A stretch of DNA of 64,000 nt from Nitrosopumilus sp. (GTDB lineage Archaea; Thermoproteota; Nitrososphaeria; Nitrososphaerales; Nitrosopumilaceae), in assembly GCA_965197525.1 (NCBI GenBank), contig OZ240211.1, positions 512,001-576,000 on the forward strand, read 5' to 3'. The translations under genes and the position numbers were made by a program. This document shows, one piece after another, positions 1-64,000 of the stretch. The notes below the pieces were generated by a model. That model did not search any database, had not been told where the DNA came from, and saw only the letters and a program-made list of their open reading frames with translations. How positions within the stretch are numbered: the stretch's first letter is position 1; every line of letters starts with the position of its first letter.

Positions 1-830
1 AAAGCGTTAGATTTAGCTGAGATGGTAATCCATATGGACGCTCGAGGTGATGCACCATATTCAATATAATTAGATATGTCAAGGTCATATTTGGCAGGGA
101 ATCGTGTTGCATCTACGATCTCTGTAATGTAATTGTAAATAGTATCATCAACGTAAATCTCTCCTACAAAATCTTGTATTGAGATCATCTCATCAGTTGA
201 TAAAATTTTTGCAGGGTGAGGGGTCATACCAGTTGTGAATCGTTGGATAATCTCGGATTCCTGCTCCCTGTTTGGATATGAGATTAATAATTTGAACATG
301 AAACGATCTAATTGTGCTTCAGGAAGTCGGTACGTTCCTTCAGACTCTATCGGGTTTTGGGTGGCCATTACAAAGAACGGTTTTTCTAGGATGTGTGTCT
401 CTCCTTGGATACTTACTTGGTTCTCCTGCATTGCCTCAAGCAATGCTGATTGTACCTTTGGAGGGGCACGATTAATCTCGTCAGCTAGTATAAAGTTTGA
501 AAATATTGGGCCTTGTAGCGTGTTAAATGACGCTGTGGTATGATCATAAATTTTGGTTCCGGTAATGTCTGCAGGTAGCAGATCAGGAGTGAATTGTAGT
601 CGTACAAACTCGGCACTTGTGCAATCAGATAATGTCTGAACAAGTAACGTCTTGGCCAGTCCTGGAACGCCTTCAAGCAGAACGTGACCATTAGATAGCA
701 AGGCAATGATTAATTTTTCAATTACTTTGTCTTGGCCTACAATAACCTTTGAGATCTCATCGTGAAGTTCTTTGATTTTGACAGACAATTCCCGAGATTT
801 GGTAGTTAATGCTTGAATTTCTTGACTCAT
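1..830 (-). CDS. moxR: MoxR-family AAA+ ATPase (3' end runs off window)
   Basis: Manual translation from ATG at 830: MSQEIQ...GHVLLEGVPGLAKT (Walker A)...RLQFTPDLLPADITG...ILADEINRAPPKVQSALLEAMQE...MATQNPIESEGTYRLPEAQLDRF. Open to the window edge. Confidence 0.93.
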   Translation of the reverse strand, partial: MSQEIQALTTKSRELSVKIKELHDEISKVIVGQDKVIEKLIIALLSNGHVLLEGVPGLAKTLLVQTLSDCTSAEFVRLQFTPDLLPADITGTKIYDHTTASFNTLQGPIFSNFILADEINRAPPKVQSALLEAMQENQVSIQGETHILEKPFFVMATQNPIESEGTYRLPEAQLDRFMFKLLISYPNREQESEIIQRFTTGMTPHPAKILSTDEMISIQDFVGEIYVDDTIYNYITEIVDATRFPAKYDLDISNYIEYGASPRASIWITISAKSNA

Positions 831-899
831 ATCTCTTGACCACGTAATATTGAATATAATAAAATTGGGAAAGGTTATCTTATATAAATTGCGTTTTTT

Positions 900-1158
900 G
901 GTTCTGTAACATCTTCGAGACCCTTAGTGATGTTATCGCTGGCCTAAATATACCATTCAAACTATCCTCTAGGTTTAGGGATAGTCGAGATGACATAGAT
1001 GAAGCGAAGTCTGGCATTTTTGAGCCAGCGATGTTGGAATCTTGCAGATCAGTAATCTAGATAGTCGATATGTCAAAGTCGAGTGATAGAGAGAAAACAA
1101 TTTGTTAATAATACAACAAAATTTCTTTGTTGATAGGTGTCTATAACCAGACAGAACC
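900..1158 (+). mobile_element. Family-1 MITE (259 bp): IS6-like ends around the extreme 3' end of tnpB
   Basis: GGTTCTGT at 900 and ACAGAACC at 1151-1158. Interior is homologous to the tnpB 3' end (DVIAGLNIPFKLS, ctaggtttagggatagt, gtcgatatgtcaaagtc). No TSD (cgtttttt vs gtcatccc). Confidence 0.8.
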
Positions 1159-1269
1159 GTCATCCCAGTTTTGAAGACTATTTTGCGTTAGTTGATCCAC
1201 ATCGTTTTCTGCTTTATCTAGCGTTTTGTTATCATCAGGTAGTCGCTGTGATTCTGTAAATAAGAGATG

Positions 1270-2268
1270 CTATTCTTTGGAATCAGGCCACATCATTTTA
1301 CGCATGGCTTTACCAACTTTTTCAATCTGATGTGCATCATAATCTTGCATATATTTGTCAAAGGAGGCCTTGCCATTCTTTTGATACTCAGATATCCATT
1401 CTTTGTTAAATGTGCCGTCCTGAATCATATCAAGGACTTTTTTCATCTTTTCTTTATTTGCAGAGTCCATAACCATTGGTCCTCTAGTGAGTCCGCCATA
1501 TCTTGCAGTCTCACTTACACGTCTCCACATTCCGTTGATGCCATACTTTTGAATTAGATCTACAATGAGTTTCAGCTCGTGTAACACCTCAAAATATGCA
1601 ATCTCAGGTTGATAACCTGCCTCAACAAGTGTTTCAAACGCATTTGTAACCATGGATGCAGCACCACCACACAGATCAGCTTGTTCTCCAAACCAGTCAG
1701 TCTCTACCTCTTCTTTGAAACTAGTCTTGATCAATCCGGCCCTTGCACTACCTATACCTTTTGCAATGCCTAACGTTCTATCCCAAGCCTTTCCTGTAAA
1801 ATCTTGTTCTACTGCAACAATTGACGGAGTCCCAAAATTATCAAGATATGTCTCTCTTACTTTGGAACCCGGTCCCTTTGGTGCAACCATGATTATATCA
1901 ACATCAGATGGCGCCTCTATCCATTTCCAATAGATTGCAGCAGCATGTGAGAATGACAGTGATTTACCAGTTGAAAGATTTGGCTGTATCTCATCTTTGT
2001 ATACCTGACCTTGAATCATGTCAGGGATTAGTATATGAATAATGTCTGCCTGTTTTGTCGCATCTGCAACTGTTAATACTTTATGGCCATCGGATTCTGC
2101 CTTTCTCCAAGTGTTGCTACCTTTTTTGAGTCCAACTATCACGTTAAGACCGGAATCGCGCATGTTGTTGGCTTGTGCATCGCCTTGAATACCGTAGCCA
2201 ATCACAGCAATGACCTCGTCTTTGATAGAGTCAAGACTGATGTCATTATCTTTCCATACTTGTGCCAT
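1270..2268 (-). CDS. ilvC: Ketol-acid reductoisomerase
   Basis: VIGYGIQG Rossmann motif, LSFSHA, MVAPKGPG, EVETDWFGEQADLCGG, AYFEVLHELKLIVD. Confidence 0.97.
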   Translation of the reverse strand: MAQVWKDNDISLDSIKDEVIAVIGYGIQGDAQANNMRDSGLNVIVGLKKGSNTWRKAESDGHKVLTVADATKQADIIHILIPDMIQGQVYKDEIQPNLSTGKSLSFSHAAAIYWKWIEAPSDVDIIMVAPKGPGSKVRETYLDNFGTPSIVAVEQDFTGKAWDRTLGIAKGIGSARAGLIKTSFKEEVETDWFGEQADLCGGAASMVTNAFETLVEAGYQPEIAYFEVLHELKLIVDLIQKYGINGMWRRVSETARYGGLTRGPMVMDSANKEKMKKVLDMIQDGTFNKEWISEYQKNGKASFDKYMQDYDAHQIEKVGKAMRKMMWPDSKE

Positions 2269-2304
2269 AATGATACCAAAAATACTGCAAATATTAACTA
2301 TGAT

Positions 2305-2442
2305 TTAGATTTGAATGATTTTGCCACATGAACGGCACTTTACAGTGACTATTTTTTCTGCTAGTCTTATAAACCGATTTGAGCCACATTCAGGACATAT
2401 GGGGCATGCGCGAATTTTATCCATGGTGCATGTATGAGCCAT
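2305..2442 (-). CDS. Small zinc-ribbon protein (45 aa, below ORF-track cutoff)
   Basis: Manual translation MAHTCTMDKIRACPICPECGSNRFIRLAEKIVTVKCRSCGKIIQI* with CPECG and CRSCG knuckles. Ends 37 bp upstream of ilvC on the same strand. Confidence 0.7.
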   Translation of the reverse strand: MAHTCTMDKIRACPICPECGSNRFIRLAEKIVTVKCRSCGKIIQI

Positions 2443-3134
2443 ACCAAATTAAAGATTACACTAAACTGATACTCAAAGTGTGATTTTGACAATGGTATCA
2501 GATGATACAGCATATAACCACGTTGGTCTAATAGTAGTTTGCTAGTACCATTTTCAGCCAAGATCAAAAATTGGATAGTATGGTCTGGGATTATGATGAC
2601 CAAGAATCACGTATCAACACGCTAGGACAAAATACAGGTTTTTGCATTAGAGGATTTACAATAATCGAATCAGATATTCATATAAAATAAAATTTGCAGG
2701 AATCAGATTCATAACTGTTTGGCGATACACGAGATATAACCACGTCTGCCAGTTTGAGAAAGTTGATGCGATATAATTGATTTTGACAACATTGAAATTA
2801 ATTTTACTAACGATTAAAACATTCATCAACATCATAAGATCATTCCAACATGATAAAGATGTTTTATTGATAGTGTATATAGATGATTTGCGATTTTTGT
2901 AACTGATAAAAGTTTTGTAAATATGTCAAAGAATGCGTATTTAGTGTGACAGTTCTAAAATAAAGTTATGTTTTTGATATACATACAAGCATATATGACG
3001 TGGCATGTATTAGCAGATCAATCTTTAGTATCACATTATAATAATAGATTGTGTAATGTGACACATCGCACTCATTTAATATTGGATGGATGATAATTTC
3101 AGGTGTATGGGTAAAGATAAATCAAGCTATAACA

Positions 3135-4055
3135 CTATGTAATAATACCGCTTCCAAGTATTCTAATAGTAGGGGATTCGGGTTTTAGAACCACGGCAAT
3201 CTGGTTCTTTTTACACACAATTGGTTTTTCAAACTCTAGTATTAACGGAGATATTGATAAAAATTTGGCAGATCTAACTTGCAAGCCAATACCAACCAGA
3301 CATCCTTGATTTACAGATATGTCATGTTTATAGAATGGGCTTTTTTTAAAATCTAATTGGATGGTTGAGACTATATCAACTAATCCCTCTTCGGTTATGA
3401 TATCGCCGCGCCCTACATCATCAGGTTTAGCGCCCTTTAATGCCAACCCCACACGTGCGGGTGCAGATGATACAGTGACTGGGTCATCATGCATTTGGAT
3501 AGATTTTATCATGACATCAACGCCTGCAGGGTACAGTTTGAGGTTATCATACTGGTTTACCTTACCATGTGTTACCTTGCCTAAAACAACTGTCCCGACA
3601 CCCTTGACGTCAAAACAGTGATCAACTACTATCTCAGCAGGCTCATCGTTTTGGACAGGCTCAAATTTATTTATCTCCTCTTTGATTTTATCATAATCAA
3701 CTTTGATGTACCCGTCTAGAACGGTATCTTTTATCATAGCGTCTAATCGGGACTCATCTACATCAAATGCGTGTGATAATATACCACGCTCCTTTTTTAA
3801 ACAGTCCAATGCAACGATCTGCTCTCCGGTAAATTTATCGAGCTTATCAACGTGAAAAATCACATACTCTGCTAAACTTATTGCCTGTAGCAGAGGTTGA
3901 ATTTTGTCAGGAAAACCACTAGGGGCAACCCAAGTTTTTATGATATCAGACTCTTTTCTGTCATAAAGTGTAATATCAGTCCGTGTTCCTACTTTTCCGA
4001 GATCAGATGCAATATTTTGATCACCCAAAACTACGAAATTGACAGATTTGACCAT
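3135..4055 (-). CDS. EF-Tu/SelB-like protein with degenerate G-domain and intact domain II
   Basis: VVDHCFDVKGVGTVVLGKVTHG and IKSIQMH...ARVGLALKG are EF-Tu domain II motifs. No GxxxxGK(S/T) P-loop. Confidence 0.8.
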   Translation of the reverse strand: MVKSVNFVVLGDQNIASDLGKVGTRTDITLYDRKESDIIKTWVAPSGFPDKIQPLLQAISLAEYVIFHVDKLDKFTGEQIVALDCLKKERGILSHAFDVDESRLDAMIKDTVLDGYIKVDYDKIKEEINKFEPVQNDEPAEIVVDHCFDVKGVGTVVLGKVTHGKVNQYDNLKLYPAGVDVMIKSIQMHDDPVTVSSAPARVGLALKGAKPDDVGRGDIITEEGLVDIVSTIQLDFKKSPFYKHDISVNQGCLVGIGLQVRSAKFLSISPLILEFEKPIVCKKNQIAVVLKPESPTIRILGSGIIT

Positions 4056-4419
4056 ACGATCAAGATAACAGTTGTATCTTATGAAGTTTTGAATTTAGTA
4101 GGCAAACTATACGTAGAGTAATTAACTGATACATTGAGGTACTCGATAATGAACAGGTTTAAAATATGACACCATATCAACACGGATACTCAGAGAGATC
4201 ATCTTCGTTGTCCTGTTGCTCGTCTAAAATTCGAAGATGGTATAGTATCGATTTGTTGCCAGATGCCATAGCAAATTATGATAGAGAGGGTATAAAAACA
4301 TGTTGTATGTAGCCATACCCTCCCCCACTTACATTATTAGATATAGATACCCCCTCCCCCTCCCCTCCAAATACCCGCCCATTTATCTGTGCATCTATCC
4401 ATATTCCAGTACATCATCG

Positions 4420-4797
4420 GGTTCTGTTGGGTTATCGAGATCTAAAACATAGAAATAAATACTTTTAATCATTACCATAATCATTGAACAGCACGAACAC
4501 GCAATATCCAGGATGCGGAAAGAAACTCCAAGAGGATATTATGCAACAACATCATAAATTATCGTGTACTAATTGTGGATTGTTCATTGATATGAACGCA
4601 TCTCACAAGCTGTCCCCTAGGTTTAGGGATAGTAGAGATGACATACATGAAGCGCAGTCTGGCACTTTTGAGTCAGCAATGTCGGAACCCAGCACACCGT
4701 CGGTAATCCGAATAGTCGATATGTCAAAGTCAGGTTATATGGAGAGGAACTTTGTTAATACACAACAAATTTCAGGTCTCGATAACCCAACAGAACC
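4420..4797 (+). mobile_element. Family-1 MITE (378 bp): IS6-like TIRs around tnpB 3' end (Zn finger, RuvC-III region, putative omega-RNA)
   Basis: Perfect 21-bp TIR GGTTCTGTTGGGTTATCGAGA (4420-4440 / 4777-4797). Interior translates to the TnpB C-terminus (YPGCGKKLQED...CTNCG...PRFRDSRDD). No TSD. Confidence 0.9.
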
Positions 4798-4800
4798 CTA

Positions 4801-5556
4801 CTATGGAAAAGAGTTCAGGGCAGATACATAGCTTGCAAATCGGTGATTTTTTGGCTTGACCTTTTTGTCATGGTATTTAACGGCGGATTTTTTGTTTACT
4901 GCACCATAAAGACCAAGTGGCGTATATCTAGGCAAGTTGTCGTGCGCCCAGCCAAGAACTTCATCATTTGGTGCATAATAGTTTACAGTTTTTGTTTTGA
5001 TGATTGATTTGAATATTTTAGAGTATTGCAGGGATGAGGGTACATCATGGGTAATTGATGCACCAAAAAAATATACGCTGTTAATAATTCCAGTGTTTGT
5101 TTTCTTTCTTGCAAGATACGACAAAGTACTGAGGATTACCTGGGATCCAAGAGAGTGACCAAGCAGACGAATTCTAGTGCCAGGACTTGCGAGTTTAAAA
5201 TCTTCAATGAATGCTCCAAGATTTTTACCGTTTTTCTTGGCAATAACTTGACCTACTGCCAAAGCATGTTTTTGGTGTTTTGTGCTGTACGCACCTACGG
5301 TGTTTGAGTCGTAGCTGAATCCGATGACTGGGTGCATATAGCCTAATCTACGTAGTCGAGTTTTGGCCAAGAGAGCTTTGGCAATGGCGCCTGCATTGTT
5401 GTTTCTAAAACCATGAATCATTATTACGAGTTCTTTTGAGCCGACTAATCCCTTAAAACCATTTTTTGGGTAAATACGATACAAGTCATTACGTAGGGCA
5501 GTGCCGTCAGATAGGTCATAGCATCCTCTGGTTGTGACTCGTAAAATGGGTTTCAT
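4801..5556 (-). CDS. Alpha/beta-hydrolase (DUF726/DUF900-like)
   Basis: IHGF oxyanion motif and GHSLG nucleophile elbow. Start overlaps the metG stop (ATGA). Confidence 0.8.
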   Translation of the reverse strand: MKPILRVTTRGCYDLSDGTALRNDLYRIYPKNGFKGLVGSKELVIMIHGFRNNNAGAIAKALLAKTRLRRLGYMHPVIGFSYDSNTVGAYSTKHQKHALAVGQVIAKKNGKNLGAFIEDFKLASPGTRIRLLGHSLGSQVILSTLSYLARKKTNTGIINSVYFFGASITHDVPSSLQYSKIFKSIIKTKTVNYYAPNDEVLGWAHDNLPRYTPLGLYGAVNKKSAVKYHDKKVKPKNHRFASYVSALNSFP

Positions 5557-7319
5557 GATATGTCAGATGTTGTTGATGTTGATTGGGGTGACGATGGTCC
5601 TAGGCGTTTTTTATGCTCTTCAATATCAGATGGGTCAACCTTGGTAAAGAGTGGAGAAGACTCGCCTATAGTATGTGAAGATGTTACACCAAACGCAGAG
5701 ATATCACCCCATGAAGAATCTGAAACTGTTCCATCAAATCCAAGCTGAGACCACATCTTTTGCGCAGATTCGGGTATAAACGGAGACAATGCGATTGCTA
5801 GACTCTTGACGGCATTTACGGAAAAATACACACAGTTTGCAGTACCGGTACCTCTCTTCCATGGTTCCTTGTGTTGAAAATATTGATTAAAAAACGATGA
5901 GAATTCTAAGATCTTCTTCAAGGCCCTATCAAGATGATTCTGTTCTAGCAGGATACGCGTCTCAGAAGCGACATTCTGAATTCTAGTCTTTGCTTGTATG
6001 TCGTGTTCATCAAGGGAGTCAGCATCAGGAACGATACCGTTGTATGTCTTTTTAGTAAATCCTAATGCGCGATTAACAAAGTTGCCAATATTGCCAATCA
6101 ATTCAGAGTTTATCCGTAGAGTAAAATCATCCCAGTCAAAGTTCAGATCATCTTGAGAGTACGGATTAATTGAAACAAGATAAAACCTTAGATAGTCAGC
6201 AGGATAGTATCCCAGAAACTCTTTTAGACCGATATACCAATTTCTGCTTTTGGAGATCTTTTTGGCTTGTAGTGTCAAATGTCCACGGGTAGGAATGTAA
6301 TCAGGAAGTTTGTACTCGCTGTCTATACCCAATCGCATTGCAGGTAAAAATAGATAATGGTGATACACGATATCCTTTCCGATGAAATGATAAATATCAG
6401 CAGAATTCCAAAACTCTTTGCCATTGATTCCTTTTTCGTTTAAGAACTTTAGTGCAGTAGAGATGTATGCAAGATGATTATCAAACCATCCGTAAAAGAC
6501 TTTGTTTGATGGAGTGGTAATAGATGTATTGCCATTATCATGATGGCCGTCAGCATTATGATCGTCGTGCTGGGAATCATCATCATCGGAGGTAATTGAT
6601 GGAACAGGAACCCCCCAAGGGATATCCCTAGTGATATCCCAATCAATCAATCCGGATTTGATCCAGTTTTGAACATATTTTTTAACATCCTTTTGAAGCA
6701 AGTCATTATTATCAAGCCATTGAGATATAGAATCAGAAAAGTTTGTAAGTTTGAAAAAGTAATGCCGGGTCTTTTCTTTGGTTGGAGGTTTACTACACAA
6801 AGAACATTTTGGGTTAACTATCTCATCAGGTACACGGCTACAACTCTCGCACAGATCAGAGTACTGGTCATCAGCATGACAGTAAGGACAGGTACCCTTT
6901 ACATATCTGTCAGGTAAAAATTTCTTGTCGTAATTACAGTAAAACTGGATGATATCTTGTTCGTATATGTGACCTGCAGCATTTAATTTTTTAAAGACGT
7001 CTTGTACAAACGCTATATTTTCAGACGAGCTGGTCTTGTAAAAATAGTCAAACTGTATATTACACGCCTTAAAGTCATCCAAATCTTGTTTGTTCCAGTA
7101 CGCAACATACTGGGCAGGAGTCTTGCCTTCCTTTTCTGATTGGATTAGAATAGGAGTGCCAAAGTCATCAGATGCACAGAAATAGTATGCATCAACGCCG
7201 TTTAGTCTCAAAAACCTAGTTGTAACATCGGCAGGAAGATAGGTTGATGCAATATGCCCCAAATGGATATCGCCATTAGAGTAGGGTAATGCACTTGTAA
7301 TGATAGCTCTTTTATTCAT
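5553..7319 (-). CDS. metG: Methionine--tRNA ligase (no C-terminal OB fold)
   Basis: ALPYSNGDIHLGH (HIGH), Zn knuckles, WDITRD, YGWFD, GKDIVYHH, KISKS. Carries a D/H-rich insert. Confidence 0.97.
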   Translation of the reverse strand: MNKRAIITSALPYSNGDIHLGHIASTYLPADVTTRFLRLNGVDAYYFCASDDFGTPILIQSEKEGKTPAQYVAYWNKQDLDDFKACNIQFDYFYKTSSSENIAFVQDVFKKLNAAGHIYEQDIIQFYCNYDKKFLPDRYVKGTCPYCHADDQYSDLCESCSRVPDEIVNPKCSLCSKPPTKEKTRHYFFKLTNFSDSISQWLDNNDLLQKDVKKYVQNWIKSGLIDWDITRDIPWGVPVPSITSDDDDSQHDDHNADGHHDNGNTSITTPSNKVFYGWFDNHLAYISTALKFLNEKGINGKEFWNSADIYHFIGKDIVYHHYLFLPAMRLGIDSEYKLPDYIPTRGHLTLQAKKISKSRNWYIGLKEFLGYYPADYLRFYLVSINPYSQDDLNFDWDDFTLRINSELIGNIGNFVNRALGFTKKTYNGIVPDADSLDEHDIQAKTRIQNVASETRILLEQNHLDRALKKILEFSSFFNQYFQHKEPWKRGTGTANCVYFSVNAVKSLAIALSPFIPESAQKMWSQLGFDGTVSDSSWGDISAFGVTSSHTIGESSPLFTKVDPSDIEEHKKRLGPSSPQSTSTTSDIS

Positions 7320-7357
7320 CAGATATATAGTGTGGCAAAGTTGGTGTTATTGAATTT

Positions 7358-8608
7358 TTACCAGCTAGAGGCATACTTGAGCTGCTCAGAGTTGAGTTTA
7401 TCTATTTTGACATGCATTGCTTGTAGAGCATCAGCTGCTACCTGTCTATCGATCTCTTCGGGGACATTAATAATCTTGTTTTCCATATTTGCGTGGTTTT
7501 TGAGGATATATAGAATAGACAGGATCTGGTTTGAGAATGATTGTGCCATGACTTCAGGAGGATGCCCTTCTGCTGCAACTAAATTCGCAAGACGGCCTTG
7601 TCCTATCAGATATACCACTTTGCCATTCGTTAATGTACACTCATCCAGGTTTTCTCTCACTGTTCTGACAGATTTTGATGACTCTAACAAGAATTTACTG
7701 TCTATCTCTACATCAAAGTGCCCCACATTGCCCATTATAGCCCCATCTCTCATCTGTAAGATGTGTTCTTTTCGAACTACACTAGTCATGCCAGTACATG
7801 TAACGAAGAGATCACCAATCTTTGCAGCTTGGGACATGGGCATGACATCAAACCCGTCCATGTGTGCCTCTAGTGCCTTTACGGGATCAATTTCGGTGAC
7901 TATAACTTTTGAACCCATGCCATGAAATCGCGCGGCAACTCCACGTCCTACCCAACCATATCCTGCAACTACAACACGCTTTGATGCCATGAGAAGATTC
8001 ATCGCACGCAGATAGCCATCAATGGTACTCTGACCGGTACCATACCTATTATCAAACATGTGTTTGGTGTATGCCTCATTGACTAAGATTACAGGATATC
8101 TAAGTTTGCCCTGATTCTCAACTGCACGAATTCTAGTAACACCTGCTGTTGTCTCTTCAGTAGCTCCTAGAATTTTCATAGATGAGAATCGTTTGTCAAA
8201 GTGAGCCTTGATATTCATATCAGCGCCATCATCAGTAAGAATGACAGGACTGTGTTTTAGTACCTGGTCAATACACCAATCATACTCTTTTACTGATTGA
8301 TCATTCCAAGAGTAAACATGAATGCCTTGAGATGCTAAAAATGCAGCAATATCATTTTGTGTAGTCAATGGATTTCCACCACAGCATGCAACAGTTGCAC
8401 CTAGTTCTTTGGCACCCATGAGCAGTACTGATGTCTCCTTGGTAATATGCAGGCAAAAGCCCAATGTGACACCTTTGAGAGGTTGGGATTTTTTATAGCG
8501 ATTAATGGTATTGGACAGAATCGGCATATGGGACTTTGCCCATTGGTAGGACAAACTACCTTTATTGATCAGTTTTGCACTAGTCTTTACTTTACTCAAT
8601 GATTTCAC
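7358..8608 (-). CDS. ahcY: Adenosylhomocysteinase
   Basis: CLHITKET, TDDGAD, EETTAG, KHMFDNRYGTGQS, GYGWVGRG, GRLANLVAAEGHP. Confidence 0.97.
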   Translation of the reverse strand: MKSLSKVKTSAKLINKGSLSYQWAKSHMPILSNTINRYKKSQPLKGVTLGFCLHITKETSVLLMGAKELGATVACCGGNPLTTQNDIAAFLASQGIHVYSWNDQSVKEYDWCIDQVLKHSPVILTDDGADMNIKAHFDKRFSSMKILGATEETTAGVTRIRAVENQGKLRYPVILVNEAYTKHMFDNRYGTGQSTIDGYLRAMNLLMASKRVVVAGYGWVGRGVAARFHGMGSKVIVTEIDPVKALEAHMDGFDVMPMSQAAKIGDLFVTCTGMTSVVRKEHILQMRDGAIMGNVGHFDVEIDSKFLLESSKSVRTVRENLDECTLTNGKVVYLIGQGRLANLVAAEGHPPEVMAQSFSNQILSILYILKNHANMENKIINVPEEIDRQVAADALQAMHVKIDKLNSEQLKYASSW

Positions 8609-8779
8609 GCAAGAGTTAGACTATAAAATTCTATAGAGAATGTAGGATTACAAAAAACCGGTTGCGGTAATATCGTAGTAGAGTAACAGAATTTTAGGCG
8701 ATACTAACATGTCATACATTACTAAAAATACTTTCAGATTACACCGCCATCACGCAGAACCTAAATAAACAGCGATGAT

Positions 8780-9100
8780 ATGGCAAATATATTGACCTGG
8801 AAGAAGATTGCAGAAAAAGGAGCAGTATCGGCAGGAAAAGGAAAAGCATTCAAGATTGACGGAAAGCAGATTGCGATATTTAATCAGGGTAATCAGCACC
8901 ATGCAATAGACGACCTCTGCGTTCATCAGGACGGCTCAATTGCACCAGGCAAGTTAGACGGAGATATTGTAGAGTGTCCATTGCACTTTTGGCACTATAA
9001 TATAAAGACAGGTCAACTAGTCGATTATCTCAAAGATGTAAAGTTAGAGACATACCCAGTAGAGATAAGAGACGATGGAATATACGTCGATATAGAATGA
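8780..9100 (+). CDS. Rieske [2Fe-2S] ferredoxin
   Basis: CVH...CPLH Rieske ligand pattern. Confidence 0.92.
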   Translation: MANILTWKKIAEKGAVSAGKGKAFKIDGKQIAIFNQGNQHHAIDDLCVHQDGSIAPGKLDGDIVECPLHFWHYNIKTGQLVDYLKDVKLETYPVEIRDDGIYVDIE

Positions 9101-9345
9101 TTGCGTCTTGACAAACCATCAAGAGTCACCAATCTTGGCAGGCATGAACAGAATACGGTACAGATACGACAACTAACATAAATGTATACAGTCGTGATAA
9201 TACAATTAAATTCATCAAAAAATGTAAATCAAAATACAAGAGTGCAACAATCTTGTTTAGCATTCATAATACAATCTGGAATCATACCATATCTACAAAA
9301 AAAGAGAGACAAAAGGTTTATTCTCATATATTATAAAGAGAATTA

Positions 9346-10143
9346 TTGAATCAAGATATCATAAATGAGATCATAAATCAAGATTACAAGGCCATTGCAG
9401 ACAAAATTGAAAAGTTTGTACTAGATGCAGTAAATAATAGTCATGCAAGAGGAGTCGTTTTAGGGTTAAGTGGGGGCATAGATTCGGCAGTTTTAGCATA
9501 TATCTGTAAAAACAAATTGCAAAAGGAGACGCTTGTACTGGTAATGCCAGACACTGACATCACACCACAAACAGAGACACAGGATGCGTTAAAGATGGTC
9601 TCACTGACTGGTATACAATCCAAACTAGTTGACATTAAACCGATCATAGAAGAGTATTCGAAATATTTGGAACCAGATGAAACCTCCAAAGGCAATCTTC
9701 GTGCAAGGGTCAGAACCAACATACTATACTACTATGCCAATGCAAAAAACTATCTGGTTTTAGGTTCAAGCGACAAGAGTGAGTACATGATAGGATACTT
9801 TACAAAATTCGGAGATGGTGCATCAGATATAGCACCGATTGCGTCACTGTACAAACTTCAGATAAGAGAGATTGCAAAGTATTTAGGCGTACCAAAAGAG
9901 ATCATCGCAAAAAAGAGCAGTCCGCACCTATGGAAGGAGCATCAGGCAGAAAAAGAGATCGGGTTATCATACGAGGAGATCGACTCGATACTTTACTGCC
10001 TCATTGAGAAAAAGTTATCACTCAAAGAGACGGAGACTGCCACTCAGATAGACGAGGCGTCCATCAAAAAGATAAATCAATTACAGACAGACAGCGAACA
10101 TAAACGATCAACTATACATAAACTAGATGTGAGACAAGCATGA
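9346..10143 (+). CDS. nadE: NH3-dependent NAD+ synthetase
   Basis: LGLSGGIDSAV, GNLRARVR, GYFTKFGDG, KKSSPHLW. Confidence 0.95.
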   Translation: MNQDIINEIINQDYKAIADKIEKFVLDAVNNSHARGVVLGLSGGIDSAVLAYICKNKLQKETLVLVMPDTDITPQTETQDALKMVSLTGIQSKLVDIKPIIEEYSKYLEPDETSKGNLRARVRTNILYYYANAKNYLVLGSSDKSEYMIGYFTKFGDGASDIAPIASLYKLQIREIAKYLGVPKEIIAKKSSPHLWKEHQAEKEIGLSYEEIDSILYCLIEKKLSLKETETATQIDEASIKKINQLQTDSEHKRSTIHKLDVRQA

Positions 10144-11558
10144 GGATACGGGATACACTATCAAAGTTGCATCAAGAGTTGGATGTTTCAAAGAACGTTA
10201 GAATTTACTTGTGTGGAGTTACAGTTTATGATGAATCACACATAGGACATGCAAGAACGATCATAGTTTTTGATGTTCTTCGAAGATATTTGGAGAGTAA
10301 AGATGTAAAGATAGAGTTTGTTCAAAACTTTACAGATGTTGATGACAAAATCATACAACGCGCACGACAAGAAAACACAACTGCTGATAATATCAGCACC
10401 AGATACATAAACAACTACTTTAGGGACTTTGACGGACTGAATGTAAAACGTGCTACAATGTATCCAAAGGCGACGCAGCATATTGATGACATCATCAGAG
10501 TCATACAAAAGCTAGTCGATGAAGACGCAGCATATACTACAGGCAACGGAGTGTATTTTGCAGTATCAAAATTTCCAGAATACGGCAAATTATCAAAAAA
10601 GAAGATAGAAGAGCTGCAGTCAGGGGCAAGAATAGAGATAGACGAGCAAAAACGAGATCCGCTTGATTTTGCGCTGTGGAAGAAGTCCTCAGACGTAGCA
10701 CCGACATGGCCTAGTCCATGGGGGACAGGAAGGCCCGGATGGCATATCGAATGCTCTGCAATGAGTATAAAGTATCTAGGAGAGAATTTTGAGATTCATG
10801 GCGGTGGACGAGACCTGATATTCCCACACCACGAAAATGAGATTGCACAGTCTGAGTCATATACCTGTGTGCCGTTTGCAAAAATTTGGATGCACGTTGG
10901 AATGGTAACAATAAACGGGGAGAAGATGTCCAAATCCATAGGAAACGTAAAGTCGATTAGAACAGTCTCTGATAGATGGGGTCCTAACATAGTTAGACTG
11001 TTCTGTCTGTCAGGGCATTACTCTAAGCCAATCGACTATTCTGAAGAGCTGTTAATGGAGAACTTGACAAAATGGAGGCAGGCAGAGGCGTGTTATTACG
11101 AATTGATTCATGCTTCTTCTTCTTCTAATGAGGAGGATGTAACAATCAATCTTGACATACAGAAAATAGTAGCAAGATTTGATGATGCGCTAGATGATGA
11201 TTTAAACACACATCTTGCGTTAACAGCGTTTTTTGAGGTGGCAAAAGAGACTAACAGGATAGTAGCTGCAAACCAAAGAATTGGAATAAGTGATGCAAAG
11301 ATGATCAAAATAGAATTTGAACGGATGCAAAAAATTTTAGGGCTAAGAGTTCAACAAATAACTACTGACGAAAAACAAGAGATCGACGAATTGCTTGCAA
11401 AAAGAGAACTACACAGAGAGAGAAAAGAGTTTGAAGAAGCTGATACAATTCGTAGACGACTAAACGAGATGAATATAGAGCTAGTTGATCATAAAGATAA
11501 AACGATTTGGATACGAAAAGAGATTATCAAAGCAGAGACTGAAAAAAACGAGATTTAG
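10140..11558 (+). CDS. cysS: Cysteine--tRNA ligase
   Basis: CGVTVYDESHIGHAR, DFALWK, GRPGWHIECSAM, HGGGRDLIFPHHENE, KMSKS. Confidence 0.97.
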   Translation: MRIRDTLSKLHQELDVSKNVRIYLCGVTVYDESHIGHARTIIVFDVLRRYLESKDVKIEFVQNFTDVDDKIIQRARQENTTADNISTRYINNYFRDFDGLNVKRATMYPKATQHIDDIIRVIQKLVDEDAAYTTGNGVYFAVSKFPEYGKLSKKKIEELQSGARIEIDEQKRDPLDFALWKKSSDVAPTWPSPWGTGRPGWHIECSAMSIKYLGENFEIHGGGRDLIFPHHENEIAQSESYTCVPFAKIWMHVGMVTINGEKMSKSIGNVKSIRTVSDRWGPNIVRLFCLSGHYSKPIDYSEELLMENLTKWRQAEACYYELIHASSSSNEEDVTINLDIQKIVARFDDALDDDLNTHLALTAFFEVAKETNRIVAANQRIGISDAKMIKIEFERMQKILGLRVQQITTDEKQEIDELLAKRELHRERKEFEEADTIRRRLNEMNIELVDHKDKTIWIRKEIIKAETEKNEI

Positions 11559-11736
11559 AATTGTGCATAATTTCTAGTAGTTTTATTCTGTAGGAAACTA
11601 AATTGCATGCTAGTTGCATTAACGCTCTTGAATCGCATCATTAAGAACTTGGATATAATTACTTGACATAGAAAACAATGACTACAAAATAAATATAGAG
11701 ATTTACAAGATGGCAGTACTGTAGTTATAGTTAATC

Positions 11737-13290
11737 CTATATCAGAAACAAAAATACCGAGGCAGGTATAATTACGTAATCAGTTTTAGATTCCAAATCG
11801 AGTTTTGACAAAACAATCCCGGTTTTTTTCACATCATTACGAAAGCTTGTTAATCCAGATAATTCCTTGGCGTTAATTTTTTGTCTAAACTTTACTTCGA
11901 TTGGAATTTCAATATCTCCAACTGAAAGCACGAAATCTACTTCCTTGTTGTTTTTACTCTTCCAGTAAAAGACATGGTTATGGTATTGAAAAATATGCTT
12001 TTTTGTACTCAGAGCAAAAGCTAATCTGATTAGGTGGTCGGCTACTATGCCTTCCACCATCTTTCCCTTATTTGCCTCGTCTTGTACGTACTGTAAGCTA
12101 AGATCAAAACTGTTCATTTGATCTGCCCATCCATTAAAAATATGGAGTAAAAATGGATCTCGGAAATAAAACTTCCGATCATTTTGGATTCTAGGCATCT
12201 TGTTTTTGGTACCGTATAGATACACGATTGATAAGACAAATAGATCATCTAATGTGTATGCATAGTCTGCCACAGTGTTTGGACTACCTATTGCAGATTC
12301 ACGGGAGAGATTGGTCCAAGAGGTATGGCTAGTCAAACCATTAATTATTGTTCTTCCAAATTGCCCAAGTAATGTTTCATTTTTAGATTGGCGACTCCAT
12401 TCGCCGGTAATGCCATTAAGATATTCATAGTAGATATTTTCGTCTAATATGCCGGTCGTGATCTTTTTATTAATTATGTAAGGAGTTCCTCCAGTGAGCA
12501 TATATTCATTTAACAAATCATTTAATTCATTTTGGTACGCATTAATTTTGTCAATATTTGAATGTATACTGAGATTAGTAAGATCCAGAAGAATGTTTTT
12601 CTTGTTTTGAGTACAATGTAATTTTAGATCTGAATGGAGTGATTTTAGTTCACTATTTTGCATGCAGACAAACTCAGAAAATTTCATAGGTAGCAAAATC
12701 TTATCATAGGTATCTGTTATTGTTCCCCTTCTGTTGGGTAGTCTTTCAGATGCATTCTTCAATCCAATTGCTTGTGAACCCGTAGCTACTAGTGTAACAT
12801 TGGGGATTTTATGCTGATCCACTAACCATTTGATACTTTTCTGCCAATCAATTACTGAAGTTGCTTCATCTAAAAAGATATACCGTCTATCGCTTTCTCG
12901 CAATTTTGGTGTTAATTTAAAATAAATTTCTATAACATCTACAATATCTTGTTTTGTATCATCAATGTCCAAAGAGTAATAGCATATCTGCCACGGCGAT
13001 ATTCCTTTGTCTAAAAAATCTTTGATCTGTAACATCAGTAATGTGGTTTTGCCAATTTGTCTAGGTCCACGTAGCGTATAGACTACGGTGTTAGTTGTAC
13101 TGAAATCCCACTTGATCTTATCTTTCAGTTCTGGAACATATTTCATCATAGATTTATGCCACTCGTAGATTTTTTGGTTATCGTTAATCTTGCTTGCATT
13201 CTTCCACCAAGGATTCATATCCCTTATTCGGTATTCGCTGACCATACAGGACATACTGAACGGTTCTTTATATATTACAGTCGGATCCAC
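11737..13290 (-). CDS. AAA_14/DUF4143-type ATPase with C-terminal PD-(D/E)XK-like domain (likely start ATG at 13254)
   Basis: LRGPRQIGKTT Walker A, IFLDEA Walker B, TGGTP, KFYFRDP, EVDFV...IPIEVK. More AT-rich than neighbours. Confidence 0.88.
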   Translation of the reverse strand: MDPTVIYKEPFSMSCMVSEYRIRDMNPWWKNASKINDNQKIYEWHKSMMKYVPELKDKIKWDFSTTNTVVYTLRGPRQIGKTTLLMLQIKDFLDKGISPWQICYYSLDIDDTKQDIVDVIEIYFKLTPKLRESDRRYIFLDEATSVIDWQKSIKWLVDQHKIPNVTLVATGSQAIGLKNASERLPNRRGTITDTYDKILLPMKFSEFVCMQNSELKSLHSDLKLHCTQNKKNILLDLTNLSIHSNIDKINAYQNELNDLLNEYMLTGGTPYIINKKITTGILDENIYYEYLNGITGEWSRQSKNETLLGQFGRTIINGLTSHTSWTNLSRESAIGSPNTVADYAYTLDDLFVLSIVYLYGTKNKMPRIQNDRKFYFRDPFLLHIFNGWADQMNSFDLSLQYVQDEANKGKMVEGIVADHLIRLAFALSTKKHIFQYHNHVFYWKSKNNKEVDFVLSVGDIEIPIEVKFRQKINAKELSGLTSFRNDVKKTGIVLSKLDLESKTDYVIIPASVFLFLI

Positions 13291-13430
13291 TGAACGGTTC
13301 TTTATATATTACAGTCGGATCCACTGAACGGTTCTTTATATATTACAGTCGGATCCACTGAACGGTTCTTTATATATTACAGTCGGATCCACTGAACGGT
13401 TCTTTATATATTACAGTCGGATCCACTGAA
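13255..13430. repeat. Tandem repeat, 34-bp unit x5 plus 6 bp (VNTR) directly upstream of the ATPase gene
   Basis: Unit ACTGAACGGTTCTTTATATATTACAGTCGGATCC is repeated perfectly with no spacers. Confidence 0.97.
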
Positions 13431-13574
13431 TTATTTGCCAACTTTATGATTTCCAAGGTTTGTGATCAGAGATCATGATATCTACCGTCTCGCTAGCCTG
13501 CACAAGTATTTGGCTATTCTGAATTTAATTACTTTGAGGGTAAATTGTAATTAGTAAAGAGATTACCAACTAGA

Positions 13575-15596
13575 TTACATCATGTTAGGAACTCGGATTC
13601 CAAGAAGAAACAACGCCTTCTCTAGAGTAATCTTAAAAGAGTTTACAAGACAGAGACGGGCAGATTCAAGCGAATCATCATCTAAATTCAAAACTTTGAC
13701 ATGCTCATAAAACGAATTAAATGAGACGGCCAAGTCATGAGAGTATCGTGCAATGACTTTGGGGGATAAATTGTTTGCAGCGTCACGAACTTTGAGATTA
13801 AAGAGACCTATATTTTGAATCAAATCTAGTTCAGAGGATTCTTTTAGATGAGAGAAATCAACGTCTATTGAAGGCGTTCTTTTAGATCTCTCTAAAATTC
13901 TCAATGCCCTAACAAAAGTATATTGGATGTACGGAGCAGTGTCACCATCTAAACTAAGGGATTTTTTCAGATCAAATGTGATTACCTTGTCCAAATCCTG
14001 TTTTATCATCTCATATCTCAAAGTACCAACTGAAATAGAATGTGCAATATCTTCAATCGCACTGTCAGATATATCAGGATGTCGTCTTTTAGTCTCTTCC
14101 ATCGACTTTGTTTTTAACATGTCATACATCGAATCGGCACTAACATACAGACCTTTTCTACCAGACATCTGAACTTGTTTGCCTCCGGTATCCAAGCCAA
14201 GCATCTCTGCAGTATCAGAGCTTAGTATAACTGACTCATAACCGAGATGAATGTATGAGTCAGGTGCAGATTTGAATCTATCCATTAACAATGTTATGAT
14301 CTTTTGCAATCCAGCTTGCCGTGAATCAATTACAGTGATAACGCGTGATGCAGTAAAATCTTTTTTGATATTATTAGCATCAGAGTTAACAAGACTGGTT
14401 TGCCATAAAATACGAGGGGCAGGTTGTTGTTGTTGTTGTGTTACATCATATTTGGTATAAGTGAACGGATCATCGACTAGTCCTAGTTTCCAAGCAGCGT
14501 ACGGAATGTCTTTGGCAATGTATGTTGCAGTGCCGTTACTCCTAATAATCACGGTATCAGGATTGCCATCATAAGTATTGTTAGTGTAGCGGACAGCATT
14601 GTCATCATCAACAGTATCAACAATTACGCTAGTACCACTAGTATCACCACCAGAACTATCGTGTCTCCTACTACCGCTACTGTTGCTATGACCTCGAATA
14701 ACCCAGCATCCGGTATTATCGCCCTCTGTCTCAAACTCGATTAACTTCATGGCCTTGAGCTTTTCAAATATTTGAGCCCATAGCCCCGAACGAATAATCT
14801 GAGATTCAAAGTTCAAACAGTCATAAGATACGCCCAGATTCCAGCATGTCTCAAGCTGCCCTGCCAAAACCCTTCGGGTAATCTTGTCTGCAAACCTTGC
14901 AGTATCAGAGGTTCCATCCTCTAACTCTTTGAGTATATCTCGCCTAACACTCTCAAGGCTGGGATCTTTTTCTATTTGCAAAGTAGTTTTTACATAGATG
15001 TCATCACCACAATAATGATCAAATTTTTTCTCATTAGGAGGTGTCAAATCATACTTGAGATGCATGAATCCAAGTAGAATGTCTGCCACTTGAAGTCCCG
15101 AATCATCAATGTAATTTAGTATGTTGACTTTGTAATTGGATTTTTTTAGTATTCTAGAGACCGTATCACCAATAACAATATTTCTTACATGTCCAATGTG
15201 TAATGCTTTGTTTGGGTTTACACTAGTATGTTCGACTGTAATGGTAGAGCCATTGCCAATATCAACATCGCCAAAAGTGTCAAGGTGTGATTCACAGATG
15301 ATCAATTCGTTTAGCTTGTCCCAATCAGCAAAAAAGTTGAGATATCCTGATCTATGAGCATTACTAGTCTTAACAAGTGTACTCATACAAGAGTCATATT
15401 TGTCAGATAGCATCTGGGCAATATCAAAAGGGTTTTGCTTGAGTTTCTTTGCAAGTAAAAACGCAATATTAGAGGTAACGTCACCAAAACCAGGTTTTGC
15501 AGGTTCGACTGAAAAGGAGACACCCGAGATCTCAAGATCGGATAATATCTTGTTTAGATTGTTTCGAATTTCATCAAGAATTGATTGGAACGTCAT
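13575..15596 (-). CDS. argS: Arginine--tRNA ligase
   Basis: FGDVTSN, VEHTSVNPNKALHIGHVRN, MSGRKG, GDTAPYIQY, C-terminal DALR domain. Carries S/G/D-rich and poly-Q inserts. Confidence 0.97.
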   Translation of the reverse strand: MTFQSILDEIRNNLNKILSDLEISGVSFSVEPAKPGFGDVTSNIAFLLAKKLKQNPFDIAQMLSDKYDSCMSTLVKTSNAHRSGYLNFFADWDKLNELIICESHLDTFGDVDIGNGSTITVEHTSVNPNKALHIGHVRNIVIGDTVSRILKKSNYKVNILNYIDDSGLQVADILLGFMHLKYDLTPPNEKKFDHYCGDDIYVKTTLQIEKDPSLESVRRDILKELEDGTSDTARFADKITRRVLAGQLETCWNLGVSYDCLNFESQIIRSGLWAQIFEKLKAMKLIEFETEGDNTGCWVIRGHSNSSGSRRHDSSGGDTSGTSVIVDTVDDDNAVRYTNNTYDGNPDTVIIRSNGTATYIAKDIPYAAWKLGLVDDPFTYTKYDVTQQQQQPAPRILWQTSLVNSDANNIKKDFTASRVITVIDSRQAGLQKIITLLMDRFKSAPDSYIHLGYESVILSSDTAEMLGLDTGGKQVQMSGRKGLYVSADSMYDMLKTKSMEETKRRHPDISDSAIEDIAHSISVGTLRYEMIKQDLDKVITFDLKKSLSLDGDTAPYIQYTFVRALRILERSKRTPSIDVDFSHLKESSELDLIQNIGLFNLKVRDAANNLSPKVIARYSHDLAVSFNSFYEHVKVLNLDDDSLESARLCLVNSFKITLEKALFLLGIRVPNMM

Positions 15597-15611
15597 AACA
15601 TATCATCATCG

Positions 15612-16307
15612 TCATAATAACAGCTGCGGCGCTAATTTATCTAATGCCTCAAGAATACCATCACCTGCATGTCCAGGTACAGTCATTGTAGCATGGGATT
15701 TTACCTGTTCTGAAGCATTACCCAATGCAATACTTGTCTTTGCCACTTGGAATAATGGAACGTCAGTTAGGCTATCGCCTATAGCTATAACGTCATCAAG
15801 AGTAATAGACATCCTATTCATAATATTAGTAAATCCAGTACCCTTGTTAATACCTAAAGAATTGATATGATACGCATAACGACTGTCAGATAATACAACA
15901 CCAATGTTACGCTCAGCTAGTATATCTCTTGCAAGGTCTAGATCAAATGTTCTCTCCAAAATAACTTCAGTCATTCGAGGAAACACAGACATCTGTCGTA
16001 CGTCATCAAGATTGCTCTGAAGTACCGCAAATGCATTTTTACACGCTGTAATATCTCCTAACAGCGTATGGCTGTTAGTGTTATCGGTAATGCATCCGCC
16101 ATTCTCACCGACTGCAATCTTTGTAGTGCCAGCAGTAACTGCAAGCAGAAAACCTTCAACGGATGAACGGCCGGTTACAAAGATGACATTGTGGCCCATC
16201 TCAGTTAAGCGTCTTAATGCTGCAAGTGCCTCAAGGTTAATTGTCATACTTTGATTGTCTTCGGTAATTGTACCATCAATATCGACTGCAAATGTCTTGG
16301 GCTTCAT
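15612..16307 (-). CDS. HAD-superfamily phosphoglycolate phosphatase (SPP-like)
   Basis: AVDIDGTIT, TGRS, NKGTG, AIGDSLTD. Confidence 0.9.
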   Translation of the reverse strand: MKPKTFAVDIDGTITEDNQSMTINLEALAALRRLTEMGHNVIFVTGRSSVEGFLLAVTAGTTKIAVGENGGCITDNTNSHTLLGDITACKNAFAVLQSNLDDVRQMSVFPRMTEVILERTFDLDLARDILAERNIGVVLSDSRYAYHINSLGINKGTGFTNIMNRMSITLDDVIAIGDSLTDVPLFQVAKTSIALGNASEQVKSHATMTVPGHAGDGILEALDKLAPQLLL

Positions 16308-16373
16308 ACGTATTCTTCAGAGAACCCCGATAATATCTGCTACGCTAGCAAGTAATACGGTTTTATTTGAAAA

Positions 16374-17660
16374 GGTTTTGTGAAGTTATCGGGAGTTATA
16401 TGTCATCCCTAAAATGTATAAACCTCTGAACCGTAAGATATTCGTTGAGAGCGATAAAGTCAATATCACAGAAATATGCGCAAAACTCTGATCTAATGGA
16501 TATGATGGCTATATTCACAAAGATGGTCAATCATTGCATCAAGATAGGGTTGAAAGAAGACACTCACAATATGAAGAGGTTGTCCATGTTATGTTATCAT
16601 GAATTACGTAACTATGGCATTTTATCAACATACAAGATATGTGCAATATCAAGAGCTGCAGGCATATTATCAAACAGAAAACAATCAATCAAACGAGGTG
16701 TCAGAATAAGAGACCCAATAGTCAAAAATCCCTTTATGACAAACTGTTACGGCATAAAACACAACGGTGCACTACTAACAATCCCATACAAGAAACATAA
16801 CCCAATCAGCATTTTACTCAACGATCACACCCAAAAAATCCTATCTGATCCCGCCTTGACGGTGCGCTCGTTTTCATTGACTGCTCTCAACATCAGTCTT
16901 TGTGTTTCAAAAACAGTACAAGAGATAGAGTGCACCAAGAAGGTGGGAATAGACAGAAACCTAAGAAATGTGACGTGTGGGGACGAGGAAGAGGTGACAG
17001 TCTACAAGACAAACAAACTGTTATCCATAAAGGAGAACACAATACACGCCAGGGCAGGCTTCCACAGAAATGATCGCAGGAAGAAAAATCAGTTCTACAA
17101 GGAAAAACAGAGAAGACTGACTAACAGAGCAAAGCAGTACATCCACAGAATCTCAAAGGATATAGTAGACAACGCAGTCAAAAACAAGACTGCAATCGTC
17201 ATGGAAAACCTGAAAGGAATAAGAAAATTGTACCGAAAAGGAAACACTCAAGGTAACAAGTACAGACGTAGATTGAACGGGTGGCAATTCTACGAGTTAC
17301 AACGCCAAATAGAATACAAAGCCCAATGGGTCGGACTACCTCCAGTCGAGACAGTAGACCCAAGAAACACGAGCACGCAGTGTCCACAATGCGGAAAGAG
17401 ACTCCAAGAGGACATGCAACAACATCGTAAATTGTCGTGTAATAATTGCGGTTTGTTTATGGACAGGGACATCATCGCTGCCATGAACATATCACGCAAA
17501 CTGCCCCCTAGGTTTAGGGGTAGTAGAGGTGACATAGATGAAGCACAGTCCGGCACTTTTGAGCAGGCGATGACGGAACCCAGCACACCATTGGTAATCC
17601 GAATAGTCGATATGTCAAAGTCGAGTTATAGGGGTTAACTCCCGATAACTTCACAGAACC
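16374..17660 (+). mobile_element. Family-1 element copy A (1287 bp): tnpB between IS6-like 25-bp TIRs
   Basis: Left GGTTTTGTGAAGTTATCGGGAGTTA (16374-16398), right end reverse complement GGTTCTGTGAAGTTATCGGGAGTTA (17636-17660). Same length as copy B. No 8-bp TSD. Confidence 0.92.
16445..17638 (+). CDS. tnpB: TnpB RNA-guided endonuclease (397 aa), catalytic residues intact
   Basis: RuvC-I VGIDRN, RuvC-II IVMENL, CPQC/CNNC Zn finger, RuvC-III DRDIIAAMNI. Stop codon lies inside the right TIR. Confidence 0.95.
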   Translation: MRAIKSISQKYAQNSDLMDMMAIFTKMVNHCIKIGLKEDTHNMKRLSMLCYHELRNYGILSTYKICAISRAAGILSNRKQSIKRGVRIRDPIVKNPFMTNCYGIKHNGALLTIPYKKHNPISILLNDHTQKILSDPALTVRSFSLTALNISLCVSKTVQEIECTKKVGIDRNLRNVTCGDEEEVTVYKTNKLLSIKENTIHARAGFHRNDRRKKNQFYKEKQRRLTNRAKQYIHRISKDIVDNAVKNKTAIVMENLKGIRKLYRKGNTQGNKYRRRLNGWQFYELQRQIEYKAQWVGLPPVETVDPRNTSTQCPQCGKRLQEDMQQHRKLSCNNCGLFMDRDIIAAMNISRKLPPRFRGSRGDIDEAQSGTFEQAMTEPSTPLVIRIVDMSKSSYRG

Positions 17661-17688
17661 AAAAGAATAGTAAAAAAGATGAAGATTA

Positions 17689-18804
17689 TTGGGAATTCCT
17701 GAAAAGATCAAAGCCATACAAGATGAAATGGCAAAGACGCAGATCAACAAGGCAACAGAGCACCACATAGGATTACTCAAAGCAAAGATTGCCAAGCTCA
17801 AAAGAGAACAAGAAGCAGATGCTGTCAAAAAATCAGGCATGAAGCAAGATGGATTTGATGTAAGGCGTAGCGGAGATGCGACAGTGGTATTCATAGGACT
17901 GCCAAGTGTCGGAAAATCTACACTGTTAAACAAGATGACTGGTGCTAACTCAACCATAGGGGCTTTCCAATTTACAACACTGACTGTTGTTCCGGGGATG
18001 ATGGAGTACAGGGGCGCAAAGATCCAAGTATTGGATCTGCCAGGGATCATAAAAGGTGCATCAACAGGCAAAGGATTAGGAAAGAGAATATTATCAGTTG
18101 CAAGATCAGCTGACCTAGTACTGTTGATGTTAGATGTATTTCAACCATATCACGAGGACGTGTTAATAAATGAATTAGGCAATATTGGAATAAGATTAAA
18201 CCGCCTACCACCGAACATCACAATTGAAAAAGCATCAATGGGAGGAATTGCAGTTGCGCAACAAGTAAAATTAACAAAGATCACAGAGAAACATCTCAAA
18301 GACATATTACATCTGTACGGATTGGTTAGCGCACGCGTGGTAATAAGAGAAGATATAACATCTGAACAATTGGCAGATCATATTGCAGGAAATATTAGTT
18401 ATTCAAAAGCTATCACGATACTAAACAAGATTGATCTAGTGGATAAAGTATTTCTCAATAATTTAAAAACAAAGATAAAATCAGACGTAGTAGAGGTGTC
18501 TGCAAATGCAGATATCAACATTGAACTACTCAAAGAAAAGATATATCAGAAATTAAAATTTATTAGAATATATATGAGACCCAAGGGCGGAGAGACTGAT
18601 TTTAAAGAACCGTTAATTGCAAGAGAAGGTGACACAGTTGAAGAAATTTGTAACAAACTTCATCGCAGGTTAAGAAGAGAGTTCAGATACGGTTTAGTTT
18701 GGGGCAAGAGTGTAAAGTTTGGAGGACAGCGAGTGGGATTAAGTCACATTTTAGTCGATGAGGATGTGCTCACCATAATAAAAAAGCGTGGAAGTACTGT
18801 ATAA
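17689..18804 (+). CDS. DRG/OBG-family GTPase with TGS domain
   Basis: HIGLLKAKIAKL, GLPSVGKST, FTTL, DLPGII, NKID, C-terminal TGS. Confidence 0.95.
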   Translation: MGIPEKIKAIQDEMAKTQINKATEHHIGLLKAKIAKLKREQEADAVKKSGMKQDGFDVRRSGDATVVFIGLPSVGKSTLLNKMTGANSTIGAFQFTTLTVVPGMMEYRGAKIQVLDLPGIIKGASTGKGLGKRILSVARSADLVLLMLDVFQPYHEDVLINELGNIGIRLNRLPPNITIEKASMGGIAVAQQVKLTKITEKHLKDILHLYGLVSARVVIREDITSEQLADHIAGNISYSKAITILNKIDLVDKVFLNNLKTKIKSDVVEVSANADINIELLKEKIYQKLKFIRIYMRPKGGETDFKEPLIAREGDTVEEICNKLHRRLRREFRYGLVWGKSVKFGGQRVGLSHILVDEDVLTIIKKRGSTV

Positions 18805-19009
18805 CTAGAAAAAATCAAGCGTATGCTGTGCTGCGTGTGCCTGTATGACACCATAACGAGAGTCTTATTCATAATTGAAAGCTCCATGTGTAGAAAAATT
18901 GTAGAAAAAATACACGATTAAAGGAGAAATTTACTTTATAATTTATAATCAAATTGTGTAAACTTTTTTAGTGTAGTAATTCAAAAATGGGAAAAAGCTC
19001 AACATTGCA

Positions 19010-19570
19010 ATGGCTATAAGAAAAACTTCTACAGCTAAACGTAGAACAGCTAAGAAAACTACTGCAAGAAAGACATCTACAAAGAAAGCAGCTCCTAGAC
19101 GAAGTGCAGCAAAGAAAGCAGCTCCTAGACGAAGTGCAGCAAAGAAAGCAGCTCCTAGACGAAGTGCAGCAAAGAAAGCAGCTCCTAGACGAAGTGCAGC
19201 AAAGAAAGCAGCTCCTAGACGAAGTGCAGCAAAGAAAGCAGCTCCTAGACGAAGTGCAGCAAAGAAAGCAGCTCCTAGACGAAGTGCAGCAAAGAAAGCA
19301 GCTCCTAGACGAAGTGCAGCAAAGAAAGCAGCTCCTAGACGAAGTGCAGCAAAGAAAGCAGCTCCTAGACGAAGTGCAGCAAAGAAAGCAGCTCCTAGAC
19401 GAAGTGCAGCAAAGAAAGCAGCTCCTAGACGAAGTGCAGCAAAGAAAGCAGCTCCTAGACGAAGTGCAGCAAAGAAAGCAGCTCCTAGACGAAGTGCAGC
19501 AAAGAAAGCAGCTCCTAGACGAAGTGCAGCAAAGAAAGCAGCTCCTAGACGAAGTGCAAAGAGACGATAA
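19010..19570 (+). CDS. Histone-H1-like Lys/Ala/Arg-rich repeat protein
   Basis: Basic N-terminus (AKRRTAKKTTARKT) continues in frame into 16 x KKAAPRRSAA. Confidence 0.8.
   Translation: MAIRKTSTAKRRTAKKTTARKTSTKKAAPRRSAAKKAAPRRSAAKKAAPRRSAAKKAAPRRSAAKKAAPRRSAAKKAAPRRSAAKKAAPRRSAAKKAAPRRSAAKKAAPRRSAAKKAAPRRSAAKKAAPRRSAAKKAAPRRSAAKKAAPRRSAAKKAAPRRSAAKKAAPRRSAAKKAAPRRSAKRR
19081..19560 (+). repeat. 30-bp tandem repeat x16 (coding)
   Basis: AAAGAAAGCAGCTCCTAGACGAAGTGCAGC is identical in 15 copies. The last copy ends AAA. Confidence 0.97.
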
Positions 19571-19799
19571 ATTCGTTAACACAATTAACAATCATCGGAC
19601 AAACGACGGATTGTTTTCTATTTTTCTAAATGACTCAGTATTAACTATAAAGTATTAAACTCGATTTTAGTTTTTTAAGATTTGTAATCATAAAATTTTA
19701 AAAAATTATTAATTATCAAACATATGACAGAATCAATAATTATAGAGATATTGCATATTGCATATTTTTGATGAATAGTTTATTGTTTGAAGAAGCACG

Positions 19800-21479
19800 T
19801 CAATAAAGATAACTCATTAATTTAATCTCTTCTTCAGTGCTAATGATGTTTTTAGCTGTTAGAACTTCTAACAGATCCTTAAAAAGTGCTTTTTGCTCAC
19901 TAGACATTCCACCGGTAGGACCCTTATCACCTGGTAATCCCGGAGGACCTCGTGGGCCTGGAGGACCTAATGGGCCTTGCTCACCTGGAGGACCTTGCTC
20001 ACCTAGAGGGCCTAATGGGCCTTTTGAACCTCGCTCTCCTTGAGGACCCTGAATTCCTTGTGGGCCTTGTGGGCCTTTCTCACCTGCAGGACCGGTAGGA
20101 CCTCGCTCTCCTTGGGAACCTTGTGGGCCTTGTGGGCCTTTGGCGCCTACAGGACCTAGTGGGCCGGTAGAGCCTCGCTCTCCAATCTGTCCGACACGTC
20201 CCTTCTCACCTCGCTCACCCTGTATTCCTGGAACGCCTGTCATTCCTTTCTCACCTGGAGGACCTTGTGGGCCTTGTGGACCAGTCTCACCTTGTGGACC
20301 ATCAACGCCCTTGTTTCCTTTCTCACCGGGGGGACCAGTTGGACCTGCTAGTCCTTTTGGACCTTTGTCGCCTTGTGGACCCGTAACACCTGTTAATCCT
20401 TTTGAGCCTGTGGCGCCCTGCGGGCCTTGTAGACCCTTCTCACCTGGAGAACCTTTGTCACCAGTTGGGCCTTTCTCACCCGTAGCACCTTGTGGGCCAA
20501 GTAAACCTTGTGGACCTTTGTCGCCTTTGATTCCAACAGGACCTGTTAATCCTTTTGAACCCACAGGACCGGGGGAACCTTGCGGACCTTTGTCGCCCGG
20601 AGAACCGAGTTGGCCTGTAGGGCCTTTTGAACCCTTATCCCCCATATGACCATGAGGACCTTTGTCACCTATAGGGCCTTTGTCACCAGTTGGACCCTTG
20701 GTGCCCACAGGACCTGCAGGACCTTGCAGTCCTTTGTCACCCTGAATTCCAGGAAAGCCAGTTGGGCCCTTTTCACCAGCAGGTCCAGGTGGACCGGTAA
20801 GTCCTTTGTCACCAGGCATGCCCTGTGGGCCTTTGTCACCCTTATCGCCAATAACCCCGCGTAAACCAAGAGGGCCTTTGTCGCCAAGAGGACCTTTGTC
20901 ACCTGGAGGACCACGCTCACCTTGCACACCTGAAGGTCCAGATGGACCTTTGTCACCTTTAGAACCCATACGTCCAGAGGATCCAGTAGAAACGGCAATA
21001 TCAGATGAGCCTTCAGGCGTGGATGGTTTTTGTCGTCCAGATGAGGGTTTGGTAATAGTAGAAGAGGAGGAGGAGGAAGAGGAAGATGCAGGAGGAACAA
21101 TAGACATGCCAGATTTAACATCATGTGTAGCAGAAGCATCTGCATCCTTGCTGGATTTATCAGTTTTTAGAGCCTTCTTTTTCAAAGAGACCTCAAATAC
21201 AGTATGTGCAGAAGAGAACGAATCATATGCGACAATCCAAATTTTATCTAGTGCGTCAATTGACGGAGGCAGTGGATTTAGTGCAGACCCCAGCGTTTCA
21301 AAAAACACGCCATCGCGTACGCGTAGATGAAAGTGGTCTTTCCAGAGATATTTGAACTGTTTTGACATTATGGAATCATCAGTAGGCTTGGATGTTGTGA
21401 TAGCAATTTCAGTCTCATAGACTCCAGGCTGGGTTATTGGCGCAGGTCCGCTTACCTCTAACTTTGATGCAGATGACAC
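19800..21479 (-). CDS. Collagen-like protein (about 120 Gly-X-Y triplets)
   Basis: Long GXY run (GDKGP, GPQGP, GEKG) between an N-terminal globular region and a short helical C-terminus. Confidence 0.92.
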
Positions 21480-21595
21480 AATGTTCGTAGGCGCTTCATG
21501 TATTTTTGTATTTAGATCGTCTATGTTGATGCCAAATATGGGATATAATTTCCATTAAGATTGGTATTTAACTAGATAATGTCATAATTTGAGCT

Positions 21596-22717
21596 GTGAA
21601 GAAACTATTTGGTAAAAAATCAAAGGAAGAAAAAGAACCAAAAGAGAAGATAATTCCAAAAGAGAGAAGTTTGATAGATTCAGACTATAACCGCAAGAGA
21701 TTGTTCAAAAAGGGAATTAACCTGATGGCAGATGAAAAGTTAGAAGAAGCAGTAGATGTATTTCAGCAAGCACTACGAATTGAGCCAGACAATATTGAAA
21801 CACTGATGAAGTTAGGATATGCGAGATTTCATCTAGATGATCATTCAGAGGCATTGCGGATTTATGATAGAATTTTAGAAATCGATGTGGCCAATCCCGA
21901 AGCATGGAATCTAAAAGGACTAGTACATTATGAACAAAAAAAATATGCTAAAGCATTAGATGCGGTAGAAAAAGCAATAGAGTCAGATCCAACATACGGA
22001 ATGGCATGGTATAATCATGCATGTTTCTTGTCACTGTTAAATCAGGTTCCAGAATCACTTGAGTCATTAAAACGTTCTATTGAGATAGATGTAAAAAATG
22101 CAAGAAGATCAATACGTGATAAAGATTTTGTAAATGTGCGAATTGAAGAAGGGTTCAAAAGAATACAAGAAGTGGTGGTTTTGGAATCAATTAAACAAGG
22201 ATATCACACACTTGGTGCAATTGTATGGCCAACATTTCTTGATAAAGCAGACGCAGAAAACGCATTAAAAAAATTATTAGAGAAAGGATTAATTGTACAA
22301 AATGAAAAACGTGAGGGTTTAAGCAGGATTCCAGTTTATGATCTTGCAGACAACGTAGCAGAAAAAATAGGCAAGGAGAAAAAAGGATTATTTGGAATTA
22401 CCAGAAAAACATTACCCAAACCAATAAAACACTTAAAAGAACTAGGACAGGCAATTCAAGCGGTCAAAGAAGCCATAGAAGATGAAGATCTAGAAAAGAC
22501 CACAAAGTGCTTTGATGTATTCATAGATCCTGCAAAGTCAGGTGAGCAGATGATTGAGATTTTCTTTGATGAACACAGAGAGATAAGATTGTGGAAGATT
22601 AGGTTAAAGGACAGAGGTGTAGACTATCTAATCGATAACAAAGAAAAGATGTTGACTCTATTTGATAACATAGAAGGTACTGTAACTAAAAAACTTCGTA
22701 ACGAGATATCATCCTAG
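21596..22717 (+). CDS. Tetratricopeptide-repeat protein
   Basis: Several TPR motifs (AWNLKG, AWYNHAC, ALRIEPDN). Confidence 0.9.
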   Translation: MKKLFGKKSKEEKEPKEKIIPKERSLIDSDYNRKRLFKKGINLMADEKLEEAVDVFQQALRIEPDNIETLMKLGYARFHLDDHSEALRIYDRILEIDVANPEAWNLKGLVHYEQKKYAKALDAVEKAIESDPTYGMAWYNHACFLSLLNQVPESLESLKRSIEIDVKNARRSIRDKDFVNVRIEEGFKRIQEVVVLESIKQGYHTLGAIVWPTFLDKADAENALKKLLEKGLIVQNEKREGLSRIPVYDLADNVAEKIGKEKKGLFGITRKTLPKPIKHLKELGQAIQAVKEAIEDEDLEKTTKCFDVFIDPAKSGEQMIEIFFDEHREIRLWKIRLKDRGVDYLIDNKEKMLTLFDNIEGTVTKKLRNEISS

Positions 22718-22831
22718 TATTCAGTAAAGAAGCAGAGTCATTGGATAACCACAAGATACAGATGATTTAACGTACATTGACTAGGAAAAAAATGAACGTA
22801 TAATTTTGTAGCAAGAGCGAGATTATTGGTC

Positions 22832-24637
22832 TCAGGCAGCGCATTCGCCTTTTCCAGTCTTTGTATGGTAGCTAGTGTCATTACCATAATCAAGATAAAA
22901 GTCAGGATCATCTTGTTTTGTAGGGGGAATGACTAGGGGTGCTAATATTTTTTTGATATCAAGAATGGATGTAATCTGGGAGTCTTCATTATCATTTACA
23001 ACCCTATGAATCCAGGACTTTAGAGTGTCATCGGATTTTTTATTCTCTTTGAATAACTCGATGATCTTCAGTATAACAGGTATGACTCTTTTTGCCGGAA
23101 CACGAAGGCATATTTTTCCAAGCATGGTATCACCATCAGAGCGCCCACCCAATGACATCTGATAGTTTGCATACATGTCCTTCCCAATGCGTCCTCCGCC
23201 GCCAAAGAATCCAATAGTTGCAATACCGTGCTGGCCACAAGAGTTAGGACAGCCACTTATCTTTATAGAGGAATCATATAGATCCTCGTCTTCGTCGAAT
23301 TTTAATTCAAGGAGCTTTCTTTGAATCTCTTTTGCTAATCTGTGAGAATTTGTCAAGGCAAGATTGCACGAGGTAGTACCAGAGCATCCAATAGGTGTAG
23401 TCATGGTTAACGCACCAGATTTTGCCAGTCCTACCTGAATCAGGGCAGAGTACAAACGTGGCAGGTCGTCCTCATGCACAAAGCGTAATGAAATGTTTTG
23501 TGAAAAACCACACCTAGCCTTACCTTCAGCAGAAAAGTTACGAATTATATCAGCCAGCGAATGTAGCTGACTGGCAGTAATGTCACCTGCCTCCAAAGTT
23601 AAAAATGCACTACGATATCCTGGCTGCGATTGTTTTTCAGTATTAGTCTTTAGCCACCGAGCATATCCTTCTAAAGGTCCGTCGCCGCCGCTCTCGTCTG
23701 ATATTGTAATTGGTCGCTTTATGTCAGCCGGGGTAGTGTTAATATCCAATTGCGTAACTATTGATTGAGTACTCCTTACAAGAGCCCTCTCTTTGAGAAC
23801 AAGATTCTTGAACTTTTCCCAGCCCATATCGTTGACAAGATAACGCATTCTATTTCGTGCGAGATTTTTCCTATCGCCTAATCTGTCAAATATTCTCAAT
23901 ACAGAAATAGATGTATACAACAGATCATCTTCAGGTGTAAATTCTTCTAGTTGATGTCCTACAAATGACTTGTTTCCCAATCCTCCACCTAGAAAAATTT
24001 TGAATCCTCTTTGAGATACGCCATCGATTTGACGAATCTGTGGAGCTAATCCAACATCAACCATTCTTACCATGCCATGTTTCTCACAACAAGTAAAATT
24101 GAACTTGAATTTACGTGGAAGAGATTGTGCCATTGGGTTCCTTAAAAAGAATTTTGCAGTTGCAAGCGCATAAGGAGTTGAATCAAATAACTCATCAGGA
24201 CATACACCAGACAATGGGCTGCACATGACATTTCTTACAGAGTTTCCGCATGCCTCTCGAGATGTCAAGCCAACTTCGGCAAGACCCCGAAATATTTCAG
24301 AGACATCCTCAAGTACCACCCAGTGAAGCTGAATATTCTCCCGAGTGGAGAAATGTGCGCTTCCAATAGAGTACTGTTCACTTAGTTGAGATATCTTTTC
24401 GAGTTGTTCGGGATACACCTCGCCTGCAGGGAGTTTGATTCTTACCATTGCATAGTCAGAGGTCATCCTAGTGCCATACGCTCCGTGCTGGAGTCTAAAT
24501 CGTCTGAAACTATCCTCAGAGTACTTGCCCTGACGGAATAATTTTACTGTGGCAGCAAAGTTATCGGCCTCTTCAATTCTAGCCCAATTGATAGAGGGTT
24601 TTGAAATATGTTGTACTTTGGTATCAGACAAGGTCAA
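22832..24637 (-). CDS. sir: Ferredoxin-dependent sulfite/nitrite reductase
   Basis: STRENIQLH, LPRKFK, GCSGTTSC and ISGCPNSCG siroheme/4Fe-4S ligands. Confidence 0.92.
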   Translation of the reverse strand: MTLSDTKVQHISKPSINWARIEEADNFAATVKLFRQGKYSEDSFRRFRLQHGAYGTRMTSDYAMVRIKLPAGEVYPEQLEKISQLSEQYSIGSAHFSTRENIQLHWVVLEDVSEIFRGLAEVGLTSREACGNSVRNVMCSPLSGVCPDELFDSTPYALATAKFFLRNPMAQSLPRKFKFNFTCCEKHGMVRMVDVGLAPQIRQIDGVSQRGFKIFLGGGLGNKSFVGHQLEEFTPEDDLLYTSISVLRIFDRLGDRKNLARNRMRYLVNDMGWEKFKNLVLKERALVRSTQSIVTQLDINTTPADIKRPITISDESGGDGPLEGYARWLKTNTEKQSQPGYRSAFLTLEAGDITASQLHSLADIIRNFSAEGKARCGFSQNISLRFVHEDDLPRLYSALIQVGLAKSGALTMTTPIGCSGTTSCNLALTNSHRLAKEIQRKLLELKFDEDEDLYDSSIKISGCPNSCGQHGIATIGFFGGGGRIGKDMYANYQMSLGGRSDGDTMLGKICLRVPAKRVIPVILKIIELFKENKKSDDTLKSWIHRVVNDNEDSQITSILDIKKILAPLVIPPTKQDDPDFYLDYGNDTSYHTKTGKGECAA

Positions 24638-24778
24638 TGTAAAGAAAATCCATAGAGCGGTTATAAATTTTTAAGAATAGGATATTATTGACTAAAAAAT
24701 TTGTAAATATACAGAATATTCCTATTTTAACGCATAATACTCAAACATCCATATCATATTTTGAAGATATTGTATAGG

Positions 24779-26187
24779 GGTTCTGTCTAATCATAGTGAG
24801 ATAAAATCTAAACTCCGAAAAAAAGTTTTGTTGTAATATTAACAAAGTGTCTTTTTCCCATCAGTTGACTTTGACATATCGACTATTTGGATTACCGGTG
24901 TACAGGGTTCCAACATCGCTAACTCAAAAACATTAGACTTCGCTTCACTTATGCCAACTCTACTATCCCTAAACCTAGGGGACAGTTTGTGAGGTATATT
25001 TATAGCAGCAATAACGTCTCTGTCCATAAACAACCCACAATTATTGCACGACTTTTTACGATGGTGTTGCAAGTCCTCTTGGAGTTTCTTTCCGCATCTT
25101 GGACATTGCGAGCTCGTGTTTTTTGGGTCTACAAATTTTACTGGAAGCCCTACCCATTGGGCTTTGTATTGTATTTGTCTTTGAAATTCAAAGAATTGCC
25201 ATCCGTTTAATCTACGTCTGTACTTGTTACCTTGACCATTGCCTTTCTTGTATAATTTTCTTATTCCTTTTAGATCTTCTAGAATAATCATGGTTTTGTT
25301 TTTGACTGCTCGTTCTACAATATCTTTTGAGATTCTATGTATGTATTGTTTGGTTCTTTGAGACATTCTTCTCTGCTTTATCTTCCAGAACTGATCTTTC
25401 TTTCTACGGTCATTTCTATGAAATCCAGCTCTAGCGTGTATTGTATTTTCTTTAATTGATAGTAATTTATTTGTCTTGTATACTATAACTTTTTTCTCAT
25501 TCCCACAAGTGACATTTCTAAGATTTCTGTCTAATTCCTACCGGTACATTAGTACATTCTATTTCTTCAACTTTTTTTGAAACACAAAAACTGATACTTT
25601 TTTCATTCATAATAAATGATCTTATATTTAAATCAGGATTAGATAGTATTTTTTGAGTGTGATCATTTAATAATATGTTTATGGGGTTTCTATTTTTGTA
25701 TGGTATTGTCATTAAACTACCATTATGTTTGATACCATAACAATTTGTAATAAATAACTTTTTTACAACTAGGTCTCTTACTGTAACACCACGCTTTATT
25801 GACTGTTTTCTGTTAGATAGTATGCCAACAGCACGTGATATTGCATTTATTTTATATGAACCTAAAACATCATAGTCTCTAAATTCATGATAACAAAGTG
25901 GAGACAACTGTTTCAAACTATGTACGTCTTCTCTTAACCCTATTCTAATGGAACGATTTACCATTTTTATGAATATCTCCATCAACTCTTTTAGATCAGA
26001 ATTTGGTGTATGTTTCTGTGTTATTGATTTTAATGCCTTCATACTACTAGAACATGTTTTATTTTTTTAATAAAGGTACTTTTTTTGAAATTATTTTTAT
26101 TCTTTGCCACTTGATAATCCAATAAAACCATTATTTGTTATTGTAAATCTAGATAAAAATTTATCTCCCTATAAATAGACAGAACAC
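24779..26187 (-). mobile_element. Family-1 element copy C (1409 bp) with 8-bp TSD TGTATAGG
   Basis: TSD at 24771-24778 and 26188-26195. Ends GGTTCTGTCTAATCATAGTGAGATAAA vs G[T]GTTCTGTCTATTTATAGGGAGATAAA. Confidence 0.9.
24839..26042 (-). pseudogene. tnpB: tnpB split by a +1 frameshift at RuvC-I
   Basis: ORFs 25518-26042 and 24839-25366 join via GTAGGAAT[T]AGACAGAAAT (extra base near 25533). Removing it restores VGIDRNLRNVTCG. Confidence 0.9.
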
Positions 26188-26205
26188 TGTATAGGTAAGT
26201 ATTAA

Positions 26206-27048
26206 TTGTTTATGCTACAAGAATACAATATGCAAAAGGCGACCATAGCAGAGCAATCAACTAAGATATTTACAGATGTTCGTGAAGTAGATATTACACG
26301 TGCAATTGCAGATGAATTTCACAGTGTACTCGTCGATAGAGCAGATTCAGATGTTATAATAATTGGAGCAGGGCCTGCAGGGCTAACTGCAAGCAGAGAA
26401 CTATCAAACATGGGTTTTAAAGTTCTAGTCATTGAACAAAATAACTATCTAGGAGGAGGTTATTGGCTGGGAGGATATATGATGAATCCAGTCACAGTAA
26501 GAGAACCGGCACAGAAGATTTGGGATGAGCTGGGAATACCCTACAAAAAAGTTGCAGATGGATTGTATTTGACGCCAGGTCCACATGCCGTATCAAAATT
26601 GATTGCAGCAGCATGTGATGCAGGAGTAAAGTTCCTCAATCTTACAAAATTCGACGATCTAGTTATGAAAAATAATAGGGTTGCAGGAATTGTAGTTAAC
26701 TGGATGCCGGTATCAGCATTACCACGCAACATTACATGTGTAGATCCAGTTGCATTTGAGGCAAAGATAATCATTGATGCATCAGGCCATGATTCAGTAG
26801 CTGTAAAAAGATTGGTAGATAGAGGACTAGTCAACTGGAAAGGAATGAACCCAATGTATGTCAACGAAGGAGAAGAACACGTGGTAAACAAGACAGGCGA
26901 GGTATACCCAGGACTAATTGCAGCAGGGATGTCAGTGACTGAAACACACGGATTGGCAAGGATGGGACCTACATTTGGTTCAATGCTTTACTCTGGTAAA
27001 AAAGCAGCAGATATTACAGCAATGAAGATCAAAGAGATGGAAAGATAA
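26206..27048 (+). CDS. thi4: Sulfide-dependent adenosine diphosphate thiazole synthase
   Basis: IIGAGPAGL, LGGGYWLGG, CVDP, DASGHD, RMGPTFGSMLYSG. Confidence 0.95.
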   Translation: MFMLQEYNMQKATIAEQSTKIFTDVREVDITRAIADEFHSVLVDRADSDVIIIGAGPAGLTASRELSNMGFKVLVIEQNNYLGGGYWLGGYMMNPVTVREPAQKIWDELGIPYKKVADGLYLTPGPHAVSKLIAAACDAGVKFLNLTKFDDLVMKNNRVAGIVVNWMPVSALPRNITCVDPVAFEAKIIIDASGHDSVAVKRLVDRGLVNWKGMNPMYVNEGEEHVVNKTGEVYPGLIAAGMSVTETHGLARMGPTFGSMLYSGKKAADITAMKIKEMER

Positions 27049-27238
27049 GCGATAACAAAGTTCAGATATAATGTAACATGTTCAAAAACTAGATTTTTTT
27101 CAAATAACATCCAGATCAAGCACAAAAATAGATGCAGTTAGAAGATTGTGAAAATAACGTACGACGAATACGAACTAGGAAAAACAAAGGATAAAAGTAG
27201 AAAAAAATGAATAGCGTGTCATCTGCAGATGATCGGCA

Positions 27239-28093
27239 ATGCCTGAAATATCTAAGATTATTTTATATGACGAGGCGGCAGTTTCTGAAACTCAACTAGA
27301 CGACATAAAGAAATTCATAGCTGATACGTTTTCAATAAAGGTAGAATCAAAAAGAGGCATAGTTCAAACACTGAATAACTCAGATGACAAAAATAAGATA
27401 TTAGAAGAAATATCAAGTACAAAAATTTTTGATTTAAAAAAACAGTTTCAAAAACAAAAAAATGTTTTGGCAAATACGAATATACAAACAGAGATAGTAA
27501 AAAAAAATATCATAAATAACAGTGTGGCAGCAATAAAAGAAAGCAATAATGCAATGACGACATTGTATGACGGATTTGAATTACAAAAGACTATTACAAA
27601 ATTCCTTCCAAAAGACGAGGATGCGATAGATATCTTGCATGTAATTGTTACAAACAAACTTGTATGTACATTTGATGATGAAGACTATAGATATCATGCA
27701 AGAGCGTTAATTAGCGCAAATCCCACGATAATTTCAACAAGCGGGATTGTTGAAGCTCCTGCAAAGCCAAAGCAATACTATATTGACATGATTACATGCT
27801 ATTCAAAAGAGCAGAGCCGAGAGATCAATGCAAGATATCAAGATGAGTTTTTAAAATATAATGATTCAAGATTAAACGATGTCATAAAAGGATACGTGCT
27901 ACAGGCCATAATATATTATTATTATGCAGAAGAAGCATTTTGTAAGAATAAAGAATGTAGACTGTTTAATGCACATTGGCAAAAAGATCTGATTTATTCA
28001 CAGGTTACAAACAAAAAGTTTTGTAAAAAACATGCAGATATGATAGATAAACTCAAGGATAGATGTTCTGCAAAGTCAGCTGGAGACAAATAG
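27239..28093 (+). CDS. Conserved archaeal protein (DUF6775-like putative metallopeptidase)
   Basis: TFDDEDYRYHAR, EAPAKP, FCKNKECRLFNAHWQ. Confidence 0.7.
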   Translation: MPEISKIILYDEAAVSETQLDDIKKFIADTFSIKVESKRGIVQTLNNSDDKNKILEEISSTKIFDLKKQFQKQKNVLANTNIQTEIVKKNIINNSVAAIKESNNAMTTLYDGFELQKTITKFLPKDEDAIDILHVIVTNKLVCTFDDEDYRYHARALISANPTIISTSGIVEAPAKPKQYYIDMITCYSKEQSREINARYQDEFLKYNDSRLNDVIKGYVLQAIIYYYYAEEAFCKNKECRLFNAHWQKDLIYSQVTNKKFCKKHADMIDKLKDRCSAKSAGDK

Positions 28094-28164
28094 TTTTGTT
28101 GAGAAACCATACCATAGGGCACAAAATGTTAAAAAATACAAAAAATCATTCTTCAAGTAATAAA

Positions 28165-29178
28165 TTACTCTACAACCGACGAACCAAATACATAACCTAA
28201 TCTAAGAACAAGCCAAATACGTTCTGACTCTTCATCAGCTGTATCAGGATCGTCATAGACTATCCAAGTCCGACGATGATCTTGAAGATCAGCCATAATA
28301 TCTTCAGACGAACGTGCTGTATTATCAAGTATGTCTGATGTTTGTCCTTTGGCGTTTTGGTCAGAACCATCTGCCACTATGGTGTAATCATCAGAGTCCA
28401 AGACAAACAAGTGGTTGGTACTAGTACTGCTGTCTAATCCATTAATAGTTGCAAATGTTAGTGTTGTGCCCTTGTCTCTGAACAGATCAAGGTATTCATC
28501 AACTATATTTTGAGCTCTAACGGCAGAGGTCAGATAGTATCCGGAACCAAATATGTAATCATCATGTAATAACAGTCGAGTATGTTTGATGTGAGGGGTA
28601 TTATTAAACTCAATAGTATATTCAACCCAAGTAGCGCCGTTAAGTGCAAGATCTTCTAGTATCTAGCTGTTCGGCCTGTCAGGATTTGCAAGAATATCTA
28701 AAAGCGGTACAGGAACATCATCACCTGCATCAGATACAATATTCATGTCAGAATCCAGTATGAATGGGAACGTGGGACCAAGATACAATAGCGTAGGCAA
28801 GTTCAAATAATAAATGATGCCAGGAAGTGCATCATATAAATTTGCGTATGCTTTTGTTAGAGATTCAACTATAAGTTTAGAAGGAACATAGTAGCCAGAA
28901 CCATAGTAGCCATTGCTATAAACTAGTGTGGCTTCTTTGTGTTGTATTGTATTAGTTGCAGGATTGATAAATGGATATCTTAATATTATTTCATCAGATA
29001 ATGCGCGAAAATCAAACCTATCTACGTTAATATTTCCATTGAAGAGGAAATCACTAGCGTTTGTGTTTACAAGATCAGGATATGCACCTTCTGCAACCAC
29101 GGTTAATGTATCAGCATCAATAACAAACGGATATGGCGAATCATCAACACTATTCAATCCGTTGATGGTATCAAACAC
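28165..29178 (-). pseudogene. Multi-Cache-domain protein, 5'-truncated with in-frame TAG
   Basis: ORFs 28663-29178 and 28165-28410 are one frame interrupted by TAG at 28663-28665 (PNS*ILEDLALNGATWVEY...HDDYIFGSGYY). Three YPF...GSGYY-type Cache repeats. Confidence 0.8.
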
Positions 29179-29348
29179 TGCTTGTCCGTCATGATATTAA
29201 ATAATGACTAGTACCATATGGATTGAATTGTAAATCCGCGCATTACTATAGCATAATTCAAATCTCCATTTGATTGGGCCCTCGAGATTGTTTCTGACTA
29301 ATGAGAATAGTATATTGACTTAAATTATTGAAAGAAAAGATATAGCAT

Positions 29349-30374
29349 ATGATGGCAGCAGATGCTGGAACGACAGCAATGATACAAACAAAGGGAGACG
29401 AGGGAGGCAAAGACAAAGGGCCAGCAGTGCCAGAGAGGAAAAAGACAAAATTCGATGTTATAATCATTGGAGCAGGCCCTTCAGGATATACTGCAGGAAT
29501 TTACTGTTCTAGAGCAGGGTATGAAACCTTGATTTTATCAGGAATACTACCAGGAGGGCAGCTAGTCAACACAACAGACGTAGAGAACTATCCGGGATTT
29601 GAAGATGGTATAATGGGTCCAGATTTGATGATCGAGATGAGAAAACAAACTCAAAGAATGGGAACAACGATTATCGATGATGAGGTAGTAGATGTAGATT
29701 TTAGACGAAGACCGTTAAAAGTACTAACAGCATCAGAAGAATACGAAGGACGTGCTGTCATCATTGCAACAGGTGCAAATCCAAAAAAGATGGGGTTAGA
29801 AGGAGAGACAACATTTGCAGGAAAAGGTGTATCGTACTGTGCAACATGCGATGGGCCATTCTTTAGAAATCAGGAAATAATAGTTGTTGGAGGGGGAGAC
29901 TCTGCAATAGAAGAAGCAACATTTTTGACAAAATTTGCAACTAACGTACATCTAGTACATAGACGAGATGAATTACGTGCCAGTAAGGTAATGCAGAAAA
30001 GAGCAACGAATAATGAAAAGATAAAGTTCCATTGGAATTCAGTTATAACTCAAATAAATGGAGATCAGAAGATGAAACAAGTGACGTTAAAGAACATCAA
30101 GACAGACAAAGAGACAGTACTTGATGCAGGTGCTTTGTTTGTTGCAATTGGACATACACCAAATACAAAATTATTCAGTAGTCAAATTGAACTAGATGAA
30201 CAAGGATACATCATATTAAAAGAAAAAACATCTACCAATATTCAAGGAGTCTTTGCAGCAGGTGATGTGCATGACAAGAATTATCGACAAGCAGTTACAG
30301 CAGCAGGATATGGATGTATGGCAGCAATTGATGTTGACAAGTATCTCACAGAAAGTGTAGATACACAAGAATGA
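29349..30374 (+). CDS. trxB: Thioredoxin-disulfide reductase
   Basis: GAGPSG, GGQL, CATCDG, GGGDSA, FAAGDV. Confidence 0.97.
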   Translation: MMAADAGTTAMIQTKGDEGGKDKGPAVPERKKTKFDVIIIGAGPSGYTAGIYCSRAGYETLILSGILPGGQLVNTTDVENYPGFEDGIMGPDLMIEMRKQTQRMGTTIIDDEVVDVDFRRRPLKVLTASEEYEGRAVIIATGANPKKMGLEGETTFAGKGVSYCATCDGPFFRNQEIIVVGGGDSAIEEATFLTKFATNVHLVHRRDELRASKVMQKRATNNEKIKFHWNSVITQINGDQKMKQVTLKNIKTDKETVLDAGALFVAIGHTPNTKLFSSQIELDEQGYIILKEKTSTNIQGVFAAGDVHDKNYRQAVTAAGYGCMAAIDVDKYLTESVDTQE

Positions 30375-30533
30375 TTTGATGTCAACAAGTATTTTAAAAA
30401 TTTACAACTTGATATATAGATAGAACACTATATTGTATCAAGGAAAATAATAGAGATAACTAGGATTATAGGATGAGACAGTATATTAAAAATAAAAATT
30501 CAAATTCTTATTACATGTATAAATATACAAAGT

Positions 30534-31007
30534 ATGAAAGAGAAGACAAATGATCAAAGAAAACAAATGAAAGAATGCAGTGATGTATTAGCAGAGATAG
30601 GATCAGAATTAGCCAATATACAATTTAGTTACAAGGTAAAAGAGATAGCCTCAAAGGAGTATTGGGAAAGCAGAATTGACCATTTTAAGAGATATACCGA
30701 AAAAGGATTAGAATATTACAATCAAGCGTATAACATGATGAATATGATAAATAGATATGAGGCACAGATGTTTTTATTAAATATAAGTAAATTCAGACAA
30801 CAAAGTAAGGCATTAGTTAAAGTTATGGAAAAGATAATTGAGAATCCATCAATAATCGATTATAAAGATAAACAGCAAAGCAGATGGAGTAGAGAGATCA
30901 AAAATCGGATAATACAGGATAGCGATAATGCTTTACAGCATGAAAAGAGAATGAACACCATATTTAGAGAATTTTGTGATAAACATTTGAAAGATATGGA
31001 AAAGTAA
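30534..31007 (+). CDS. Hypothetical helical protein
   Basis: 157-aa ORF filling the intergenic space with host-like composition. Confidence 0.7.
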   Translation: MKEKTNDQRKQMKECSDVLAEIGSELANIQFSYKVKEIASKEYWESRIDHFKRYTEKGLEYYNQAYNMMNMINRYEAQMFLLNISKFRQQSKALVKVMEKIIENPSIIDYKDKQQSRWSREIKNRIIQDSDNALQHEKRMNTIFREFCDKHLKDMEK

Positions 31008-31079
31008 TCATTATTGTTGAATTAGCGGGTTATCAAGACTGTTGTTGTTGTTGTTATTGCCATCTATTGCTATTGTTGT

Positions 31080-32063
31080 CTAATATTCCAATTTAGACAT
31101 GTATTTTGCAGATGTAACATAATTATCAAATTCGTCTGCAGTCATGACATTCTGGTCTGTGTAAATGCTTTTGAATTTTCTTCCATCATCAGCAAAGATT
31201 CCCACAACACATGCATCTTTAGAAACAGGATATTTTTTCATACATGCATAAACAGCTGCAGATGACGGACTAATCAACAGTTGATCCTCCTGAAACACCG
31301 TAGTTACTACAGAGAATGCCTCATTATTATCAGCATATATCCAATCATCAACTACATTTTCTCGTTTTAAGAATAGATCAGGTTTTGCAGATTCGTCAAA
31401 ATTTCTCAATCCTTGAATAAGATGATTTTGCTGGGGTTGGCAGCCAATAATTTTTACATCCGGATTTTTACTTTTAAGAAAAGCACCAACGCCGGTAATC
31501 GTACCACCAGTGCCAACACCAGTAAAAAAATGAGTTGCTTTGCCATCAGTCTGTTTCCAGATCTCAGGCCCTGTTCCAATATAATGTCCTTTAAAATTTG
31601 CCTCATTAGCGTATTGATTTGGAGAGTAATATGTTTCAGGTCTAGATGATGCAATGGATGTTGCAAGTGCAATACTTTGATCAGTACCAGAACCTACTTT
31701 AGGGCACAAGTCATCGCTTGTCTCAAATATTTTAGCACCCAATCTTCTGATTATGTCTTTTGTCTCATTACTTGCTTTCTCAGGAATTACAATCTCAACT
31801 TTATAGTCCAATGCATTTGCAATCCCAGTTAGGGCAATACCAGTATTGCCTGAAGTTGGCTCTATAATTATACTGGATCCTTTTTTTAAAATTTGTCTCT
31901 CTTCAGCGTCTTTGATCATTTGATATGCAGCTCTATCTTTAACAGAGCCAAATGGGTTATGGCCCTCTAATTTGGCAAAATAATTTATTGTGTCATGAGA
32001 CAGTGAATCCAACCTTACAAGAGGAGTATTTCCTATACGATTTATCACATCAGCAATTGCCAT
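31080..32063 (-). CDS. cysK: PLP-dependent cysteine synthase family protein
   Basis: IGNTPLV, NPFGSVKDRAA, TSGNTG, GVGTGGT. Confidence 0.92.
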   Translation of the reverse strand: MAIADVINRIGNTPLVRLDSLSHDTINYFAKLEGHNPFGSVKDRAAYQMIKDAEERQILKKGSSIIIEPTSGNTGIALTGIANALDYKVEIVIPEKASNETKDIIRRLGAKIFETSDDLCPKVGSGTDQSIALATSIASSRPETYYSPNQYANEANFKGHYIGTGPEIWKQTDGKATHFFTGVGTGGTITGVGAFLKSKNPDVKIIGCQPQQNHLIQGLRNFDESAKPDLFLKRENVVDDWIYADNNEAFSVVTTVFQEDQLLISPSSAAVYACMKKYPVSKDACVVGIFADDGRKFKSIYTDQNVMTADEFDNYVTSAKYMSKLEY

Positions 32064-32071
32064 ACTAAGAA

Positions 32072-32335
32072 CTATCTCACTTTTTTAATTTGAAACGTAA
32101 TGGTGTTACCGTCTTTTGATAAATTCAGTAATTCATGACCGTTTCTAGTAACCCATCTTGAAATATCTTCCTCAGCTGCTGGATCATCAGCAGATACGGT
32201 TATTACCTGACCTACCTGCATCTTTTCAATCTCAATTTTTGTTCTAAATACAGGTTCAGGACAGAACAGTCCGGTTGCATCTAGTGTTTTTTCAGGCGAT
32301 TCTGACATGAACAGATGACAATATTGATTTGTCAT
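32072..32335 (-). CDS. tusA: TusA/SirA-family sulfurtransferase
   Basis: LDATGLFCPEP, DDPAAEEDI. Confidence 0.92.
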   Translation of the reverse strand: MTNQYCHLFMSESPEKTLDATGLFCPEPVFRTKIEIEKMQVGQVITVSADDPAAEEDISRWVTRNGHELLNLSKDGNTITFQIKKVR

Positions 32336-32375
32336 ATTAAAATCTATTTGAACGCTTTTGATGTCGCATTACAGC

Positions 32376-32516
32376 CATCACCATCATCACCATCATCACC
32401 ATCACCATCATCACCATCACCATCATCACCATCACCATCATCATCACCATCATCACCATCACCATCATCACCATCACCATCATCACCATCACCATCATCA
32501 TCACCATCATCACCAT
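32376..32516. repeat. (CAY)47 trinucleotide tract (poly-His in + frame)
   Basis: 47 consecutive CAT/CAC triplets between tusA and the PHP gene. Confidence 0.95.
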
Positions 32517-32616
32517 TCAACACTAAAACAAGTAGACAAGTCATCAAGTTAACAAAATTCAGATCTAAAATACTATATACGTTATAAACAACAAAACGTG
32601 ATTCAGTATTTTAAAT

Positions 32617-33531
32617 TTATAATGCCATTTTAAGGATGGTAGCAAGATTACGTTCCGCCATAAAACTAGGATCTTGATTTTGAAGATTAATCTTCTTGGA
32701 TATTCGGCTCATTGCATAAACAGAGATCTGGTAAAACAACGACCATAGATAGCTGCTTTGGTTCAAGTTATAAAGTCGTAGTAAGAATGCAAAAAGCCGT
32801 TTTTGTCGAGGGTAATGCTCAGAGACATACTCCAAGATATACTCTTTAGAATTATCAATCTTGTATTTGAGATGATCAAACACTTCAGTTTGTGATGTGT
32901 AGCCTGTTTGTGCGATCTTGATCTTACCTCTTTGCATAGCATGTAATACATCATCAATGTTATTCTCAGAGTCGATAACATTTACGCATCTTCCAAGAGT
33001 TGACAATACATGCGAATCACTACCTGCAACTTGAATCATGCCATTATCATGCGCAAACTGTAAAGCGCGTACATTTGAAAAGATGTCAATATTATTACTG
33101 TTAAACACCTCTATCATATCACATTGGTTAGCATTATCACGTAATGCATTAATTAGACCAAATGGATGTGGCGCAGAAGATACTGCATCCTGATCTCGTA
33201 TTGCGTCTAGAATCTCCTCAAAAGACAGACAAGGGGCAATAGCATCGTGGAGTCCATATGCCAAAACATGTTCACCTAAATCAGTAGTAATTTCCTCAGC
33301 TGCAAAAACATCCATGTTTTTGAATTTTTCATGTGTGTTTTTATATTCTAAAAGTTGTTTATACCCGTCAAGAGTGTTATGGTTTGTGACAAAGACTGCA
33401 TCTAATCCTTGATTGTAAGAATACTCTAATTGATCACGAATAGAGATCGGGCAGTCGTACTGCGGCTCTTCATCACCAACATGAAAATTTGAAAAAGAGT
33501 TATGGCAATGTAACTCAGTATTAATTGGCAT
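32617..33531 (-). CDS. PHP-domain protein
   Basis: ELHCHN, VTNHN, EEI, HPF, EVFN, GSDSH. Confidence 0.9.
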   Translation of the reverse strand: MPINTELHCHNSFSNFHVGDEEPQYDCPISIRDQLEYSYNQGLDAVFVTNHNTLDGYKQLLEYKNTHEKFKNMDVFAAEEITTDLGEHVLAYGLHDAIAPCLSFEEILDAIRDQDAVSSAPHPFGLINALRDNANQCDMIEVFNSNNIDIFSNVRALQFAHDNGMIQVAGSDSHVLSTLGRCVNVIDSENNIDDVLHAMQRGKIKIAQTGYTSQTEVFDHLKYKIDNSKEYILEYVSEHYPRQKRLFAFLLRLYNLNQSSYLWSLFYQISVYAMSRISKKINLQNQDPSFMAERNLATILKMAL

Positions 33532-33580
33532 TTATTAATAATATACGCTTTAAGATTATAACTTTTGTTAATTAAAAAAA

Positions 33581-35217
33581 GGGAATTACATACTTGGATT
33601 ACATTATACGCCACTTATTTATAATACACCGATTATTAACTGGATGGAAAAAGAAATAGGAGATTTTATTTATAGAACAGTGATTGTAAAACCAAGGCAG
33701 ACAAAAGAACTGTCATTGAAGGCACGCAGGATTGCAAACTTTCAGACGTATTTTTTCAACATGGACGTAGAGGCAGGACTGGTTGAAAAATATGACAAAA
33801 TCAAGACAAGCCGTACCATTACTGACATACATCACACCATGCCATGGAGCAACAAATACCACACCAATGTGGCAACAACTGCGTTCCAACAGGGGCATGA
33901 TACGGCAGACAAACATTTGAAATCTTGCGCAAAAAAACGTAGGGTACGAAACTGGGCAAAAAAGACTGGCGGTAAGAACCACAACTGGCACACATCATTT
34001 AAAAATCTCAAACCAAACAAATGGATTGACAGAAACAGTTTGTTCAGAAACGCCAAAAATGCAAAACATGCATCCATAACAGTAAACGGTCAGAATCCCT
34101 CGCTAAGGATGGGAAAGTGGAAAAAACTGTACATGAACCTGCCCGGTATGGGCCAGGTGGAGCTGTTGTCGTCTTTGAAGAGTCTTCCAAAGCAACTGGT
34201 ATGTGAAAGAGACAAAAACAATACCAACAAGTTCTACCAGACCAACATTGTGTCATACAGGCTTGTAGAGAACACCAAAAAAATCACTGTCAATACAAAC
34301 GATTCGAACCGCACGTTTGAGATCCATCTGACACTAAAAATACAGAGACCTAAAAATACGGATCGTGCAGTCGTATGCGGAATAGACATGGGAGTTAGGA
34401 AATCCCTGGTAGTTCATGACGGAATAAACACCGATTTTTACAGGACGCCTTATACCTGTAGGAGAAAAAAAGATGATGTGATCTCAAAACAACAGTCAAA
34501 AAGAGACGGTTACAAACTGCATAGTAACAGATGGAAACAAAATGATCGTAAATTGAAGAAGATGGAAAAAACACTCAGCAACAGAAGAACCGAGCACAAT
34601 AATTTCCTTGCCAAACAGATTGTGATGAGAACAGGAGTAATAGTCATGGAAAAACTAAACATTGGCAATATGACTGCAAAAAATGAAAAGTGGAAAAGCG
34701 GCCTTAACAGGGAGATTTACGGGGCAGGTATGGGAAGAATGGGAAAGAGAATAAAAATGACTGCCGAAAACCATGGAACCAAAACGCTTGAGATTGTTCC
34801 ACATTACACCAGCATAACGTGTAGTAGGTGCAATATGATCAACTGTGACTCTAGAACTACAAGGGATGTGTTTCAATGCGTATACTGTGGATTTCTGTGC
34901 GATGCAGACGATAACGCAGGCGCAAACATCAGACATTACGGACTTCCGTGCATACGAAGGCTCCCGCTTGTAGACAGATATGGAAACTACAGGTATGACA
35001 GCATGGAAAATATTATTTTAGCTAATAAAAATGGCACATCTAATAGTGTCAGTGTTATTAGTGGCGGTAGGGATTATCGTCACAAGACAGAAGAATCAAA
35101 ACATGGCTTACACCATGTTGTTTCTAAAAAAGACGGCAAGAACCAAGCTGTGAATGATTTGTTGGACTGTCAGAAAAAAACCTTGGTGCAGAAACGTAAC
35201 CTAGGTATATAATTCCC
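33581..35217 (+). mobile_element. Family-2 element (1637 bp): tnpB between 17-bp TIRs with 8-bp TSD TAAAAAAA
   Basis: Left GGGAATTACATACTTGG, right reverse complement GGGAATTATATACCTAG (14/17). TSD at 33573-33580 and 35218-35225. The same ends recur at 50158-50543. Confidence 0.9.
33644..35212 (+). CDS. tnpB: TnpB/Cas12f-like RuvC nuclease (522 aa), catalytic residues intact
   Basis: CGIDMG, IVMEKL, CSRC/CVYC, DADDNAGANI. Stop codon lies inside the right TIR. Confidence 0.93.
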   Translation: MEKEIGDFIYRTVIVKPRQTKELSLKARRIANFQTYFFNMDVEAGLVEKYDKIKTSRTITDIHHTMPWSNKYHTNVATTAFQQGHDTADKHLKSCAKKRRVRNWAKKTGGKNHNWHTSFKNLKPNKWIDRNSLFRNAKNAKHASITVNGQNPSLRMGKWKKLYMNLPGMGQVELLSSLKSLPKQLVCERDKNNTNKFYQTNIVSYRLVENTKKITVNTNDSNRTFEIHLTLKIQRPKNTDRAVVCGIDMGVRKSLVVHDGINTDFYRTPYTCRRKKDDVISKQQSKRDGYKLHSNRWKQNDRKLKKMEKTLSNRRTEHNNFLAKQIVMRTGVIVMEKLNIGNMTAKNEKWKSGLNREIYGAGMGRMGKRIKMTAENHGTKTLEIVPHYTSITCSRCNMINCDSRTTRDVFQCVYCGFLCDADDNAGANIRHYGLPCIRRLPLVDRYGNYRYDSMENIILANKNGTSNSVSVISGGRDYRHKTEESKHGLHHVVSKKDGKNQAVNDLLDCQKKTLVQKRNLGI

Positions 35218-35234
35218 TAAAAAAAAATAATGTA

Positions 35235-36002
35235 TCATCTAAAGAGATCTTCGTGCTCTGCACGAATCAGGTCGTTGATGCTAGGATGATACAAGTCATG
35301 ATCAGAATAATCATTGCCAAAATCATTTTTAAATTCAAAGCTGTGATTACGAATAATTGCAACTGGGCATCTCAGAGACTTACCCATTACCAACTCTGCT
35401 GCAGAAGATAGTTCATCTGCAATAGCGATTGCTGTAACACGCAATACTCTTTTAAAAGAGTCAATACACCCGGTATAGTCCAAAATCGGACCAAGGCCAG
35501 ATACGCCAATTGCATGATTAGTTTGACCGTTTCTAAAAGGTCGTCCAAAGGTATCAGATATTATTACTGCTACATTTTTGTTTGTCTGCTCAAAAATTTG
35601 TGTTCTGATTCTATTTGCAGAGTGATCAGAATTTACAGGTAACAGAGTAACATATCCTTGTGCAATGTTGCTCTCATCAACACCGGCGTTGGCGCAGATA
35701 AACCCATGCTTTGTCTCAACGATCAAGACACCGTTGTACATTCTAACAATTCGTTTTGATTCAGATAAAATGAGTTCTACAATTCTGGGATCCTTTTGGT
35801 ACTGGGAACCAATTCCTTGCGCCAATAATGAAGGAGTGACAGAAGATAGATCAATCAGACGACCTTTTTCTTGTTTTGAGATAATCTTTTGAGCAACAAC
35901 TAAAATGTCTCCATCACGTATTGGTTGAGCTTGGATTATCAAGCTAGAGATATCATCAGATGGTGTAATCTCCTTTTCAATGCAGAGTGGGATGATTTCC
36001 AA
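35235..36002 (-). CDS. cofE: Coenzyme F420-0:L-glutamate ligase
   Basis: AQKIISKQE, ANAGVDESN, SDTFGRPFRNG, ADELSSAAELVMG. Confidence 0.95.
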   Translation of the reverse strand: MEIIPLCIEKEITPSDDISSLIIQAQPIRDGDILVVAQKIISKQEKGRLIDLSSVTPSLLAQGIGSQYQKDPRIVELILSESKRIVRMYNGVLIVETKHGFICANAGVDESNIAQGYVTLLPVNSDHSANRIRTQIFEQTNKNVAVIISDTFGRPFRNGQTNHAIGVSGLGPILDYTGCIDSFKRVLRVTAIAIADELSSAAELVMGKSLRCPVAIIRNHSFEFKNDFGNDYSDHDLYHPSINDLIRAEHEDLFR

Positions 36003-36035
36003 GTATAATAAATAATAACATATACTAAAAAATTG

Positions 36036-36767
36036 TTACGTAGTGGTTGGGGTGGTAGTTGTAGCAGTAGCAGTGGCAGGAGAGAGGGTAGTAGACATAT
36101 CATCAGTAGTATTAGCATCAGTATTAGGCTCAGTATCTAACTTTAGATTATAGTGTCTGTTAATAATATGCAATATTTTGGAGAGGTCTTTGACTTCAAG
36201 AGTAGCATTAGCAAGATCCTTGACTATATCCTGTGCACGATAGGCAATTCCCAGACCACAGATATCAAATAGTTTTACATCATTTGCACCGTCAACAACA
36301 CATACAATATTCTCTTTCTTTTCGCTCCATTCTGCAATCTTTATCTTTGCAGAAGTTGATTTATTAGAATCAACGAGGATCTTCAAACCGTCTAACTTTC
36401 CATCTTTGAAGATTAGTTCGTTGGAATAGACATAGTCAAGATCTAACTCTTTTTGCAGTCTGTCCATCATTATTGTGAACCCACCAGATATTGCCATGAG
36501 TTTCCAACCTGCCGCCTTTAGCACTTTGCATGCCTGTTTTGCACCAGTCATAATTGGTAGCGAGTCTGATACATCTTGACAGGTTTTTTTATCAAGACCT
36601 TTTAGAGCATTAACTCGGGTTCTGAGTCCATCCTCCCAGTTAATCTTTCCCTGAATTCCTTGTTTTGTAATCTCCCAAATTTCATCTTCTTTGCTGAGTT
36701 TTTCAGCAAGTATGGGAAGGTATTCCTCATCATACAACACACCCTCAACATCAAAAATTATTAACAA
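36036..36767 (-). CDS. serB: Phosphoserine phosphatase
   Basis: IFDVEGVL, SGGF, VDGAND. Thr-rich C-terminal tail. Confidence 0.88.
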   Translation of the reverse strand: MLIIFDVEGVLYDEEYLPILAEKLSKEDEIWEITKQGIQGKINWEDGLRTRVNALKGLDKKTCQDVSDSLPIMTGAKQACKVLKAAGWKLMAISGGFTIMMDRLQKELDLDYVYSNELIFKDGKLDGLKILVDSNKSTSAKIKIAEWSEKKENIVCVVDGANDVKLFDICGLGIAYRAQDIVKDLANATLEVKDLSKILHIINRHYNLKLDTEPNTDANTTDDMSTTLSPATATATTTTPTTT

Positions 36768-36811
36768 TAGTCCTCGATCTGAAAAAAAATGTTAATTATA
36801 TTAAAGTTGGG

Positions 36812-37199
36812 GGTTCTGTGAAGTTATAGAGACCTGAAACATGGATGAATAAATATCGTTAATTATATCATAATTATGTTGAATCCAACAAACACGAACA
36901 CGCAATGTCCAGGATGCGGAAAGATATTCCAAGAGGACATGCAATACAGACGTAAAATATCGTGTACCAATTGTGGATTGTTCATGAACAGCAACAACAT
37001 TGTCATGAACACATCTCACAAGCTGTCCCCTAGATTTAGGGATAGTAGAGGTGACATACATGAAGCACAGACTAACACTTTTGAGTTAGCAATGTCGGAA
37101 CCCAGTACACAGGTAATCCGAATAGTCGATATGTCAAAGTCAAGTAATAGGAGAAACACACCTTGGTAAATCAACGGGTACCTATAACTTCACAGAACC
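36812..37199 (+). mobile_element. Family-1 MITE (388 bp), same subfamily as 4420-4797
   Basis: Perfect 18-bp TIR GGTTCTGTGAAGTTATAG. Interior is the tnpB 3' end (CPGC...CTNC...PRFRDSRGD). No TSD. Confidence 0.9.
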
Positions 37200-37237
37200 G
37201 GATAAAGCTAAAGCGTATTTTATCTACGACTAGTAGA

Positions 37238-40200
37238 TCAGTTCTCGGCTGTTGCCCAGAAAGGCTCGTCTAGCAGAGGATCTGGTTCTTGTGGTACAAA
37301 TTCTCCTCTAAGTGGCGCCTCGCCTAGCATCAAGGATTCCCAGTACTTGAAGGATGCAGTTCCTACAGCATCGCCAATCTCATCTATTACCTCTACAGAT
37401 GGCCAGAAATGAACTCCGGACCATACTCGACTAGCGCCACATTCGTAAGCATACTCAGTCCAAGTATCAAATTGGAGATGCACATCATTTGCTGGCGTAC
37501 CAACTTCCCACGCAGATGATCCTGCAGGAAGTAAGCCTTGGTAGGCACCTACCATATTACCGTTCGTGTCTACATATTGACCTATCTCATCAGTGCCGCT
37601 AAAGAGTCTCCACACTGCAGCATCGACTGCACAGAATGATGCAGTTGCCGATGGGTATTCACCATGACCTGCAGTGCCAACATATGAAGTCCATTGACTA
37701 GCTGGAACTTGGGTCAGTTCACCTCCTCCTCCTCCAGGTGGCCCCCCACGGGCAGTTATCAACTCATCACCATACAGGTGTGGGATTGCAGATACAGGAC
37801 GTACAGCGTCGTAACGATTTTTCTCCTGCCATACTACGATACCCATATCATAGTTTGCCATATTAACTAAAAAGTCCCATTGGATAAAATCGACGACATC
37901 GTGGTAATTGCTAAGAGCGGGTCGGAACAATCCACCACGGAGTTTATTATCAAAGAATTCTACAAGCATCTTTTGTTCATCTGTAATGTTAGCTGCAACT
38001 TCGATTACCTCGTCGGCCTGTGCCTTGTAGGCATCTATATTTGCATAGTTGCTAGCAGTTGGCGGAGGTACCCGGAGATCACGAGGATCAAAGTCAGAGT
38101 ATGGCTCTACATTTGCATACTGGGGTGTAAGAAACTTTTGTGGAGCAAGTTCGCCTTGAATGTTTGGTGCATTCAGAGGCTGCCAACGTGTTGGATCAAC
38201 TAACACATCAACTGTGTTTGTAGGAACGTAACCAGTGGTATCACCAAATGCAACGCCGTCAGTCTCAAGGCCAAGCTGATTAAAGCCATCGTGTCTGTGG
38301 GCATCCAGTACACATTTACCTGCAAAGTTGCCTATTGCTACCGGTGAAGATATGCTCTGAGGTACGCTACAATCAAGATCAATACCGCTGTTATCATCTG
38401 GGTCAAATCCGTGAACGGTCATCATGGATCGCCAATCGTCTGCACGGCCTGGTGCAAACTCGAGCATCATTTGGTACACAGCGTGCATGATTGAAGTGTT
38501 AGGATTCTCGTTTGTCTCAGACTCTGAGGCAGGCAAACGATCTATACGCGACTGTACACCTACTGCGGTCTCGTGGTATGGAGCTACAGCATCAAATGCA
38601 CCGTTAAGCAACAATGTAACAATACGGAAGATGGGAGGAGGGTCGTTAAAGTTAGAAGACACATCTTGTTTTATGAAGGGGGCAAGATGCGGAATGAATA
38701 CACCGTGTAGAGAATTACCGTTTACCATGTCAAATTCATGGTCACGACTCTCAAATGCTATGGGAGGATCTTCGACTACACCAAAGTCTGCCCATACACG
38801 TGTTGGGGCATAGTCAGACATGGTATATGGATCATCGATTACTGTGTCTTGAGAGTATATCAAGGGTGCAGACGAAATTGATGGGGAGCTAGATGACTGT
38901 GCGTCAGGGTGAGATATAAAGGCTGATTGATAGTAACCTGCTCCAAATATGTATCCGTCATGCATTACAAGCCAAGAACGCTTCTCTTCTGCATAATCTG
39001 AACCAGGTAGTGGGAATAGATAGTCAACCCAAACACCTTCGTTATTTGAAAGATCCTCAAGAATTTGATCAGGTGGGGTATCAATTGACCCATCAAAGAA
39101 TATTGAGGTAACACCGACTCTGTCAGGATTTGCTCCGTGTGCTACAATTAACGCACTAGATGAATCTACTACAAACGGATAATGTGGATCCAGTGAGGTT
39201 TGGGTCAAGAGTTTAAAGGCATCTTTATCTTGTTCATAAAGAGCAATGGCGTTGTTTACTACACGTTTGACCTTTTCTTCTGCAGGATATGTGTATCCAT
39301 GTGCAAGAATATATTCACCATAGTCATCTAGCATACCTGCAGCCTGAGCTGGTTCACCAGTTGCAGGATTAATTATCAACACATATGCCCTGATGGGTTC
39401 ATCTGTGTTACGAAGTATTTCTGCAAAGTCCATCCAAGGTATTGGCAATGGTGGAAGGGGACCGCCGACTCTATGAGGTTGCCTAGAATTGGCAACTTCT
39501 ATGCCGGCAACAGGATCAAAGACTGACGCATACTGTCCTCGATCACTTGCAGTCGTAATAATCTCAAATGCCTCATCGCCCTTCATATCAAGTAGATCAA
39601 TAGTATTTTGGATTCCGTCAGCTAATTTTTCGTCTATGGAATAGTAGTATCCAGAACCAAAGATATACCCATCATGCATTACAAGCCAAGAACGTTTTAG
39701 TTGATCCAAGTTGGTTACGGGATTTACAAAGACATAATCAGCCCAGACACCCTCACCAGTCTCTAATTGAGCAATGATCTCATCAGGTGGATTGGTTGCA
39801 AACTCACCAATAACTGCAGACTGCATGCCAATTACTCCAGGATTAGAACCATGAGATACAATGGTTCTAGTGTCAGGATCCAATACAAATGGATAATGAA
39901 GAACAGAGATATCAGATAGGGAATTTATGGTGTCAAAGGCGTTATCAGGGTCAGATTTGTACATCTCAACGGTTGCTGCTACTACCTGCTGTATATCAGA
40001 AGATCCTGCATCTTCAATTGAGATTATCAGATCACTTAACGTTGGGACACTCAGATCTATGCCATAGTCAGACAAAGTCTGATACGTTGATTGAGTAATA
40101 CATACCGGGAGTGGGACGGTATCAGAGTTTCGTATGTACAGATTTGTAGGTTCATTACACTGTACGCCATAAACAGAAACACCATCTCTTAGTTGCTGAT

Positions 40201-40297
40201 ACGGTGTCTGGTATTCAGCGTGTGCAAAGTCAACAGAATAAACACCAACAAACATCACTAGTATAATAAATATTGCAGGATGTGCAAATCTTGCCAT
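37238..40297 (-). CDS. Secreted fusion: three Cache-like domains plus vanadium-haloperoxidase/PAP2-like domain
   Basis: N-terminal hydrophobic signal, three YPF..D...SHG...W..Y...GSGYY-type repeats, then KNRYDAVRP, HGEYPSAT, SRVWSGVHF. Confidence 0.82.
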   Translation of the reverse strand: MARFAHPAIFIILVMFVGVYSVDFAHAEYQTPYQQLRDGVSVYGVQCNEPTNLYIRNSDTVPLPVCITQSTYQTLSDYGIDLSVPTLSDLIISIEDAGSSDIQQVVAATVEMYKSDPDNAFDTINSLSDISVLHYPFVLDPDTRTIVSHGSNPGVIGMQSAVIGEFATNPPDEIIAQLETGEGVWADYVFVNPVTNLDQLKRSWLVMHDGYIFGSGYYYSIDEKLADGIQNTIDLLDMKGDEAFEIITTASDRGQYASVFDPVAGIEVANSRQPHRVGGPLPPLPIPWMDFAEILRNTDEPIRAYVLIINPATGEPAQAAGMLDDYGEYILAHGYTYPAEEKVKRVVNNAIALYEQDKDAFKLLTQTSLDPHYPFVVDSSSALIVAHGANPDRVGVTSIFFDGSIDTPPDQILEDLSNNEGVWVDYLFPLPGSDYAEEKRSWLVMHDGYIFGAGYYQSAFISHPDAQSSSSPSISSAPLIYSQDTVIDDPYTMSDYAPTRVWADFGVVEDPPIAFESRDHEFDMVNGNSLHGVFIPHLAPFIKQDVSSNFNDPPPIFRIVTLLLNGAFDAVAPYHETAVGVQSRIDRLPASESETNENPNTSIMHAVYQMMLEFAPGRADDWRSMMTVHGFDPDDNSGIDLDCSVPQSISSPVAIGNFAGKCVLDAHRHDGFNQLGLETDGVAFGDTTGYVPTNTVDVLVDPTRWQPLNAPNIQGELAPQKFLTPQYANVEPYSDFDPRDLRVPPPTASNYANIDAYKAQADEVIEVAANITDEQKMLVEFFDNKLRGGLFRPALSNYHDVVDFIQWDFLVNMANYDMGIVVWQEKNRYDAVRPVSAIPHLYGDELITARGGPPGGGGGELTQVPASQWTSYVGTAGHGEYPSATASFCAVDAAVWRLFSGTDEIGQYVDTNGNMVGAYQGLLPAGSSAWEVGTPANDVHLQFDTWTEYAYECGASRVWSGVHFWPSVEVIDEIGDAVGTASFKYWESLMLGEAPLRGEFVPQEPDPLLDEPFWATAEN

Positions 40298-40542
40298 GAT
40301 AATAGAGTATGGTTTACAGCAGATTAATAAATGAATCGAGGATATAAAGCGCTGCGCTATTCAATTTTATTTACCAACACAAGTACTAACTAATCTACGT
40401 TTGTTCCGATCAGGATAATAACACCAAGCACCATTCTTATCTCAAAGATGCTGTTTTAACTATAAATCTTGACATGTTCTATTATGGATAGGAACTCTTT
40501 TTGGTTGCTCTCCTCTCTATTAAATAAATACCCTATGCCAAC

Positions 40543-41199
40543 TTGCAGATATTATATCAAACAGGAATCGTTAATAATAAATCATGGACAGAACGCCTAC
40601 AAGATATGGCAGATGAATTAGAGTACAAACATGAGGTCAGCATACAAGAAAGAGAAGGAGATCATTTGATTCCAAATGAGATCAAAGACGAGTTAAGAAC
40701 ATCAGGAATGATGGATTTAAAAGGAAAATTGAAATTAAAGGGTGTAAGCCCCAAGATGCTAAAGAAGATGAAGCAAGAATATGTGGACTGTCCGGTGTGG
40801 GAAGACGATATTCATTTTATTCACTGTTTTGTTTGTCCAAACTTTCAAAGCAGGGTAACAGGCAAAGTGCTCTGCAAGGGCGATCCCATAAGTTCGGACA
40901 TGGATACAGTAGAGCACAAATTCAAAGTAGGAATCAAGATAAGCAAAGAGAAACAAAAGATCTCAAATAAACTCAAAGAGAGATTGAAGACTCTTGGAAT
41001 GATTGATGAGGATAAAAAGATACAATTAGAAGGAGTTGATCAAATGATGCTCAAAGGTATGAAACAAGAATATGTGGATTGTCCGGTGTTAAAAGAGAAA
41101 GTTCAACACATAGAATGCTCCATATGCCCAAATTTTCAAGCCAATGTAATGGGCAGAGTACTCTGTAAAGGCGAACCAATTTCAGATTTATCATTGTAA
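40543..41199 (+). CDS. Hypothetical protein with duplicated 4-Cys domain
   Basis: Two copies of EYVDCPV-x8-C-x2-CPNFQ-x4-G-x-VLCKG. Confidence 0.75.
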   Translation: MQILYQTGIVNNKSWTERLQDMADELEYKHEVSIQEREGDHLIPNEIKDELRTSGMMDLKGKLKLKGVSPKMLKKMKQEYVDCPVWEDDIHFIHCFVCPNFQSRVTGKVLCKGDPISSDMDTVEHKFKVGIKISKEKQKISNKLKERLKTLGMIDEDKKIQLEGVDQMMLKGMKQEYVDCPVLKEKVQHIECSICPNFQANVMGRVLCKGEPISDLSL

Positions 41200-41374
41200 A
41201 GTGATCTCCATTTTATGAATAGTCAAGACTCAAGAGAGGTTTTCACTAACTCTGTTGTTACCAGTAGTAATTAATTCGGTAAAATCAAAGTCTTTAACAA
41301 CTGGATATAACTTTTTGTAAATAATCCAATCACATACTAGAAAAACTCTTTAACTAAATTAATTTAGCAATATC

Positions 41375-42823
41375 GTGGGAAAAGAAAAAGTAGGAATTAC
41401 TGTTTCAAAAAAAACTGATTTTAGTGAGTGGTACACCCAAGTGGTACTAAAGGCAAGACTTGCAGATTATGCGCCAGTCAAAGGATTAATTGTGTTAAGA
41501 CCTGATGGGTATTCCATTTGGGAATCACTGCAAAAAACATTTGATAAAAAATTTGCAAAAAATGGAGTAAGAAATGGATTTTTACCAGTATTAATTCCGG
41601 AATCACTATTGGGAAAAGAGCAGAAACATTTTGCAGGATTTAACCCAGAGGTGTTCTGGGTAACACATTCAGGAACAAACAAGATTGGGGACAGACTTGC
41701 ACTAAGACCAACATCTGAGACATTAGCATACACCATGTATGCTAAATGGATTCAGAGTTGGAGAGATTTACCACTGAAGATCAACTTTTGGAATACAGCA
41801 TTAAGAGCTGAGATCAAGGCAACAAAACCATTCCTTAGGACGTCAGAATTTTTATGGCAAGAAGGTCACACAGTACACTCGACACAACAAGAAGCAGAGG
41901 ACGAGGTAATAACGATGCTAAAAATTTACAAAAATACCGTGGAAGAAGAACTAGCCGTGCCTGTAATAACTGGAACAAAGAGTGAGAAAGAAAAGTTTGT
42001 AGGCGCAGAATATACAACGACTATGGAGGCAATCATGCCAGATGGAAAGGCACTACAGATGGGCACATCGCATTTTCTAGGACAGAACTTTTCAAGACCG
42101 TTTGAGGTAAAGTTTGCAGATAAAGACAACGTTGAACATTTTGTATGGCAGACCTCGTGGGGCGTGTCTTGGAGATTGATTGGAGCGATGATTATGGTCC
42201 ATGGAGATGACAAAGGACTTGTATTACCGCCTAGAGTGGCACCAATACAGATAGTCATTGTTCCAATTTATAAAAACCAAGAAGAGAGAGACAAAATCAT
42301 ATCCAAAGCAGGAGAGATTAAAGATATGTTAGAGTTGGAGGGTGTGCGCCTTCATATAGACAGCAGGGAAGGAATATCCACAGGATACAAATTCAACGAC
42401 TGGGAACTGAAAGGAGTACCATTACGAATAGAGATAGGTCCCAAAGATATGGAAAAACAAAGTATGGTTGTTGTAAAGAGATACAACCGTGAAAAGACCA
42501 ATCTGGATTTTGCCAAAGTCAAAGAGATTACTGAGATACTAGAACATATACAAGATGAGATGCTAAAAAAAGCAAGAGAAGAGGCACAGAGTAATACGAT
42601 GCATGTGACAGATTATGACGAATTTAAATTAAAGATAGAGAACCAAGGGGGTTTTCTTTATGCGCCTTGGTGTGGCAGAACAGAGTGCGAAGAAGCGATA
42701 AAAGAAGAGACATCAGCTGAGATCAGAGCTATTCCGTTTGAGAACGACGAGTACAATGACAAAAAATGTATTTACTGCAAGGAACCAAATAAAACAGTGC
42801 CAATCTTTGCAAGAGGATACTAG
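41375..42823 (+). CDS. proS: Proline--tRNA ligase (archaeal/eukaryal type)
   Basis: FSEWY, RPTSET, FLRTSEFLWQEGHT, QTSWGVS, FARGY. Confidence 0.97.
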   Translation: MGKEKVGITVSKKTDFSEWYTQVVLKARLADYAPVKGLIVLRPDGYSIWESLQKTFDKKFAKNGVRNGFLPVLIPESLLGKEQKHFAGFNPEVFWVTHSGTNKIGDRLALRPTSETLAYTMYAKWIQSWRDLPLKINFWNTALRAEIKATKPFLRTSEFLWQEGHTVHSTQQEAEDEVITMLKIYKNTVEEELAVPVITGTKSEKEKFVGAEYTTTMEAIMPDGKALQMGTSHFLGQNFSRPFEVKFADKDNVEHFVWQTSWGVSWRLIGAMIMVHGDDKGLVLPPRVAPIQIVIVPIYKNQEERDKIISKAGEIKDMLELEGVRLHIDSREGISTGYKFNDWELKGVPLRIEIGPKDMEKQSMVVVKRYNREKTNLDFAKVKEITEILEHIQDEMLKKAREEAQSNTMHVTDYDEFKLKIENQGGFLYAPWCGRTECEEAIKEETSAEIRAIPFENDEYNDKKCIYCKEPNKTVPIFARGY

Positions 42824-42956
42824 ATAAATTTTTAATGGTTTCATACAAGGTAAGAGTTTATCTTAACAAAAATGTACACATTTAACTATACAGATTCAAA
42901 CAAGATAATAAAGTAATGGGATTTATCATATTTACAATGGCATTTTTGTATTATTG

Positions 42957-43790
42957 TTACTCTGCTGACAAATCCCAATAATTAGCATCTGGTTGTGTAT
43001 CAGTTGGCATCTCGTGTTCTGTCCAATCCTTAAAAGATTTAGAATACATTTTGACATTTGTAATGCCTGCCGATTTTAGTGCATAATATGCCAGACCAGA
43101 TAATGTACCAGCACTACCACAATATGTTATGATTTGTATGTTTTTTTCTGCTGTTATGTTACGATTCTCAAATAGTCGTTTAAGCTCTTTTGGTGAACGC
43201 AGTATAGAATTATTGTCCGGATCTGCTAATGTACGATAGGGTAAATTAACTGCACCAGGAATATGATTTTCTAGAAAGTTCAAGCGTTCTCTGTTATCTA
43301 GCAGTATGGCGCCATCTGCGTCTTTTACATCATTTAGATTAGCACCTATGTCGTAATTTGGATCAGATGCAAACTTTACGCTACTGCTATTATTATTATT
43401 ATTGTTATCATTTGCTTGAACCTCGCTTTGTTCTATTGGCAGACCTAATTTCTTCCAATCTGCAAAAGTCTTTGAAAGTAATGATATTGATTTGTGTCCT
43501 GCATGTTCTAACGTCCAAGCCACACGTGAGGCCACTGCACCAAAAGAGTCATCATAAACAACTGCGTGCTGTATACCATCAATACCTGCATCGCCTGCAA
43601 GTTTTGCCACTGTTTCGGGAGAGTCATCCTTAAGCAAGTCCCACAAGGGAAATGAAATTGCACCATGCAAATGACCTTGAATATAATCTTGTGTTCTACG
43701 TGCATCAATGACACATAGTGACTTGTCTTTAATTGCATCAAGTACCGCGTCTGGTTCCATAACACATGATGCAAGCGTCATATTGGACAT
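42957..43790 (-). CDS. Two-domain rhodanese (thiosulfate sulfurtransferase)
   Basis: GHLHGA, HIPGAVN, TYCGSAG, SFKDW. Confidence 0.92.
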   Translation of the reverse strand: MSNMTLASCVMEPDAVLDAIKDKSLCVIDARRTQDYIQGHLHGAISFPLWDLLKDDSPETVAKLAGDAGIDGIQHAVVYDDSFGAVASRVAWTLEHAGHKSISLLSKTFADWKKLGLPIEQSEVQANDNNNNNNSSSVKFASDPNYDIGANLNDVKDADGAILLDNRERLNFLENHIPGAVNLPYRTLADPDNNSILRSPKELKRLFENRNITAEKNIQIITYCGSAGTLSGLAYYALKSAGITNVKMYSKSFKDWTEHEMPTDTQPDANYWDLSAE

Positions 43791-43982
43791 GGTATAAATT
43801 GCAAGTTAGGGATTAATATAATTACTGATATATTAACTGCCTATCAACAAATTTTCTAAATGAGGTTATATGTCATCAAGTTTGAATTAAATCTAGACTA
43901 GCAGTTAGTGCTTTTGCTTGTAATATGAAATCCACAGGAGCGGAAACAACGTGTACTAGAATTAACGACTAGCACATGAACG

Positions 43983-44168
43983 CTAGGGGTCAAAGGATTC
44001 GCCAAAGATCTTCTCAATTCTTGTAGGCTTGCCACACGAGTCACACTTGCCAATTTCAGCAAACAGAGTATCGCCTGTAGCAAACTTTCGTTTGCTCTGC
44101 AAATCGCAGCCAGTGCATTGCACCACGGTATATGCAATTGTAATCTTTTCTTTCTTTGAGAAGATCAT
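43983..44168 (-). CDS. Small zinc-ribbon protein
   Basis: CTGC...CDSC. Overlaps the DUF1512 stop by 4 bp. Confidence 0.8.
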   Translation of the reverse strand: MIFSKKEKITIAYTVVQCTGCDLQSKRKFATGDTLFAEIGKCDSCGKPTRIEKIFGESFDP

Positions 44169-45310
44169 TGTAAAACTCCAACAGTATTGCCCACACCAAT
44201 GACAAGAACTAGTTGACCTTGTACGGTGTTTTCTCTGATCATATCATACACCTGTTCTCTTACATCATCTGCTTGATCAGCAATCTCTTTGGTCATCAAA
44301 GTGATCGCATCTTTTACAGATTCTTTTACCACAATTGAGAATATCGGGATGTTGTTCTCAACGGCAACCGCTTCAATCTGAAACCGCTCAGTACCAATTC
44401 CTCCTATTGCAGCACCAAAACCTTGTGCAACGGATGCAGAATCCTCACCTTCAAGTTTTAATGCCGCATCAACCATAATTACTGCATCTAATTTATTATC
44501 AGAGATAGTCGCCTCTAAAGCATCTGCAGGTCGCCCTACAACAGACAGAGGACCTTGAGCTTTTAAAAGGAATAATTCTCGACCCTCAAAATCAGTCTTT
44601 GCAAGGACGGTCTGAAAAGAGGCAATCTCTTTTTTGTGTGAAAGCATCATCTTTCCTACAACCATAGGACCAATTCCATCACCTATTGGTTGACCAGTCT
44701 CAAATGCAGATAGTGCATCCTTCATGGCTTTGGCCTCCTCCATAATAAACGGAAGAATCATCTGTAATGGCAGAATCAGAGGATAGTTATTCTGTTTTTT
44801 TGCAGTCAAAAACATGTGATTGATGATTTTGTAGATCATCTGGAGGGACGAGGCAATCTCAAGCAGGGTTTGAACTTTTGCCAACTCTACATCACTCATC
44901 TCAGGAGAAGAGATGGATTTGATGCGCTCTCTGGTATGATCCTCCCTTGATCGTACAATATGTTGAACCTTTTGAACAATCCCATTAGGATCCATGTCAA
45001 CAGGCATGATTGTAAAGTAGTCAATGAATTGATCAATCTTTTTGATAGTATTACTACTGTCATGTATTGACAGATTATTGTCCTTTACATAGTCAATCAG
45101 CGCAGTTCTTGACTCTATTCTAAAATTATCGAGTTTTTTAATGTCTTTTTTGAGGTCTCGTGACGTAACAAATAGCTGAATACGTTGGCCATAAAATACA
45201 AAGAGAATTATCGGGAGAATCCATATCAGCATTATAAGCGGGTTGGAATCATCGCCTGTTGAGAATACCTGGTCTAGATCAAAATTTGTAAAATTCACTA
45301 ATATCAGCAT
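44165..45310 (-). CDS. DUF1512-family membrane protein
   Basis: QPIGDGIGP, MVDAALKLEGE, GAAIGG, IGVGNT. Confidence 0.88.
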   Translation of the reverse strand: MLILVNFTNFDLDQVFSTGDDSNPLIMLIWILPIILFVFYGQRIQLFVTSRDLKKDIKKLDNFRIESRTALIDYVKDNNLSIHDSSNTIKKIDQFIDYFTIMPVDMDPNGIVQKVQHIVRSREDHTRERIKSISSPEMSDVELAKVQTLLEIASSLQMIYKIINHMFLTAKKQNNYPLILPLQMILPFIMEEAKAMKDALSAFETGQPIGDGIGPMVVGKMMLSHKKEIASFQTVLAKTDFEGRELFLLKAQGPLSVVGRPADALEATISDNKLDAVIMVDAALKLEGEDSASVAQGFGAAIGGIGTERFQIEAVAVENNIPIFSIVVKESVKDAITLMTKEIADQADDVREQVYDMIRENTVQGQLVLVIGVGNTVGVLQ

Positions 45311-45437
45311 ATTTAAACCAAATTAAAGCATTCGTCTTCAAAAAATACCGTGCATATTAGTCATATTAGTAAAAAAACAGAAATCTAGGTCAAGCACGAG
45401 TGCTTTTATTATAGTGCAAATATTAAAAAAATCACAG

Positions 45438-45998
45438 ATGCCACAAACAAAACCCATGATAAATATAGTAAATGTAGTAGCGTCAGCAGACGTAATGCAG
45501 AAGATGGATTTGAATGAGATCACAAGAACGTTTCCTGATGTAGAGTATCATCCGGATCAGTTTCCAGGATTGGTCTTTAGATTAAAGTCACCAAAGACTG
45601 CAACGCTCATCTTTACTTCAGGTAAGATGGTATGTACAGGTTCAAAATCAGAAGAGCTGGCACGAAGAGCGGTAAAGACGGTTGTACAGAAACTCAAAAA
45701 AGGAAAGATAAAGATAAAGAAAGACGCAGAGGTAACCATTCAAAACATTGTCGCGTCAATCACGCTAGGCGGAAAAATTCACCTAGAACAAGCAGCAAGG
45801 ACATTGCCACGAAGTATGTATGAACCAGAACAATTTCCAGGACTGATTCACAGAATGATAGATCCAAAGACAGTGATCCTGTTGTTCTCATCAGGAAAAC
45901 TTGTATGTACAGGAGCCAAGCATGAAACAGATGTATTCAGATCTGTAAACAATCTACATTCGCTACTTGAAGAAAAGAATTTGATGATTTATGACTAG
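45438..45998 (+). CDS. tbp: TATA-box-binding protein
   Basis: Duplicated NVVAS...YxPxQFPGL...LIFxSGKxVCTG. Confidence 0.97.
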   Translation: MPQTKPMINIVNVVASADVMQKMDLNEITRTFPDVEYHPDQFPGLVFRLKSPKTATLIFTSGKMVCTGSKSEELARRAVKTVVQKLKKGKIKIKKDAEVTIQNIVASITLGGKIHLEQAARTLPRSMYEPEQFPGLIHRMIDPKTVILLFSSGKLVCTGAKHETDVFRSVNNLHSLLEEKNLMIYD

Positions 45999-46258
45999 TA
46001 TAAAACATCATAAATACATCTTTAACAATTTTTAATTATATATTAGATTCAACATACATGAATACATAATGTCAAAATAATCATGACATGTGGATAGAGG
46101 TAACACATGAGAAATATTTGCGTACGTAGTAAATGGCAAGACAGATGGTAAAGAAGGTTTTGTGTAACTTAGATCAAATTAAATCAAATCAAAAAAAAAA
46201 AAAATAAAAAAGAGAGATATGTATTGCGTATTATTGATTTTGGTTGTTTAAAAAATAG

Positions 46259-46630
46259 TCATTTGACAATACTGCCCAAAGGAATACTGTCTCCTCTACC
46301 TTCTTCGTCTTCTTTTACTGTCAACCAAAACGGTTTATCATCAACATCTACTGCAAGTAACATTGCATTGGATTCAACACCTGCCATTTTTCTTGGCTCA
46401 AGATTTGCAACGACAATAACTATCTTGTCCAACATAGATTCAGGAGTAAAATACTGAGCGCCGCCAATTATAACATCACGCAGGTCATCATTACCTAGAT
46501 CAATTTTGCCTCGGATGATTCTAGATTTGCCGGGAATTGGTGCAGCTTCAATAACTTTTGCAACTCTAATATCCAGCTTTGCAAAATCATCATATGATAC
46601 ACTATTCATGGTAACCAAACAGAGTACCAA
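46259..46630 (-). CDS. Stand-alone tRNA-binding OB-fold (CsaA/Trbp111/MetRS C-terminal-like)
   Basis: FAKLDIRVAKV, VVANLEPRKMAGVESNAMLL. Confidence 0.9.
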   Translation of the reverse strand: MVLCLVTMNSVSYDDFAKLDIRVAKVIEAAPIPGKSRIIRGKIDLGNDDLRDVIIGGAQYFTPESMLDKIVIVVANLEPRKMAGVESNAMLLAVDVDDKPFWLTVKEDEEGRGDSIPLGSIVK

Positions 46631-46650
46631 CTAAAATAAATTTCGAATTA

Positions 46651-46748
46651 ATTAATCAACAATCAATCAATTAATCAATCAATTAATCAACAATCAATCA
46701 ATTAATCAACAATAATCAATTAATCAACAATCAATCAATCAATCAACA
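46651..46748. repeat. Degenerate AATC/AATT microsatellite upstream of the tRNA-binding gene
   Basis: attaatcaacaatcaatcaattaatcaatc... repeated over about 100 bp. Confidence 0.85.
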
Positions 46749-46820
46749 TTACCCATATTATTTAATTAAAGACGGAACGAATTGTAAAAAATAGACGTCA
46801 TCAGTGAGTCAAATATTCGT

Positions 46821-47018
46821 TTATTGCAACTCTTCTTTTGAGACTCCACTAGTCTCAATATCATATCGTAACGAGACATCAAGCTCCTGATAGCTCTTGT
46901 CGACTAGAATAATAATTTGATCCTCAGGCACATTGACTATCTTGAGCAATTTGCCTCTCTGGTGAGCGTATGCACTCTTCCAAAAACTAGAGGCGTCAAA
47001 AGTCTGTATTTTAACCAT
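46821..47018 (-). CDS. Small hypothetical protein
   Basis: 65-aa ORF with ATG and purine-rich upstream sequence. Confidence 0.75.
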   Translation of the reverse strand: MVKIQTFDASSFWKSAYAHQRGKLLKIVNVPEDQIIILVDKSYQELDVSLRYDIETSGVSKEELQ

Positions 47019-47057
47019 CTACTACCCCTATCTCAAGTATTCCCATTTAAATAAAGT

Positions 47058-47135
47058 GACTGTGACGGAAGAATGGCAAACGCCATTGGAACTGGAGTTA
47101 GTGTTCCGGATTTTAGGCATTTACCCATCACAGTC
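47058..47135 (-). ncRNA. Candidate 78-nt structured RNA (three-stem junction)
   Basis: On the minus strand GACUGUGAUGG/CCGUCACAGUC forms 11 bp with one GU, enclosing hairpins GGAAC/GUUCC and AAUGGC-GUUU-GCCAUU. Intergenic. Confidence 0.5.
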
Positions 47136-47167
47136 TATTCAAAGAATAAAATGATCTAATATATTTA

Positions 47168-47611
47168 ATGCGGACGCATTCTCAAAATGTGGCCAAAATC
47201 AAGGTACAGCTAGAGATTGATGCAACAATTGACAAAGTATGGAGTGTTGTGTCTGATTTAGATAATGAACCAAAATTTTGGAAAGGGACAAAGACTGTAA
47301 AGAATATATCAAAAGAAGACGATGGGCATACCATTAACAGAGAAATTACAATTGCGTTCAGGGATCAGGTGTGTCATCAACAAGTAAAGCTTTATCCGAA
47401 AGAGAAGATAGTAGCTAAATTCACAAAAGGCATCATAGACGGCGAAAAAGAGATAACTCTGGTGCCAAAGGATAAAAAAACTATACTATATGCGTACTGG
47501 GACATAAGTTTAACCGGTATGATGGGCATCTTTACTGGAATGATTAAAAAACACATCAAGAACGGGACGCAACAAGCCTTGACAAACATCAAAGAGGAGA
47601 TAGAAAGATAG
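47168..47611 (+). CDS. SRPBCC/START (polyketide cyclase-like) protein; start may be GTG at 47189
   Basis: IDATIDKVWSVVSD...PKFW. Confidence 0.85.
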   Translation: MRTHSQNVAKIKVQLEIDATIDKVWSVVSDLDNEPKFWKGTKTVKNISKEDDGHTINREITIAFRDQVCHQQVKLYPKEKIVAKFTKGIIDGEKEITLVPKDKKTILYAYWDISLTGMMGIFTGMIKKHIKNGTQQALTNIKEEIER

Positions 47612-47612
47612 T

Positions 47613-48830
47613 ATGGATAGCATCATACTGTTTACGGACATCTTCAACTATGTATTGACTGCAATTTTAATTGCAGTATCAGGTACATGGATATTTTTTA
47701 TAAAATCAATGATAGATTCATTTAGACTGTCACCACAGCTAGATAAATTCAAGAATACTTCAAAATCAGCACCCAAAGTATCAATAATTCTCCCCGCAAG
47801 AGATGAGGAGAAGTTCATAAGAAAATGTTTGGATTCACTGATTAAGCAAGATTACAAAAATTATGAAATAATAGTGATTGATGACTCTTCAAAAGATGCA
47901 ACTGGAAAAATAATTACAGAGTATGCAGAGGCGCATTCCAATATAATAGCAGTATCTGCAAGACCAAAACCAGATGGCTGGATGGGGAAAAATTGGGCAT
48001 GCATGGAAGGATATAAAAAAGTAACAGGAGACCTATTGCTGTTCACAGATGCTGATACTGTCCACGCTAAAAACGTAATATCGCTTGCGGTAGCACATTT
48101 GAACACTTTTGATTTAGATGCGTTATCTGTAATGCCAAAACTGCTGACATATGATTTCTGGACAAATATCACACTGCCGCTGATCTCTGCATTTTTGCAC
48201 ACAAGATTTTCACCATTAAATGTAAATAATCCCGCAAAGAAGACGGGTTACTTTTTTGGAAGTTTCTTCATTTTGAAAAATACAACGTATCAGGAGATTG
48301 GGACACACAAGGCAGTAAAACATGAGATTATCGAAGATGCCGCACTAGGAAGAAAAGTAAAAGAGTCAGGCTACAAACTAAAGATGGTGAGGGGAGAGCA
48401 CCTAATTGATGCCGTCTGGGCCAGAGAGAAAAATACGTTATGGCACGGATTGAAGAGACTGATAATTCCGTTATATATTCAAGATAAAAAGATTGGAGTA
48501 GGGGTGTTCCTTGCGGTGTTATTTCTGCTATTTGTTCCGTTTTTGGTATTTGGAGTATCAGTACTATTACAGGTAGAGTCCGCATCTGCCTACGTACTGT
48601 GTATCAGCTCAGCAGTTGCGTCAATTTTGGCCTACATTGGGACAATAATTGAGGTAAAGGTAGGATTAAAGTTAAAAAGCATCTACATATTTTTTGCGCC
48701 ACTAGGAGGTCTAGTAGTAGTTTCAGCATTTCTAAGTGGACTACTACAGGCTACGACGAACTCTGCAGTAGAATGGAGGGGAAGAAGTTACTCTATTGGC
48801 GACGGCAGTCACATGCAGAAAACAGTATAA
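47613..48830 (+). CDS. Glycosyltransferase family 2
   Basis: SIILPARDEE, IDDSSKD, GWMGKNWAC, FTDAD, IEDAALG, C-terminal TM helices. Confidence 0.92.
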   Translation: MDSIILFTDIFNYVLTAILIAVSGTWIFFIKSMIDSFRLSPQLDKFKNTSKSAPKVSIILPARDEEKFIRKCLDSLIKQDYKNYEIIVIDDSSKDATGKIITEYAEAHSNIIAVSARPKPDGWMGKNWACMEGYKKVTGDLLLFTDADTVHAKNVISLAVAHLNTFDLDALSVMPKLLTYDFWTNITLPLISAFLHTRFSPLNVNNPAKKTGYFFGSFFILKNTTYQEIGTHKAVKHEIIEDAALGRKVKESGYKLKMVRGEHLIDAVWAREKNTLWHGLKRLIIPLYIQDKKIGVGVFLAVLFLLFVPFLVFGVSVLLQVESASAYVLCISSAVASILAYIGTIIEVKVGLKLKSIYIFFAPLGGLVVVSAFLSGLLQATTNSAVEWRGRSYSIGDGSHMQKTV

Positions 48831-48903
48831 TCCATAGAATGCAAAAATGACATAAAATATGAGTAGTAATCCTTTTAGATAGAAAAATAAAAAAAATCAT
48901 CAC

Positions 48904-50154
48904 ATGGTAAATACAAATTCGGTTATAGGTGGAAGTATCGGGGCAATAATGATAATTGCGCTAGTTGTAACTGTGTTTGTTGCACCTCCAGAATCGATGA
49001 GAACGGTCATAAATGATTATGGTGATGATGATGATGATTATAATGATATAGACGATGTAACGGTTAATGCAATCAAAAATGAGAGCATGCTAAAAGATGA
49101 AATTAAAGCACTCAAAGGCGAGATTGAGGCATTAAGCAAAATAACAACAGTAACGGCAAAAGATGAAGGCAAATTATCGTTAATTGAGATCTTTGAGAGA
49201 TCAGAACCGAGCGTAGTCAGCGTCAATGTACATAGAAATCAGACTACAAACATAATAAATGACAATGGCGGTAACAGCCTAGGCTCAGGTTTTGTATTTG
49301 ACATAGAAGGGTACATAATAACAAACGAGCATGTTGTAACGAATGCAACAAAGATAGTAATAACATTTCTTGACGGCAGAGAATACAATGCAGAGATTAT
49401 AGGATATGATGCAGACACAGATATTGCAGTACTCAAAGTTAATTCAGAGTTAGCATCACTGCGTCCACTGATCATAGGAGATTCATCAGAGCTCAAAGTT
49501 GGAGAGACGATAGCTGCGATTGGAAATCCGTTTGGACTATCAGGTTCGATGACATCAGGGATTGTAAGTCAGTTAGAAAGACTGCTTCCGGCAGAATCAG
49601 GATTTTCAATTCCGGGCATAATCCAGACAGATGCTGCAATTAATCCAGGAAATTCAGGAGGGCCGCTGCTCAACTTGTACGGAGAGGTAGTTGGTATCAA
49701 CACTGCAATACAGTCAACTACAGGGGAGTTTACAGGCGTGGGGTTCGCAATACCTTCACAGACAGTCTCCAAGATTGTTCCCAGACTCATAGAGGAAGGA
49801 GAGTACAAACATCCATGGATCGGGATCTCAGGCAGAGATATTGATCCAGACCTAGCGAAAGCGTTGAATCTAAAAGAGGCAGTAGGGTTTCTCATAATTA
49901 CAGTCGTGGAGGATAGTCCTGCATACAAAGCAGGTTTGATAGGTTCTGACCAAACAGTAGAGATTGACGGAGTCGCTCATACAATAGGAGGAGATATAAT
50001 TATAGCAGTAGACGGAATCGAAGTAAGAAAGATTGATGATATCTTAGTTCATCTGCAGGGGACAAAGGCAGTAGGAGATGAGATGGTATTGGAGGTTCTC
50101 AGAGACGGAAGAACAACAGAGATTACAGTTTTGTTACAGGCAAGACCCGGTTAA
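48904..50154 (+). CDS. HtrA/DegP-type serine protease with PDZ domain
   Basis: TNEHVV, DIAVLK, TDAAINPGNSGGPL, PDZ. Its stop codon lies in the MITE TSD. Confidence 0.95.
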   Translation: MVNTNSVIGGSIGAIMIIALVVTVFVAPPESMRTVINDYGDDDDDYNDIDDVTVNAIKNESMLKDEIKALKGEIEALSKITTVTAKDEGKLSLIEIFERSEPSVVSVNVHRNQTTNIINDNGGNSLGSGFVFDIEGYIITNEHVVTNATKIVITFLDGREYNAEIIGYDADTDIAVLKVNSELASLRPLIIGDSSELKVGETIAAIGNPFGLSGSMTSGIVSQLERLLPAESGFSIPGIIQTDAAINPGNSGGPLLNLYGEVVGINTAIQSTTGEFTGVGFAIPSQTVSKIVPRLIEEGEYKHPWIGISGRDIDPDLAKALNLKEAVGFLIITVVEDSPAYKAGLIGSDQTVEIDGVAHTIGGDIIIAVDGIEVRKIDDILVHLQGTKAVGDEMVLEVLRDGRTTEITVLLQARPG

Positions 50155-50157
50155 CAT

Positions 50158-50543
50158 GGGAATTATATACCTAGGTTACGTTTCTGCACCAAGGTTTTTT
50201 TCTGACAGTCCAACAAATCATTCACAGCTTCCTGTTGGAACGCAGTTGTTGCCACATTGGTGTGGTATTTGTTGCTCCATGGCATGGTGTGATGTATGGT
50301 AGTAATGGTACGGCTTGTCTTGATTTTGTCATATTTTTCAACCAGTCCTGCCTCTACGCCCATGTTGAAAAAATACGTCTGAAAGTTTGCAATCTTGCGT
50401 GCCTTTAATGACAGTTCTTTTGTCTGCCTTGGTTTTACAATCACTGTTCTATAAATAAAATCTTTTATTTCTTTTTCCATCCAGTTAATAATCGGTGTAT
50501 TATATATAATTGACGTATAATGTAATCCAAGTATGTAATTCCC
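50158..50543 (-). mobile_element. Family-2 MITE (386 bp), internal-deletion derivative of 33581-35217, 8-bp TSD GTTAACAT
   Basis: Same TIRs as the parent. TSD at 50150-50157 and 50544-50551. ORF 50163-50480 is the N-terminal 84 aa fused in frame to the C-terminal 21 aa of the 522-aa TnpB. Confidence 0.93.
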
Positions 50544-50552
50544 GTTAACATA

Positions 50553-51852
50553 CAGTAGTCGGAAATGTACCCATTAGGCAGGTTTTCCGACATCATACGG
50601 TTGACCCACCATCCTACATAATTCCAATGCAGCCATTGCTGTAGCATATACGACAAGTGCCAAAGTCACACGATCATAACTCGAATCTGCACGATACTGC
50701 TCCACTGCCCACGCGTTGTACATGAACAGCGAGACGTAAAACATGATTACCCTAAACGACGCATTGCGGCTTGTTGTCCTCGGGCGTACCTGCTCGACTT
50801 GCTTGTATCCTGTCTCTATCCCCCACCTTCTCCGGTACTCCTCCGGAAGCGTCTCAATCTCGTCTAGTGCCCTGGTAGGAGAAAGATTGGTGGCAAAGAC
50901 ATGATATCTTTCCGTGGTATTGACATCAGGATCGTCTATCTTTTTTGAGGGTGTGATTATCAATGTGAATGTGACAGACTGGCCTGCTGCGTTTCTGACG
51001 GTGTACTGCGAGACTGCCTTGCGTAATTTATCGTGATGCTCTTGTATCATCCTCTTTATCCCCGTGTTCTTGACTGCAGGCATCAGGAACTTGCGTCCGT
51101 GTTCTGATACAAGTTTGATTATCTCAGTCGAGTAAAACTCGCGGTCCATCAGCAGCAACCGGGCCCGTATCCTGTAATCCACGAGTTTTTGGACGAATTT
51201 ACGCACAAAGTCGGCGTCATCCACGCTGCGCGTGACCTGCATGCACTCTAAAATGGCCGGAACCTGTTCTGCTACCACATGCATTGTTGCGTAACACTCG
51301 AACTTGCTTGTACCGCCCTTTGGTTTGGATCTTGTCAGATGTGACATGTTGTCCTTGTCGTGCCTTGGTATCAGGTGTTTATCTATTGCTACTAGTACGC
51401 CCCCCTTGTACCGGCACGTATTCTTGGCAAGCCTTGCGGTGCGTGTGATCATATCCATGCAGAGCTCGTCTGCACTGTCTGATTCCAGCGAGTTTATCAT
51501 GTTGCGAAACCACTTGGGCGACGGCATCTTCTTTTTGGCGTGCTTGAGCAGCCGGATTGCCTCCTCAGAAGCTATGTTGGATTCAGACATCTTCATCAGT
51601 ATGGCTGCAAACTCGCTTACCCCGTATTGGGCATTGTTCCTCGTAGAGAATCCTATGGGTGCAGACTCTAGTATTCCTGACAAGGTATTAAGTATCCTTT
51701 CTCCAATCTTATTGTGGTGTACCTGCCCACCTTTTTGCGTTAACACTAAGGTGGGTAAGGGCACTGTAGGTAATAGATCAGTATGTTCGAAGAATGTTAA
51801 CATAATTGAGAACATCTGTTGGTTGATTTAGGGAGTACATTTCCGACTACTG
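50553..51852 (-). mobile_element. ISH3-family insertion sequence (1300 bp)
   Basis: Perfect 18-bp TIR CAGTAGTCGGAAATGTAC and 5-bp TSD ACATA (50548-50552 / 51853-51857). Higher GC than host. Confidence 0.92.
50574..51815 (-). CDS. ISH3/IS4-type DDE transposase
   Basis: VAIDKH, LLMDREF, YRRRWGIETGYK (YREK motif). Confidence 0.92.
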   Translation of the reverse strand: MFSIMLTFFEHTDLLPTVPLPTLVLTQKGGQVHHNKIGERILNTLSGILESAPIGFSTRNNAQYGVSEFAAILMKMSESNIASEEAIRLLKHAKKKMPSPKWFRNMINSLESDSADELCMDMITRTARLAKNTCRYKGGVLVAIDKHLIPRHDKDNMSHLTRSKPKGGTSKFECYATMHVVAEQVPAILECMQVTRSVDDADFVRKFVQKLVDYRIRARLLLMDREFYSTEIIKLVSEHGRKFLMPAVKNTGIKRMIQEHHDKLRKAVSQYTVRNAAGQSVTFTLIITPSKKIDDPDVNTTERYHVFATNLSPTRALDEIETLPEEYRRRWGIETGYKQVEQVRPRTTSRNASFRVIMFYVSLFMYNAWAVEQYRADSSYDRVTLALVVYATAMAALELCRMVGQPYDVGKPA

Positions 51853-51897
51853 ACATAGAATACAAGCATAAATACGACCAAGCAAGAGAAGATTCTG

Positions 51898-53067
51898 TTG
51901 AACAATCTTGTCTTAAAATCAGAATATCTGAACAATGTCTTAGAAGATAAAGCAATATCCAAACAGCACATATTTGAGATCTATAGCAAAGCAGTAACTG
52001 ATCCTCAGGAGCTGTTCCTGACTGCACAGAATTTGAGAATAAAATTCAAAAATAGAACAGTGACATTCTCAAAGAAAGCATTTTTCAACATTGTAAATCT
52101 TTGCAGAGATACATGTACGTATTGCACATACAAAGCAGAGCCCAAAGATACAAAGCTCTCTCTGATGTCAAAACAACAGATATCGGATTTATTACACTTG
52201 GCAAAAAAATACAGATGTGTGGAAGCTCTATTTGTAACAGGAGAACGGCCAGAGCAGAGATACCAGCTAGCACGAGATTGGTTAAGAGATAATGGTTTTA
52301 AGACAACAGCAGAATATCTAATTCATGCATCAGAGATGGCATTAGAGGAGGGGTTATTCCCACATACAAATGCAGGTAATCTGAATTTTGAAGAGATGAA
52401 GGAGCTAAAGAAGACCAATGTATCGATGGGTATAATGCTTGAAAATACAAGCAAGAGACTAACCTACAAAGGAATGCCTCATCACATGGCACCTAGTAAG
52501 AGACCAGATACAAGATTAGAGATTTTAGAGAATGCGGGAAGATTGAAGATTCCAATGACTACAGGCGTCCTTGTAGGAATCGGTGAGACAGCCAATGAGA
52601 TAATCGATTCGTTATTTGAGATAAAGAGATTAGACAAAGAATACGGAAATATTCAAGAAGTAATTTTACAAAACTTTCAACCAAAGCCAGATACATTGAT
52701 GAATGACAAACAGGCAGCTGATCAAAATTACTTCAAAATAGTAGTTGCATTGGCAAGAATCATCATGCCACAGATGAACATACAAATTCCACCGAATCTA
52801 TCTCCTGAATCATATCATAGTTTTCTCTCAGTTGGAATAAATGACTGGGGAGGTATATCACCACTGACTCCAGATTTTGTAAATCCTGAATTTTCTTGGC
52901 CTGAGATAAACAGAGTTGACAGATATTCAAGGAAGGCAGGATTTGAACTCCAGTGCAGATTTCCAGTATATCCAGAGTTCTTTCCTCTAATCGGTAAAGG
53001 GTTGATGGAGAAGATATCAGTCATCAAAGATAATAAAGGATTTGTAAGGGAATCTTATTGGAGATGA
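51898..53067 (+). CDS. cofG: FO synthase subunit CofG
   Basis: VTFSKK, CRDTCTYC, PHTNAG, TTGVLVGIGE, IQEVILQNF, DWGGISP. Confidence 0.95.
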   Translation: MNNLVLKSEYLNNVLEDKAISKQHIFEIYSKAVTDPQELFLTAQNLRIKFKNRTVTFSKKAFFNIVNLCRDTCTYCTYKAEPKDTKLSLMSKQQISDLLHLAKKYRCVEALFVTGERPEQRYQLARDWLRDNGFKTTAEYLIHASEMALEEGLFPHTNAGNLNFEEMKELKKTNVSMGIMLENTSKRLTYKGMPHHMAPSKRPDTRLEILENAGRLKIPMTTGVLVGIGETANEIIDSLFEIKRLDKEYGNIQEVILQNFQPKPDTLMNDKQAADQNYFKIVVALARIIMPQMNIQIPPNLSPESYHSFLSVGINDWGGISPLTPDFVNPEFSWPEINRVDRYSRKAGFELQCRFPVYPEFFPLIGKGLMEKISVIKDNKGFVRESYWR

Positions 53068-54338
53068 CAGTTAACATTGAGTCGCTGTTAAGGAATGCAG
53101 ATTCTAAGATAGCAGACATACTAAATGATGCACTAGCAGAAAAAGAGATAACAGTTAATGATGGATTGGTACTTCTTAACGCATCAGGAGTCGACTTTCA
53201 CCTAGTGGGCCTTGTTGCAGACGAATTAAGAAGGAGAAGGGTAGGAGATATCGTATCATATGTAGTCAATAGAAATATCAACTTTACAAATGTATGTATA
53301 AAACAGTGCGGTTTTTGCGCATTTAGTCGAGATTTTAGAGAAGAAGAAGGATACTTTCTGCCAACCAGTGAGATCGTTCGTAGAGCAAAAGAAGCATATC
53401 AGCTGGGAGCAACTGAAGTATGTATTCAGGCAGGACTTCCACCTGACATGGACGGTAGGCTGTATGAGAATATATGCAGAGATATAAAAAAAGAGATTCC
53501 AGATATTCATATTCACGGATTCTCTCCTGAAGAGATCTTGTATGGCGCAACAAGATCAAATGTATCGATAGAAGAGTTTCTCAAGAGAATGAAAGATGCA
53601 GGAGTAGATACATTGCCAGGAACGTCAGCTGAGATACTAGACCAAAGGCTCAGAGACAAGATATCACCTGGCAGAATTACCGTAAAAGACTGGGAGAAGG
53701 TAATCAAAACTGCACACAAGATAGGCATTAACACGACATCCACTATGATGTTTGGGCATGTAGAGACTCTGCAGCACAGAGTAGAGCATATCGGACGATT
53801 GCGAGAGATTCAAAAAGAGACGGGAGGATTTACAGAATTTGTTCCGCTGAATTTCATACATACAGAAGCACCAATGTACAAACACCAACTACATACAGGG
53901 ATAAGACGTGGAGGTAGTGGAAATGATGTCTTGTTGACACATGCAGTTGCACGGATAATGCTCAATAATCATATTGATAATATCCAGATGTCATGGGTAA
54001 AAGAAGGCCAAAAGATGTCCCAATTGTTGTTGATGTGGGGAGCAAATGATTTTGGAGGTACTTTGATCAATGAGAGCATCTCAACGTCTGCAGGTTCTCA
54101 ATACGGTCAATTGTTAAGACCAATGGAGATAAAGAGAATGATAAAGGAGATAGGCAGGATACCTGCAGAGAGAAGTACACAGTACAAGATCCTAAAAAAG
54201 TTTGACAGAGACGCATCGCATGATCAGATACAAGATAAACTAGACACAGTCTCAGATACACAGTTTGGATCATATATAGAATTGATAAAGATAAACAAGT
54301 TCAATTACAAAAATCCCAGACGGCCTAAACAAGGGTAA
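53058..54338 (+). CDS. cofH: FO synthase subunit CofH
   Basis: YVVNRNINFTNVCIKQCGFCAF, LPGTSAEIL, TMMFGHVE, GANDFGGTL. Confidence 0.95.
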   Translation: MEMTVNIESLLRNADSKIADILNDALAEKEITVNDGLVLLNASGVDFHLVGLVADELRRRRVGDIVSYVVNRNINFTNVCIKQCGFCAFSRDFREEEGYFLPTSEIVRRAKEAYQLGATEVCIQAGLPPDMDGRLYENICRDIKKEIPDIHIHGFSPEEILYGATRSNVSIEEFLKRMKDAGVDTLPGTSAEILDQRLRDKISPGRITVKDWEKVIKTAHKIGINTTSTMMFGHVETLQHRVEHIGRLREIQKETGGFTEFVPLNFIHTEAPMYKHQLHTGIRRGGSGNDVLLTHAVARIMLNNHIDNIQMSWVKEGQKMSQLLLMWGANDFGGTLINESISTSAGSQYGQLLRPMEIKRMIKEIGRIPAERSTQYKILKKFDRDASHDQIQDKLDTVSDTQFGSYIELIKINKFNYKNPRRPKQG

Positions 54339-54451
54339 GAATTCAAATGGAATGGATTGAAACGATACTAGACAGACAACACCAAAGAATTAATTTCTTA
54401 ATCGTCACAAACATAAATGAAACCATATGTTAGAGAAGAGTTAGCCTGTCA

Positions 54452-55435
54452 TTATTTGAAGAGTGTCACTGCCAAATACAATACATAGCAAGCAGATATG
54501 CAAATTCCCATCATTCTATTAATGATTCCGGTTTTCAAGGCAACTAACAGTGAAAGACTAAAGATGATCATGATTGCATAGTCAATGTATACATCAGGGG
54601 TGATAGCCACACTGCTAAGAACAGCACCAATGCCCATAATCATTAAAATGTTGTATATGTTACTGCCAATTATATTGCCAATACCAATATCAGTATGGCC
54701 TTTTCTAATTGCAATGATTGATGTTATTAGTTCTGGAAGGGATGTTCCAATTGCAATGACAGTCAATCCAATTATCTTCTCAGATAATCCAAACTCTTGA
54801 GCTAATACTATAGCATTATCAACGGTAAGTATTGCACCCACATACAGCAAAACTATGCCCAGGATTAGCAGTCCTACAGATTTAAGATAAAAATTATTTT
54901 TGGTAGTGGTCGCTTCTTTTTCTTCTTCTTTTTCTTCTTTCTCCACTTCTTCTTCTTCTTGTTTTTTGGTTTTTTCTCTATGTTTTATTATATCACGACA
55001 TGTGTAAAATGTAAACACACCTAATCCAGCTAGCAGTATGCCACCGTCATAGTAAGAGATTTCACCGTCGATGGAGACTAATACAAGCAGGAGTGAAACA
55101 CCCAGCATTATCGGAATTTCTTTTCGTAAGATAGACTTACTGACTGCAAGAGGAATAACTATTGCAGATATTGCAATGACCATTCCAATATTTGATATAT
55201 TACTCCCAATCACATTTCCAAGAATGATTGCACTATGCTCATTTATGGCAGCCACAACACTAGATGCAAGTTCTGGAGTAGAGGTGCCATAAGCTACAAC
55301 AGTCATTCCAATGATAATATTGCTTATGTGAAATTTCTTTGCGATTGCAACGCCACCGTTAACTAACCAATTACCACCAAAACACAACAGAGTCAGACCC
55401 ACTATGGTAAGTACTGCGCTTGTTAAAACTTCCAC
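54452..55435 (-). CDS. Ca2+/Na+ antiporter (CaCA/YrbG family)
   Basis: Duplicated GTSxPEL...GNxIGSN alpha repeats. Confidence 0.92.
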   Translation of the reverse strand: MEVLTSAVLTIVGLTLLCFGGNWLVNGGVAIAKKFHISNIIIGMTVVAYGTSTPELASSVVAAINEHSAIILGNVIGSNISNIGMVIAISAIVIPLAVSKSILRKEIPIMLGVSLLLVLVSIDGEISYYDGGILLAGLGVFTFYTCRDIIKHREKTKKQEEEEVEKEEKEEEKEATTTKNNFYLKSVGLLILGIVLLYVGAILTVDNAIVLAQEFGLSEKIIGLTVIAIGTSLPELITSIIAIRKGHTDIGIGNIIGSNIYNILMIMGIGAVLSSVAITPDVYIDYAIMIIFSLSLLVALKTGIINRMMGICISACYVLYLAVTLFK

Positions 55436-55477
55436 AAAGAAATTTCAGAGAAGGGTGGTTTAAAGGAAATGATCTAT

Positions 55478-56764
55478 GGTTCTGTGAAGTTATCAGGAGT
55501 TAACCCCTATAACTCGACTTTGACATATCGACTATTCGGATTACCAATGGTGTGCTGGGTTCCGTCATCGCAGGCTCAAAAGTGCCAGACTGTGCTTCAC
55601 ATATGTCACCTCTACTACCCCTAAACCTAGGGGGCAGTTTGCGTGATATGTTCATGGCAGCGATAATATCCCTATCCATAAACAAACCGCAATTATTACA
55701 CGACAATTTACGATGTTGTTGCATGTCCTCTTGGAGTCTCTTTCCGCATTGTGGACACTGCGTGCTCGTGTTTCTTGGGTCTACTATCTCGACTGGAGGT
55801 AGTCCGACCCATTGGGCTTTGTATTCTATTTGGCGTTGTAACTCGTAGAATTGCCACCCGTTCAATCTACGTCTGTACTTGTTACCTTGAGTGTTTCCTT
55901 TTCGGTACAATTTTCTTATTCCTTTCAGGTTTTCCATGACGATTGCAGTCTTGTTTTTGACTGCGTTGTCTACTATATCCTTTGAGATTCTGTGGATGTA
56001 CTGCTTTGCTCTGTTAGTCAGTCTTCTCTGTTTTTCCTTGTAGAACTGATTTTTCTTCCTGCGATCATTTCTGTGGAAGCCTGCCCTGGCGTGTATTGTG
56101 TTCTCCTTTATGGATAACAGTTTGTTTGTCTTGTAGACTGTCACCTCTTTCTCGTTCCCGCACGTCACATTTCTTAGGTTTCTGTCTATTCCCACTTTCT
56201 TGGTGCACTCTATCTCTTGTACTGTTTTTGAAACACAAAGACTGATGTTCAGAGCAGTCAATGAAAACGAGCGCACCGTCAAGGCAGGATCAGATAGGAT
56301 TTTTTGGGTGTGATCGTTGAGTAAAATGTTGATTGGGTTATGTTTCTTGTATGGGATTGTTAATAGTGCACCGTTGTGTTTTATGCCGTAACAGTTTGTC
56401 ATAAAGGGATTTTTGACTATTGGGTCTCTTATTCTGACACCTCGTTTGATTGATTGTTTTCTGTTTGATAATATGCCTGCAGCTCTTGATATTGCACATA
56501 TCTTGTATGTTGATAAAATGCCATAGTTACGTAATTCATGATAACATAACATGGACAACCTCTTCATATTGTGAGTGTCTTCTTTCAACCCTATCTTGAT
56601 GCAATGATTGACCATCTTTGTGAATATATCCATCATATCCATTAGATCAGAGTTCGGCGTATATTTCTGTGATATTGACTTTATCGCTTTCAACGAATAT
56701 CTTACGGTTTAGAGGTTATACATTTTAGGAATTGACATATAACTCACGATAACTTGACAGAACC
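55478..56764 (-). mobile_element. Family-1 element copy B (1287 bp) with 8-bp TSD TGATCTAT
   Basis: 25-bp TIRs GGTTCTGTGAAGTTATCAGGAGTTA / GGTTCTGTCAAGTTATCGTGAGTTA. TSD at 55470-55477 and 56765-56772. Confidence 0.95.
55500..56693 (-). CDS. tnpB: TnpB RNA-guided endonuclease (397 aa), near-identical to copy A
   Basis: Same RuvC-I/II/III and Zn-finger motifs. Only a few substitutions vs 16445-17638. Confidence 0.95.
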   Translation of the reverse strand: MKAIKSISQKYTPNSDLMDMMDIFTKMVNHCIKIGLKEDTHNMKRLSMLCYHELRNYGILSTYKICAISRAAGILSNRKQSIKRGVRIRDPIVKNPFMTNCYGIKHNGALLTIPYKKHNPINILLNDHTQKILSDPALTVRSFSLTALNISLCVSKTVQEIECTKKVGIDRNLRNVTCGNEKEVTVYKTNKLLSIKENTIHARAGFHRNDRRKKNQFYKEKQRRLTNRAKQYIHRISKDIVDNAVKNKTAIVMENLKGIRKLYRKGNTQGNKYRRRLNGWQFYELQRQIEYKAQWVGLPPVEIVDPRNTSTQCPQCGKRLQEDMQQHRKLSCNNCGLFMDRDIIAAMNISRKLPPRFRGSRGDICEAQSGTFEPAMTEPSTPLVIRIVDMSKSSYRG

Positions 56765-56836
56765 TGATCTATCAAATTTTACAATTATAGAGAAAAAGAT
56801 GATCGTTTTGCAGTACAGTCTATTTGTTTTATACGA

Positions 56837-57187
56837 TTACAAAGTATTTTTATTGATAAAGAGATTCAGCATTGTTCTTCCTCTTTCCGTTAACTCGTAC
56901 ATTACATTTAGCCCTCTTGATTCCTTTCTAATAAAATTGTAATCTACACATAAATGCAGGTAATTTAAAAACGATCTCTTCATTCGAATCTTTGATTTTT
57001 GATACAAATCACTAAATGTCATAGGGCTTGTTTTAAGCTGATACAGCAATTTCAACAATGACAGTGTGCTATAATCCCTCGTCTTTGCCTTTATTGCATC
57101 AAGGATTTGCTCATCTTTTTTGATTATGAAATCGTCGAATTGCTCTGCCACATCTAGCGGGAGATATGTCAATCTTGCTTTTGGCAT
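56837..57187 (-). CDS. Winged-HTH DNA-binding protein
   Basis: MTFSDLYQKSK...FLNYL...YELTERG. Confidence 0.8.
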   Translation of the reverse strand: MPKARLTYLPLDVAEQFDDFIIKKDEQILDAIKAKTRDYSTLSLLKLLYQLKTSPMTFSDLYQKSKIRMKRSFLNYLHLCVDYNFIRKESRGLNVMYELTERGRTMLNLFINKNTL

Positions 57188-57330
57188 ACCGTATAGTACG
57201 GTACTATACCTTATTAATCTTTAGTTGTGTGGCAGCAGGATAGATAATTTAACGTTTCACTAAAAAAGATTAATGCGCGTATGCCAGAGTCAAAGTATAT
57301 AGTAGTTAATAGAATGAATCAGCGTAACAC

Positions 57331-58056
57331 ATGCAAGACAATTTTCCAGAAGCACAAGTATTTGAGATTAAAGAGAGGGAATTGAGCAGTCCAATAATCT
57401 TTGCAGGATTTGTTGGTGCAGGGCTAGTAGGACCTGTTGCAATAAATCACATCATTACACAATTAAAGATGGAAGAGATAGCAGTGATGAGATCAAGGCA
57501 TCTTCCTCCATCAACGGTATTTATGAGAGGAAGATTACGTCACCCATTTAGATTCTATGCAAATAAGGAAGGAACGGTATGCGCAATAGTCTGCGAGATA
57601 ACATTGAGACTAGAGGGATTATATTCGTTGGTTGCATCAATCTTGGACTGGGCAGAACAGAACGGATCAAAAGAGATCGTAATCTTGGATGGAGTTGCAA
57701 GTGATGAGCATGACGACAAGGCATACTGTGCGGCAGAAGAAGACCTAGTTAGAACGATGGCAGACAAAGACATCAGCATGATTCCACAAGGATTCATCAC
57801 AGGAATTCCGGGAGGGATACTAAATGAGTGTCTTGTAAGAAAGATTCAAGGATTAACGCTTTTGGCAAAAGCAAACAAAATGTACCCTGACTCTGCAGCA
57901 GCTGCCACGTTAATTGAAGCATTAAACCGATTCTACGATATGGATATAGATACATCAGAACTTCAGAAAGACAGCGAACAGATTAGTTCTGACTTTAGCG
58001 AACTGTCCCAGAAATATGTAGAGCATAGAGAAGAGATAGCTGGAATGTACATGTAA
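57331..58056 (+). CDS. PAC2-family proteasome assembly chaperone
   Basis: GFVGAGLVG, ILDG, PDSAAAA. Confidence 0.88.
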   Translation: MQDNFPEAQVFEIKERELSSPIIFAGFVGAGLVGPVAINHIITQLKMEEIAVMRSRHLPPSTVFMRGRLRHPFRFYANKEGTVCAIVCEITLRLEGLYSLVASILDWAEQNGSKEIVILDGVASDEHDDKAYCAAEEDLVRTMADKDISMIPQGFITGIPGGILNECLVRKIQGLTLLAKANKMYPDSAAAATLIEALNRFYDMDIDTSELQKDSEQISSDFSELSQKYVEHREEIAGMYM

Positions 58057-58105
58057 ATCACCAGAGAAGCAAATTCTTTTATTCACAAAATAAACGCATC
58101 AAAGT

Positions 58106-59128
58106 ATGGCATTAACATACAAGAAGGTAGGCGTCGATATCTCCAAGATAAAAGAGAGTCAGAAGACCATTGGTAGATTGATTGCATCAACTCACAGGCT
58201 CCAAAAAAAGGCAAAGATAGCACACGGATTTGGGCACTATGCAGGAATCGTAGAGATCCCAGGCAAGAAGCTTTTAGCTACACATACTGACGGCGTTGGA
58301 ACAAAGGTAATAATTGCAAACATGATGAAGAGATACGATACAATAGGAATCGATTGTGTTGCAATGAATGTCAATGATATAATATGTGTCGGTGCAACAC
58401 CTATATCGTTTGTAGATTATATTGCTGCAAACAGAAACGATCACCGTATATTTAAAAAGATTGTAGAAGGGCTAGTCAAAGGAGCAAAAAAATCTAGAAT
58501 GCCAATAGTTGGGGGAGAGACTGCAATAATGCCAGATGTGATAGAAGGAAAAGGATTTGCATTTGATTTGGCAGGAATGGTGGTAGGACTGTTAAACAAG
58601 AAAGATATGGTTCTAGGGAACAAGATAAAGAAAGGAGATGTGATCATTGGCGCAAATAGTTCAGGTATACACTCAAACGGATATTCCTTGGCAAGAAAGG
58701 CATTACTTACAAAGTACTCAGTCAGAGACAAAGTAAAAGGAGTGGGAAAGATAGGTGATGCATTACTAACACCTACAGAAATTTATACAAATCCAGTTCT
58801 AGAAATTATTCAGAGATGTAAAGTCAATGGTCTAGCACATATTACAGGAGGATCATTTACCAAATTGTTGCGGCTTAAGAATACAGGATACGATATTGAC
58901 TCATTGCCAAAGATTCCGCCAATCATGGAATTAGTTCAAGGACAAGGAGTAAGAGATGAGGAGATGTATAAAACATTCAATATGGGTGTAGGGTTTTGTG
59001 TAATTACACCAAAAGAGCAAGCTGCAACAGTCAAAGCAATATTCAAAAAGCATAAAATTTCAAGTCAAGAGATAGGACAAATAATACCAAAGAAAGGTGT
59101 TTTTATAAACTCGATGAAGATTGCTTGA
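58106..59128 (+). CDS. purM: Phosphoribosylformylglycinamidine cyclo-ligase
   Basis: TDGVGTK, DCVAMNVND, GGETA, SGIHSNGYSL, AHITGG, TFNMGVG. Confidence 0.97.
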   Translation: MALTYKKVGVDISKIKESQKTIGRLIASTHRLQKKAKIAHGFGHYAGIVEIPGKKLLATHTDGVGTKVIIANMMKRYDTIGIDCVAMNVNDIICVGATPISFVDYIAANRNDHRIFKKIVEGLVKGAKKSRMPIVGGETAIMPDVIEGKGFAFDLAGMVVGLLNKKDMVLGNKIKKGDVIIGANSSGIHSNGYSLARKALLTKYSVRDKVKGVGKIGDALLTPTEIYTNPVLEIIQRCKVNGLAHITGGSFTKLLRLKNTGYDIDSLPKIPPIMELVQGQGVRDEEMYKTFNMGVGFCVITPKEQAATVKAIFKKHKISSQEIGQIIPKKGVFINSMKIA

Positions 59129-59168
59129 TTTAACAGCGATGTAAAAGATTCCGATAGAATTCCCTTAT

Positions 59169-60455
59169 ATGACAGATCTTTTAACGATCACTAAGAAAAT
59201 GGCAGAAGAGCAGTTTATTGAGACAATTATTGGGGTAGGAATTCTTCTCTTTGCAGCCAAATTAATGGCAGAGCTGTTTCTGAGATTAAAGTTACCAATT
59301 GTTTTAGGAGAACTGCTAGCAGGAATGATAGTTGGACCGTTTGCGTTAGGGGTATTTATACAAGTTGACGGGAGGAATCTGCTACAAATCAATGAAGAGA
59401 TAAAGGTACTAGGCGAGATAGGCGCAATCGTAATATTATTTATGGCAGGCCTTGAGATGACTCCAAAAGAATTTCTCAAAGGAGGAAAGGCGTCGTTTAC
59501 AGTAGGGACGCTAGGCGTGGTAATACCGTTTTTTGCAGGTCTGGTGGTTTTTCAATGGTTTGGATTTGATGCACTGCAATCAATGTTGATTGCCACAGCA
59601 CTGACTGCAACAAGCATAGCAATATCTATTCAGGTCCTAAATGAGTTCGGTAAGATCAAAACTCCCGAAGCCAGATTAATTATCGGTGCAGCAGTAGTAG
59701 ATGATATTTTGGCAATTGCTGTGCTGTCTGTGGTATCATCAATAGCAGGAACTGACGCAGGGGTAGAGAACATAGAGATTACAAGTGTAATGATTACGAT
59801 TCTGCAAGTACTGGGATTCTTTGCAGTAATGCTCATAGTAGCAGTTGTTGTAATTCCAAAGATAATTACACCAAGGTTGTGGAAGGCAAAGGGTAGTGTT
59901 GAAGGTATTGCAACTGCATCGTTTTTTGGTGCAGCTGCGCTTGCAGGATCAATAGGACTATCACCGATTGTAGGCGCATTTGCAGTGGGAATGGCACTAT
60001 CAACTACTCAAGTGTTTGAAAAAATAGAGAATTACATTGGAAAGATAGGTTTGATCTTCGCACCGCTGTTCTTTGCAATTATTGGCGCGCAGGTAGACTT
60101 GAGGGCAGTGGACTTGAATATATTGATGTTAAGTGGGGTAGTAATTGTAATTGCTATTGTAACAAAACTCTTCGGATGCGGGTTGCCTGCAATATTGTTC
60201 TTGAAGAATAAGAGAAAAGGGATGATAGTAGGAATAGGAATGATCTCAAGAGGGGAGGTAGGATTAATTGTGGCAGGAGTAGGTGTGACTGCAGGAATAC
60301 TAACCTCAGAAGTATACTCTACTATAGTCATCATGGTAGCAGTCACGACTATAATTACGCCAATATGGTTAAAGATGGAATACCGCAAAGAGCAAAAAAA
60401 AGACAACGGTGGTGAGGATGAGACATCAAGTGTGATAACAGAAGAGCCAAAATAA
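59169..60455 (+). CDS. Cation:proton antiporter (CPA2)
   Basis: LGELLAG, TATSIAI, AVVDD, RGEVGL, about 12 TM helices. Confidence 0.92.
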   Translation: MTDLLTITKKMAEEQFIETIIGVGILLFAAKLMAELFLRLKLPIVLGELLAGMIVGPFALGVFIQVDGRNLLQINEEIKVLGEIGAIVILFMAGLEMTPKEFLKGGKASFTVGTLGVVIPFFAGLVVFQWFGFDALQSMLIATALTATSIAISIQVLNEFGKIKTPEARLIIGAAVVDDILAIAVLSVVSSIAGTDAGVENIEITSVMITILQVLGFFAVMLIVAVVVIPKIITPRLWKAKGSVEGIATASFFGAAALAGSIGLSPIVGAFAVGMALSTTQVFEKIENYIGKIGLIFAPLFFAIIGAQVDLRAVDLNILMLSGVVIVIAIVTKLFGCGLPAILFLKNKRKGMIVGIGMISRGEVGLIVAGVGVTAGILTSEVYSTIVIMVAVTTIITPIWLKMEYRKEQKKDNGGEDETSSVITEEPK

Positions 60456-60468
60456 AAATAAAAATAAA

Positions 60469-61303
60469 GGTTCTGTTGCGTTCATGAGGGGTAATTCTTC
60501 CTGTTGCGTGTAGAGAGGTCAGGCTTGAAATCTCGGTTATGTTAACTATCGAGTGTTATTCCATGATCTTATTCATGTTAACTGTCTGATGTTTCGAGGC
60601 TAGCTAACTTTAAAAAGTTATACATGGTTTTTTTACATAAACGACATTGTCTGAAGCGCCGGATATCCAAACAAGTCAAAGCCCAACTTTTAAGGAAATT
60701 AATTTACTGGACAGGTTTCAGACCTCAATTATGATGGAATGAAACTAGTAATTTTACATGATTCACCTGATCTTCAAAAGGCATTACAAGGCAATCAATT
60801 CAAAATGTCCAAAGCGATAATCAATAGAGAGATTGAGTGCACATTAAACTTGTCACCAATAAATCTCAAAGGTTGGTCAAGATTATTCCAAGCGGAATTG
60901 GCAAGATACAAAAAATTATTTGGTACAATATTATCCCCTGAAGAAATAAATGAAAAATTTAAGAATCCGATTTAGTTTTTCTTACTTGCATTTTGAATTA
61001 TGGTAAGTCATTTGTTGTCGCCCTTGATGTCAATTTCTGCCGCACTAACGTTAGTTTAGTATGATATAGAACTAAATGATCATCAATATTTGTCCTAGTA
61101 CTAAAATTGATCAATTGTTAGGTTTGAATAGATTATGCATAATCTAGATTACCCATAATCTCTAATATCAAATATGTCACATTTGTCCTAGAATATAATA
61201 TTGATGGAGATAAATATCTAGTATGTCAAATTCAGGCATGATCAAAAAATTTATCCCTCGACACGCAACAGGAAGAATTGCCCCTCATGAACGCAACAGA
61301 ACC
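60469..61303. mobile_element. Non-autonomous element (835 bp) with IS6-like 43-bp TIRs and non-transposase cargo
   Basis: 60469-60511 matches the reverse complement of 61261-61303 at 42/43 and starts GGTTCTGTTGC. No transposase inside. No TSD. Confidence 0.85.
60647..60975 (+). pseudogene. Small cargo gene, probably frameshifted (DUF3467-like, tentative)
   Basis: TTG-SEAPDIQTSQSPTFKEIN, then a one-base shift near 60700 into FTGQVSDLNYDG-MKLVILHD...YKKLFGTILSPEE (ORF 60739-60975). Confidence 0.45.
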
Positions 61304-61352
61304 TTATTTATAAAATAAATATAAATAATTTAATGTTATCTAAATAAACAAC

Positions 61353-62153
61353 ATGAAATTAAAAATCAATCCACAAATAAAACCAATATTAAATAATCTT
61401 GTAGATCAAATAAAAAAAAATGAATCTCATGTAATACAATTAATTTTGTTTGGGTCTCAAGCTAATATGAGTGCTAATGAATCAAGTGATATTGATTTAT
61501 TGGTTATTATAGATGAAAGTCCTCCTAAAGGTAAAAAAGTCCATGAACAGTCTGACATATCTGAATACACTGAATATAGACTACAGACATGGTGTGACAT
61601 AAAAGATATGATTAATGGAAAAAATACAGATGTAGTAGTTGAAACGCCTAACACTATAAAACAACATGGAAAAATACCAGGAACCGTTCAATATTATGCT
61701 ATACGTGAAGGCATAGTATTATACGAACGTGATAATTCTGATCAGCTTATTGGTAACGTTGATAATAAAATAGCAGGACATAATGAACAAACAGAATACT
61801 GGATTGCAAAGGCAAAATCACAACTGAAAGATGCGATAAGATTTGATAACCATATATTGTCATGTCCTATGATTTATAATTCTATCAATTCATCAATAAA
61901 GGCAATGTTGACATATGAACATACTAATTATGAATTTATGCGTGATTTGGACAAAATGAATAAATTGTTATTAAATAAATTTGATTATGATTTTAGTAGG
62001 ATATCTACATGGAGAGGATCATTCAAATCGTCAAAAACATGTAATAATAATAATAATAATAATAAAGTTACAGACCAGGATATAAAGGACGGCATAACAA
62101 TGGCAGCTGAAATATATAACAAAGTTGAAAATAAATATGTAATTAAAAATTAA
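61353..62153 (+). CDS. Fused minimal nucleotidyltransferase (MNT) plus HEPN-like domain
   Basis: LILFGSQA...SSDIDLLV MNT motif, then a WIAKAKSQL...IKAML HEPN-like helical domain. Low GC. Confidence 0.8.
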   Translation: MKLKINPQIKPILNNLVDQIKKNESHVIQLILFGSQANMSANESSDIDLLVIIDESPPKGKKVHEQSDISEYTEYRLQTWCDIKDMINGKNTDVVVETPNTIKQHGKIPGTVQYYAIREGIVLYERDNSDQLIGNVDNKIAGHNEQTEYWIAKAKSQLKDAIRFDNHILSCPMIYNSINSSIKAMLTYEHTNYEFMRDLDKMNKLLLNKFDYDFSRISTWRGSFKSSKTCNNNNNNNKVTDQDIKDGITMAAEIYNKVENKYVIKN

Positions 62154-62343
62154 ATTGAGTTAATTTCTTTTTTTTTTCAAGTGTACGTCTTCTTTCGTTT
62201 AAAATATCTATTTTTGGGTTTATTTTTAGAATCCAATCACTACCGTAATTAATTAATTCTCTATATTCGTATAGTCGTTTATCAATTGATTCAACATCCC
62301 ATAAATCATCTATGTTTAATAATTTTCTTAATTTTTCTGACAT
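62143..62343 (-). CDS. Small hypothetical protein
   Basis: 66-aa AT-rich ORF convergent with MNT-HEPN. Confidence 0.45.
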   Translation of the reverse strand: MSEKLRKLLNIDDLWDVESIDKRLYEYRELINYGSDWILKINPKIDILNERRRTLEKKKKLTQFNF

Positions 62344-62437
62344 AATATAAATAATATAATTTCTTATTTTAATGTTATTTGTTTATACACTGTTTCAAAC
62401 TCAGAATATTTCTATCTATTAAATTTAACAGTGTAAA

Positions 62438-63380
62438 CAGTTAGCTCAGAAGTAACTGGAATATCGGATGATTGTATGCAAGTATTATGAAGAAGCGCAA
62501 GAAGAAGAAGAAGAAGAGCGAGAGTGAGTCCTGTGTGGAAAAACCAGAAGAAAAATACATTGCGTTTGCTACAAACAGACTTGACATCGATGTCAAACGC
62601 TACGCCGAGAGATGTATGATAGAGACGGGTTTTAGAATGGTAGAAAACCAAAGGGTAAGAACGCGCAGCAGGAGTGTCACTGTCCGGACACTGTGTTTTA
62701 TGTATTCACTTGTCTTGTTCAACTCTTGGGTTCTTGCAAACGCCGAGCTGACCAACAATTAATCCGTATCAGGCGGCATCTATTCTAAAATCACGCAGAC
62801 TGACATGAAGATAATTATAATGATGCACACTCTTTTATGGAACGGTAGATATGAAGAACCACCGCCTGAGGCCTCTCTTGCAGGTTCCAAAGATGTCACT
62901 TGTTGTGACATCGCCACTACCATGTCATATATGCAATAACTCACTAGACTGTCTGCTGCAACTTGGGTTTTTTGTGTGGTCCAAGCTCCGTATTCCATAA
63001 TGACCTTTACAGTCTCAAATTCTCTTTCTCTAACTTTGCCATCTTGAATTCAAACACTACATTTGATTTCTGCTGTCGCTTTCTGATACACATCAACAGA
63101 CTCATGGAAATGTCTCCCTGCCTGCCATCCTCCATCTGCACGCCTTGAATTTTGATTTTATTGCATCGTCTAACAACTATGGAAATGTCTCCCTGCCTGC
63201 AATTCATATCTGCACGTTTTTTGCCGCCTGTGAGAATCGTATGTAGCACACTATACTGTTCTGACATTCAGATGGTGTATGATCGTATAGAATGATCTTC
63301 GTCTTAGTTTTAAACATGTGATCTGCCACAGATTCTCCATTTGACAGGTGTCCAGATTTCATCTACTTCTGAGCTAACTG
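62438..63380. mobile_element. ISH3-type non-autonomous/composite remnant (943 bp)
   Basis: Perfect 17-bp TIR CAGTTAGCTCAGAAGTA. Contains only the C-terminus of an ISH3-like transposase (FATNRL...YAERCMIETGFR...RTRSRS). No TSD. Confidence 0.8.
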
Positions 63381-63428
63381 AGAACCCCATAAATCTTAAA
63401 TTAGATAAAATATTTTACATGTCAACGT

Positions 63429-64000
63429 ATGTCAAAAACAAGCAATATCATGAATAAAATGAACATTAAAGCAGAGATAGAATCCATATATCAAGAATTA
63501 CTGGAATTAAAGAAAGAACTAGCAGAACAAGAAACTATTGAAAAAGATGCAGTAGTAGAAAAATCAGTAAAGAAGAAAAAGGTAAAACATGCAAAAAAGA
63601 CAACTCAGAATTACTGGAATTAAAGAAAGAAAAGCAAAGTAAAAAAGACAACTGCCAAAGCAAAGCAGTCAAAGACCAAAAAAGCAGTAAGAGGAAAAAA
63701 GACAACTGCCAAAGCAAAGCAGTCAAAGACCAAAAAAGCAGTAAGAGGAAAAAAGACAACTGCCAAAGCAAAGCAGTCAAAGACCAAAAAAGCAGTAAGA
63801 GGAAAAAAGACAACTGCCAAAGCAAAGCAGTCAAAGACCAAAAAAGCAGTAAGAGGAAAAAAGACAACTGCCAAAGCAAAGCAGTCAAAGACCAAAAAAG
63901 CAGTAAGAGGAAAAAAGACAACTGCCAAAGCAAAGCAGTCAAAGACCAAAAAAGCAGTAAGAGGAAAAAAGACAACTGCCAAAGCAAAGCAGTCAAAGAC
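63429..64000 (+). pseudogene. Second histone-H1-like Lys/Ala/Thr-rich repeat gene with in-frame TAA (runs off window)
   Basis: ORF 63429-63623 is followed in the same frame by repeats of KKTTAKAKQSKTKKAVRG. Confidence 0.6.
63642..64000 (+). repeat. 54-bp tandem repeat, at least 6.6 copies
   Basis: AAAAAGACAACTGCCAAAGCAAAGCAGTCAAAGACCAAAAAAGCAGTAAGAGGA repeats identically to the window end. Confidence 0.95.

Follow-up and report, generated by a model that had tools for sequence, protein, structure and literature searches.

A covarying omega-RNA scaffold at the 3′ end of tnpB in IS6-like transposons of Nitrosopumilus, with a guide predicted to lie in the host flank

Members of the IS200/IS605 family rely on a Y1 HUH transposase, TnpA, encoded in cis or elsewhere in the genome, and have neither inverted repeats nor direct repeats of the flank (TSDs). 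IS605 elements show restorative homing, and IS6/IS26-like elements move by replicative or cointegrate transposition. In ISDra2, the guide of the TnpB RNA is preceded by stem 4 and then by a short strand (positions -6 to -2) that forms a pseudoknot with nucleotides beside stem 1 (pairs between -5 to -3 and -103 to -105); as is established for TnpB, the target has a TAM immediately on its 5′ side (PMC10097598). TnpB is also found with DDE transposases. Altae-Tran et al. (2023) describe six DDE-associated TnpB branches with inverted terminal repeats as well as solo TnpBs with matching ends; the 3′ end of tnpB is no more than 250 bp from the end of the element there, which they take as “suggesting related mechanisms” for the guides (PMC10691335). 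A 2026 review names the DDE partners of TnpB as ISL2, IS630 and IS1031, and reads the 5′ TSD of Fanzor elements as part of the TAM because this TSD is sequence-specific, for example TA (PMC13565253). IS6/IS26 elements are recognised by ends that start with GG and carry G at position 7, together with a TSD of 8 bp, and the archaeal members are distant from IS26 (PMC6807381). In the literature found, including the main text of PMC10691335, no IS6-like partner of TnpB is named, and there is no description of an RNA structure for DDE-associated TnpBs, of a stem built from the terminal repeat or of a TAM that lies beyond a TSD of variable sequence.

The locus described here lies in a Nitrosopumilus genome consisting of a single contig (2.21 Mb, 39.6% GC, 99% complete). 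The stretch analysed, called the window below, comprises 64,000 nucleotides (OZ240211.1, positions 512,001 to 576,000), and all window coordinates are counted from its first base. Element A (16374-17660, plus strand, 1287 bp), whose boundaries were drawn from about 50 copies in the genome, is a non-autonomous TnpB/omega-RNA element with IS6-like ends. It is bordered by 25-bp inverted repeats, the left one at 16374-16398 (plus strand; GGTTTTGTGAAG..., of the form GGTT(T/C)TGTGAAG...) and the right one at 17636-17660 (plus strand; ...CTTCACAGAACC), which are complementary at 24 of 25 nt. The tnpB frame between them (16445-17638, plus strand, 397 aa) matches Pfam Cas12f1-like_TNB (7e-21) and OrfB_IS605, and the region of interest, 17500-17660, is its 3′ end. 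Alignment with relatives showed the RuvC residues D170/E254/D342 and the CxxC...CxxC zinc finger to be intact, and the motifs GIDRN (D170), VMENL (E254) and MDRD (D340/D342) and four Cys are common to the relatives. The protein is a TnpB, as it has the D-E-D RuvC-like triad and, between RuvC-II and RuvC-III, a zinc finger. The 8-mers flanking element A differ (TTTGAAAA on the left, AAAAGAAT on the right), so that it is without a matching TSD, and a TAM-like TTA is found 8 bp upstream of its left end (16363-16365, plus strand).

Genome-wide, the family numbers about 50 copies or fragments, which fall into several subfamilies (76-99% identity). The right terminus ACAGAACC is found in all copies, and the left ends read GGTTCTGT. 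TSDs of 8 bp are seen at both ends in 28 copies and matching TSDs are absent in 18 of 46, and the catalytic triad is intact in the 33 copies whose frame is open over 380 aa or more. As the original prediction had stated, six copies are in the window, and a covariance model of the scaffold described below finds exactly those six (E 1e-31 to 1e-34; all were in its training set). Copy B (55478-56764, minus strand) has an intact 397-aa tnpB, the TSD ATAGATCA and TTG before the left TSD, and copy C (24779-26187, minus strand) is decayed, with tnpB split into ORFs of 174 and 175 aa, the TSD CCTATACA, TTA before the TSD and a run of seven T in the hairpin called H6 below. Copy D (36812-37199, plus strand) is a derivative of 388 bp, and copies E (4420-4797, plus strand) and F (900-1158, plus strand) are scaffold-only derivatives of 378 and 259 bp. 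These three retain both inverted repeats and the omega-RNA scaffold and have no tnpB, and four further short derivatives with perfect TSDs (208-497 bp) lie outside the window. Such tnpB-less derivatives could supply extra guides in trans for the TnpB of full-length copies.

Some copies lie at rearranged or repeatedly used sites. A search for the empty site of copy B in 10 same-genus genomes found its flanks adjoining but in inverted relative orientation, and no clean empty site; the flanks (window 54800-57450) are adjacent but inverted in at least 6 of the 10 (genomes G123-G130). This inversion in the relatives points to a rearrangement in the present genome with a breakpoint at or near the site, despite the perfect TSD of copy B. 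In a related Nitrosopumilus MAG (OZ245003.1), the 8-mers flanking two copies (L010 and L013) are swapped reciprocally, TAGAAACT/TTATGTTA versus TTATGTTA/TAGAAACT, which is the signature of an inversion via recombination between two inverted copies. The same route may have led to the missing TSD match in the 18 of 46 copies of this genome, and for replicative or cointegrate transposition the missing matches and the swapped flanks are only indirect hints. Elsewhere in the genome (G000:C1, about 816920-817000), the left flank of a full copy at 817000 contains two solitary right-end fragments (...CCCGACAGAACC and ...GTTACAGAACC), both no more than 50 bp upstream of the copy; this points to repeated insertion or decay at the site.

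Beyond this genome, elements built in this way were found in other Nitrosopumilus MAGs, in a sponge-associated Thaumarchaeote, in Nitrososphaerales, in Bathyarchaeota and in a Sysuiplasma MAG, and also in soil and sediment metagenomes. Three metagenomic loci (L124, L139 and L142, positions 1-66) open with the cut-off remainder of a further scaffold match, about 640 bp before tnpB begins, indicating that the elements stand close together in tandem there. In one Nitrososphaerales MAG (L028), Ala replaces the RuvC-II glutamate (FADIK versus xExL) and the scaffold still scores 96 bits; judged from this residue, the TnpB is probably inactivated.

The TnpB elements are non-autonomous, because they encode no transposase; in particular, no IS240/IS6-type DDE transposase is encoded inside them. 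A search of the 99%-complete single-contig genome for a Y1 TnpA (PF01797) gave no match and, together with the 25-bp inverted repeats and 8-bp TSDs, this sets the elements outside the IS200/IS605 family. As in IS6/IS26, their GGTTCTGT ends begin with GG (positions 1-2) and have a further G at position 7, and the TSD measures 8 bp; we call the ends IS6-like because the archaeal members are only distantly related to IS26. Eight IS240-type DDE matches are present in the genome. One belongs to a 1970-bp element that has the same terminal sequence as the TnpB elements, an 8-bp TSD of its own and a 378-aa transposase matching PF13610 (DDE_Tnp_IS240). For the remaining IS240-type DDE loci of the genome, the repeat finder mostly gave no clear inverted repeats. 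Judged from the shared ends, a DDE transposase encoded elsewhere most likely mobilises the TnpB elements in trans. Neither the scaffold nor, where tested, tnpB was found at 37 IS240/IS6-type DDE transposase loci, seven of which are the other IS240-type hits of this genome. An 851-bp element (G000:C1:883991-884841) has an inverted repeat of the same type (GGTTCTGTAACATTATCGGG) and a perfect 8-bp TSD (TATTACTG), and is without tnpB, scaffold and transposase. Related genomes contain autonomous IS6-like elements of 2.3-2.9 kb (L094, L096, L098, L099, L100, L103 and L105), which are about 1.2-1.8 kb longer than the transposase gene needs, and the extra content is not tnpB.

Inspection of the 3′ end of tnpB in element A revealed a conserved core of five helices, H1-H5, at 17500-17617 on the plus strand. 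H1 is a hairpin (17500-17524) with the loop GGTT at 17511-17514, and H3 is a long-range helix in which TGACATA (17530-17536) pairs with TATGTCA (17611-17617). H2 (17573-17602; 17573-77 with 17598-17602) surrounds the small H5 (17580-81 with 17593-94), and H4 (17548-17568) is a hairpin insertion specific to the Nitrosopumilus clade that is missing in distant relatives. H1, H2 and H3 had been proposed in the original prediction as helices with compensatory changes among the six copies, and the sequences quoted for them were found in their places, H4 and H5 being additional. For H2, TCGGA/TCCGA is present in copies D and E and TTGGA/TCCAA in copy C, but copy A reads ACGGA/TCCGA, with A.A as the outer pair.

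The structure was evaluated on a first alignment of 38 sequences (25 copies from this genome and 13 relatives, down to 36% protein identity). In H1-H5, 90.9% of cells were paired, compared with 77.6% after shuffling (0 of 500 shuffles reached the observed value) and 29-40% with slid partners, and 23 of the 30 pairs had changed on both sides. The paired fraction and the number of doubly changed pairs were 87% and 8 of 9 for H1, 96.6% and 6 of 7 for H3, and 93.8% and 5 of 6 for H4; 89% of cells were paired in H2 and 90% in H5. RNAalifold recovered H1 and H3 from this alignment unaided. An independent set of 58 distinct metagenomic relatives (42-54% protein identity), none of which was used for defining the structure, gave a similar result: 94.1% of cells were paired versus 87.0% after shuffling and 28-45% with slid partners, 27 of 42 pairs were doubly changed, H1 was 96.5% paired, and double changes were found in both H2 and H5. 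The covariance model built from the 38-sequence alignment was run on 80 independent metagenomic loci and placed the scaffold at the 3′ end of tnpB in 78 of them; it gave no match on bacterial TnpB loci. Rfam at gathering thresholds and a tRNA scan returned nothing in the window. A structured RNA that overlaps the tnpB 3′ end and is conserved with the protein is what characterizes TnpB omega RNAs, and the proposal of an omega-RNA-like scaffold at this place is well supported by covariation in two sets. We conclude from these alignments that the covariation is genuine and that the scaffold goes with the TnpB nuclease of an IS6-like transposon.

The stretch that follows the scaffold had been described as 13 to about 60 divergent nucleotides and as the seat of a putative guide. 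Among the copies of this genome, conservation does stop at ...GTCGATATGTCAAAGTC; the stretch from there to the element end is 36-102 nt, however, and has the right inverted repeat as its pairing partner. Of the 48 distinct tails, nearly all fold into a hairpin of variable length, H6 (17620-17654, plus strand), with GTC(R)AGT... at the start of the stretch paired to the inner portion of that repeat. The “divergent” segment is thus the 5′ arm and the repeat the 3′ arm, and the terminal AGAACC (17655-17660, plus strand) is left single-stranded 3′ of H6. The tnpB stop codon lies inside the loop. The length differences are apical and the base of the stem is kept. When the copies of this genome were placed in register from the stem base, pairing of the closing stem was above all 2000 shuffles (0 of 2000 reached it). 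In the 58 metagenomic relatives, all 8 closing pairs were doubly changed and 87.6% of cells were paired; one pair of columns, for example, is C-G in 42 sequences and G-C in 12. This pairing with compensatory changes indicates that the post-scaffold stretch is a helix and not a free guide.

The strand-specific signal for H6 as RNA is weak or ambiguous, and H6 could be a feature at the DNA level. Sense folds were more stable than antisense folds in 31 of 48 tails (P = 0.03, the tails being related to each other), and G.U exceeded A.C (34 versus 16) only when one conserved C.A pair was set aside. Runs of five to seven T occur inside H6 in some decayed copies, where they might terminate archaeal transcription. 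A run of T5 or longer was found in the tails of 1 of 33 intact and 4 of 17 broken or short copies; this difference falls short of significance, and runs of T4-T5 are tolerated within the scaffold itself.

The bases before the left TSD follow a one-sided pattern. In the orientation of tnpB, position -2 is T and position -1 is A or G in all 28 copies with TSDs (28/28 each), and the third base back is T or A in 27 of 28; we refer to this motif as TTR. With a genome-wide background of 14.5% for T[AG], the probability of 28/28 is about 3e-24. At the mirror position on the right side, the motif was found in 5 of the 28. It precedes the left end in 12 of 18 copies without matching TSDs and is present at all six window copies. 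In other genomes, all eight TSD-bearing loci have it, including a Bathyarchaeota locus at 42% protein identity, and it was read by eye in one more (L030); 9 of 9 metagenomic loci have it on the left, against 2 of 9 on the mirror side. A Sysuiplasma relative at 36% protein identity has GAT, not TTR. Eight TnpB-free IS6-like elements, which have a transposase and neither tnpB nor scaffold, showed the motif on 2 of 16 sides, which is at the background level. The 851-bp tnpB-free element of this genome has it on one of two sides.

At an empty site, the order is TTR, the 8 bp that become the TSD, and the right flank. An RNA leaving the element through ACAGAACC would carry at its 3′ end exactly the TSD and the right flank, and for a guide that starts at the first base beyond the element, the TAM must sit where the one-sided TTR sits. 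We favour, with a probability of roughly three in four, an external guide made of TSD and host flank on an RNA that reads through the right repeat. This read-through RNA is the outcome that the original prediction had itself set against its element-internal guide, and what speaks for it is the geometry of motif, TSD and terminus. Under the favoured reading, the region would be the omega RNA of a TnpB nuclease that is cargo between IS6-like terminal inverted repeats, with the order core (H1-H5, 17500-17617), H6 with the right repeat as its 3′ arm, AGAACC and host DNA. The guide would comprise the 8-bp TSD and about 8-12 nt of right flank; for copy A, the predicted guide is 17661-17680 (plus strand).

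The last nucleotides before this predicted guide may form a pseudoknot. GAACC, the candidate 3′ strand within AGAACC, is complementary to the H1 loop GGTT(T/C), which is found in all clades, and 98.3% of cells are pairable. Both sides are nearly invariant and show no covariation beyond isolated cases, which are one compensatory change (L027, AGTTC with GAACT), one wobble (L158) and two A.C combinations (L123 and L126). The H1 loop encodes an Arg codon whose third position is G in 58 of 58 relatives, and the sole other GAACC in the scaffold is already taken by the covariation-supported H2 and H5. By analogy with ISDra2, a pseudoknot of the H1 loop with GAACC directly 5′ of the guide is plausible.

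Three other explanations were weighed against the external guide. The helices might be by-products of coding constraint in the C-terminal tail of TnpB rather than RNA structure, given that the ORF covers H1-H5 and that a conserved Arg-Phe is encoded by the H1 loop. We give this hardly any credence: double compensatory changes in 23 of 30 and 27 of 42 pairs are far above the shuffled and slid controls, the scaffold is kept in short derivatives that have lost tnpB, and the third position of the Arg codon in the loop is held constant as well. The element-internal guide, on which the omega RNA would end 16-20 nt after ...AAAGTC and a subfamily-specific guide would travel with the element and be directed not at the empty site but, for instance, at another element, a virus or the element's own ends, is attractive but has to be corrected as unsupported, and we consider it very improbable. 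That conservation among the copies of this genome stops at AAAGTC agrees with it, as does the position of the H3 3′ strand, which ends 7 nt before this end-point and could be a guide-adjacent pseudoknot of ISDra2-like topology. The segment is, however, structured against the right repeat with compensatory changes, and its likeness to the left repeat is broken by an indel and mismatches. Searches of the genome with post-scaffold 16-mers in two registers (after AAA and after AAAGTC) found scattered hits with two mismatches, no plausible target among them, and at least one exact match, at about 418715. An internal guide also leaves unexplained why TTR stands on one side only and exactly 8 bp from the left end, a position that a flank guide fits.

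It is unlikely, though less so than either of these, that TnpB binds a real RNA while H6 and the terminus serve only as DNA for transposase binding, TTR being a preference of the transposase or transpososome and the flank providing no guide. The 3′ arm must be conserved for the transposase regardless and the strand-specific (G.U) evidence is weak, both of which suit this explanation, but the left end has no equivalent hairpin, and TnpB-free IS6-like elements, including a same-ended one in this genome, do not have the motif. DDE transposases normally have symmetric target preferences, whereas the mirror side here is at background. The conservation of the TnpB triad in 33 copies with frames of at least 380 aa is also against it. 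On the other side, archaeal IS6-like transposases are without experimental study (PMC6807381).

Returning to the external guide, the unoccupied allele would contain a match to the guide preceded by 5′-(T/A)T(A/G), the putative TAM. With a TAM next to the empty site, TnpB could cut empty sites and the occupied locus would be spared: the right junction would have ACC in the place of the TAM, and the left junction would match only 8 nt of the guide. A transposase that has no visible target preference does not by itself account for TAM adjacency of 100%; two possible routes are the survival of TAM-adjacent insertions by TnpB-driven copying into empty alleles, and TnpB-assisted target choice. Since the transposase apparently does not choose TTR, this adjacency would mean that the nuclease shapes the survival or the location of insertions. 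We suggest, tentatively and with more doubt than confidence, that the terminal 20-25 bp are dual-coded, as the transposase site in DNA and as the last stem and pseudoknot strand in RNA, and that TnpB decides which insertions land or persist. If so, the family would act as a filter or drive that is guided by RNA and linked to a DDE transposon, unlike the restorative homing of IS605. If the RNA reads through the repeat, a TnpB guide system would be transferable to a DDE transposon whose TSD varies; this TSD would then be the TAM-proximal seed of the guide, and the TAM would necessarily lie outside it. The family would also provide an archaeal TnpB that is compact, whose scaffold is defined and whose predicted TAM is short and T-rich.

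Like the omega RNA (reRNA) of ISDra2-type IS200/IS605 elements, the present RNA overlaps the tnpB 3′ end and the right element end and has a scaffold of several stems; it would likewise take its guide from the DNA just beyond the right end, with the TAM at the left flank, and have a stem and a short candidate pseudoknot strand before the guide. Unlike the ISDra2 type, there is no Y1 TnpA, no subterminal DNA hairpin and no fixed target site; instead there are DDE-type inverted repeats, a last stem built from the repeat, and an 8-bp TSD that would form the first 8 nt of the guide. Fanzor1 omega RNAs of eukaryotic TIR transposons are similar in that an RNA-guided TnpB homologue is carried by TSD-making DDE transposons and the target is defined at the insertion site (PMC13565253), but here the TSD is variable and would lie inside the guide, and the TAM would be outside the TSD. 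With IS6/IS26 the elements share ends that start with GG, G at position 7, a TSD of 8 bp and a partner transposase that matches DDE_Tnp_IS240 (PMC6807381); they differ in that this partner has 378 aa with an N-terminal Cys/His-rich extension and the TnpB elements themselves carry no transposase. There is also a likeness in architecture to the DDE-associated and solo TnpBs, where TnpB lies between inverted terminal repeats, the solo ones are presumed to be mobilised in trans, and the 3′ end of tnpB is placed in the same way (PMC10691335). The partners named for these are IS630, ISL2 and IS1031, whereas here the probable partner is IS6-like. We regard the family as a variant of the DDE-associated TnpBs published in 2023.

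Follow-up and report, generated by a model that had tools for sequence, protein, structure and literature searches.

TnpB, the ancestor of Cas12, has an accepted role in the IS605 and IS607 elements, where it restores the element after scarless excision. A 2023 study described branches of TnpB (DDE-1 to DDE-6) that occur together with DDE transposases and inverted repeats, along with solo TnpBs that have these ends (Altae-Tran et al. 2023, PMC10691335). In these branches, tnpB is located between the terminal inverted repeats (TIRs) of a DDE transposon, with its 3' end less than 250 bp from the transposon end, and the solo forms are thought to be mobilized in trans (PMC10691335). The transposon family named in the text of that study where it treats these branches is IS630 (PMC10691335), and a 2026 review gives ISL2, IS630, and IS1031 as partner families of TnpB (PMC13565253). 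A full-text literature search, judged by title and abstract, returned no paper describing a pairing of TnpB with IS1595 or ISXO2. Among eukaryotic transposons, the Fanzor-carrying elements of Mariner, hAT, MuDR, and other types also hold a TnpB-family nuclease within a DDE transposon with TIRs and target site duplications (TSDs), and their guide RNA, at the 3' end, reads over the inverted repeat (PMC13565253).

A 64,000-nucleotide stretch from the genome of a Nitrosopumilus sp., an ammonia-oxidizing archaeon that the source names of related proteins indicate to be sponge-associated (the window; positions 512001-576000 of a single 2.21-Mb contig with 39.6% G+C) carries a tnpB element, starting at genome position 545581, that is related to these systems and differs from each of them. 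Its features, in window coordinates, are as follows.

33573-33580, no strand: left TSD copy, TAAAAAAA, read from the sequence and present as a single copy at the empty site in run X5
33581-35217, tnpB on the plus strand: IS1595-ended tnpB element, 1637 bp, with GGGAATTAYATAC inverted ends, read from the sequence
33581-33604, plus strand: left TIR, beginning GGGAATTACATAC, from the sequence and an end-motif search
33617-33624, plus strand: internal TATA-like run TTTATAAT, 19 nt 5' of the tnpB ATG, from the sequence
33644-35212, plus strand: tnpB, 522 aa, the single long open reading frame (ORF) of the element, with a TAA stop at 35210-35212
35061-35171, plus strand: conserved RNA secondary structure, the presumed omega-RNA scaffold, with 5 helices and 32 pairs, overlapping the last ~50 tnpB codons
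35194-35217, minus strand: right TIR, beginning GGGAATTATATAC when read inward and holding the tnpB stop codon, from the sequence
35218-35225, no strand: right TSD copy, TAAAAAAA, which a read-through omega RNA would carry as the initial 8 nt of its guide

By direct reading, the ends are 24-nt imperfect inverted repeats, with agreement at about 16 of the 20 outermost positions. Four instances of the 13-nt end motif are present in the window, where 0.2 would be expected, and none of 100 shuffles had as many. The initial annotation had described a TnpB between TIRs and an 8-bp TSD, with the stop codon inside the TIR and a duplication around both copies in the window. Each of these points holds: TAAAAAAA borders the inverted ends of the 1637-bp copy on both sides, the ORF call puts the stop within the right end, and GTTAACAT flanks a second, 386-bp copy. 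The locus is thus confirmed as a discrete, mobile, and well-defined insertion with inverted ends and an 8-bp TSD. The TATA-like run at 33617-33624 may be the tnpB gene's own promoter.

As in the DDE branches described before, a TnpB lies here between the TIRs of a DDE transposon, but with IS1595-type ends, a Nitrosopumilaceae host, and promoter-side insertions, compared with the IS630 named in the corresponding text (PMC10691335). The Fanzor transposons differ in that the protein found here is prokaryotic, with the RuvC glutamate in its canonical position, and in that the TSD is 8 bp long and variable in sequence. Because it varies, the TSD cannot itself be a fixed TAM. With the IS200/IS605 (IS1341-type) and IS607 elements, the locus shares the nuclease family and a structured RNA over the tnpB 3' end. 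In contrast to those elements, which lack inverted ends and duplications (PMC13565253), it has both and no linked Y1 or serine recombinase; no gene for either enzyme was found within or beside any element copy inspected.

The 522-aa TnpB matches the profiles PF01385 (OrfB_IS605; 46.4 bits, cut-off 30.5), PF07282 (Cas12f1-like_TNB; 46.5 bits, cut-off 26.3), and NF040570 (NCBIfam guided_TnpB; 110.5 bits, cut-off 100). The RuvC residues D248, E336, and D422 and the zinc-finger residues C393, C396, C412, and C415 do not vary among 16 homologues and line up with the motifs in TnpBs of solved structure. The protein therefore appears, as had been proposed, catalytically intact, with a D-E-D triad and a CxxC...CxxC zinc finger, and guide- and TAM-dependent cleavage is its predicted activity. 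Over codons 1 to 470, dN/dS is 0.10 to 0.25, showing that the TnpB is under purifying selection.

The genome contains at least five copies beyond the window copy, with at least six full-length sites and a deletion derivative in total. The copies are listed by genome position, followed by two short units.

545581: window copy, TSD TAAAAAAA
879513: full length, TSD AATTCAAT
1029182: full length, TSD TGATTTAG
874687: full length with slight end mutations, TSD AATCAATT
33714 / 50591-52173: divided by a large insertion, TSD CTACTGAA
1330018-1332960: interrupted
1612198: decayed
Window 50158-50543, minus strand: internal-deletion derivative, 386 bp, element positions 1-313 joined to 1565-1637
Window 50150-50157 and 50544-50551, minus strand: TSD GTTAACAT of the 386-bp derivative, from the sequence
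891809-891973: MITE of 165 bp with the same ends and an 8-bp TSD, without tnpB

The 386-bp unit is identified as an internal-deletion derivative because it is built of two stretches of the element itself; tnpB and the greater part of the RNA scaffold are missing from it. Perfect 8-bp TSDs flank five resident sites and at least six sites elsewhere, so that additional TSD-flanked copies occur both in this genome and in other assemblies. The resident copies are ~95% identical, and this ~5% divergence indicates that no recent transposition has taken place in this genome. The insertion is proven independently by a DNA contig of a related organism, sequenced in a separate study (run X5), which fuses window position 33572 to 35218. 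This contig skips 1645 nt, with 8 nt that fit both sides, and therefore lacks the element together with one TSD copy. The same run also contains a full element copy elsewhere, with the TSD GCCATATG. That a relative has the site empty, and that organisms differ in their sets of insertion sites, shows recent mobility at the strain scale.

The wider family was reached through searches of a protein collection and of whole genomes only; scans with the family alignment gave one weak, unrelated match among genome contigs and none among metagenome contigs. The protein collection holds about 17 relatives with more than 40% identity, all from metagenome assemblies, and the next proteins are ordinary TnpBs at 29% identity or less. 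Eight loci of these relatives have GGGRMTTAYATA ends, six of them with a perfect 8-bp TSD (TTGAATTT, TCATGTCT, TTTTATTT, TTTATCTT, TGAATTTT, and TAATTCGT), and the architecture is kept in homologues from other assemblies down to 42% protein identity. The third TnpB of the resident genome (family 3; genome 1984842-1986191) is 29% identical to the TnpB in the window (family 2) and has the same end type. Another genome of the genus (G018) carries 1503-bp elements with 26-nt inverted ends starting GGGAATTATATAC, 8-bp TSDs, and a TnpB that is 32% identical. Of the four copies there, two share ~100% identity, at different sites and with different 8-bp TSDs.

The last ~160 to 170 nt of the element are kept at the nucleotide level even between elements whose proteins are 42% identical. 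For an alignment of eight sequences, RNAalifold predicts the five helices and 32 pairs listed above. In this structure, 94% of the alignment cells are paired and 10 of the 32 pairs show compensatory changes, and neither value was reached in any of 500 shuffles. Controls with slid partners are 30 to 43% paired, a contrast to the 94% that is somewhat inflated because the structure was drawn from the same eight sequences. Synonymous change drops 4- to 9-fold in codons 471 to 522, where dN/dS rises to 0.5 to 1.3. Over these last 52 codons, dS falls from 1.2 to 0.14 in the comparison with a homologous locus (L038) and from 0.13 to 0.03 among the resident copies. This pattern is the signature expected of an overlapping functional RNA, and the 3'-most ~110 to 160 nt are constrained as RNA structure. 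This conserved structure fits the scaffold of a guide RNA (omega RNA); no Rfam family matches the element. In addition, a contig from a sponge metatranscriptome covers window positions 35032-35218 and continues for 250 nt into another flank, which is compatible with read-through across the right end. This is weak evidence, since assembled contigs of an RNA library, in which DNA may be present, where missing coverage carries no meaning, and from which strand, level, and RNA ends are not readable, prove neither RNA ends nor transcription.

A further group of tnpB-only cassettes with inverted ends and 8-bp TSDs (family 1) is present in the same genome in ~40 copies. Its ends, GGTTCTGTTG / GGGGTTCTGTTGGGTTAAC, look IS6-like and are unrelated to those of family 2, and the two TnpBs share 22% identity over 237 residues, in the RuvC half. 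In an unrooted tree of 42 proteins, family 2, family 3, the relatives from two same-genus genomes (G018 and G002), and a TATAGCG-type group form one group (support 95), family 1 stands alone on a long branch, and 21 ordinary TnpBs make up the third group. The clade of family 2 thus includes members with a quite different end, a long inverted repeat of the TATAGCG...AAAGTTCGTGCA type. In agreement with the initial annotation, the TnpBs of families 1 and 2 are distant and distinct, with different ends and places in separate, well-supported groups. The annotation had gone on to propose that two DDE systems captured tnpB independently, to be confirmed by a phylogeny, and that the combination had been selected repeatedly. 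The distance between the families, their separate groups, and the ends they do not have in common lend the first proposal partial support. The number of captures, and with it an independent origin or repeated selection, is not derivable from a tree that is unrooted, consists of three groups, and draws its ordinary TnpBs from hits to family 2. Inverted ends are general in the wider archaeal TnpB clade that contains family 2, which looks less like a single capture than like a TnpB lineage that has long coevolved with these ends.

The ends of the element, GGnnATTAT, fit what we take to be the consensus of the ISNwi1 group of IS1595 in ISfinder (ggnnatTAT), a group with an 8-bp TSD, a DDEK-type catalytic motif, and forms with passenger genes. 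The genome encodes two transposases of this family (NF033547, 154 and 138 bits; PF12762, 115 and 119 bits):

Genome 338464-339324: type A IS1595 transposase, with the end GGTGATTATAAAGG
Genome 615175-616176: type B IS1595 transposase, 333 aa, with a zinc ribbon and a DDE domain, ~40 kb beyond the window (NF033547, 154 bits; PF12762, 115 bits)

Complete relatives of type A, 906 to 909 bp long and with 8-bp TSDs, occur in genomes of the same genus. The terminal 10 to 13 nt of the tnpB element are those of autonomous IS1595-family elements from the same archaeal family. Two such elements, of 2131 bp (G294; two copies, TSDs AAAATTAT and AAAAAAAT) and 1280 bp (G315; two copies, TSDs CCCGGCCG and CAATGGGG), begin and end with GGGAATTAT and encode transposases (NF033547/PF12762) that are 58 to 64% identical to the resident type B. 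At seven loci in three genomes of the same archaeal family, homologues of type B have a GGGAATTATATAC-type end 56 to 62 bp upstream of the start codon. The IS1595 assignment, tentative in the initial annotation, is thereby strengthened, as these termini and 8-bp TSDs belong to autonomous members of the family. Further likenesses are the zinc ribbon and ISXO2-like DDE domain of the relatives' transposases and the presence of extra genes in some forms, such as a 93-aa ORF in the 2131-bp element. The difference is that no transposase is present here and tnpB fills the space between the ends.

Within the resident genome, the same end type is found upstream of the transposase gene twice, and the element end matches the end linked to this gene at 17 to 18 of 24 positions. 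The first codons and upstream region of the type B gene are common to an IS6-like gene, its 5' region having been replaced. The closest end that matches, GGGGATTATATACATGGGTATAC, is found ~1 kb upstream, on the far side of a tRNA-Leu, and this arrangement is repeated beside a truncated copy. No transposase was found between two intact GGGAATTAT ends in the resident genome, and for the transposase copies of three other genomes (G166, G062, and G169) no right end could be defined. The search for an autonomous partner, suggested in the initial annotation, thus yielded a full-length resident type B gene and complete elements in other genomes (G294 and G315), but no intact two-ended partner in the resident genome.

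We conclude that the cassette is a non-autonomous element of IS1595 type. It probably borrows its transposase, since only tnpB and the guide-RNA scaffold lie between its ends, and we infer mobilization in trans by an IS1595-type enzyme. Some of the data could instead reflect a different mover, such as another resident DDE enzyme, a transposase that arrived with a plasmid or virus, or some process in which TnpB itself takes part. Among the cassette carriers of the same genus, G002 has no intact IS1595 transposase and G018 one chimeric fragment only, even though two copies in G018 are nearly identical at different sites. The resident genome is also rich in further DDE families (IS630, IS4/IS5-like, IS3, IS6, and IS481-like), and the TnpB clade has members with the TATAGCG-type ends. 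We nevertheless regard a different mover as improbable. Of ten other multicopy transposase families in the genome, none has ends similar to GGGAATTAT, and all of the autonomous elements identified with such termini code for a transposase of the IS1595 family. Moreover, non-autonomous elements commonly lose their autonomous partner after a burst, and TnpB is not known to integrate DNA. That the family is a lineage of non-autonomous IS1595-family transposons, in which the transposase gene was replaced by a module of tnpB and omega RNA, is the reading that we hold to be likely.

The position of the insertions relative to host genes is the new piece of this analysis. At the window copy, two host features lie to the left of the element:

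33555-33562, minus strand: host TATA box (ATTATAAC on the plus strand), spanning -26 to -19 relative to the left end, facing the PHP-domain gene
32617-33531, minus strand: divergent host gene, 304 aa, PHP-like by sequence motifs, with its start codon 49 bp from the left end

When 22 insertion sites are aligned by the left end (the 5' side of tnpB), positions -26 to -19 read TATATAAA, and 20 of the sites have an A at -21. Scored with a simple test motif, 15 of the 22 left flanks are positive versus 2 of the 22 right flanks (Fisher p = 6e-5, an optimistic value because the motif was defined after the pattern was seen). On the opposite strand, the motif reads TTTATATA and has an A-rich stretch before it. 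Given the BRE/TATA layout of archaeal promoters, we read this as a promoter facing away from the element. Eight loci whose neighbors are unrelated have the start codon of a divergent gene at a distance of 47 to 49 bp from the left end (the window copy, the 1029-kb copy, and the loci L037, L082, L084, L107, L108, and L109), a spacing that is constant within +/-1 bp despite differing neighbors and intergenic lengths. The same motif is seen at the 165-bp MITE and at two ends linked to the type B transposase gene, so the position appears to be a property of the end/transposase system and not of tnpB in cis. Four B-type and three A-type autonomous IS1595 copies in other genomes show no clear TATA box at a fixed offset, although these numbers are too small to be informative. 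We also considered whether TnpB itself, cutting downstream of the TATA-like motif, produces the 8-bp stagger, and rejected this because the sequences between motif and TSD differ at every site, so that no single guide could match them.

The fixed position could be mere tolerance, in which a compact genome retains only harmless insertions and nothing directs them. The empty intergenic space at the window copy, ~58 bp, would indeed leave few harmless positions. Tolerance alone does not predict a motif confined to one side, and the near-constant spacing at the eight loci also argues against it, making this explanation rather unlikely in our view. The alternative is that the archaeal transcription initiation machinery, or the DNA signature of that machinery, steers where this IS1595-type/TnpB lineage inserts. 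Elements would then land ~5 bp upstream of a BRE/TATA promoter that serves a leaderless host gene, and tnpB would always be oriented away from this gene. We put this forward tentatively, as a possibility short of an even chance. The constant spacing and orientation lead us to favor targeting over selection in a compact genome, two readings that are not separable with these sites.

A constant place beside host promoters would also be expected if the copies were immobile relics whose TnpB had been adopted by the host, perhaps as a regulator or nuclease that is guided by RNA and works close to promoters. Each of the ~5%-diverged resident copies retains an intact 522-aa frame with a dN/dS of ~0.2, and the genome has no intact autonomous partner, both of which would suit adoption. 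Against it speak the intact catalytic triad, which known nuclease-dead TnpB-derived repressors lack, the tnpB-less MITE in the same promoter-side position, and the strain-scale mobility apparent from the empty site and the differing insertion sites. Taken together, these make host adoption the least probable of the explanations weighed here.

For a non-autonomous IS1595-type element mobilized in trans, the following cycle can be proposed. An IS1595-type DDE transposase, for which the 333-aa type B protein is the candidate, would bind the ends, make an 8-bp staggered cut in the target, and move the cassette. Insertion, or the survival of insertions, would be linked to the upstream edge of BRE/TATA promoters of the host, with tnpB directed away from the host gene in every case. 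Transcription through tnpB would then cross the right end and yield an omega RNA whose guide consists of the TSD and the right flank. With this RNA, TnpB would cut the emptied site after excision, and repair from a sister copy would restore the element. This homing step lacks its expected signature, as the insertion sites show no TAM-like motif immediately 5' of the TSD (positions -13 to -9).

How TnpB serves a DDE transposon, which leaves a break as well as a duplication, is a question that recent reviews have raised. The lineage described here offers a compact natural test case, with defined ends, an empty site, a candidate transposase, a putative RNA scaffold, and many independent insertion sites. 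Its clade of ~520-aa archaeal TnpBs may also represent a distinct source of small RNA-guided nucleases. If the fixed one-sided promoter position does reflect targeting, it would be a new target choice for a prokaryotic insertion sequence, with a signal on one side of the target in the place where one would look for a TAM. It would then parallel, in a prokaryote, the promoter-side "safe haven" targeting by Ty and Tf1 in yeast, and would explain how such a cassette persists in very compact genomes.

Left flanks from 22 insertions were compared with the corresponding right flanks. Only beside the left end (the tnpB 5' side) is there a consensus, TATATAAA, at positions -26 to -19. Motifs of this type occur in 15 of the 22 left flanks, in contrast to 2 of the 22 right flanks. 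In addition, the start of a divergent host gene is 47 to 49 bp from the cassette end in eight loci. Judged from these sequence features, the cassettes are located immediately upstream of putative host BRE/TATA promoters, in a single orientation. At the window cassette, the relevant features are as follows:

window 33555-33562, left flank: box at the position of the TATATAAA consensus
window 32617-33531, minus strand: divergent host gene, PHP-like by sequence motifs

A long simple repeat (window 32315-32590) lies directly downstream of the PHP-like gene; its different frames would encode stretches rich in His, Ser/Pro, or Asp/Gly. Several homologous cassettes on metagenome contigs (L036, L038, L078, L079, and L107) adjoin N6/N4 DNA methyltransferase genes, one of which, in L107, is the divergent left neighbor.

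The end family of the TnpB cassettes is shared with a miniature element:

genome 891809-891973: length, 165 bp; ends, GGGGATTATATA; duplication, TTTCATAT

Additional TnpB families from the same clade, present in two same-genus genomes, G002 and G018 (loci L027, L029, L030, L033, and L035), have inverted ends of approximately 30 nt of a different type, TATAGCG...AAAGTTCGTGCA.

The resident IS1595-type transposase gene, a candidate trans mobilizer (genome 615175-616176), is located about 39 kb past the window end. Its upstream region and first codons (MNARQ.RGQ) also occur in an IS6-like transposase gene (genome 922604-923728), and a single ORF in G018 fuses an IS1595-type N-terminal half to an IS6-like segment. 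Transposase genes here look to have recombined.

Five resident cassette copies (genome 545581, 874687, 879513, 1029182, and 50591) diverge by ~5% (dS, ~0.13), and all keep the full 522-aa TnpB frame (dN/dS, ~0.2). Intact frames despite this divergence suggest that the TnpB of each copy has been selected after insertion, or that invasion was repeated.

Follow-up and report, generated by a model that had tools for sequence, protein, structure and literature searches.

Introduction

The accepted benefit of TnpB to its carrier is that it restores transposons that excise without leaving a scar. This benefit accounts for the ties of TnpB to IS605 and IS607 elements and for its rarity in elements moved by DDE transposases. 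The main text of Altae-Tran et al. (2023, PMC10691335) describes six DDE-associated TnpB branches (DDE-1 to DDE-6) with inverted terminal repeats, reports solo TnpBs whose ends are nearly identical and which presumably depend on mobilization in trans, and draws the parallel to Fanzor for IS630-linked TnpBs. A 2026 review names ISL2, IS630 and IS1031 as the DDE partners (PMC13565253). According to the same review, prokaryotic omegaRNAs form a pseudoknot with their own 3' end, and in Fanzor elements the TAM is taken to include the 5' duplication, while the 3' duplication lies in the RNA scaffold (PMC13565253). The IS6 family has the consensus end GGTTCTGTTGCAAA (PMC6807381) and makes 8-bp duplications (PMC7986276); reviews of the family list a single member carrying a passenger gene, and no member carrying tnpB (PMC6807381, PMC7986276). 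Full-text literature searches for TnpB linked to IS6 or to Nitrosopumilus insertion sequences returned nothing.

Here we analyze a tnpB element in a 64,000-nucleotide stretch of a Nitrosopumilus genome (the window; all coordinates refer to it). The original prediction, made from the DNA letters, took the arrangement of a tnpB inside a DDE-type element to be undescribed. That view has to be given up, since the main text of the 2023 paper already contains DDE-linked TnpBs and solo copies presumed to move in trans (PMC10691335). The element itself is probably a non-autonomous DDE-type, IS6-like transposon whose sole cargo is a working OMEGA module (TnpB plus omegaRNA).

Results

Structure of the element and its copies in the genome

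The host genome is a single contig of 2.21 Mb with 39.6% G+C and is 99% complete. The element under study (copy B, 55470-56772) consists of a 1287-bp unit (55478-56764) between two copies of the 8-mer TGATCTAT. Its parts are as follows.

55470 to 55477, no strand: target-site duplication TGATCTAT on the tnpB 3' side, single copy in the empty site of related strains
55478 to 55502, minus strand: inverted repeat at the tnpB 3' end; its tip GGTTC (GAACC in RNA) is the proposed omegaRNA pseudoknot strand
55500 to 56693, minus strand: tnpB, 397 aa, with RuvC D-E-D and zinc ribbon intact (Pfam, NCBIfam, alignment, dN/dS)
56740 to 56764, minus strand: inverted repeat at the tnpB 5' end
56765 to 56772, no strand: target-site duplication TGATCTAT on the tnpB 5' side

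The inverted repeats are 25 bp long and start with GGTTCTGT. In copy B 22 of their 25 positions agree, in most of its sister copies all 25. The window contains nine occurrences of the end motif, where shuffles give an expectation of 0.36. The first eight bases of the ends are identical to the IS6 consensus GGTTCTGTTGCAAA and the rest diverges; the ends and the 8-bp duplications are typical of IS6 (PMC6807381, PMC7986276), as had been stated from the letters. That tnpB is the sole gene between 25-bp repeats was also correctly read, the only long open reading frame being the 397-aa frame on the minus strand. Relatives of the protein and of the locus are found in Nitrosopumilus and other Nitrososphaerota.

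We found about 36 full-length tnpB loci in the genome (16 at 93-100% identity and about 20 further ones at 76-88%) and about 12 miniature derivatives. Exact, differing 8-bp duplications, the length typical of IS6, flank 26 copies. When elements ending in GGTTCTG and carrying exact 8-bp duplications are counted, there are 29 with no two duplication sequences alike, and copy C is one more. The duplication is missing at eight of 26 full-length copies. The following copies lie in the window.

16374 to 17660, plus strand: copy A, 1287 bp, 98% identical to copy B, tnpB intact
24779 to 26187, minus strand: copy C, diverged subfamily, 78% aa identity, frameshifted
4420 to 4797, plus strand: miniature derivative of 378 bp with both inverted repeats, the last ~90 tnpB codons and the RNA scaffold
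36812 to 37199, plus strand: miniature derivative of 388 bp from another subfamily, of the same make-up

Copy A has the same length as copy B and is nearly identical to it, in agreement with the original prediction. It has no duplication (flanks TTTGAAAA and AAAAGAAT) and retains TTA on the 5' side. The exact 8-bp duplications claimed for copies B and C are both present (TGATCTAT and TGTATAGG, respectively); in copy C, too, the 5' side has TTA.

Another tnpB-only element, unrelated to copy B, is located at 33580-35218. It encodes a 522-aa TnpB (33644-35212, plus strand) between inverted repeats of about 27 bp (NGGGAATTAYATAC). Other 1639-bp copies and a 388-bp miniature of it are present in the genome, with exact 6-bp duplications (AAAAAA, ATTCAA, GATTTA, TTAACA). 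The 6-bp length points to a different DDE-type carrier.

Empty site and insertion unit

Logan contigs from runs X4 and X5 (related strains with flanks about 95% identical) join position 55469 straight to 56765. The joint skips 1295 bases (1287 + 8) and the eight letters fit either side, so the empty site holds one TGATCTAT and no inverted repeat. Inverted repeats that were already present before insertion would have told against the original prediction; they are absent from the X4/X5 site, and the search for further duplication-flanked copies returned the 26 described above. This empty site and 26 copies that have different exact duplications show that insertion involves the entire unit from one inverted repeat to the other and makes an 8-bp duplication.

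No paralogous empty site spanning a junction was found within the genome. Flank identity to other species of the genus is only about 70%, too low for a base-level comparison of empty sites. Run X1, which is probably the source sample, gave no empty-site joint; contigs drop rare variants, and the run is thus silent on excision. The stretch 56848-57223, which contains the 116-aa open reading frame adjoining the element, is inverted relative to the left-hand flanking gene in all species-level relatives, while the closely related strains of runs X4 and X5 share the arrangement of the window.

In a sister genome (Nitrosopumilus MAG, OZ245003.1) a pair of copies in inverted orientation, some 126 kb from each other (L051 and L054), has reciprocally exchanged the flanking 8-mers (TAGAAACT and TTATGTTA). 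Such an exchange marks an inversion through recombination between the copies, a process that therefore erases duplications. The duplication-less copies and the L051/L054 exchange are both compatible with between-copy recombination. Inspection by eye found no reciprocal flank partners among the duplication-less copies of the genome studied here.

TnpB is conserved under purifying selection

The 397-aa protein matches Pfam Cas12f1-like_TNB (9.5e-21), PF07282 (74 bits, cut-off 26) and NCBIfam guided_TnpB (123 bits, cut-off 100). Its nearest solved relatives are Cas12f and ISDra2 TnpB. An alignment of 14 proteins shows no variation at D170, E254 and D342 or at the four zinc-ribbon cysteines; the RuvC D/E/D triad had been read as intact from copy B. 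Thirty-two tnpB paralogues have an intact frame. In the gene body, comparison of their diverged subfamilies gives a median dN/dS of 0.094, and by this measure of sequence divergence TnpB is shown to be kept under purifying selection and not to be dead cargo. In the last 75 codons dS falls threefold (1.08 to 0.35) and dN is unchanged, which suggests that a second constraint acts on that stretch. Homologues of the protein are annotated under the IS200/IS605 (IS1341) name. The clade comprises proteins from Nitrososphaerota and Bathyarchaeia and one example from Thermoplasmatota.

OmegaRNA-like scaffold and predicted guide

Two RNA features were assigned at the tnpB 3' end.

55478 to 55640, minus strand: omegaRNA-like scaffold overlapping the tnpB 3' end, from covariation, reduced synonymous rate and retention in miniatures
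55458 to 55477, minus strand: predicted guide template (duplication plus flank), from the reach of the pseudoknot and the position of the TTR motif

RNAalifold predicted a hairpin of 8 bp (55615-55637) with the loop GGUUU (55623-55627), and a long-range helix of 7 bp in which 55602-55608 pairs with 55521-55527. Across 71 non-redundant relatives, 96% of the cells in the two helices are paired. They score 0.82 for covariation; 500 shuffles gave 0.24 +/- 0.014, and sliding the partners gave 0.08-0.18. In relatives with as little as 36% protein identity the blocks GGUAAUCC and AGUCGAU are still unchanged. Conservation of the last ~160 nt, as judged from the alignments, is far in excess of what the protein needs, and the miniature derivatives retain exactly the 3' RNA part of tnpB.

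The hairpin loop (GGUUY) is complementary to the last five bases of the element (GAACC), with four or five of five pairs in 71/71 sequences. Among five changed tips, three are accompanied by a matching change in the loop (AGUUC/GAACU, GGUUA/UAACC and GGCUU/GAGCC). It is likely from this pattern that the loop and the inverted-repeat tip form a pseudoknot. Such a pseudoknot reaches the last base of the inverted repeat, so the scaffold would end there and the guide would lie in the flank. The alignments show that a conserved, covarying RNA fold covers the last ~160 nt up to the inverted-repeat tip; Rfam contains no family matching it. We predict that the duplication at 55470 to 55477 provides the first 8 nt of the guide, and propose that the inverted-repeat tip doubles as transposase site and omegaRNA pseudoknot strand.

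Sponge metatranscriptome contigs (run X6) cover the element, with the summed depth highest over the last ~350 nt (55478-55900), and some of them continue into other flanks. This depth cannot rank the parts of the gene, miniatures share the region and DNA carry-over is possible, and we did not count it as evidence. The cover hints at expression and at a sponge-associated habitat.

A one-sided TTR motif precedes the duplication

We oriented the insertion sites by tnpB and scored the three bases before the 5'-side duplication. Copy B has the following motif.

56773 to 56775, minus strand: TAM-like motif TTG (caa on the plus strand), directly before the duplication on the tnpB sense strand

W-T-R was found in this position in 40 of 42 duplication-flanked copies from several archaeal phyla: 26/26 in this genome, 7/9 in other genomes and 7/7 on metagenome contigs (43-65% identity). 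On the tnpB sense strand these insertions start exactly 8 bp after W-T-R. Those from other genomes include an element from Bathyarchaeota whose TnpB is 43% identical and which has the same ends, duplication and TTG. In a subset of 21 sites, T is present at -2 and R at -1 in all 21, and T at -3 in 16. The mirror side carries the motif in 2/25 sites, and base composition alone would give 9%. Copies that have lost the duplication still have the motif on 36/45 of the 5' sides. The motif is found throughout the youngest family (93-100%) and at copy B, which is absent in sister strains; it was therefore set at insertion and did not arise by slow loss of other copies. The W-T-R position matches TAM geometry, making the motif a candidate TAM with the guide predicted in the opposite flank. 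The empty allele reads in the order TTR, duplication, flank, i.e., the TAM-like motif followed by the sequence of the predicted guide. In the occupied allele ACC precedes the 3' junction, and the 5' junction matches the predicted guide for only 8 nt.

In the genus, autonomous elements that bear a transposase have a one-sided TTT in 8 of 19 cases, on the 3' side of the transposase gene, though several of the 19 share one target sequence and are not independent. This one-sided motif occurs without tnpB or RNA core, and the asymmetry may thus be a property of the transposase group. In the sites compared, the terminal purine is what sets the tnpB elements apart from the autonomous ones. Two origins for TTR can be considered, namely choice by the transposase and imposition via TnpB.

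Under the first, TTR is a mere target preference of the transposase, and TnpB is selfish cargo with its guide and TAM elsewhere or unused. The autonomous elements of the same family, which show their TTT without TnpB or RNA module, favor this explanation, and orientation-specific insertion by a DDE element has been reported before, for the IS1202 family. What speaks against it is the last base of the motif, which is R in 40/42 and T in 0/42 tnpB elements and mostly T in the autonomous ones. The motif also occupies the very position required of a 5' TAM for a guide that begins at the element end, and both TnpB and the RNA are strongly constrained. We consider this explanation unlikely. Under the second origin, the TAM of the TnpB cargo would license the target choice of the DDE enzyme, either by guide-independent binding of TnpB to the TAM, which would help to place the transpososome, or through a transposase that has co-evolved to the TAM. 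This idea is speculative and we give it rather little credence. If it were true, each new copy would be born 8 bp downstream of a TTR with the target of its own guide valid.

Among the autonomous SWIM/DDE_Tnp_IS240 elements in genus relatives, eight (L106, L113-L115, L120, L129, L134 and L139) are 2.3-3.9 kb long and have varied passenger ORFs. They carry TTT just outside the 8-bp duplication and only 3' of the transposase gene, which is unusual for a DDE element. At L140:2043-11340, three transposase-bearing elements are arranged head to tail and separated each time by the identical 8-mer TGTTTCGA; their relatives in other genomes are at TGTTTTAG or CTAGAACA. These sites suggest that one preferred target is reused.

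Candidate mobilizing transposase

Copy B itself encodes TnpB alone and no DDE transposase. Searches for Y1 transposase (PF01797) and serine recombinase (PF00239) gave no match in the 99%-complete genome, and control genomes gave matches. There are eight DDE_Tnp_IS240 matches in the genome. The IS6-like transposases are 375-460 aa long with SWIM/zinc-finger N-termini and score 42-57 bits against PF13610 (cut-off 27). Among NCBIfam models they match IS6 best, along its full length, with scores of 103-121 bits that lie just below the cut-off of 125. They occur in autonomous elements with GGTTCTGT ends and 8-bp duplications, which is what the genome search proposed with the original prediction had been meant to find. 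One autonomous element of 1970 bp has perfect 30-bp GGTTCTGT repeats and the duplication CTATTGTG, and its first 18 end bases are identical to those of one tnpB subfamily. For the family 1 ends (the family of copy B) this genome contains no identical autonomous element, the best match being 15/18; a transposase-bearing element in another genome of the genus (L134) matches at 17/22. No tnpB or RNA core motif was found inside the autonomous DDE elements, and hence no combined DDE and TnpB element. Among 60 genomes of the genus, the transposase is present in two of the four others with TnpB; the two negatives are incomplete assemblies, and the TnpB-positive genomes are too few to judge co-occurrence.

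It is a well-supported inference from these comparisons that SWIM/DDE_Tnp_IS240 transposases move the tnpB elements in trans. The predicted IS6-type element moved in trans holds in its ends, its 8-bp duplications, the presence of IS6-like DDE enzymes and the missing Y1 and serine enzymes; the part that falls short is the match to the ends of family 1 (15/18). The exchange of the DDE transposase for tnpB in an IS6-type element, also part of the original prediction, is a putative evolutionary step. That missing exact end match and the weak co-occurrence across the genus are what would favor a different mover, either an unrecognized transposase or TnpB itself. Against such a mover, the combination of inverted repeats and a duplication of constant 8-bp length is the hallmark of staggered DDE strand transfer, the ends equal the IS6 consensus over eight bases, and one subfamily has 18 end bases in common with an autonomous element. 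No further candidate recombinase was seen in the genome by the PF01797 and PF00239 searches. We regard another enzyme as quite improbable.

A stretch of 5146 bp between 26-bp GGTTCTGTTAACTTACCG repeats and without duplication is found 7.7 kb past the end of the window (G000:C1:583727-588872, partly in L034). Besides a gene for an IS6-like transposase it contains several further ORFs, and it is possibly a composite element or one that carries cargo.

Discussion

An IS605/IS1341-type tnpB nested in a dead IS6 miniature, with internal hairpins as true ends and the inverted repeats as bystanders, would account for the hairpin-prone sequence just inside both ends, but it is contradicted by the empty site without inverted repeats, and it is highly improbable in view of the duplication that lies outside the repeats at each duplication-flanked copy, the genome without Y1 transposase, the repeat tip that pairs in the RNA fold with its changes compensated, and a link between repeats and tnpB that persists to 43% TnpB identity.

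For the preferred reading, an IS6-like transposon with an OMEGA module as cargo, the following cycle can be proposed. SWIM/DDE_Tnp_IS240 transposases from autonomous elements with the same type of ends would mobilize the element in trans by binding its 25-bp repeats. Transcription across the 3' repeat would yield the omegaRNA, with the duplication and the adjoining flank as guide. In the element-free allele TTR stands directly before the guide-matching sequence, and TnpB could cut this allele; recombination would then copy the element back in, as in IS605. The occupied site would be spared, with ACC before the 3' junction and a guide match of only 8 nt at the 5' junction. Several points count against this reading, among them the missing exact end partner for family 1, the one-sided TTT of the autonomous elements and the transposase missing from two of the four other TnpB-positive genomes. 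The SWIM/zinc extras of the transposases and their sub-cut-off IS6 scores (103-121 vs 125) speak against it. In addition, the IS6 members that have been studied copy in without excision (PMC7986276), leaving TnpB homing without its usual purpose.

IS6-like elements with inverted repeats are home to a large archaeal TnpB clade, with strong selection apparent on both the protein and the RNA. For these elements the routine label "IS200/IS605 accessory protein" is a misnomer. The TTR-N8 geometry would rebuild the logic of IS605, a TAM in one flank and a guide in the other, despite a variable 8-bp duplication. The element offers a concrete and testable case of an OMEGA module adapting to a DDE transposon, and TTR is a candidate short TAM for compact archaeal nucleases.

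Comparison with known systems

The serine recombinase TnpA that characterizes IS607 has no counterpart here, there being no PF00239 match in the genome. IS1341 elements (IS200/IS605) resemble the element in having tnpB as the sole gene and an omegaRNA that overlaps the 3' end of the gene, with the TAM (a candidate here) in the 5' flank and the guide (predicted here) in the 3' flank. They differ in that they are Y1-dependent and have no inverted repeats or duplication, whereas the element described here has both and its genome has no Y1 transposase.

With IS6/IS26 the element shares the GGTTCTGT ends, the 8-bp duplication, the DDE_Tnp_IS240 domain of the partner and the occurrence of miniature derivatives. 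It differs by lacking its own transposase and by repeats of 25 bp instead of the 14-20 bp in IS6. The partner transposases differ too, as they are 375-460 aa long, carry SWIM/zinc-finger N-termini and stay just under the NCBIfam IS6 cut-off.

Fanzor elements likewise place an RNA-guided nuclease of the TnpB type in inverted-repeat, duplication-making transposons. Unlike in Fanzor, the duplication here would form the first 8 nt of the target, the TAM would lie upstream of it and the 3'-end pseudoknot is seemingly retained.

The TnpBs of DDE-1 to DDE-6, as presented in the main text of the 2023 paper, are alike in lying within an inverted-repeat transposon with the tnpB 3' end near the transposon end, and in having solo copies presumed to be moved in trans. 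The partners named in that main text are IS630, ISL2 and IS1031 and not IS6, and an overlap with one of its branches is possible. Compared with the DDE-1 to DDE-6 systems as given there, the transposase is never inside the element here, and the 8-bp duplication is of any sequence with the TAM-like motif outside it. The IS6-like partner, the TTR-N8 geometry, the dual-use repeat tip and the spread across archaeal phyla appear to be new.
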